DNA of 30,501 nt from Elusimicrobiota bacterium. Its GTDB lineage: Bacteria > Elusimicrobiota > UBA8919. Shown here piece by piece: positions 1-30,501 of this stretch (position 1 is its first letter; each line of letters begins with the position of its first letter). Made by a program: the position numbers and the translations under genes. The notes under the pieces are model-generated. The model was not told the DNA's origin. It searched no databases and was given only the letters and a program-made list of their open reading frames with translations. Location: the NCBI GenBank assembly GCA_043816185.1, contig JBDRIG010000079.1:1-30501 (forward strand), written 5' to 3'.

Positions 1-1
1 A

Positions 2-331
2 GAAAAATATGGTTCTGGAATAAAAAGAATTTTAAAATCTTTTAGTATTTCTGGATTAAAAATGCCACAGTTTAGCGAAGAGGGTGATGGCTTTTTGGTA
101 ACAGTGCGTGGCACAACCACCCAGAAAGACACCCAGAAAGAAGATATTAATCGTAAAATAATAGATGTAATAAAGAAAGATAAATTTGCAACAAGAGTTT
201 CCCTATCAAAAGTTTTGCAAATAAGTCCAAACACAGTAAAAGAATATCTTGCGAAATTAAAAAAAGAAATGAAAATAAAAAGAATTGGTGGAGACAAAGG
301 TGGTTTTTGGGAAATAATTAAAAGAAATTGA
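2..331 (+). CDS. 3' part of an ATP-binding/HTH protein (HATPase_c_4 + C-terminal winged HTH, RecG-C-like/AlbA_2-associated); 5' end lies outside the window
   Basis: The frame is open from base 2 (EKYGSGIKRI...), upstream of the listed ATG at 62. It has the EKYGSGI motif, a TQKD/TQKE linker repeat and a C-terminal HTH ending IKRIGGDKGGFWEI. Confidence 0.75.
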   Translation, partial: EKYGSGIKRILKSFSISGLKMPQFSEEGDGFLVTVRGTTTQKDTQKEDINRKIIDVIKKDKFATRVSLSKVLQISPNTVKEYLAKLKKEMKIKRIGGDKGGFWEIIKRN

Positions 332-398
332 GAAAGAAAGGAACGAAATTATTTGTTTAATGAAGTCCATTGAGTCATTGGACGTCGCTTGCCTTTCT

Positions 399-438
399 CG
401 TGAACACAAGAACACAAAAACCCGAGAACTCGTGAACG
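399..438. repeat. Degenerate 8-bp tandem repeat, 5 units
   Basis: cgtgaaca-caagaaca-caaaaacc-cgagaact-cgtgaacg in the intergenic region. Confidence 0.7.
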
Positions 439-503
439 CTGTTGCTTTTCACTGTGATGACGGGCTTCTTGATGAGTATGGCACAATATATTAGAGGTGC
501 TTC

Positions 504-1784
504 ATGTCGCTGCGACATAATACATTATGGAACATAACGGGGGCTGGTGTTCCATTCTTAATGGGTGTTGGTACTATTCCATATTTGCTACATCAAATTG
601 GGGTAGAAGCATTTGGTATTCTTACACTTGTATGGACTTTGATCGGGTACTTTAGCCTTTTTGATTTTGGGTTTGGTCGTGCACTTACTCAACAAGTAGC
701 GGCCAATCGCGCGGCGAGACAAATTGAGCAACTACCCAGTTTGGTTAAGACAGGGCTGTTGTTCACATTAGCCACTGGGGTGATTGGCGGCATTTTGTTA
801 TCTGTCATAGCAAATCCACTTGGATTTAAATGGTTGAAAGTAAGTGTATCACTACAACAAAACACTGTTTACTCACTCTTGATTGCATCGCTCGGCATCC
901 CGCTGGCTACACTCACATCTGGACTAAAAGGTGTATTGGAAGCATATGAGGATTTCAAAGATGTTAATATGCTACGATTGTTACTCGGGATTATGAATTT
1001 CGGGTTGCCCGTCTTGAGCGTAATGACTTTTGGTCCTTCACTGTCTATGATGGTGTTCAGTTTAGTCGTAGCCAGATTTGTGGTATTAGTTGCACATATG
1101 TATTTAGTGGACAAAAAACTACCATTTGGTTGGATTGGAGCGAAGTTCAATACGAGAAAGATGAATGAGTTGCTTTCGTTTGGCTCATGGATGACTGTAT
1201 CTAATATCGTTAGTCCTTTAATGGTGGTATCTGACAGATTTATTATCTCATCTGTGATGGGCGCAGGAGTAGTCGCTTATTACACAGTGCCTTCTGATTT
1301 TTTGATTCGCATTTTGATTATTCCTGGTGCTCTTGCTGCATCTTTGTTTCCAAGACTTACATCCATGATGATCACAGATCGAAATGGAGCGAGAAGAATA
1401 TATGAAAAGTGCTTAAAGATAACAATTCTTATTATGCTTCCGATTTGTCTGGGTATTGCGATTTTTTCTTATTGTGGTTTATCGCTTTGGCTGGGAAAAG
1501 GTTTTGCACAAAATTCTTGGAAAATTGCCTCACTTCTATCCGTTGGATTGTTACTGAATGGTATAGCTCAAATACCCTTTGCCGCAGTTCAATCTGTGGG
1601 GAATGCTCGGGCAACTGCATTTTTACATTTAGGAGAATTTGTATTATACGTTCCCCTTTTGCTTGTGTTTTTACATTATTTTGGATTGATTGGGGTTGCT
1701 ATCGCATGGGTTATACGAGTTGGAGCCGACTTGATGATTTTACTTATGTATGCGAAAAAATACACACAGAGCATATTAATTTAA
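504..1784 (+). CDS. wzx: O-antigen flippase (Wzx/RfbX family)
   Basis: 426 aa with about 12 hydrophobic segments. Motifs N-terminal NTLWNI.G, G..AFG, FDFGFGRA and DRFII...G...VAYY. Upstream RBS GAGG. Confidence 0.9.
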   Translation: MSLRHNTLWNITGAGVPFLMGVGTIPYLLHQIGVEAFGILTLVWTLIGYFSLFDFGFGRALTQQVAANRAARQIEQLPSLVKTGLLFTLATGVIGGILLSVIANPLGFKWLKVSVSLQQNTVYSLLIASLGIPLATLTSGLKGVLEAYEDFKDVNMLRLLLGIMNFGLPVLSVMTFGPSLSMMVFSLVVARFVVLVAHMYLVDKKLPFGWIGAKFNTRKMNELLSFGSWMTVSNIVSPLMVVSDRFIISSVMGAGVVAYYTVPSDFLIRILIIPGALAASLFPRLTSMMITDRNGARRIYEKCLKITILIMLPICLGIAIFSYCGLSLWLGKGFAQNSWKIASLLSVGLLLNGIAQIPFAAVQSVGNARATAFLHLGEFVLYVPLLLVFLHYFGLIGVAIAWVIRVGADLMILLMYAKKYTQSILI

Positions 1785-2629
1785 TGGGAATAAATGTGAA
1801 TAAAAAAATTGCAATAGGAGTGGTTGCTTACAAACCAAGTACAAATCTAACGATCAGATTACAAAGTGCGATAGATTTTGGGTTTTCGGTATATATTTTT
1901 GACAATAGTCCGAAAGATGAATTAATAAGACAATTCTGTCGTGGATTTGGCAACGATGTTGTTAAATATATTACTTGTGGAAAAAATGTTGGTTTAGGTT
2001 TTGGAATTTCATCTGTTTGTGCTCAAGCATACTATGATTTCTATCCTGCGTTGATATTCTTTGATCAGGATACGGTATTTGACAGTAATACTTTGGATTT
2101 TATTGAAAAATTCTATATTGACAACAATAGCATAGCGTCTAATTATAGTGCGGTTGTGTTTAATTCCAAAAATTCTGGTGATGCAGATGTTGGGAATAGA
2201 TTTATGTTTAAAGATGTTCTGCTGGCAATAAATAGTGGAAGTTTATATTTTCTGGAAAATCTTAATAAATTGAATTGGCATAATGAAAAATATTTTGTTG
2301 ATTGCGTGGATTATGAGTTTTGCCTTAATTCCAACAACAATGGTTTAAAAATTGGAGAGTGTTCAATGATACCAGGTTTTGACCATGAGTTGGAGCAACC
2401 TGATGTTAAATATGTGATATTGGGAAATGAAAGACTGTTGCGAAAGTATTCTGCAAATAGAATTTTTGATGCTACATCTGCAAGCGTGAAGTTGTTGTTC
2501 GCTTCAATTAGAACCAGAAACTTTTTATTTTCTTATGCAATTATTCGTTCACTAATAATATATCTTAACTTTCAATTCATAGTTAGATTAATTAATGTTT
2601 TTAAACCGAAAAAAAGGATACTAAAATGA
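1784..2629 (+). CDS. GT2-family glycosyltransferase (rhamnosyltransferase-like)
   Basis: VVAYKP, DNS, NVGLG, FFDQDT, INSGS and FVDCVDYEFC motifs. Start reassigned to ATG 1784, which overlaps the wzx stop (TAATG). GTG 1796 is an alternative start. Confidence 0.8.
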   Translation: MGINVNKKIAIGVVAYKPSTNLTIRLQSAIDFGFSVYIFDNSPKDELIRQFCRGFGNDVVKYITCGKNVGLGFGISSVCAQAYYDFYPALIFFDQDTVFDSNTLDFIEKFYIDNNSIASNYSAVVFNSKNSGDADVGNRFMFKDVLLAINSGSLYFLENLNKLNWHNEKYFVDCVDYEFCLNSNNNGLKIGECSMIPGFDHELEQPDVKYVILGNERLLRKYSANRIFDATSASVKLLFASIRTRNFLFSYAIIRSLIIYLNFQFIVRLINVFKPKKRILK

Positions 2630-3855
2630 CGATAAACGATAAAAAGGAATACACAGTTTTTACAGTGTGTAATTTGGCTTATCTGCCTAAAGTATTAGTT
2701 CTTGCAGAATCGTTGTTAAAATTTGATAATGATAAGTTAAAAATATATCTAATAGACAGAAAAGTAGATATTGATCTTTCAGAAATACATGCTGATATAT
2801 TTTGGATTGAAGATATGGGCATTCCAAACTTTTATGAGTTGGCATTTAAGTATGACATAACAGAGTTGAGCACAAGTTTAAAGCCGTGTCTCACACTAAG
2901 GTTATTAAAGCAATTTGAAAAGGTAATTTTTTTAGATTCCGATACATGTTTATACCATTCGGTTGAACCAATTTTAAGTGATTTGGACAACCATTCGATT
3001 GTTTTAACTCCGCATTATACAACACCACAATCTGACGATTTATCGGAAAGTGATATTGGTATGATGAGATTTGGTTCATTTAATCTGGGTTTTTATGCGG
3101 TAAAGAATTCCGAACAAGGTATTTATTTTTTAACTTGGTGGTCTGATAGATGTTTGCGTTTCGGCTTTTTTGAAACGCAATTTGGATTGTCTACAGATCA
3201 GAAGTGGGTCAGTGTTGCCCCCTGTTTTTTTAAAGATTTACATATTTCATTTAACTTAGGATATAACGTTGCGTTTTGGAATGTTCATGAGAGATCGTTA
3301 AAAAGAGATAATGATCATGAAGGTTGTTATCTTGTAAATGACATATATCCTCTCATTTTCTTTCACTTCAGTTCTTTCGATGAGTCTAATCCAGAATATT
3401 TAAGCAAAAGACCGTTTTCTGAGAAGCAAAAAAAGCGAGCAGACCTTCTTGAATTAAGTAAAGCATACAAGCAATCACTGTATACAAAAAAAATAGATGC
3501 ATCATTAGTAAAATACGGATTTGATTATACGTCTGATGGGGAATATATATCCCCAACGCTGCGACGTGCATATGCATGTGTTTTGAGTGAACTTCCGTCT
3601 AATCGCGATCCGTTTGACTCAAAAGGCATAGTCGGCGTTTTTGCAAGGAGAAATTTTCTTTTTGAAAAGAGTTCTGTTCCATATGTGTCAAATACCTATA
3701 GTGACATACCTAATCATAAACGCAAATTTGCAGCTATATATTTCGTAATGCGGGTCATTTTGCGCTTAATTGGACCTAATAAATTCAGTAATCTTTCGAG
3801 GCTATTGGTTTATTTGTCAAGCTATAGGCAAAATCGTGGGTTGTGGAAGTATTAA
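2626..3855 (+). CDS. Glycosyltransferase (GT-A fold, GT8-like)
   Basis: FTVC..YLP...LA.SL, Y.ITELST.LKP, FLDSD (DxD), LTPH, FNLGF, DQKW, YNVA.WN, FFHFS. ATGA overlap with the upstream gene. Confidence 0.8.
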   Translation: MTINDKKEYTVFTVCNLAYLPKVLVLAESLLKFDNDKLKIYLIDRKVDIDLSEIHADIFWIEDMGIPNFYELAFKYDITELSTSLKPCLTLRLLKQFEKVIFLDSDTCLYHSVEPILSDLDNHSIVLTPHYTTPQSDDLSESDIGMMRFGSFNLGFYAVKNSEQGIYFLTWWSDRCLRFGFFETQFGLSTDQKWVSVAPCFFKDLHISFNLGYNVAFWNVHERSLKRDNDHEGCYLVNDIYPLIFFHFSSFDESNPEYLSKRPFSEKQKKRADLLELSKAYKQSLYTKKIDASLVKYGFDYTSDGEYISPTLRRAYACVLSELPSNRDPFDSKGIVGVFARRNFLFEKSSVPYVSNTYSDIPNHKRKFAAIYFVMRVILRLIGPNKFSNLSRLLVYLSSYRQNRGLWKY

Positions 3856-3880
3856 ATAGAGGTTTTGTCATGATTACTTT

Positions 3881-5164
3881 ATGACTAATAACATTTCAGA
3901 CAGTGACACACCAGCAGTGGATAAGACCATACGATTAAATCAATGGTTCCAAAATATAAGCATAACAGCTATTTTTAATTTCTTTTTTTATGCAATAATA
4001 TTGATGGCACCCTTAGTAGTTTATGGAGTTTCTATAGCCGGTATAAGCGTGCGGCCCAGCAGAATATTAATTATTTTAATAATACCTGTTTTGTTACTGA
4101 GAATAATGAAGAAACCTATTTTAATAGTGCGTGATAATTTTTTTATTTTTGGTATTTTGCCATATTTGGTATATACCACAATTTCGGTAATCTGGTCTCC
4201 GAATGTTGAAACTGGAGCCAGCATTTCAAGATTAGGCGGATTATATGAAATAATAATAATATATATTGTTTTTATGGCAGCTGATTTGAATGCTGCAAGA
4301 TTTGAAAAATTTGTGAAATACTATGTTCTAAGCGCGTTAATCCCGTTGGGTTGTAGCATGTGGCAATTATTAAACAATGTACTGCATTTTAGTCAAACAG
4401 AACTTCCATTTAGAAATTTTTTAATTGAAGGGAAATATACTGAAGTTTTTGAAGGCCGTTATTTTGTAGCCGCCGGTGAATTTTCAAGGCTTTCAGCCAC
4501 CTTTGCTGAGCCTGTAATATTCGGGGGTTTTATATGCAGTGTATTATTGCTTAGTTTTTTATTAGATTATAAGAATTATTTTTCATTAATTATAATTAGA
4601 TTATTTCAAATTGTCGCGTTTGTTGCCATGGTATTGACGATTTCAAAATTAGCTTTAGTAACTTTTACAATAGGAATTCTATTTATAAGCCGGAAAAATA
4701 AGAAGTATCTTTTATTATTTTTTGCTGGTTTATTTATTATTATGGGAGTAATGGCCTATTATAATATGCTAAATGTATTTGACAGGATTTTTAGTGCAAC
4801 CGGGCATTATGCAAGGCTCATGGAATCGTTTGAACAGATAAAAGATCAAAATTTAATAACTGGTGAAGGTATTGGTAGTGTGCCATACGGTTCATTCCAT
4901 AGGTTTGTGTTGTCGAGGTTTTATGAAAGCGGGATCATTGGCTTGATATTTGTATTTTTTGTTTCTATTATTCCATTCAAACTTTTATATAGGAAAATTA
5001 CTGATGTTAGATTACTGAAAATCAATAATATATGTGTTGGCGTTATGTTTGCAATTCTTTCCGGGCTGCACTTATACGATTACTTTATTCATCTATTCAC
5101 CTGGATTGTTATTGGGGCCATAATGTCTTTTTATAATAGCAGCAGAGAAATTGCAATTGCGTAA
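3881..5164 (+). CDS. wzy: O-antigen polymerase (Wzy / O-antigen ligase-like membrane protein)
   Basis: Polytopic, very AT-rich membrane protein with RLSATFAEP and GEGIG motifs, located within the wzx cluster. Confidence 0.7.
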   Translation: MTNNISDSDTPAVDKTIRLNQWFQNISITAIFNFFFYAIILMAPLVVYGVSIAGISVRPSRILIILIIPVLLLRIMKKPILIVRDNFFIFGILPYLVYTTISVIWSPNVETGASISRLGGLYEIIIIYIVFMAADLNAARFEKFVKYYVLSALIPLGCSMWQLLNNVLHFSQTELPFRNFLIEGKYTEVFEGRYFVAAGEFSRLSATFAEPVIFGGFICSVLLLSFLLDYKNYFSLIIIRLFQIVAFVAMVLTISKLALVTFTIGILFISRKNKKYLLLFFAGLFIIMGVMAYYNMLNVFDRIFSATGHYARLMESFEQIKDQNLITGEGIGSVPYGSFHRFVLSRFYESGIIGLIFVFFVSIIPFKLLYRKITDVRLLKINNICVGVMFAILSGLHLYDYFIHLFTWIVIGAIMSFYNSSREIAIA

Positions 5165-5173
5165 TTTAAAATC

Positions 5174-5281
5174 ATGAACGCATTAATAATTTCCTTAAAT
5201 TTCAATCCTGGGCATTTTTCACATCTAACAGCGAATTATAATCTATTTAAGGATTGTGGTTTTTCAGCAGACACTAAGTAA
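5174..5281 (+). pseudogene. Truncated N-terminus of a probable glycosyltransferase (35 aa)
   Basis: MNALIISLNFNPGHFSHLTANYNLFKDCGFSADTK* starts 9 nt after the wzy stop. It resembles the first beta-strand/helix of a GT-B enzyme and ends abruptly before fnlA. Confidence 0.55.
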
Positions 5282-5304
5282 AGAATATCATATGGGAGTG
5301 AAAA

Positions 5305-6321
5305 ATGTTTAAAAATAAAATTCTGTTAATTACTGGTGGGACGGGTTCGTTTGGCAATACTGTTGTAAATAAATTTTTACATACTGATGTAGAAGAAATA
5401 AGGATTTTCAGCCGAGACGAAAAAAAACAGGATGATATGAGAAATTTGTATCATAATGATAAATTAAAGTTTTATATCGGCGATGTAAGGGATTTTGATA
5501 GTATAAATTCAGCGATGTCCGGCGTTAATTATGTTTTTCATTCAGCGGCTCTAAAACAAGTACCGTCGTGTGAGTTCTTTCCTTTGGAAGCGGTGCAGAC
5601 GAATATCTTAGGGACTGAAAATGTCCTGAACGCCGCCGTTACTAACAATGTAAGTAAAGTTATTGTTTTAAGCACCGACAAAGCGGTTTATCCTGTTAAC
5701 GCAATGGGTATGTCAAAGGCGTTGATGGAAAAGGTGATGGTTGCAAAATCTAGAACTGTAAGTAAAAAAGGGATACTGTTGTGCGGAACTCGTTATGGTA
5801 ATGTTATAGCATCGCGTGGTTCGGTTATTCCACTTTTTGTTTCTCTTATCAAGCAGGGGAAACAATTAACAGTAACAGATTCTAATATGACAAGATTTAT
5901 AATGTCATTAGATAATGCTGTTAATTTGGTTTTGTACGCTTTTAAGAATGCAAATCCTGGTGATATTTTTGTCCAAAAGGCACCATCTTGTACAGTAGGT
6001 GACTTAGCTATTGCCGTTAAAGAACTTTTTAACGCAAAGAATGAAATAAAAATAATCGGAATTCGGCACGGCGAAAAATTATATGAGACATTATTAAATC
6101 GTGAAGAAATGGCGAGGGCGGAAGATTTGGGGGAATATTATCGCATTTCTGCTGATACAAGGGACTTAAATTATAATAAATATTTTATTGAGGGAGAGAA
6201 ACAAATATCTAAAATTGATGACTATAATTCAGATAATACTAAACTATTGACTGTTAAAGAAATTAAAGAAATATTGCTTAAAGTTGAGTATGTTCAAAAG
6301 GAATTAAAGGAATGGAAATGA
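5305..6321 (+). CDS. fnlA: UDP-GlcNAc 4,6-dehydratase/5-epimerase (FnlA/WbjB/CapE)
   Basis: LITGGTGSFG, FSRDEKKQDDMR, AALKQVPSCEFFP, STDKAVYP.NAMG.SKA, IGIRHGEKLYE. Confidence 0.95.
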   Translation: MFKNKILLITGGTGSFGNTVVNKFLHTDVEEIRIFSRDEKKQDDMRNLYHNDKLKFYIGDVRDFDSINSAMSGVNYVFHSAALKQVPSCEFFPLEAVQTNILGTENVLNAAVTNNVSKVIVLSTDKAVYPVNAMGMSKALMEKVMVAKSRTVSKKGILLCGTRYGNVIASRGSVIPLFVSLIKQGKQLTVTDSNMTRFIMSLDNAVNLVLYAFKNANPGDIFVQKAPSCTVGDLAIAVKELFNAKNEIKIIGIRHGEKLYETLLNREEMARAEDLGEYYRISADTRDLNYNKYFIEGEKQISKIDDYNSDNTKLLTVKEIKEILLKVEYVQKELKEWK

Positions 6322-7442
6322 AAAATATTCTAGTATTGGGTTCAGATGGGTTTATTGGAAAGAATTTATTTGCCGAACTTAAAAGATTGCCAGATATAAA
6401 AATAAATAAATTTGATATTGACAGCGACGATAAACAGTTAGAGTATTACTTGAAAGAATCGGATATTGTTTTTCACTTGGCTGGAGTAAATAGACCACAG
6501 AAAATTGAAGAGTTTGAAACAGGGAATGTTGTTCTTACGCAAACCATAATTGAAACCTTAGAAAAACTTAAAAGAAATCCGTCTATTGTTTTTACATCTT
6601 CTATTCAAGCAGAACTGGATAATCCATATGGAATTAGTAAAAGAAAAGCGGAAGATATTTTAATTGAATATAGTAAAAAAAGTGGGGCGAAAATTTATAT
6701 TTGTCGTTTCCCGAATGTATTTGGAAAATGGTGTAGGCCAAATTATAATTCAGTTGTATCTACTTTTTGTCATAACATTACACGCGGACTTGATATTGAA
6801 ATATCGGATGTTAATAAAGAAATAGAACTTATTTATATCGATGATATTGTGAGTGAATTTATGGATATAGTTTTAGACAAGTATTATTCAAATACAAATA
6901 ACTATTGCAAATTGAAACAGACATTTAATATAACATTAGGGAAACTTGCCGAAAAGATATATCAGATGAGAGATGTCCGAAAAAATCTCACTGTCCCGGA
7001 TTTTTCTGATGAGTTTACCCGATGTTTGTATGCTACCTACCTTTCCTACTTGCCTCAGGATAAGTTTTCTTATAATTTAGAACTCAAGACAGACCAGCGA
7101 GGGTCTCTTGCTGAAATACTTAAATCACCTCACTTCGGTCAGATATTTGTTTCAAAAACGAAAAAAGGAATTGTTCGTGGAAATCATTACCACAATACCA
7201 AGATTGAAAAATTTTGTGTGATTCAGGGGAAAGCGGTAATTAAATTTAGACACATTTTAGAGGATAAAATAATTTCATATCAGGTTTCAGGCGAGGATAT
7301 TAAAATAGTAGACATTCCTCCGGGATATACACATTCAATTGAAAATACAGGTAACGATGAGTTGATTGTTCTGTTCTGGGCTGATGAAATATTTAACTCG
7401 CAAAATCCCGACACTTATTTTGAGGAGGTTGGCAATGGATAA
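6312..7442 (+). CDS. fnlB: UDP-2-acetamido-2,6-dideoxy-hexulose reductase/epimerase (FnlB/WbjC/CapF), SDR + cupin
   Basis: G..GFIGKNL, HLAGVNRP, NPYG.SK, PNVFGKWCRPNYNS, and a cupin with GNHYHNTK.EKF and IPPGYTHSIEN. Confidence 0.95.
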   Translation: MEMKNILVLGSDGFIGKNLFAELKRLPDIKINKFDIDSDDKQLEYYLKESDIVFHLAGVNRPQKIEEFETGNVVLTQTIIETLEKLKRNPSIVFTSSIQAELDNPYGISKRKAEDILIEYSKKSGAKIYICRFPNVFGKWCRPNYNSVVSTFCHNITRGLDIEISDVNKEIELIYIDDIVSEFMDIVLDKYYSNTNNYCKLKQTFNITLGKLAEKIYQMRDVRKNLTVPDFSDEFTRCLYATYLSYLPQDKFSYNLELKTDQRGSLAEILKSPHFGQIFVSKTKKGIVRGNHYHNTKIEKFCVIQGKAVIKFRHILEDKIISYQVSGEDIKIVDIPPGYTHSIENTGNDELIVLFWADEIFNSQNPDTYFEEVGNG

Positions 7443-8568
7443 AATTAAGGTAATGACCATTTTGGGAACGCGACCAGAAATTATAAGATTGTCGCAAGTT
7501 ATGAAGAAGTTGGATGAATATACAAAGCATATTATTGTCCATACAGGGCAAAATTACGATTATGAACTCAATGAGATTTTTTTTAAGGATTTGGATATTC
7601 GTAAGCCGGATTATTTTCTAAAAGTTGACTGTTCTACTTTGGGGAAAGCATATGGAAATATTCTTATTAAGTCCGAAGAAGTATTTGCGAGGGAAAAACC
7701 GGATGCCGTTTTGATACTTGGCGATACGAACAGTTCTATATCCGCTCTGATGGCGAAAAGGTTGAAAATACCGATTTACCATATGGAAGCAGGAAACCGC
7801 TGTTTTGATTTTAATGTCCCCGAAGAAATTAACAGACGAATTATTGACCATATAAGTGATTTTAACCTTGTCTACACGGAACATGCGAGAAGGAATTTAT
7901 TGCTTGAGGGCGTTCATTCGAGAAAAATTTATCTTACCGGCTCTCCTATGAAAGAAGTTCTTTTGCATAATATGGATAAAATTCACAATTCATCGATAAT
8001 GGCGGAATTAAAATTAAAGAAAGAGAAATATTTTCTAATTAGTATGCATCGTGAAGAAAATGTAGATAATAAAAATCATTTAAAGATATTGTTGGCTACG
8101 CTGGAATTACTTTATAAAAAATATAAGTTACCTATAATAGTTTCAACACATCCGAGAACGCGGAAACGGATTGAAATGTTTCCCGGTATGAAAAAAAACG
8201 ATAAAATATGTTTTTTGAAGCCGTTTGGATATTTTGATTATGTTAATTTACAGATGAATTCGCTTTGTGTTATTTCGGATAGCGGTAGTATTAGCGAGGA
8301 GGCGTCCATTTTGTCATTTCCCGCAATTACCGTTCGCAATGCAATAGAAAGGCCCGAAGCGATAGATACAGGTGGTATTATAGTAACGGGCATAAATACT
8401 CAGACCATTTTACAATCTATTGAGTTGGTGATTAAAGAAAGAAATAAATCTAGTACAGTTCCTCATGATTATGAAATTACTGATGTATCTCACCGCGTTG
8501 TAAAACTAATCGTTGGGACTGCCAAACTGAGTCATCTATGGGATGGGATAGTAAAAAACACGGCATGA
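7435..8568 (+). CDS. fnlC: UDP-2-acetamido-2,6-dideoxy-L-talose 2-epimerase (FnlC/WbjD/CapG)
   Basis: GTRPEIIRLS, HTGQNYDYEL, LGDTNS, HMEAGNRCFD, HREEN, SDSG. Start set at ATG 7435 after GAGGAGG. Confidence 0.95.
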   Translation: MDKIKVMTILGTRPEIIRLSQVMKKLDEYTKHIIVHTGQNYDYELNEIFFKDLDIRKPDYFLKVDCSTLGKAYGNILIKSEEVFAREKPDAVLILGDTNSSISALMAKRLKIPIYHMEAGNRCFDFNVPEEINRRIIDHISDFNLVYTEHARRNLLLEGVHSRKIYLTGSPMKEVLLHNMDKIHNSSIMAELKLKKEKYFLISMHREENVDNKNHLKILLATLELLYKKYKLPIIVSTHPRTRKRIEMFPGMKKNDKICFLKPFGYFDYVNLQMNSLCVISDSGSISEEASILSFPAITVRNAIERPEAIDTGGIIVTGINTQTILQSIELVIKERNKSSTVPHDYEITDVSHRVVKLIVGTAKLSHLWDGIVKNTA

Positions 8569-8654
8569 TTCACTATTTACTCTTGAGGCGAAGCCTCTTA
8601 TTTTATCGTATCGGAATTTGAAAGCAGCTGCACCGCCTTGTGGTGCTTTAACTT

Positions 8655-9872
8655 ATGCGGATTTTAATAGTTTCTCAATATTTTTGGCCGGAAAACTTTC
8701 GAGTTAATGATTTGGTTGCAGGTTTAGTGCAAAGAGGGCATCAAGTCACAGTTCTTACAGGAATACCAAATTATCCGGACGGTAAATTCTACTCCGGTTA
8801 TAATTTTTTCAAAAATACTCATCAAAACTATTGTGGATCTCATGTAATTCGTGTTCCGCTTATCCCGCGAGGAAAAGGCGGGAATCTAAATCTGATTCTT
8901 AATTATTTATCTTTTGTTATATTTGGAACATTGATTGCCCCATTTGTTTGTCGTCAAAAATATGATGCTATCTTCGTATATGGCATATCGCCGATTCTCA
9001 TGGCTATTCCCGCCATCTTTTTAAAGAAAATTCGTAAAGCCCCATTACTCTTATATGTATTAGATTTATGGCCAGAGTCTATTTCTGCCGTAGCCGCTAT
9101 TAAGTCATCTTTCTTTTTGAGCGCTGTAAAAAAGATTGTGTATTTTATTTATAAACATTGCGATCAGATTCTTGTTTCCTCTCCTGGTTTTACAGGGCGG
9201 ATTAAGGAAATGGGCATCAATGAATCAAAAATTAATTATTGGCCGCAATGGGCAGAGGATAATTATAAAATAGTTGATCTTGAAGAAAATTCAAGCGAAA
9301 GCCGAGAAATGCCTTCAGGTTTCCGTATTATGTTTGCGGGAAATATTGGTGTTGCACAAGATTTTAAGACAGTTATTAAAGCAGCAGACAAATTAAAAGA
9401 TTATCTTAACATTCATTGGGTTATTATCGGAGATGGACGGATGAAACCTTGGGTAGAAGATCAAGTCCGGCTGCGTAAATTAGAGAATACTGTGCATCTC
9501 ATAGGGAAGCGTCCTGTAGAGACAATGTCAAGATATTTTGCCTTGGCTGATGTGTTGTTGGTTAGTTTAAAAAGGGACCCTATATTTGCTCTTACGCTTC
9601 CGGCGAAGATTCAATCGTATATGGCATGTGGCCGTCCGATTTTAGGGTGTCTTGATGGAGAGGGGGCAAGGGCGATTCAAGAATCAGGAGCGGGATTTTC
9701 GTGTTCTGCTGATGATTACGAGGTACTCTCAAAATGTGTTTTAAAGATGTTTAATCTTACTGATGCAGAAAGAAAAGAAGCAGGTTTACGAGGAAGGGCA
9801 TATTTTGAAAAGTATTTTACGCGGGATATTTTATTGTCACAATTTGAGAAGTGGATTGAAAAAGGATTGTAA
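8655..9872 (+). CDS. wbuB: GT4 glycosyltransferase, WbuB-like (putative L-FucNAc transferase)
   Basis: SQYFWPE.FR.NDL, TG.PNYP.G, DLWPES, FAGNIG.AQ, P.K.QSYMACG.PI. Directly follows fnlABC. Confidence 0.8.
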   Translation: MRILIVSQYFWPENFRVNDLVAGLVQRGHQVTVLTGIPNYPDGKFYSGYNFFKNTHQNYCGSHVIRVPLIPRGKGGNLNLILNYLSFVIFGTLIAPFVCRQKYDAIFVYGISPILMAIPAIFLKKIRKAPLLLYVLDLWPESISAVAAIKSSFFLSAVKKIVYFIYKHCDQILVSSPGFTGRIKEMGINESKINYWPQWAEDNYKIVDLEENSSESREMPSGFRIMFAGNIGVAQDFKTVIKAADKLKDYLNIHWVIIGDGRMKPWVEDQVRLRKLENTVHLIGKRPVETMSRYFALADVLLVSLKRDPIFALTLPAKIQSYMACGRPILGCLDGEGARAIQESGAGFSCSADDYEVLSKCVLKMFNLTDAERKEAGLRGRAYFEKYFTRDILLSQFEKWIEKGL

Positions 9873-9913
9873 AAACGATTGTGAATATATTAGTTAGAAG
9901 TGGAGGGTAGAGA

Positions 9914-10909
9914 ATGTATAATTTTAAGAAAGTAATTGTTACTGGTGCAAACGGATTTATTGGCCGCAATTTGTGCGCTTTTTTAAAAGAAAAAGGATAT
10001 TTTGTCCGGGGGGCTGTGCCTGATAATGTGCGCGATGTTTCCGGGGTTGATGAATATGTTCAAGTGGGGGATATAAATGAGTCAACTGATTGGACAAGAG
10101 CTCTTCAAGGTGTTGATTTTGTGGTTCATTTGGCCGGCCGTGCGCATGTAATGGATGAATGCGAGACAGATCCTGCCGCTATATATCATCGGGTTAATGT
10201 TTTAGCTACTCGGCGATTAGCAGAACAGGCGGTGCAGAGCGGAGTAAAGCGGTTCATTTTTCTCAGTTCGGTTAAGGTGAACGGTGAAAATACTGCACGT
10301 CAATCTTCAGCACGAAATAGCGTCTTTACTGAAGAAAGCCAACCGGATCCCAAGGGTTATTATGCAATCTCTAAACTTGAAGCTGAAGAAAAAATAATCT
10401 CCGTTTGCCGCAAGTCCAATATGCAGGAAGTAATTTTGCGGTTACCGTTAGTGTACGGTCCCGGAGTTAAAGCTAATTTTTTGCAGCTAATCCGACTGGT
10501 AGATAAGGGTATGCCTTTTCCTTTTGGTTCGGTATCCAATAAACGCAGTTTTATTTACACCGGCAACCTGTGCGATATTATCGGATTGTGCCTTATTCAT
10601 CCGTCCGCCGCAAGGCAGTTGTTTTTGGTTAGTGACGGAGTTGATATATCTACGCCACAGCTGATTGCTATAATTGCCGAAGGGTTAAAAAAGAAGGTTC
10701 TTTTATTGCCCTGCCCTGTCTTTATGTTGCGGGTTATCGGATTGTTTACCGGAAAATCGGATTCGATTAGAAGGCTAACTGATTCACTTTGCGTACAGAC
10801 CGCAAAACTTACAAATCTTACGGGCTGGAAACCGCGTTTTTCAGTTGAAGAGGGGATAGCGGGAACCGTTCGTTTCTATAAGGATACAGAGAATGAAAAG
10901 AGCGTTTGA
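9914..10909 (+). CDS. NAD-dependent epimerase/4-reductase (WbpV/WbpK-like SDR)
   Basis: VTGANGFIG, VVHLAGRAHVM, SSVKVNGE, YAISK (YxxxK), R.PLVYGPGVKANF. Confidence 0.85.
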   Translation: MYNFKKVIVTGANGFIGRNLCAFLKEKGYFVRGAVPDNVRDVSGVDEYVQVGDINESTDWTRALQGVDFVVHLAGRAHVMDECETDPAAIYHRVNVLATRRLAEQAVQSGVKRFIFLSSVKVNGENTARQSSARNSVFTEESQPDPKGYYAISKLEAEEKIISVCRKSNMQEVILRLPLVYGPGVKANFLQLIRLVDKGMPFPFGSVSNKRSFIYTGNLCDIIGLCLIHPSAARQLFLVSDGVDISTPQLIAIIAEGLKKKVLLLPCPVFMLRVIGLFTGKSDSIRRLTDSLCVQTAKLTNLTGWKPRFSVEEGIAGTVRFYKDTENEKSV

Positions 10910-11453
10910 TATGATTCTTTCTTTTGTTCTGATGATGATTTTGCTCATCCCTATGCTGGTTGTTGCCTTTTTGATTAAGTTAAATTCCAAGGGACCGGTT
11001 ATTTTCTGGACAAATCGGGTTGGTAGGAATAATCGTATTTTCAAGATGGCTAAATTCAGGACAATGAAAATAGATACTCCTCAAGTAGCCACGCACTTAA
11101 TGAAAAATCCAGAAGTTTACTTAACCTCAATCGGGGCATTCTTGCGTGCGTACAGTATTGACGAAATTCCACAACTTTTAAATATTCTAAAAGGCGATAT
11201 GAGTTTTGTTGGACCTCGCCCGGCATTGTTTAATCAGAATGATTTGGTTGAATTACGAACTAAAAAAAATATTCATACCTTGGTTCCGGGGATTACTGGT
11301 TGGGCACAGGTAAACGGTAGAGATGATTTGCCAATTCCCGTAAAAGTATCTTTTGAAGAATATTATTTCAATCATCACTCTTTTGTTTTTGATATTTACA
11401 TTATTCTTTTAACCGCCATAAAAGTTATTAAAAGAGAAGGTGTCCAGCATTGA
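10893..11453 (+). CDS. Monotopic phosphoglycosyl transferase (bacterial sugar transferase, initiating enzyme)
   Basis: [44 protein letters not shown]. Confidence 0.92.
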
Positions 11454-11475
11454 AAAATGTTATCAAAACAATTGC

Positions 11476-11503
11476 TTGACAAAATAAAAAGATTATATAC
11501 AAT
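11476..11503 (+). promoter_or_regulatory. Sigma70-type promoter of the abiE operon
   Basis: TTGACA (11476-11481), 16 nt spacer, TACAAT (11498-11503). Confidence 0.7.
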
Positions 11504-11504
11504 C

Positions 11505-11542
11505 ATTTCCGTAAACATACATTTTTGTATGTTATCAGAAAT
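11505..11542. promoter_or_regulatory. Inverted-repeat operator, probable AbiEi autorepression site
   Basis: ATTTCCGTAAACATACA-TTTT-TGTATGTTATCAGAAAT. The 17-bp arms match at 14/17 with a perfect inner 8 bp, and lie between the -10 box and the ATG. Confidence 0.7.
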
Positions 11543-11544
11543 AT

Positions 11545-12174
11545 ATGAAATTTGAAGAATTCAGGAAAACTGTAAAATGTCTACCTATTATTAAAAATGA
11601 CTATCTCAAACAACTTAACCGGCATAATCTGTTTTTCAACATTCAGTTGGAAAGATGGGTTAAAAAGGGCTATGTTATTAGTTTAAGAAAAAATTTCTAT
11701 TTATTAAACAACGAGGATAAGAAAGACAATCCGTCAAAGATGTTTATTGCAAAAGAAATTTATAGTCCTTCATATATCAGTTTGGAATATGCACTTTCAA
11801 TTTACGGTTTAATTCCAGAAAGAACTATGGATATTACTTCGGTTAGCACAAAAAAAACAAATAAATTTGAAAATAAATTTGGGACTTTTATTTATCAACA
11901 TATTAAGGAAAACTGCTTCACGGGATTTGTTGAAAAAAAAGACGAAACCGGTTTGGTATATTTTATTGCAACTCCGGAAAAAGCGGTTGCCGATTTTTTA
12001 TATCTGAATAAGAACAGGTTTGATAAAAATTACAGAGATATTCTTAAAGAATCATTCCGTTTTCAGAATACCGACTCGCTAAATAGAAGGAAGTTTAAAT
12101 TTTATGTCAAATTATTTTCCAACCAGAAATTGAGTCAAATTGCAGAATGTTTTTTGAAACTTGACGATTTTTAG
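11545..12174 (+). CDS. abiEi: Type IV TA antitoxin, AbiEi family
   Basis: N-terminal wHTH (L.RW.KKG..I.LRK..Y), PSYISLEYALS.YGLIPE and IATPEKA..D.LYL. Confidence 0.88.
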   Translation: MKFEEFRKTVKCLPIIKNDYLKQLNRHNLFFNIQLERWVKKGYVISLRKNFYLLNNEDKKDNPSKMFIAKEIYSPSYISLEYALSIYGLIPERTMDITSVSTKKTNKFENKFGTFIYQHIKENCFTGFVEKKDETGLVYFIATPEKAVADFLYLNKNRFDKNYRDILKESFRFQNTDSLNRRKFKFYVKLFSNQKLSQIAECFLKLDDF

Positions 12175-12184
12175 AGTGAACAAA

Positions 12185-12988
12185 ATGTATGAACTCCTGA
12201 AAGAAAAATTTAAAAATGTCGTTGATATAGAAGAAAAAACAAATAAGGTACGGGAATATTTGCAGATTCTTTCATTAAAAATTTTGTTTGACCATAATTT
12301 TTTTGATAATTCAGCATTTGTCTGCGGCACAGCATTACGAATTATTTATGATTTGCGGAGATTCAGTGAGGATTTGGATTTCTGTCTAATCAATAAAAAA
12401 AACTATTCTTTTGGAAATATTATCGATGTTCTGGGGAAAGAATTAAACCGTTACGGGTTGAAGGTTGAATCTACAAAAAAAGAGAACAATACTGTCAATG
12501 TCTGTATGTTGAAATTCACCGATTTACTAAACGAACTTAAAATCAGTAGTATTAAAGGGCAAAAACTTTCAATTAAAATTGAAATTGATACAAATACGCC
12601 GCATGGATGGGAAACGATGCTTACACCGATAAACAAATCGTTTATGTTTGCGATTAGACATTTTGACCTATCGTCTTTATATGCCACAAAACTGCATGCA
12701 TGTTTTTACAGGAAGTATACAAAAGGTCGGGATTTTTATGATCTCGTTTGGTATCTTGGCAAAAAAACTGTTCCTAATTTTAAGTTATTGAATAATGCCA
12801 TAAAGCAGACGGAAGATAAAAGTTTGAATATCAACAAAAATAATTTCAAAGAATTCTTAAGCAAAAATATTGAAAAAGTGGACTTTAAAGTCATAAAAAA
12901 AGATGTAGAACATTTTCTGGAAGACAAAAACGAATTGAAACTTTTGGAAAAGAATATTATTTTGCAATTAGTGGACAGCGTTATATGA
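12185..12988 (+). CDS. abiEii: Type IV TA toxin, AbiEii/DUF1814 nucleotidyltransferase
   Basis: REYLQ, F.(C)GTALR...RFSEDLDF, IKIEIDTN, K.HA...R...KGRD.YDL.WY. Start set at ATG 12185. Confidence 0.88.
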   Translation: MYELLKEKFKNVVDIEEKTNKVREYLQILSLKILFDHNFFDNSAFVCGTALRIIYDLRRFSEDLDFCLINKKNYSFGNIIDVLGKELNRYGLKVESTKKENNTVNVCMLKFTDLLNELKISSIKGQKLSIKIEIDTNTPHGWETMLTPINKSFMFAIRHFDLSSLYATKLHACFYRKYTKGRDFYDLVWYLGKKTVPNFKLLNNAIKQTEDKSLNINKNNFKEFLSKNIEKVDFKVIKKDVEHFLEDKNELKLLEKNIILQLVDSVI

Positions 12989-14829
12989 ACACAAAAAAAA
13001 TAATTATTAATTTACGAAGGCCTTTGATTGTGCTGTTTCATTTGTGTCTTATTATTATTGCGTATTTTATTGCATTTTATTTGCGGTTTGAGTTCAAACT
13101 TTTACCCGAATACTATAATCTCATACTGAGAACCCTGCCGCTTTTGATTATCATAAAACTTCTTTTCTTTTATTTTTTCGGGTTGTTCAGTGGCTTATGG
13201 AGATATGTAAGTATTAGTGATTTATGGAATATAATACTTGCCAATTTTCTTTCTGGTTGCGCCTTTGCTTTATCAATATTTTTTTATCATACTTTTGTTG
13301 GATATCCTCGCTCCGTCTTTATAATTGATTTTATTTTGTGCACATCTTTTGTAGCAGGTGTGAGATTTTTTACTCGTTTGATAAGAGAGAAATTTAAATC
13401 TGAGATATTGATAAGAAAAAAGAATGTTTTGGTTATAGGTGCCGGCCATGCGGGCATAGCGGTTTTGCGTGAATGTCAAAATAATCAACTGGCTGGTTTG
13501 GACGTAGTCGGTTTTATTGACGACGATGCTAATAAAAAAGGGCTTTCAATATTTGGTTTAAAAATTTTTGGTGGAAGAAAAATTATACCTGATATCGTCT
13601 CAAAATATAGTGTAGAAGAAATAATTTTAGCGATACCGTCTACAAAAGGCGAGGCGATAAGAGATATTCTCTCTTATTGTGAAATGACAGACGCAAGCAT
13701 AAAAATCGTGCCTGGGTTTGACAAAATAATATCAGGGCACCTCGAAGTGAAGCCGCGTAAGGTTCAACCAGACGACTTATTGGGCAGAGAGTCGGTAAAA
13801 ATAGATGAAACAAGGATAAGTTCCTATCTAAAAGGTAAACGAGTTTTGGTTACAGGTGCTGGTGGCTCAATCGGTTCGGAGTTGTGTCGTCAGATAGCAA
13901 AGTTCTCGCCAGAAATTTTAATTCTTTTAGATAATCATGAAAATTATGTTTATTATCTTGGAGTTGAATTTTTTACCATGAACCCTCAATTAAAATATAA
14001 AACAATTATCGGGGATATAAAAGATGTTGGGCTGTTGAGGCATTTATTTTTTATCTACAAACCGGAAGTTGTTTTTCATGCAGCAGCACACAAGCATGTG
14101 CCTTTAATGGAAGAAAATCCGATAGCGGCCGTTATGAACAATATCGTTGGTAGTCGCAATCTCATCTATGCTTCACATCACTACAAAGTTGAACGGTTCG
14201 TTTTTATTTCTACCGATAAAGCGGTTAATCCAGCGAATGTTATGGGTGCTACAAAAAGAGTAGCAGAAAAGATTTTACAGGCAAAAGCAGGATTCAGCAA
14301 AACAAAATTTTTAGCGGTTCGATTTGGTAATGTTCTTGGCTCAACTGGGAGTGTAATCCCCTTGTTTAAAAAACAGATTGAAAACGGAGGTCCAGTAACA
14401 GTAACTCATCCAGACGTAAAAAGATATTTTATGAGCATTCCAGAAGCGGCGCAACTTGTATTACAGGCAGGTGCGATGGGTTCTGGTGCTGGCGAAATTT
14501 TTATTCTGGATATGGGCGAGCAAATTAAAATTATTGATTTGGCAAAAAACCTTATTGCACTTTCGGGGCTTAAACTGGATATAGATATTTCAATTAAATA
14601 TGTCGGACTTCGTCCTGGGGAAAAACTTTATGAAGAAATACTTTTAGACAAAGAAAAGGATAAAACTACGAAACATGAAAAAATATATATAACCACCCCA
14701 GAAGGCTTGGACCCATCTAAAATTAGGAAAGATATAAGGGAATTGGAATATTTTGCCGTGACGATGGATGAGGAAAAAATCTTAAAAAAACTAAGAGAGA
14801 TGGTACCAAATTATGTACCCGCGAATTGA
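12985..14829 (+). CDS. wbpM: Membrane-bound UDP-GlcNAc 4,6-dehydratase (WbpM/PglF/CapD)
   Basis: Four N-terminal TMs, IGAG.AG, VTGAGGSIGSELCRQ, HAAAHKHVPLME, STDKAVNP.NVMGATKR, GLRPGEKLYEE. Confidence 0.93.
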   Translation: MNTKKIIINLRRPLIVLFHLCLIIIAYFIAFYLRFEFKLLPEYYNLILRTLPLLIIIKLLFFYFFGLFSGLWRYVSISDLWNIILANFLSGCAFALSIFFYHTFVGYPRSVFIIDFILCTSFVAGVRFFTRLIREKFKSEILIRKKNVLVIGAGHAGIAVLRECQNNQLAGLDVVGFIDDDANKKGLSIFGLKIFGGRKIIPDIVSKYSVEEIILAIPSTKGEAIRDILSYCEMTDASIKIVPGFDKIISGHLEVKPRKVQPDDLLGRESVKIDETRISSYLKGKRVLVTGAGGSIGSELCRQIAKFSPEILILLDNHENYVYYLGVEFFTMNPQLKYKTIIGDIKDVGLLRHLFFIYKPEVVFHAAAHKHVPLMEENPIAAVMNNIVGSRNLIYASHHYKVERFVFISTDKAVNPANVMGATKRVAEKILQAKAGFSKTKFLAVRFGNVLGSTGSVIPLFKKQIENGGPVTVTHPDVKRYFMSIPEAAQLVLQAGAMGSGAGEIFILDMGEQIKIIDLAKNLIALSGLKLDIDISIKYVGLRPGEKLYEEILLDKEKDKTTKHEKIYITTPEGLDPSKIRKDIRELEYFAVTMDEEKILKKLREMVPNYVPAN

Positions 14830-16120
14830 TAAAAAAAAATACACCGACGTTGTTTTTATACTTCTTATTATTTATGGCGTGAGTACCTCTTTATCTATTG
14901 CCGTTACCAATATTATTCTTGGATTATTGATTTTGATTGTTTTAATAAATTTTGTATTGGGAAAGAAATTTTTTTCAACTTGGGAGGGCTTACCGCTACT
15001 TTATCTCTATTTTTGGAGGGCATTAAGAGTTTTTTTTAATCTATCAAATTGGGTCAAATATGGAGGGAAATTTTGGGCACATTTACCATATTTTATTATC
15101 CCACAACTAAATGTTAAGAAAATAAAAATAATTATTTATTCCACTTTGAGTGTTGCTTCTTTCATTGCGATACTTGGCATTCTACAATATATTTTTAATT
15201 TTAATTATCCATTTTTGAAAAACCAACCATTTGTTAATTGCAGATTTATCGGTCTAAATTTCAGAAATGCTTTACATACTGGAGGATATTATAGTATAAT
15301 AGCAACAGTATCTTTTGTATTTTTTTGTTGCTCAAAAGAAAATACGAAAATAAAAATTTGTTTATTTATTTTAACACTAATTAATTTTGTTGCTATTGGT
15401 TTAAACTATTCCAGAACATATTATGTGGCAATTTTAGCTACGGGACTATTGATATTATTGAGAGAAAAAATAAAATGGCTTATTTTTGGAACAGGGTTAG
15501 TTTTTCTTTTATTTATTGGTATATTTAAATATTCTTATACCTTGAAAAATAAAGTTACAAGCATATTTGATACAAAAGAAAACCTCAGTAATGTTATGCG
15601 TCTATGGATGTGGGGGACAGCGTTGAAAATAATGAAAGAACATCCTATAATCGGTGTCGGTTATGGGAATTGGGAGAAGGAAGTAAAAATATATTTTGAA
15701 AATGAAAAAGAGCAATATCCGTTGTTATGGATTATTTCTCGTAGCTATAAGGTAGGCCGTAGCGAAAAAGGTATATTAAACGTATTCAAAAGCCACCCAC
15801 ACAACACATATCTCAATGTTGGTGTTAGCGAGGGCTTGATTGGTTTAATTCTTTTTGTTTTATTTTGGTTTGGCAATTCCATAATGGCGTTTAAGCGTGC
15901 ACGAATGACCGAAAAAGGCAGTACTACTTATGCATTAAATCTTGCTGTTGGGTATTCTATCATAATGTTGATGATTGCAGGTTTTTTTGAAAATAATTTA
16001 ACAACCGCACGGATATTATTACCGATTACTTTTTTAATGGGACTGTCGTATACAGACACAGATAAATACAGGGATAATGAAATTATGGAAAAAAAGCGAA
16101 AAATGACAATAGAGCGATGA
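14813..16120 (+). CDS. waaL: O-antigen ligase family protein
   Basis: Polytopic, with SRT motif, R..MW..A......HPIIGVG.G and HPHNTYL...S.G.IG. Confidence 0.8.
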   Translation: MYPRIDKKKYTDVVFILLIIYGVSTSLSIAVTNIILGLLILIVLINFVLGKKFFSTWEGLPLLYLYFWRALRVFFNLSNWVKYGGKFWAHLPYFIIPQLNVKKIKIIIYSTLSVASFIAILGILQYIFNFNYPFLKNQPFVNCRFIGLNFRNALHTGGYYSIIATVSFVFFCCSKENTKIKICLFILTLINFVAIGLNYSRTYYVAILATGLLILLREKIKWLIFGTGLVFLLFIGIFKYSYTLKNKVTSIFDTKENLSNVMRLWMWGTALKIMKEHPIIGVGYGNWEKEVKIYFENEKEQYPLLWIISRSYKVGRSEKGILNVFKSHPHNTYLNVGVSEGLIGLILFVLFWFGNSIMAFKRARMTEKGSTTYALNLAVGYSIIMLMIAGFFENNLTTARILLPITFLMGLSYTDTDKYRDNEIMEKKRKMTIER

Positions 16121-16178
16121 GTAAACTTGTATAGTTATATCAGCACACAATCGCATTATAGTATTACAGACCTCTGGG

Positions 16179-16215
16179 CAAGAAAGCCCCCGACTTTAGT
16201 CGTGGAGAGTGTCAA
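16179..16215 (+). mobile_element. Solitary IS200/IS605-family right end (hairpin + TCAA)
   Basis: caagaaagcccccgactttagtcgtggagagtgtcaa matches the typical AAGCCCxCGACTTTAGTCGxGG subterminal hairpin, followed by TCAA. No tnpA or tnpB nearby. Confidence 0.65.
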
Positions 16216-16280
16216 TTCAATATAAAGTGGGTTGTTTGGTAGGTATTGTTCGTGTAGTGAAGCGATTAGGAGAAATAAAA

Positions 16281-17264
16281 ATGAACAAGTATAAATTGGT
16301 GCAGATCTGTCTGTGTATATCCGTATTCGTGTTTTATTCGTGTGCAGCTATGTTATGTTCCGAGTCAGAAAGTAGATTTAGTATGGCTCTAACGGACGAA
16401 AAAACAGCGGTGTGTTTGCCAGTTGATGGATGGGATATACAATCGCTCACCTCGGAAAGTGATGAGGAGGGAGAGTACGCTGCTATGTATCTTGATAATA
16501 ATTTTCCTCATCTTTCGTTCTGTAGCAAAAAAGGTGTTGGCTATATGAAATGGACAGGAAATTCGTGGGAGAAACAGTATATTCCCTCTAACGGTGAAAT
16601 ATATAAATTCACATCTATGGTGGTTAGCAATAACTTTCCACATATAGCGTATTACGATTGCACCAACGGTGACTTAAAATATGCTCGATGGACTGGTTCG
16701 TCGTGGGATATTCAGGTAGTCGATTCAATAGGTCAAGTCGGTAAATATACCTCTATTGTGATTGATGACGACAATTTTCCACACATAGCATATCACGATT
16801 GCACCAACGGTGACTTAAAATATGCTCGATGGGCTGGTTCATCGTGGGATATTCAAACAGTTGATTCGATAGGCATAGTTGGTGAGGATACTTCCATAGC
16901 GATTAGTAACAATTTTCCGCATATAGCGTATTACGATACTACTAACGGTGACTTAAAATATGCTCGATGGACTGGTTCGTCGTGGGATATTCAGACGGTC
17001 GATTCAACAGATCAAGTTGGCGAATATACATCAATAGTTGTGGATGCAAATAATTATCCACATATTTCGTACTACGGTAATTCCGATCTTAAATATGCTT
17101 ATTGGTCAGGTTCTGGGTGGAAAATTCAAACTATTGATGCGGAAGGTATTGTTGGGCTTGATACCTTCATAATGTTTGACAAACAAGGACGTCTGCATAT
17201 TTCTTATTACAATTATTCAAAAAAAGTATTAAAATATGCTGTTACTACGCTAAACAGTAAATAA
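16281..17264 (+). CDS. Secreted/lipoprotein with about 45-aa internal repeats (probable beta-propeller)
   Basis: RBS AGGAG before ATG 16281, hydrophobic signal with possible lipobox (FYSC), and repeated PHIAYYDxTNGDLKYARWTGSSWDIQTVDSxGxVGxxTSI units. Confidence 0.75.
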   Translation: MNKYKLVQICLCISVFVFYSCAAMLCSESESRFSMALTDEKTAVCLPVDGWDIQSLTSESDEEGEYAAMYLDNNFPHLSFCSKKGVGYMKWTGNSWEKQYIPSNGEIYKFTSMVVSNNFPHIAYYDCTNGDLKYARWTGSSWDIQVVDSIGQVGKYTSIVIDDDNFPHIAYHDCTNGDLKYARWAGSSWDIQTVDSIGIVGEDTSIAISNNFPHIAYYDTTNGDLKYARWTGSSWDIQTVDSTDQVGEYTSIVVDANNYPHISYYGNSDLKYAYWSGSGWKIQTIDAEGIVGLDTFIMFDKQGRLHISYYNYSKKVLKYAVTTLNSK

Positions 17265-17281
17265 AAGTAAATTTTAACAAT

Positions 17282-18025
17282 ATGGATAATAAATACTTGG
17301 TTATAATTCCCACATATAATGAAAAAGAAAATATTGAAAAAATAATTACGCAAGTGATACAACTGGGTTTTTGTGTGTTAGTTATTGATGACAACTCTTC
17401 CGACGGGACTGGCGAAATTTTAGATAAATTACGAGCTACAAGCTGTTCTTCCAGCCTTGCAAATGCAACACCAAACATTGGAATTTTTAACAAATTACAA
17501 GTCATACATCGTGAAAAAAAATTAGGTCTTGGTACCGCATACATTCGAGGTTTTAAATGGGCATTAGAAGGAGATTTTGATTTTATTTTTACGATGGATG
17601 CCGATTTTTCACATAATCCTCAATACTTTTTAGAATTCATAAAAAAACTGGAAGTTTGTGATTTGGTTGTTGGCTCTAGGTATACAAAAGGTGGGGGCAA
17701 TTCAATGCCTATTCGAAGAAAAATCATATCTCGTCTGGGCAACCTCTATGCAAAAACAATCCTACAAATTCCTATCAGCGATTGCACTTCTGGATTTATG
17801 GGTTTTCGCCGCAAAGTGCTTGAAAAAATAAATCTTGACGAGGTAAAATCTGAGGGATACGGATTTTTAGTAGAAATGAAATACAGGATATATAAACTTG
17901 GCTATAAAATTTTAGAATGTCCAATATTTTTCTCCGACAGAGTGCAAGGTATTTCAAAAATTTCAAAAAATATTATTTGGGAAGCGATTTTTTTAGTGTG
18001 GAAATTAAAGATAAAATATTTATGA
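17282..18025 (+). CDS. Polyprenol monophosphomannose synthase (DPM1-like GT2)
   Basis: IPTYNEKEN, IDDNSSDGT, KLGLGTAY..GF, MDADFSHNP, D.TSGF, SEGYGF..EMK, F.DR..G.SK. Confidence 0.9.
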   Translation: MDNKYLVIIPTYNEKENIEKIITQVIQLGFCVLVIDDNSSDGTGEILDKLRATSCSSSLANATPNIGIFNKLQVIHREKKLGLGTAYIRGFKWALEGDFDFIFTMDADFSHNPQYFLEFIKKLEVCDLVVGSRYTKGGGNSMPIRRKIISRLGNLYAKTILQIPISDCTSGFMGFRRKVLEKINLDEVKSEGYGFLVEMKYRIYKLGYKILECPIFFSDRVQGISKISKNIIWEAIFLVWKLKIKYL

Positions 18026-18111
18026 CGAACAAAAAACGAAAAAATTTGGTAATTGGTGGGACAGAATTTATTCAATTTCTCATAAATCCCATTCCTGATC
18101 GCAGGAGTTGA
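18022..18111 (+). pseudogene. Relic 5' end of an NAD-dependent epimerase gene
   Basis: ATGA-coupled to the upstream stop. MTNKKRKNLVIGGTEFI parallels MSKKKCILVTGGAGFI, then runs into repeat sequence. Confidence 0.5.
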
Positions 18112-18116
18112 ATTAA

Positions 18117-18248
18117 CAGATTGTATCGCAATCCACTTTTTTGTCATTGCGAGATCTTGTCTGTCGTCCCGAGGGAGCGCAGCAACCGAGGGATCCAGTC
18201 TTCGTCGTCCATTCGGGGTTTCTCGCAATAACATTGTGATATAGTTTG
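18117..18248. mobile_element. Degenerate MITE (family B) with nested REP-like palindromes
   Basis: Ends cagattgtatcgcaat...attgtgatatagtttg match the TIR seen at 30388/30489. Inside, tgtcattgcgag(18142)...ctcgcaataaca(18233) encloses tgtcgtcccgagggagcgcagcaaccgagggatcc. Confidence 0.65.
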
Positions 18249-18263
18249 AAGCAGGAGTTTCTA

Positions 18264-19214
18264 ATGTCTAAAAAAAAATGTATATTGGTTACAGGGGGAG
18301 CAGGATTTATTGGTTCAAACATAGCTGATGCATATATTCAGCAAGGCAATAATGTAGTTATTATTGATAATTTATCAACGGGAAAAAAGGAAAATATAAA
18401 CCCAAAAGCAAAATTTTACAACGCAGATATCAAAGACGAAAAAAAGATTAAACAAATATTTGAAAATGAAAAGCCCGATATTGTAAATCATCATGCTGCA
18501 CAGATAGACGTAAGAAAATCTGTTGCTAATCCAATTCTTGACGCACAAATAAATATTATTGGTACTATAAATCTTCTTGAAAATGCTGTTAAATGTAAGA
18601 TAAAAAAATTTATTTTTGCTTCCTCAGGTGGCGTTATGTATGGTGAATGTAAAAAAATTCCTCCGACAGAAAACGAAAAACCCGAGCCACTTTCGCCGTA
18701 CGGAATAACCAAACATACTATCGAGCATTACTTAAATTATTATTCAGAAATACATGGACTAAAATATGTTGCCTTTCGTTATGGCAATGTTTATGGACCG
18801 CGTCAAGATCCACACGGTGAGGCAGGTGTCGTTGCAATTCTCATCAACAGAATTTTATCCAACACAAAAATAAATATTTTTGGCAATGGCGAGCAACTGC
18901 GGGATTATGTTTTTGTTTCCGATATTGCTATTGCCAATTTGATTGCACTTAGAAAAGGAGAAAACGAAATTTTTAATATAGGGACAGGCGAAACAAAATC
19001 TGTTAACCAACTTTTTTGTGAACTTTCGAAAGTAGCAGGATATTTACAAAAGCCCGTCTACAAACCACATAGGGCAGGCGAGTTATTTAAAAGTTCGCTT
19101 AATACAAAAAAGGCAAAAGAAAAACTTGGCTGGTCGGCAAAGATTAAGCTTAACGAGGGTTTAAAGAAAACTTATGAATACTTTAAAACCCGAAACGAAT
19201 ATTTTAAAACCTGA
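18264..19214 (+). CDS. NAD-dependent epimerase (UDP-glucose 4-epimerase-like)
   Basis: VTGGAGFIGS, HHAAQIDVRKSV, ASSGG, SPYGITK, RYGNVYGPRQDPHGEAGVV. Start ATG 18264 after AGGAG. Confidence 0.9.
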   Translation: MSKKKCILVTGGAGFIGSNIADAYIQQGNNVVIIDNLSTGKKENINPKAKFYNADIKDEKKIKQIFENEKPDIVNHHAAQIDVRKSVANPILDAQINIIGTINLLENAVKCKIKKFIFASSGGVMYGECKKIPPTENEKPEPLSPYGITKHTIEHYLNYYSEIHGLKYVAFRYGNVYGPRQDPHGEAGVVAILINRILSNTKINIFGNGEQLRDYVFVSDIAIANLIALRKGENEIFNIGTGETKSVNQLFCELSKVAGYLQKPVYKPHRAGELFKSSLNTKKAKEKLGWSAKIKLNEGLKKTYEYFKTRNEYFKT

Positions 19215-19238
19215 AATAAATACTTTGAAACCCAAATA
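19176..19238. repeat. 21-bp tandem triplication across the epimerase stop codon
   Basis: gaatactttaaaacccgaaac / gaatattttaaaacctgaaat / aaatactttgaaacccaaata. Confidence 0.8.
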
Positions 19239-19333
19239 ACACTATCGAACAAAACACTAAATATAATCGAATAAATATTCAGATAAATTCGATTAAAATT
19301 CGACATTCATTTGTGTGGGAGAGTAGCGACGAT

Positions 19334-20356
19334 ATGAAAGCAATAATTCTAATAGGTGGATTTGGCACACGGCTTAGGCCGTTAACCTGTAGTACTCCAA
19401 AACCGTTACTCCCTGTGCTTAACAAACCATTTTCTTTGTATCAAATAGAACTTCTTAAAAAATATGGAATAAAAGACATAATTCTCTGTATGGCATATTT
19501 ACCGTCGGAATTTAAAAAATATTTTGGTGATGGTAAAAAATTTGGCATAAAAATATTGTATGCGATTGAGAAAACACCTTTAGGGACTGGCGGTGCTATT
19601 AAAAATGCTGAAAAATTTGTGAACGGTTCTGTTATTATTTTTAATGGTGATGTATTGACGGAAATTAATTTGAATAAATTCATACAGTTTCACAAGAAAA
19701 AAAAATCAAAAGCAACAATTTCGCTTGTCAGTGTTCCAGATCCAACAAGTTTTGGTCTTGTTGAGACAGCAAAAAATGGAAGGGTTTTGCAGTTTTTGGA
19801 AAAACCATCACTTAATCAAATTACTTGCGATACTGTTAATGCTGGTACCTACATTTTTGAGCCAGAAATTTTCAAAGAAATGCCATCAAATGTCATTTAT
19901 TCCGTCGAACGAGAACTGTTTCCAACACTGCTAAATAAAAAAATTCCATTTTATGGTTATGCTTATTCTACTTGCTGGATTGATTTTGGAACTACCGAAA
20001 AATATTTACAGATTCATAGTAATTTAATGAATCAAATGAAAAAAAATATTATTGGCAAAAATTCTAAGATAGCAAAAAGTGTAAGAATTTTTGGACATCT
20101 TGTTGTAGGCGATAATGCCAAAATATCTGAGAAAACTACAACCTCTGGTAATGTTTGCTTAGGAAACGGTGTTAGAATTGGTGAGGGTTGTTTTCTTTCC
20201 GATTGCGTTATTTTAGATAAAACAGTAATAGAAGAGGGTGTTAGAATTGAAAAATCAGTTGTTGGTAAAAATTGTGTTGTAGAAAAACATTCGCATCTTA
20301 TGGCAGGTTGTGTTATAGGCGATAAAACAGTAGTAAGAATGTATAGTAAACTATAG
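19334..20356 (+). CDS. NDP-sugar synthase (mannose-1-phosphate guanylyltransferase-like, NTP_transferase + hexapeptide LbH)
   Basis: GGFGTRLRPLT...PKPL, E..PLGTGGA, NGDVL, F.EKP, NAG.Y, W.D.GT and C-terminal hexapeptide repeats. Start ATG 19334. Confidence 0.9.
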   Translation: MKAIILIGGFGTRLRPLTCSTPKPLLPVLNKPFSLYQIELLKKYGIKDIILCMAYLPSEFKKYFGDGKKFGIKILYAIEKTPLGTGGAIKNAEKFVNGSVIIFNGDVLTEINLNKFIQFHKKKKSKATISLVSVPDPTSFGLVETAKNGRVLQFLEKPSLNQITCDTVNAGTYIFEPEIFKEMPSNVIYSVERELFPTLLNKKIPFYGYAYSTCWIDFGTTEKYLQIHSNLMNQMKKNIIGKNSKIAKSVRIFGHLVVGDNAKISEKTTTSGNVCLGNGVRIGEGCFLSDCVILDKTVIEEGVRIEKSVVGKNCVVEKHSHLMAGCVIGDKTVVRMYSKL

Positions 20357-20412
20357 GAGAATGCGGTGAAAACCGATTACAGCGGCAATCCAAAATCGCT
20401 GTCAATGTCAAT

Positions 20413-20790
20413 ATGAAGATTGTCAAAAAACCGTGGGGTAAAGAAACATGGTTTGCTCATACAAAAAAATATGTAGGCAAGTTTCTTTTTATTAAAAAAG
20501 GGCATCGTTTAAGTAGGCAATATCACAAAATAAAACACGAAACAATCTATACCCTGAAAGGCAAGTATATAATGGAGTTATCCTGTCTCGCGAAATCTTC
20601 ACTTCGCTCCGAAAAAATAATGAAAGAAGGTTCTGTGATTGTTATCCCGCCTAAAAAAATCCATAGAATGTATGCAAAATTTTGTGATGTAACGTTGTTG
20701 GAAGTTTCAACGCCAGAAGTTTGGGATGTTGTTCGGCTGGAAGATGATTATGGAAGAACGCAGATAGTCGCAGATAAAAAATGTAGGTAA
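20413..20790 (+). CDS. Cupin, mannose-6-phosphate isomerase-like
   Basis: V.KPWG.E, G.RLS.QYH..K.ET, I.P...HR, EVSTPE..DVVRLEDDYGR. Confidence 0.85.
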   Translation: MKIVKKPWGKETWFAHTKKYVGKFLFIKKGHRLSRQYHKIKHETIYTLKGKYIMELSCLAKSSLRSEKIMKEGSVIVIPPKKIHRMYAKFCDVTLLEVSTPEVWDVVRLEDDYGRTQIVADKKCR

Positions 20791-20799
20791 ACGCAAATT

Positions 20800-20916
20800 G
20801 ATTTTGTAAGGATAGAACCTGATGACTTGCTCTAAGAAGGCAGAACCTGTTTTCTTGGTCTTATTCTTTCCGAGCATTACATATGCGACTTTGTCTACTA
20901 TGTCTATTGCCGTATA
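20800..20916 (-). pseudogene. Fragment of an integrase-core (rve) transposase, IS481-like
   Basis: The minus frame reads YTAIDIVDKVAYVMLGKNKTKKTGSAFLEQVIRFYPYKI, matching the YTAID...K.T....FL......P.KI segment that precedes the TDNG motif. Truncated on both sides. Confidence 0.55.
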
Positions 20917-21055
20917 GAGGCTGTCCGACAACCTACTCCGCTTTACCGACGACACAGCGTCAGTAAAAAATGATGTGTTGTTTGTTGTCATTAGTTGCCA
21001 AATACTGCTATATTTTATAAAAAAATGACTGTTTTACGATTTGTCGGACAGCCTC
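20917..21055. mobile_element. MITE family A, copy 1 (139 bp)
   Basis: Perfect 15-bp TIR GAGGCTGTCCGACAA/TTGTCGGACAGCCTC flanked by TA on both sides. A near-identical inverted copy lies at 30093-30232. Confidence 0.9.
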
Positions 21056-21185
21056 TATCGCTCGCAATGGCTTTTCACGATTTCCTTGCAATTTCGTCGT
21101 TGTTTTCAGTGTCCCATTACATCCTTTTTTTTGTCGTCGTCTCAAAAAACTTTTGCTTTTTCAATGGAGCTAAAATAATCAGCAT

Positions 21186-23003
21186 ATGAAAATTAGTGAT
21201 AATCAGCATATAAAATTCGGTACTGATGGTTGGCGTGGAGTAATTGCAAAGGATTTTACATTTGCAAATATTGAAATAGTTGCCCAAGCGATTGTGGATT
21301 ATATAAAATCAATGTACAACCAAATAGATTCGTCGCAGATGATGTCCGTGGCGCAGATGAAGGGAACGAATAGTGGAAAAAGTTTTAGCCCTACTAGCCC
21401 CACAAGCTCGAAGAATTTTTTATTCTCTACTTCTTGCCCACTATCTCCTGCTGTTATCGTCGGTTATGACAATCGGTTTTTGTCAGAGAAATTTGCGTTG
21501 CATACTGCAAAAGTTATTTTTGCAAACGGAATAGATGTGGCAGTTTCACAATCGGCAGCAACCTCTCCATCAGTTTCATTATACTGTAAAAAAAATAATT
21601 GTTTTGGTATTATGATAACAGCAAGCCACAATCCGCCTACTTGGAATGGTCTAAAAATAAAACTTCAGTATGGCGGTTCCATTTCGGAAAAAATTATTAA
21701 CGAAATTTCTAAATTTCTCCTCGTTCGCCAGAATGCTTCATTATTTACAGTTTGGACGAATGGTGAGAAAAATATTCCCATCAGTCCCGTTTTCGCTGAA
21801 GCAAAAAAATCCACTTGCAAGAACGATGTAAAAATGGACGCTAATAGTGAAACAAAAAGAGCAGATATTCTTAGTGATTACAAAAAATATCTTAAATTAC
21901 TTGTCAAATTAAATTCATCATCAAAAATTAAAATCGCAGTTGATTATATGCATGGAAGTGGTTCTGGTATTTTTGAATCCGTTGCAACAAATTTCAAAAA
22001 GCAAATGATTATTTTACATAGTCGTCGCGAACCACTGTTTAACAATATCAATCCCGAGCCAATAGAAAAAAATCTTACAGAACTAAAAAAAACAGTATTA
22101 GAAAATAAGGTAAATGTGGGTTTTGCTTTTGACGGTGATGCCGATCGCCTTGGTGTTATAGACGATAAGGGCAGATATCTTTCGCCGCACATCGTTTTTC
22201 CTTTGATTTTACTGCATCTTATAGAAGGCAGAAAATTAACAGGAAAAGTTGTTCAGGCGATTTCACTTGGGTATCTTTCTGAAAGAATTGCTAAAAAATT
22301 TGGACTTCCTTTTGAAGAAGTTCCCGTCGGATTTAAGTATGTTTGCGAAAAAATGTTAACTGAAAATGTTCTGCTCGGCGGCGAAGAATCCGGCGGCTAT
22401 GGTTGGAAAAATGGTATACCAGAACGGGACGGTATTCTAAATGCACTTTTAATTACCGAGATGCTTTCACAAACGAAAAAAAAACTTTCGCAGTTAGTTG
22501 ATGATTTACAAAAAAAATTTGGAAAATCATATTATTTAAGAAACGATATAAAACTTTCGGAACCCGTTGACAAACAAAAATTTGTTGAAAACATAGAGGA
22601 AAAAATTCGTCCCGTTCCAGCGATTATATCGCAATGCCATTGCAAAAAAGAAGTCCCAATAAAATCGGAACAACCGACGAGGCAACCTCATGGAAATTAT
22701 TTTGTCAGAGACGAGATTGTCGCAATTCCGCTAAAACAGGATTCGGTAGCAACAGAAAAAAATGGTTCTAACACAACCTCTTCGGCGGGATTAAATTTGC
22801 GACGATTCGGGCTTTCAATAAAAGAAATCAGAACTTATGACGGTATAAAAATAGTTTTTGAAGATGATAACTGGCTTTTACTTCGTCCTTCGGGAACAGA
22901 GCCGATTTTGAGAACATATTCAGAAACAGATTCACCTGTTAAAACAAAAAAATTACTTGATTTTGCTAAAGAAATTTGTTTTACTATAACAAACACAAAA
23001 TAA
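21186..23003 (+). CDS. Phosphoglucomutase/phosphomannomutase with three in-frame insertions
   Basis: FGTDGWRG, VGYD.RF.S, TASHNP, DGDADR, GEESGG and RPSGTEP are all intact. 605 aa versus roughly 460-480 aa typical for the family. Confidence 0.92.
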   Translation: MKISDNQHIKFGTDGWRGVIAKDFTFANIEIVAQAIVDYIKSMYNQIDSSQMMSVAQMKGTNSGKSFSPTSPTSSKNFLFSTSCPLSPAVIVGYDNRFLSEKFALHTAKVIFANGIDVAVSQSAATSPSVSLYCKKNNCFGIMITASHNPPTWNGLKIKLQYGGSISEKIINEISKFLLVRQNASLFTVWTNGEKNIPISPVFAEAKKSTCKNDVKMDANSETKRADILSDYKKYLKLLVKLNSSSKIKIAVDYMHGSGSGIFESVATNFKKQMIILHSRREPLFNNINPEPIEKNLTELKKTVLENKVNVGFAFDGDADRLGVIDDKGRYLSPHIVFPLILLHLIEGRKLTGKVVQAISLGYLSERIAKKFGLPFEEVPVGFKYVCEKMLTENVLLGGEESGGYGWKNGIPERDGILNALLITEMLSQTKKKLSQLVDDLQKKFGKSYYLRNDIKLSEPVDKQKFVENIEEKIRPVPAIISQCHCKKEVPIKSEQPTRQPHGNYFVRDEIVAIPLKQDSVATEKNGSNTTSSAGLNLRRFGLSIKEIRTYDGIKIVFEDDNWLLLRPSGTEPILRTYSETDSPVKTKKLLDFAKEICFTITNTK

Positions 23004-23074
23004 GAGTGAATCTAAAACGCAAAACAGATGCGGGATATTGCACGCACATTTAACGATTATTAGGAGGAGGAAAA

Positions 23075-24271
23075 ATGTTTAGTGGTGATTATGTATTTAG
23101 TTCGGAATCTGTGACAGAGGGGCATCCAGATAAGGTTTGTGATCAAATTTCTGATGCGGTATTGGACGAGGTTTTTAGGCAGGATCCGCCGTTGAAAAAT
23201 AATTTTCAATGTCGAGTTGCCTGTGAGACATACATTACCGTCGGACTTTTAATTGTTGGTGGTGAAATTACTACCAGTGCTTACATTGATGTTCAAAATT
23301 TAGCGCGCGGTGTTATCAAAGAAATCGGCTATACGGACATGAAATATGGTTTTAATTATCAAACCTGCGGCATATTAAATGCAATCGGACGCCAATCGCC
23401 CGATATTTCACAGGGTGTAAGTAGAAAAGGAAAGAAAATAGGTGCAGGTGACCAAGGGCTTATGATTGGATATGCTTGCAATGAGACGGACGAATTGATG
23501 CCACTTCCAATAACGCTTGCCCAAAAACTTACAATGCGACTTGCCGATGTAAGAAAAAAAAATATATTGAAATATATTGGTCCCGACGGTAAATCGCAAA
23601 TTACGGTAAGATATATTAATGGCAAACCTGTTTCGGTTGAAAAAATAGTTATTTCAACACAACATACAGAAGATTCCGTCGACAAAAAAACAGGAAATCT
23701 TGCTGACTGGGCAAGGAAAGATTTAATTGAGACAGTAATACTTCCAACAATCTCCAAAGATCTTCTGAAAAAATTCAATTTCAAAAATGACTGCTATATA
23801 AATCCAACAGGAAGATTTGTGATAGGTGGCCCGCAATCAGATACTGGAATGACTGGCAGAAAAATTATTGTTGATACTTATGGCGGGATGGCACCTCATG
23901 GTGGCGGTGCATTTTCAGGTAAGGATCCAACGAAAGTTGACCGTTCTGCGTGTTATATGGCAAGATATATTGCAAAAAATATCGTTGCAGCAGGTTTAGC
24001 GGAAAAATGCGTAATTCAATTAGCATATGCGATTGGTGTTCCTGATCCAATTTCAATTATGGTTGATTCACTTGGAACTGGTGTAGATGATGCGAAACTT
24101 GAAAAAGCGGTAAGAAGAATATTTCCATTAACACCGAGGGGAATAATCGAAACATTAGAACTTCATAAACCAATTTATCAGAAAACTGCTGCATATGGAC
24201 ATTTTGGGAGAGATGAATTTAGGTGGGAGAAAACAGACAAAGCGTCAATGTTGAAGGAAGCAATATTATAA
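23075..24271 (+). CDS. metK: S-adenosylmethionine synthetase
   Basis: [60 protein letters not shown]. Confidence 0.98.
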
Positions 24272-24370
24272 CTTAGAACAACTGTGATAATAAAGCGATA
24301 TGGTGATAAGGTTTTTTTGTGTGAGTATGTTAGTATATTAGTGATTTTGTTTTTTGTAGCAACATAATAA

Positions 24371-25705
<1,335 letters not shown>

Positions 25706-25753
25706 AAATCAGAGATTGTTGTACAGAAGAATTGTACAAAAAAAGGAGGAGTT

Positions 25754-26428
25754 ATGGATTGGAATATTGTTTTTGTAGAGCCGATTAGGGTTATGTTGGA
25801 AAAGTTTGCCAAGTTTGTTCCAGCCTTTGTGGGTTTTTTGGTGGTTATTGTTGTTGGTTGGTTGGTCGCTGCTGCTGTGAAAAAACTCATTATAAGGGCT
25901 TTGGTTCTATTGAAATTAGACGTTCTTTCAGGAAAAATTAAATTTTCAGAAATGCTTGAAAAAAGTGGCATCAAATATACACTTTCGGAAATAATAGGTG
26001 TTGCTATATACTGGATAATTATTTTTATAACGCTAACAACAGCAATAAATACATTGGGACTTACATCAATTAGTTTAATTACAGATCGTATTATTCTTTT
26101 CATCCCAAATATAATTATTGCCATTTTCGTTTTTGTATTAGGATTATTCCTGTCTTTATTTTTAAGTTCCATAGTCGTTACTATGTCGGTTAATGCCGGA
26201 GTTTCATATGCAAAACTTCTTGGTAAAATCGCATCAGCGACGGTAATTGTATTTTCTACAATGATCGCATTGGAACAATTAAATATTGCCGCTAGTATAA
26301 TTAATGCGGTTATAACAATAGTGTTTGCCTCGATAGGACTTGCTTTTGCGATTGCTTTTGGATTAGGCTCCAAAGATGTCGTTGCCAAAATAATGTCCGA
26401 TGTGGTTGATAAATTAAAGAAAAAATAG
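25754..26428 (+). CDS. Conserved TM-helix repeat membrane protein (CmpX / mechanosensitive-channel TM-like)
   Basis: Two repeats of P.....++...GW.+A, AL.QL.IA and AIAFGLG.KD. RBS GGAGG. Confidence 0.8.
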   Translation: MDWNIVFVEPIRVMLEKFAKFVPAFVGFLVVIVVGWLVAAAVKKLIIRALVLLKLDVLSGKIKFSEMLEKSGIKYTLSEIIGVAIYWIIIFITLTTAINTLGLTSISLITDRIILFIPNIIIAIFVFVLGLFLSLFLSSIVVTMSVNAGVSYAKLLGKIASATVIVFSTMIALEQLNIAASIINAVITIVFASIGLAFAIAFGLGSKDVVAKIMSDVVDKLKKK

Positions 26429-26457
26429 AGTGTGTAAATATAGGTTGTTGTAAAATT

Positions 26458-27696
26458 ATGCATACTGAGATAATTTGTATTGGCTCGGAATTACTTATTG
26501 GTTTTGTAAATACAGACGGAGCATATATTTCGGAAAAACTTGCAACGATTGGACTGAAAGTTAAACGTGCAATTACCGTTGCTGATGATTTTTCAGAACT
26601 TGAAAAAGTATTGTCCGAATCAATAAGTCGTTCCGAGATTATTATCTTAACTGGTGGGCTTGGTCCAACTTTTGACGATATAACCAGAGAAGTTGTTTCA
26701 AAAGTAATCGGTAAAAAACTTATTCTAAATAAAGATGTATTAAAAACAATTTCAGGGTTTTTTGAGAAAGCGAAAATAAAAATGCCAGGAGAAAACAAGA
26801 AACAGGCATATATTCTCGATGGTGCAGAAGTTATTTCTAATACTTTGGGGACAGCTGTTGGCCAAATTTTAGACATAAACAATAAAATTATAATTCTTCT
26901 TCCTGGTCCTCCGAGAGAAATCAAACCGATGTTTGAAACAGCAGTCCTTCCATATCTTAAAGAAAGATTTGAAAAAGGATTATTGAGAATAAAAACTTTA
27001 CATACTGTTGGGCTTGCCGAATCAGTTGTCGATGAGAAAATCAAAAAAATTGTTGATATTGAGAGAGAAAATGAAGAGATTTCTTTTTCTATCCTTGCGA
27101 AACATACCGGTGTTGATATAAAAATTATGGTACAAGGAACCGATGAGATGGGCATAGACAAAACAATTAAAAATTTAAAAATGGAATTTTATGATGTGTT
27201 AAAAGACGTTATTTTTGGCGAGGATAACCAAATTCTTGAAAGTGTTGTTGGTGAACTGTTTCTAAAAAAAAGAAAAACATTATCTGTTGCAGAGAGTTGT
27301 ACTGGTGGGTTGATAATGCATCGTCTTACGAATATTGCTGGGAGTTCAATATATTTTAGGGAAGGAGTTGTAACTTATTCTGATAATAGTAAGAAGCGAA
27401 TATTGGGTGTTAAAGATGAAACGCTTAATAAATATGGGGCAGTTTCAAGCGAAGTAGCGGTAGAAATGGCTAATGGTATAAAAAAAATGTCGGCGACAAA
27501 TTTCGGTCTTTCAATAACTGGCATTGCTGGCCCAAAACTGTCGTCTACAGGTAAACCAACCGGTCTTGTTTTTATTGCACTTGCTACTGATACTGAAACG
27601 AAGGTTCAACAATTTAATTTTATAGGTTCGAGAGTAGAAATCAAAGATAAGGTTGCAGTTAGTGCCCTTGATATTTTAAGGAAAAGTTTGATGTAA
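26458..27696 (+). CDS. cinA: Competence/damage-inducible protein A (MoCF + PncC domains)
   Basis: EII.IG.ELL.G, TGGLGPT.DD.TRE, LPGPPRE, AESCTGG, GAVS.EVA.EMA, TGIAGP. Confidence 0.93.
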   Translation: MHTEIICIGSELLIGFVNTDGAYISEKLATIGLKVKRAITVADDFSELEKVLSESISRSEIIILTGGLGPTFDDITREVVSKVIGKKLILNKDVLKTISGFFEKAKIKMPGENKKQAYILDGAEVISNTLGTAVGQILDINNKIIILLPGPPREIKPMFETAVLPYLKERFEKGLLRIKTLHTVGLAESVVDEKIKKIVDIERENEEISFSILAKHTGVDIKIMVQGTDEMGIDKTIKNLKMEFYDVLKDVIFGEDNQILESVVGELFLKKRKTLSVAESCTGGLIMHRLTNIAGSSIYFREGVVTYSDNSKKRILGVKDETLNKYGAVSSEVAVEMANGIKKMSATNFGLSITGIAGPKLSSTGKPTGLVFIALATDTETKVQQFNFIGSRVEIKDKVAVSALDILRKSLM

Positions 27697-27778
27697 TAGA
27701 AAATTTGGATATGGTTTGCTCATTACTTGGTTATTACAATATATTCGAAATTGCTTAAACACGGCAGGTGAAATTACA

Positions 27779-28180
27779 TTGTCTATTCTTGCAATTGATT
27801 ATGGAAAAAAGCGAATAGGGGTTGCAGTTTCATCAACATTTATAGCAACACCCCTTGAACCAATTTTGAAAGATTTAGATAAAGATGTGTTTGCAAAGAT
27901 TTCTAAAATTATAAAAGAGTATTCTGTTTGCGAAATAGTAATTGGTTTACCTGTTAATATAGATGATACTGAAAATGAAATGACAAAAGAGGTGCGGAGT
28001 TTTGCTTGTGAAATTGAAAGAAAATTACAAATTAAAGTTAATTTTGTTGATGAGCGTTTGACGTCACTGGATGCAGAATCTAAATTAGCATTGTTTGAAA
28101 AAAATTGGCGTAAAAGAAAGAAAAAAATTGATAGTGCTGCTGCGTGTCTTATTTTGCAAAATTATATAGAGAAAAAATGA
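27779..28180 (+). CDS. ruvX: Holliday junction resolvase-like / pre-16S rRNA nuclease (YqgF)
   Basis: ILAIDYGKKRIGVAVS, VIGLP, VDERLTS, ID..AA..ILQ. Start set at TTG 27779 after AGGTG. Confidence 0.9.
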   Translation: MSILAIDYGKKRIGVAVSSTFIATPLEPILKDLDKDVFAKISKIIKEYSVCEIVIGLPVNIDDTENEMTKEVRSFACEIERKLQIKVNFVDERLTSLDAESKLALFEKNWRKRKKKIDSAAACLILQNYIEKK

Positions 28181-29115
28181 TAATAGAAAATAAAAAAACA
28201 ATTATTATTGTTGCTGTGATAGTGGTGATTTTGTCTTTACTTTTTGCATCTGATAAAAAAGAGGTTTTTGTAAAAATTCAAAATGGTTCGACACCGAAAC
28301 AAGTTGCAAAAATCTTAAAAAATGAAAAAATAATAAAAAGTAGAGATGCGTTTTTAACACTTGTTTGGCTTACGAGAACTGAAAAAAAATTCAAACCAGG
28401 AACATACAGACTTAATACAAATATGATGTCGCACACCGTTTTATACAAGATAGTAAAAGGTAATACTTATAAAATAAAGCTTACAATTCCAGAAGGATTT
28501 TCTGCAAAAGAAATCGCAGAACTTTTAGAGAAAAAAGGTGTATGTAATAATAAAAAATTTTTAGAGATTGTAAAAAATGAAAAATTGGAAGGTTATCTTT
28601 TCCCTGAGACATATTTTTTCGAACCAAATTCTTCCGAGAAAGAAATAATACAAATGCTCAAAAATCAATTTGAAAAAAATTTTAGTAATAATTTTGTAAA
28701 AAGGGCAGATGAACTTAAAATGTCGAGGGAGAAAATTGTAATACTTGCATCAATCATAGAGAAAGAGGCAAAAAAAGACGAAGAGAGACCACTTATAGCT
28801 GCTGTATTTCATAATCGTCTTAAAAAGGGATGGAATCTCGAATCCTGTGCTACCGTCTTATATGCACGAGGATCGCATGTAAATTTTTTGACATACAAGG
28901 ATCTAAAAATCGCTTCCCCATTTAATACATACATTCATTCAGGTTTACCGCCTACTCCGATTTGTAGTCCTGGAATTGCTTCTATAAAAGCGGCATTGTA
29001 TTCTGCTGAAACCTCTGATATGTTTTTTGTCGCAGATGGTTCTGGTACCCACAAATTTTCAAAATATATAGAAGAGCACATAAAAAATAAAAATTTAAAA
29101 AAAAGAAAGTTGTGA
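28177..29115 (+). CDS. mltG: Endolytic transglycosylase MltG (YceG)
   Basis: TIPEG, LEGYLFPETY, LASIIEKEA, A.VF.NRL, SPFNTY...GLPPTPI.SPG. ATGA overlap with ruvX. Confidence 0.93.
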   Translation: MIIENKKTIIIVAVIVVILSLLFASDKKEVFVKIQNGSTPKQVAKILKNEKIIKSRDAFLTLVWLTRTEKKFKPGTYRLNTNMMSHTVLYKIVKGNTYKIKLTIPEGFSAKEIAELLEKKGVCNNKKFLEIVKNEKLEGYLFPETYFFEPNSSEKEIIQMLKNQFEKNFSNNFVKRADELKMSREKIVILASIIEKEAKKDEERPLIAAVFHNRLKKGWNLESCATVLYARGSHVNFLTYKDLKIASPFNTYIHSGLPPTPICSPGIASIKAALYSAETSDMFFVADGSGTHKFSKYIEEHIKNKNLKKRKL

Positions 29116-29157
29116 ATCGTGGCTCGTGAATTGTGCATCGGAGTTATGAGTTCATAG
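29109..29157. repeat. Degenerate heptamer tandem repeat
   Basis: gttgtga-atcgtgg-ctcgtga-attgtgc-atcggag-ttatgag-ttcatag. Confidence 0.55.
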
Positions 29158-29184
29158 TTTGCTTCTCGTATCTGGTGATTATAT

Positions 29185-30000
29185 ATGCTTAACAGAATTT
29201 TTATTGCTTTAATTTTGATTCCAGTCGTTTTTATTGCCGTATATCTTGGCTATATTCCGTTTCTTATTTTTATCTGCGGAATTTGTTTTCTTGCAGCATT
29301 TGAATTCTGGCAATTGGTCTCAAAAATGGGATTTGTTCCTCGGAAAATATTTGGGAATGTATCTATATTTTTGATGCTCATTTCAATATTTTTTAATGGT
29401 TCCAAAATTGCCTTCACTGTTTCCAACGAAGTAACATCTCTTATTTTTACACTTGCGTTTTTACTCCTTTTTGTTTATGAAATAATTAAATATGATATTC
29501 GCACAGCACTTCCGTCGTTGGCTATTACATTTCTTGGAATTATTTATCTCGGCTGGCTTCCAGGACATTTTTTGCTTTTAAGAGATTTTTGCCCAGATGG
29601 CTTTAAATTTACCATACTTCTTCTCGTAAGTGTTTGGGTTGCAGATTCTGCAGCGTATTTTTTCGGCTCAGCATATGGGAGTAGGCAGCTTACTACAATC
29701 AGTCCAAAAAAAACCGTAGAAGGGGCTATTGCATCCGTTTTTGCGTCAGTAATTGTAATTTTTTTTGCAAAATTATTTTTTATAAAATTTTTAGAACCAA
29801 CAGATGTTTTTTTACTTGGTGTTTTAATAAGCATCTCGGCACAATTTGGTGACCTCGCAGAGTCGTTAATAAAACGCTCGGCAGGAGTAAAAGACTCGTC
29901 TAACATACTTAAAAATCACGGTGGTATTTTGGATAAGCTTGATAGTTTCGTTTTTGCTGCTCCAATTTTTTACTATTACATAAAATTCTTCGTTCTATAA
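29185..30000 (+). CDS. cdsA: Phosphatidate cytidylyltransferase
   Basis: W..DS.AYF.G, ISPKKT.EG, GDL.ES.IKR..GVKDS......HGGILD.LDS. Confidence 0.95.
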   Translation: MLNRIFIALILIPVVFIAVYLGYIPFLIFICGICFLAAFEFWQLVSKMGFVPRKIFGNVSIFLMLISIFFNGSKIAFTVSNEVTSLIFTLAFLLLFVYEIIKYDIRTALPSLAITFLGIIYLGWLPGHFLLLRDFCPDGFKFTILLLVSVWVADSAAYFFGSAYGSRQLTTISPKKTVEGAIASVFASVIVIFFAKLFFIKFLEPTDVFLLGVLISISAQFGDLAESLIKRSAGVKDSSNILKNHGGILDKLDSFVFAAPIFYYYIKFFVL

Positions 30001-30075
30001 TATTGGGTTTCATGTTGAGATTGTTGAAAATGCAATTCAAGGCGTCGCTATAACACAGTGTCGTTGCAACAAATT

Positions 30076-30387
30076 ATTGCGAGAGCCCGCATGAGGCTGT
30101 CCGACAAATCGTAAAACAGTCATTTTTTTATAAAATATAGCAGCATTTGGCAACTAATAACAACAAACAACACATCATTTTTTTACTGACGTTGTGTCGT
30201 CGGTAAAGCGGATTATGTTGTCGGACAGCCTCATGACTCGTGGCAATCTCGCCTGTCATCCCGAGGAAGCGTAGCGACTGAGGGATCTCTTCCAGTCGAA
30301 ACAGAGAGATCTCTCCTTCCAGTCGAGATGACAAGCAGGGGCGAGACACGACGGAACAACCGAGATTGCTTCGCTTCGTTCGCCAAT
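30076..30387. repeat. Cluster of nested REP-like palindromes
   Basis: attgcgagag...cgtggcaatctc (split by MITE A); tgtcatcccgaggaagcgtagcgactgagggatctc...gagatc...tcgagatgaca (30254-30333); gagattgcttcgcttcgttcgc (30362-30383). Confidence 0.75.
30093..30232. mobile_element. MITE family A, copy 2 (140 bp, opposite orientation)
   Basis: Same 15-bp TIR, flanked by AT on both sides. By manual alignment it differs from copy 1 by 5 substitutions and a 1-bp indel. Confidence 0.9.
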
Positions 30388-30501
30388 CAGACTGTGTCGC
30401 AATCCATCTTTTACCATCTAGTGTTGGATTGCAGTACCATATTTTATCATCAGTTGCTATCTTCTATAAAAATGCAACTTTTTAGCTCATTGCGACACAG
30501 T
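30388..30501. mobile_element. MITE family B (right end runs to the window edge)
   Basis: ACTGTGTCGCAAT (30391-30403) and ATTGCGACACAGT (30489-30501) form a perfect 13-bp inverted repeat around a non-coding interior. Confidence 0.7.

Follow-up and report, generated by a model that had tools for sequence, protein, structure and literature searches.

Short repeats of several unrelated kinds occupy the same surface loops, in frame, in housekeeping enzymes of an uncultured Elusimicrobiota bacterium and its relatives. The original prediction of such coding invasion, drawn from a window of 30,501 nucleotides (the whole stretch of DNA analysed), proved mostly real and partly overstated: relatives fill the same enzyme loops with unrelated repeats, among them 7-nt arrays and small hairpins, and four of the six inserts in the window have no significant repeat match. 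The genome under study (G000) is 94% complete; the genomes of relatives are designated G001 and onwards.

The palindrome family is abundant in G000, where 179 copies score at least 12 bits, the threshold by which a copy is defined here, and none do so in three shuffles. Its members show a tag, ATT..AAT stem ends and head-to-head dimers. The profile scan of the full genome proposed as a check places the same family within genes and between them, with 13 copies (~7%) inside long open reading frames (at least 150 residues) and 166 outside. Gene interiors contain the palindrome in 6 of 995 genes, compared with 0 in each of five codon shuffles. Within the window, the motif GTCATTGCGAG has 14 matches with at most two mismatches (mean 4.95 and maximum 11 in 100 shuffles), and the predicted intergenic palindromes are present at 18143, 21061-21071, 30073-30083 and 30361-30377, the last three all interrupted or bordered by MITEs. 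The first belongs to a composite palindrome (18140..18234, strand unassigned; fold z -2.1) whose GTCATTGCGAG-family outer arms enclose a second GTC-tagged hairpin. MITE A (20917..21055, unstranded; ~140 bp with terminal inverted repeats) adjoins the palindrome half at 21058-21071 and has 27 near-full-length copies with a median identity of 95%; a second copy of it (30093-30232) splits the palindrome half at 30073..30251 on the plus strand. There follow a second GTC-tagged palindrome pair and a main-family mirror half (30361-30385), together spanning 30252..30385 (unstranded), and then MITE D (30386..30501, unstranded; ~118 bp, truncated where the contig stops), which has 77 near-full-length copies with a median identity of 96%. 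A long transposase-bearing element ending in MITE sequence was looked for and not seen.

Alignments of AhcY, PGM, ValS, SDR, DapF, RsmE and RnfC revealed in-frame palindrome copies for which orthologous sites are empty, so the anticipated empty alleles do exist among relatives, and nested repeats are visible in AhcY, RsmE, ValS and DPM. The predicted CHC reading of in-gene copies is not a rule, as copies in genes occupy all three sense frames; a preference for the CHC frame was likewise rejected, 33 of 52 intergenic halves being open in that frame, 48 in one alternative frame and 42 in the other. Neither the AhcY copy (z -0.45) nor PGM insert 3 (z -0.7) still folds better than shuffled sequence.

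The AhcY insert (25493..25558, plus strand; 22 codons, residues 370-391) contains a palindrome half (25506-25551) enclosed by a spaced repeat of the CGCAGAT type. G001 has the insert as well, and the sites in G004 and G007 are empty. It is identical to an intergenic copy at 35 of 44 positions, with a BLAST score of 26 that none of 100 coding controls of equal length reached (control maximum 25), and among 11 segments compared with intergenic DNA by BLAST it alone was supported. A model built from four intergenic copies on other contigs, of a subfamily picked after the G001 AhcY copy had been seen, scored it at 28.3 bits (E 2.3e-6); across 10 codon-shuffled proteome sets that model reached at most 10.4. 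A broader 52-copy model missed both in-gene copies of the window (AhcY and PGM). Between G000 and G001 the insert differs at 7 of 15 synonymous and 7 of 57 non-synonymous sites (Fisher p 0.0065, for a single 24-codon pair). By this comparison of sequences the insert evolves like protein, with an excess of synonymous change, and we propose that purifying selection has acted on its peptide since the two genomes diverged. Outside the family the loop has 17 residues in 34 of the 35 aligned homologues (taken from 76 outside AhcY loci) and 18 in the other, whereas across 10 genomes within the family it ranges from 17 to 39 residues with six unrelated fillings. The same gene carries, by eye, a four-unit GTTCACG-type heptamer array (24782..24809, plus strand) that replaces the usual segment with no change in length, likewise in G006, where the array was scored.

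Three inserts interrupt the PGM/PMM gene, all on the plus strand. The third (22611..22814, residues 476-543) contains the other predicted decayed copy, a palindrome half at 22635-22689 followed by a more decayed mirror half. Here the evidence divides: the AhcY copy is clear, whereas the PGM half scored 16.2 bits (E 0.014) with the four-copy model and 49 of 100 controls matched intergenic DNA as well by BLAST. Insert 1 (21315..21437, residues 44-84) is decayed and lies at a family hot spot, where heptamer arrays with differing units are detectable in 6 of 13 genomes; insert 2 (21723..21818, residues 180-211) is an imperfect inverted repeat of no recognised family, present in G000 only among the 13. 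Against intergenic repeats, 77 and 17 of 100 controls, respectively, scored as high in BLAST as inserts 1 and 2. A spaced ATCAGCAT repeat, the mirror type of a GxxExxY arm, spans the PGM start (21178..21209, plus strand; identified by eye and not significant against controls). The PGM domain after insert 3 has pN 0.10 and pS 0.41, and host genes are under purifying selection on either side of the inserts. The expectation that the frame is always preserved holds within the window; outside it, a heptamer array coincides with a frameshift in another PGM/PMM gene (contig C70).

The further repeat inserts that had been claimed stand in part. Those in DPM and the cupin, like PGM inserts 1 and 2, are true in-frame inserts relative to relatives, without a significant repeat match. 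The DPM insert (17441..17488, plus strand; ~15 codons, in a polyprenol-phosphate mannose synthase-like glycosyltransferase) has no recognisable origin in G000 (91 of 100 BLAST controls as high), and the same site holds a near-perfect palindrome copy in G001 and a hairpin in G003. The cupin insert (20581..20601, plus strand; 7 codons) is matched in G001 by 8 codons with a clearer hairpin, is absent in 11 other genomes, and is likewise not significant (73 of 100 controls as high). The 3' end of the cupin gene bears a spaced CGCAGAT repeat (20758..20775, plus strand; by eye, not significant against controls) of a type found upstream of GxxExxY genes in relatives; the GxxExxY gene expected between cupin and PGM was found in 0 of 12 relatives, which have arms only. 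The MetK loops were rejected as repeat inserts, the first being present in 11 of 12 relatives and the second lacking a gap block (54 and 70 of 100 controls as high). Catalytic motifs are intact and invariant in the insert-bearing enzymes, as anticipated, and structure mapping with predicted models positions the inserts between secondary-structure elements, which would place them in loops. The AhcY insert is the sole segment of its model with pLDDT below 50, and values below 50 also occur at residues 61-84 and 479-534 of PGM/PMM; low pLDDT is expected where an alignment has no rows and does not imply disorder.

Heptamer arrays form a second class of in-gene repeat. In G000 they number 22 in genes versus 3 between genes, and periods of 5, 8, 10, 11 and 13 yielded 0, 6, 0, 1 and 0 arrays in genes compared with the 22 of period 7. 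Gene interiors contain them in 15 of 995 genes, versus 0 in each of five codon shuffles; GxxExxY-type arms and GC hairpins show no enrichment there. Of 27 arrays compared for length (from 28, the truncated frame of G017 AhcY being dropped), 12 are length-neutral or shorter, replacing coding DNA without lengthening it, and the pure insertion model originally put forward is therefore not supported for many of them. A strict array lies within 250 bases of a four-helix-bundle (PF05635) gene in 18 of the 60 cases examined among 86 matches listed.

No candidate mobilising enzyme is encoded in the window, in line with the original prediction. In relatives the palindrome flanks a gene for a 95-residue Ssn-like GIY-YIG protein whose nuclease activity is predicted from homology. 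Among 24 short GIY-YIG genes examined, out of 48 matches listed, six form one clade (support 1.0); GTCAT-tagged palindromes adjoin all six by eye, three scoring at least 12 bits with the G000 model, and three further Ssn-like genes (G017 and G030) lie no more than 90 bases from exact matches to the pattern. The Ssn-like gene was detected in only 4 of 10 relatives within the family. Searches did not find it in G001, G006 or G008 despite 90, 44 and 93 palindrome pattern matches, and four genomes that have it contain zero matches to the pattern. The relatives' protein shares 41% identity over 94 residues (E 2e-28) with the product of an unannotated N. gonorrhoeae gene that has 12 NTS matches around it and is presumably ssnA. 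It has a single domain of ~95 residues and falls within the Ssn family limits of E below 1e-10 over >75% against Neisseria SsnA, and below the stricter 60% criterion for Ssn of PMC11893778; an NCBIfam search with it returned a single weak unrelated match. The published SRM pattern has 2 exact matches in G000, compared with 1-4 in five shuffles, and matches one of the six clade loci. The proposed search for a palindrome-flanked nuclease or transposase thus succeeded in relatives and found none in G000, where searches for PF01541, PF05635, PF13366 and the Ssn-like protein were blank and no four-helix-bundle or GxxExxY gene was found; because a look for the UvrC motif was blank too, the assembly may lack genes. 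RAYT/Y1 partners were rejected, the 110 bases on each side of the three Y1 genes in G000 holding GTAG-type repeats or none. We infer mobilisation by the Ssn-like nuclease; Ssn has been demonstrated to cut, not to mobilise, and PMC11893778 raises the mobile-element idea as a suggestion. Several in-frame repeat families and a candidate gene in relatives are consistent with the predicted mobilisation in trans and do not demonstrate it.

We consider it moderately probable that the inserts are gene-less remnants of repeat-flanked gene cassettes, kept where the frame was open and the protein tolerant. The palindrome would be the arm of an Ssn-like single-strand DNA nuclease cassette, judging from their association in relatives and the homology of the enzyme, and by eye the 7-nt arrays and the spaced repeats of the CGCAGAT type look like arms of four-helix-bundle and GxxExxY cassettes. 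Short single-stranded pieces bearing a repeat would be excised or copied and then joined in at microhomologies during replication or repair, so that sequence is either gained or overwritten; loops already holding repeats would be hit again, which would leave inserts nested or replaced at the same codons, and the in-gene copies of G000 would be old, decaying as DNA and translated. By analogy only, single-stranded DNA in a rare mutation route of Acinetobacter baylyi anneals at microhomologies and replaces short chromosome stretches. Annealing of this type would give overwriting of the same or nearly the same length, and we know of no repeat-donor bias in that route. A bolder version, which we offer tentatively, is repeat-templated rewriting: fragments of nuclease and four-helix-bundle cassettes would repeatedly overwrite the same loops and helix ends, so that new peptides are resampled and some conserved (as in AhcY), arrays would act as frame switches, and the Ssn clade would mobilise RPE-4/6/7-type and CGTC repeats in general.

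Two separate processes, with palindromes as mobile REP-like elements and heptamers arising in place by slippage or template switching with a 7-base bias and no donor, are a possible but doubtful explanation, in which shared sites would simply be tolerant loops. Heptamer units vary by genome and seldom match local cassette arms (2 of 22 in-gene units equal the same genome's four-helix-bundle arm, permutation p 0.16), one unit has been lost from the array in the C70 gene, as slippage does, and both the length-neutral or shorter arrays and the excess within genes fit an origin in place. Less easily accommodated are the PGM arrays of G003, G005, G006, G008, G009 and G010, in which a purine-rich run precedes a mirror pyrimidine-rich run as in cassette arms, the match of 6 of 22 in-gene units to some family arm though arms cover 22 of 1172 unit classes, and the constancy of the AhcY loop length outside the family.

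A single ancestral insertion per hot spot, later altered through gene conversion by whichever repeats the genome now holds and lost again from some lineages, has been proposed for Rickettsia RPE-4/6/7 (PMC3767692) and seems improbable here. DapF palindrome variants do begin at the identical codon in four of six genomes, and the AhcY copy of G001 is nearly identical to today's consensus although dS between G000 and G001 is about 0.9, which suggests refreshing by conversion; however, the fillings at one site are of unrelated classes, and outgroup-length empty alleles are interleaved on the tree (G005 inside a filled clade; G004 and G007), whose deep support is 22-57. Assembly artefacts or decaying pseudogenes are very unlikely to account for the inserts. 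The window comes from a single metagenome assembly and the C70 frameshift could be an assembly collapse, but an independent genome (G001) also carries the AhcY and cupin inserts, with differences mostly at synonymous sites, host genes have pN far below pS, and all six inserts are stop-free, with a joint probability of 1.2e-5 in base shuffles for segments that had been selected as belonging to open frames.

On the spread of RPE-type and CGTC-tagged repeats, PMC3733652 found no dedicated transposase and PMC11893778 goes no further than raising the mobile-element idea. The Elusimicrobiota family supplies four things that Rickettsia lacks: empty alleles, unrelated fillings at one codon position, intact nuclease cassettes bearing these arms, and a peptide of repeat origin in which selection can be measured. 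Ordinary biochemistry could thereby test how the repeats are mobilised and how non-coding repeats give rise to new protein segments. A caution for annotation is that low-complexity loops without explanation in proteins of such genomes are often repeat relics. Our literature search, in which subscription papers were poorly covered, found no account of in-frame repeats in Elusimicrobiota, same-length heptamer overwriting, or Ssn mobilising in-frame palindromes.

Coding invasion had been described as rarely reported outside Rickettsia, a view that the REPs inside genes of Opitutus, Thauera, Xanthomonas and other bacteria do not support (PMC3733652). The Ssn system with NTS/SRM (accessible part of PMC11893778) shares a single-domain GIY-YIG gene of ~95 residues with inverted GTC-tagged hairpins on both sides; it differs in that our palindrome does not fit the published SRM pattern, the gene was not found in G000, and in-frame copies, a feature here, are not treated in that part of the source. 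Heptanucleotide tandem repeats (PMC4679880, PMC4692102) and PF05635 cassettes, linked through our own alignments and not those papers, likewise repeat a 7-nt unit three to five times, often in mirrored pairs and in some cases within genes, whereas here the arrays recur in the same core-enzyme loops with differing units, often as equal-length replacements. The closest parallels are Rickettsia RPE-4/-6/-7 and CGTC-REPs (PMC3733652, PMC3767692), with a GTC tag, ATT/AAT stem ends, head-to-head pairing, copies that sit in frame in the exposed loops of core proteins unrelated to one another, and different variants at one site in orthologues. CGTC-REPs carry a CGTC or TGTC tag on an 8-9 bp stem opening on paired A and T, form head-to-head dimers and have no dedicated transposase found for them (PMC3733652). 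The RPE4 peptide model TIGR03777 matched none of six peptides or five genomes, and control genomes gave no match either. Unlike the Rickettsia elements, the palindrome resides in an uncultured Elusimicrobiota host and not an intracellular alphaproteobacterium, has a variable internal hairpin in its loop, shares protein loops with unrelated heptamer and hairpin repeats, and has only that ~7% of copies in long open reading frames; its loops also exceed the 4-5 bases given for CGTC-REPs (PMC3733652) and vary more. The Elusimicrobiota system is a variant of the Rickettsia RPE-4/6/7 and CGTC-REP pattern, richer in kinds of repeat.

The assembly that holds the window as contig C79 (G000; 1.44 Mb in 112 contigs, 34% G+C, 94% complete) contains 146 occurrences of GTCATTGCGAG at up to one mismatch. 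The palindrome units are built from a GTC tag, a stem with ATTGC at its opening and GCAAT at its close, an inner hairpin of variable form and a CTC tail, and are frequently paired head to head. When we scanned G000 with a broad model built from 52 intergenic copies on contigs other than the window's, 179 matches scored 12 bits or more; 13 of these fell within ORFs of at least 150 aa (0 in three codon-shuffled sets), bearing out the original prediction that the palindromes are both intergenic and in genes. Several of the 13 are close to the ORF start and possibly precede the actual start codon. With only gene interiors counted and a subfamily model added, palindromes were identified in 6 of 995 genes (ValS, RsmE, PGM, AhcY, an SDR enzyme and ThrC) and in none of five shuffles. 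An exact pattern occurs in 20 of 41 phylum genomes and in every one of the 10 family relatives; controls gave 0 matches. In ValS (L218, contig C7), aa 447-496 are encoded by a tandem duplication of 61 nt in which a GTAG-type hairpin is linked to the palindrome; the two copies are read in different frames and the gene is still open.

The genes from 17282 encode, in order, a family-2 glycosyltransferase (DPM-like), an epimerase, a nucleotidyltransferase, a cupin, PGM/PMM, MetK, AhcY, a channel-like protein, CinA, RuvX, MltG and CdsA. Ahead of them, 16209-17264 encodes a secreted-looking protein with internal repeats of ~46 residues (period 138-141 nt), whose sole domain match, DUF7253, is weak. 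The intergenic palindrome copies at 21058 and 30073-30385 are interrupted or edged by two young MITE families, MITE A (27 near-full copies in G000; 20917-21055 and 30093-30232 in the window) and MITE D (77 near-full copies; 30386-30501). The palindrome motif lies within 45 bases of 34 of the 56 complete MITE D copies, compared with 16.5% of random intergenic points; both families prefer the palindrome as a landing site. No transposase with ends matching either family was seen. The 127-nt intergenic segment at 20790-20916 is unique and is absent from the cupin-PGM junctions of relatives.

The AhcY insert (25493-25558) adds 22 codons relative to the aligned family relatives G004 and G007. It is identical to an intergenic palindrome copy at 35 of 44 positions and outscored 100 of 100 coding controls, by a narrow margin. 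Using the subfamily model, built from four copies picked after the AhcY allele of the relative G001 was known, the insert scored 28.3 bits and the PGM segment at 22635-22689 scored 16.2 bits, with a top shuffled score of 10.4. Because the broad model detected neither in-gene copy and the PGM segment failed against coding controls in BLAST with intergenic DNA, we regard AhcY as a firm palindrome copy and PGM as only a probable one; both had been predicted as decayed copies. Among the further inserts proposed, the one in DPM, the one in the cupin and PGM inserts 1 and 2 prove genuine, with empty sites in aligned relatives, but none matched a repeat significantly against coding controls; G001 carries a near-perfect palindrome at the DPM site. 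The MetK loops, proposed as a further case, are common to the family and the order-level relative G011, match no repeat and were ruled out as repeat inserts.

In predicted structures, all scored inserts fall between secondary-structure elements. The segments with pLDDT <50 are 373-392 alone in AhcY and 1-6, 61-84, 189-200, 206-212 and 479-534 in PGM, where the motifs that we take to be phosphoserine, metal-binding, sugar-binding and phosphate-binding are all invariant, in agreement with the proposal that the inserts sit in loops and avoid catalytic motifs.

Alignment of the relatives revealed identical protein sites occupied by unrelated sequences. AhcY site 370 contains a palindrome in G000 and G001, three different heptamer arrays in G002, G006 and G008, and two different hairpins in G003 and G010, and is empty in G004, G005, G007 and G011; outside the family (35 of 76 loci taken in), the loop spans 17 residues in 34 of 35 homologues and 18 in one. 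Sites with unrelated fillings were also found in ValS, the SDR enzyme, DapF, RsmE, RnfC and HisH, and in 4 of 6 genomes the palindrome variants in DapF share a single starting codon. Inserts are also nested: a palindrome within a spaced CGCAGAT repeat in G001 AhcY, and hairpins within a repeat of this kind in RsmE. The palindrome in the AhcY gene of G001 (L032) is near the present consensus, though about half of the synonymous sites have diverged between G000 and G001, which hints at refreshment by gene conversion. RsmE of G010 (L257) contains an empty CCCCGT.AGA-type inverted-repeat pair in frame.

Heptamer arrays number 22 in G000 genes and 0 in shuffles, with period 7 dominant. Across 14 aligned genes, 28 arrays fall on 12 sites, six of which were struck in at least two genomes. 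Among 27 arrays (one row with a truncated frame, G017 AhcY, left out), 12 differ by +1 to -2 residues from the shortest array-free allele and 15 lengthen the protein by at least 5 residues. HisH carries three different heptamer units at equal length. By eye, the AhcY array at 24782-24809 is a same-length replacement.

Between G000 and G001, pN in host genes is far below pS on either side of the inserts. For the AhcY insert that the two genomes share, differences fall at 7 of 15 synonymous sites and at 7 of 57 non-synonymous ones (p 0.0065; one genome pair, 24 codons), with a dN/dS of ~0.19 compared with 0.065 for the core. The in-gene copies have lost any folding advantage over shuffles, as would fit a constraint that acts on the peptide rather than on the hairpin. 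That all inserts preserve frame has one counter-example in G000: a second PGM/PMM gene (L328, G000:C70:28039-29561) is frameshifted at an ATTACAG array 7 nt (one unit) shorter than in the in-frame G001 allele, which may be a real slip (frame switch) or an assembly collapse.

A model search of G000 found no GIY-YIG, four-helix-bundle or GxxExxY genes, and its three Y1 transposases have flanks other than the palindrome family. GIY-YIG, four-helix-bundle and GxxExxY genes occur in 10/10, 10/10 and 7/10 family relatives, respectively. Six of 24 short GIY-YIG genes examined form one clade (support 1.0), and by eye GTCAT-tagged palindromes adjoin all six; at L069, L072 and L078 this very family flanks both sides in inverted orientation. 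A putative nuclease gene flanked by the same palindromes was found in relatives but not in G000. At E up to 1e-20, 6233 homologues are listed for the L078 protein, the best mostly of ~95 residues; this protein shares 41% identity with a Neisseria gene amid 12 NTS matches. Such Ssn proteins have been shown to cleave single-stranded DNA beside their own repeat, and their mobile-element-like layout has been noted (PMC11893778). The palindrome family does not fit the published SRM pattern, and no Ssn-like gene turned up in four of the family genomes richest in the repeat, both of which weigh against a simple nuclease-mobiliser story. Other short GIY-YIG genes in relatives (L067, L070, L076, L079, L085) lie between partial and full tRNA gene copies, some with small CCGCC..GGCGG hairpins resembling those in gene inserts, and a further group (L071, L086) is edged by CCCCGT.AGA-type inverted repeats.

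The presence of inserts, their empty sites, recurrence, nesting and length-neutral replacement are established, as are the association of palindromes with Ssn-like genes in relatives and a selection signal in one insert. We lean towards a joint explanation in which cassette arms would donate the repeats, single-stranded pieces would enter at microhomologies, as outlined for SPDIR (bioRxiv 10.1101/2023.11.22.568220), and repeats already in place would draw further events. By eye, four-helix-bundle and GxxExxY genes in relatives have mirror-image heptamer or spaced arms; in-gene heptamer units showed no significant match to such arms of the same genome, and an origin of the heptamers in place is a tentative alternative. 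One ancestral insertion with conversion afterwards seems unlikely, and it is highly improbable that the inserts are artefacts. Most family junctions among the epimerase, nucleotidyltransferase, cupin, PGM, MetK and AhcY genes (L041-L053) hold gene-less mirror pairs of repeats, spaced or heptamer, and in G017, a further relative, a GxxExxY-like gene is directly ahead of MetK.

Coding palindromes occur in Methanocaldococcus, and small dispersed repeats in cyanobacteria. In-frame palindromes are known in Rickettsia (summarised in PMC10969869 and PMC3767692), where different groups (RPE-4/6/7) share one site in orthologues and the account in PMC3767692 leaves hot spot versus common origin undecided. 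Intragenic GTAG/CGTC REPs are reported in several other genera (PMC3733652), heptamer repeats, some intragenic, are described (PMC4679880, PMC4692102), and SsnA loci, where the preprint 10.64898/2026.09.22.753630 treats them, serve merely as a benchmark. Our literature search found no account that brings together, as seen here, competition between unrelated repeat classes for the same loops throughout a family, overwriting at constant length, and selection acting on a peptide derived from a repeat. In-frame palindromes, intragenic REPs and heptamer repeats are already known; that combination may be what is new here.
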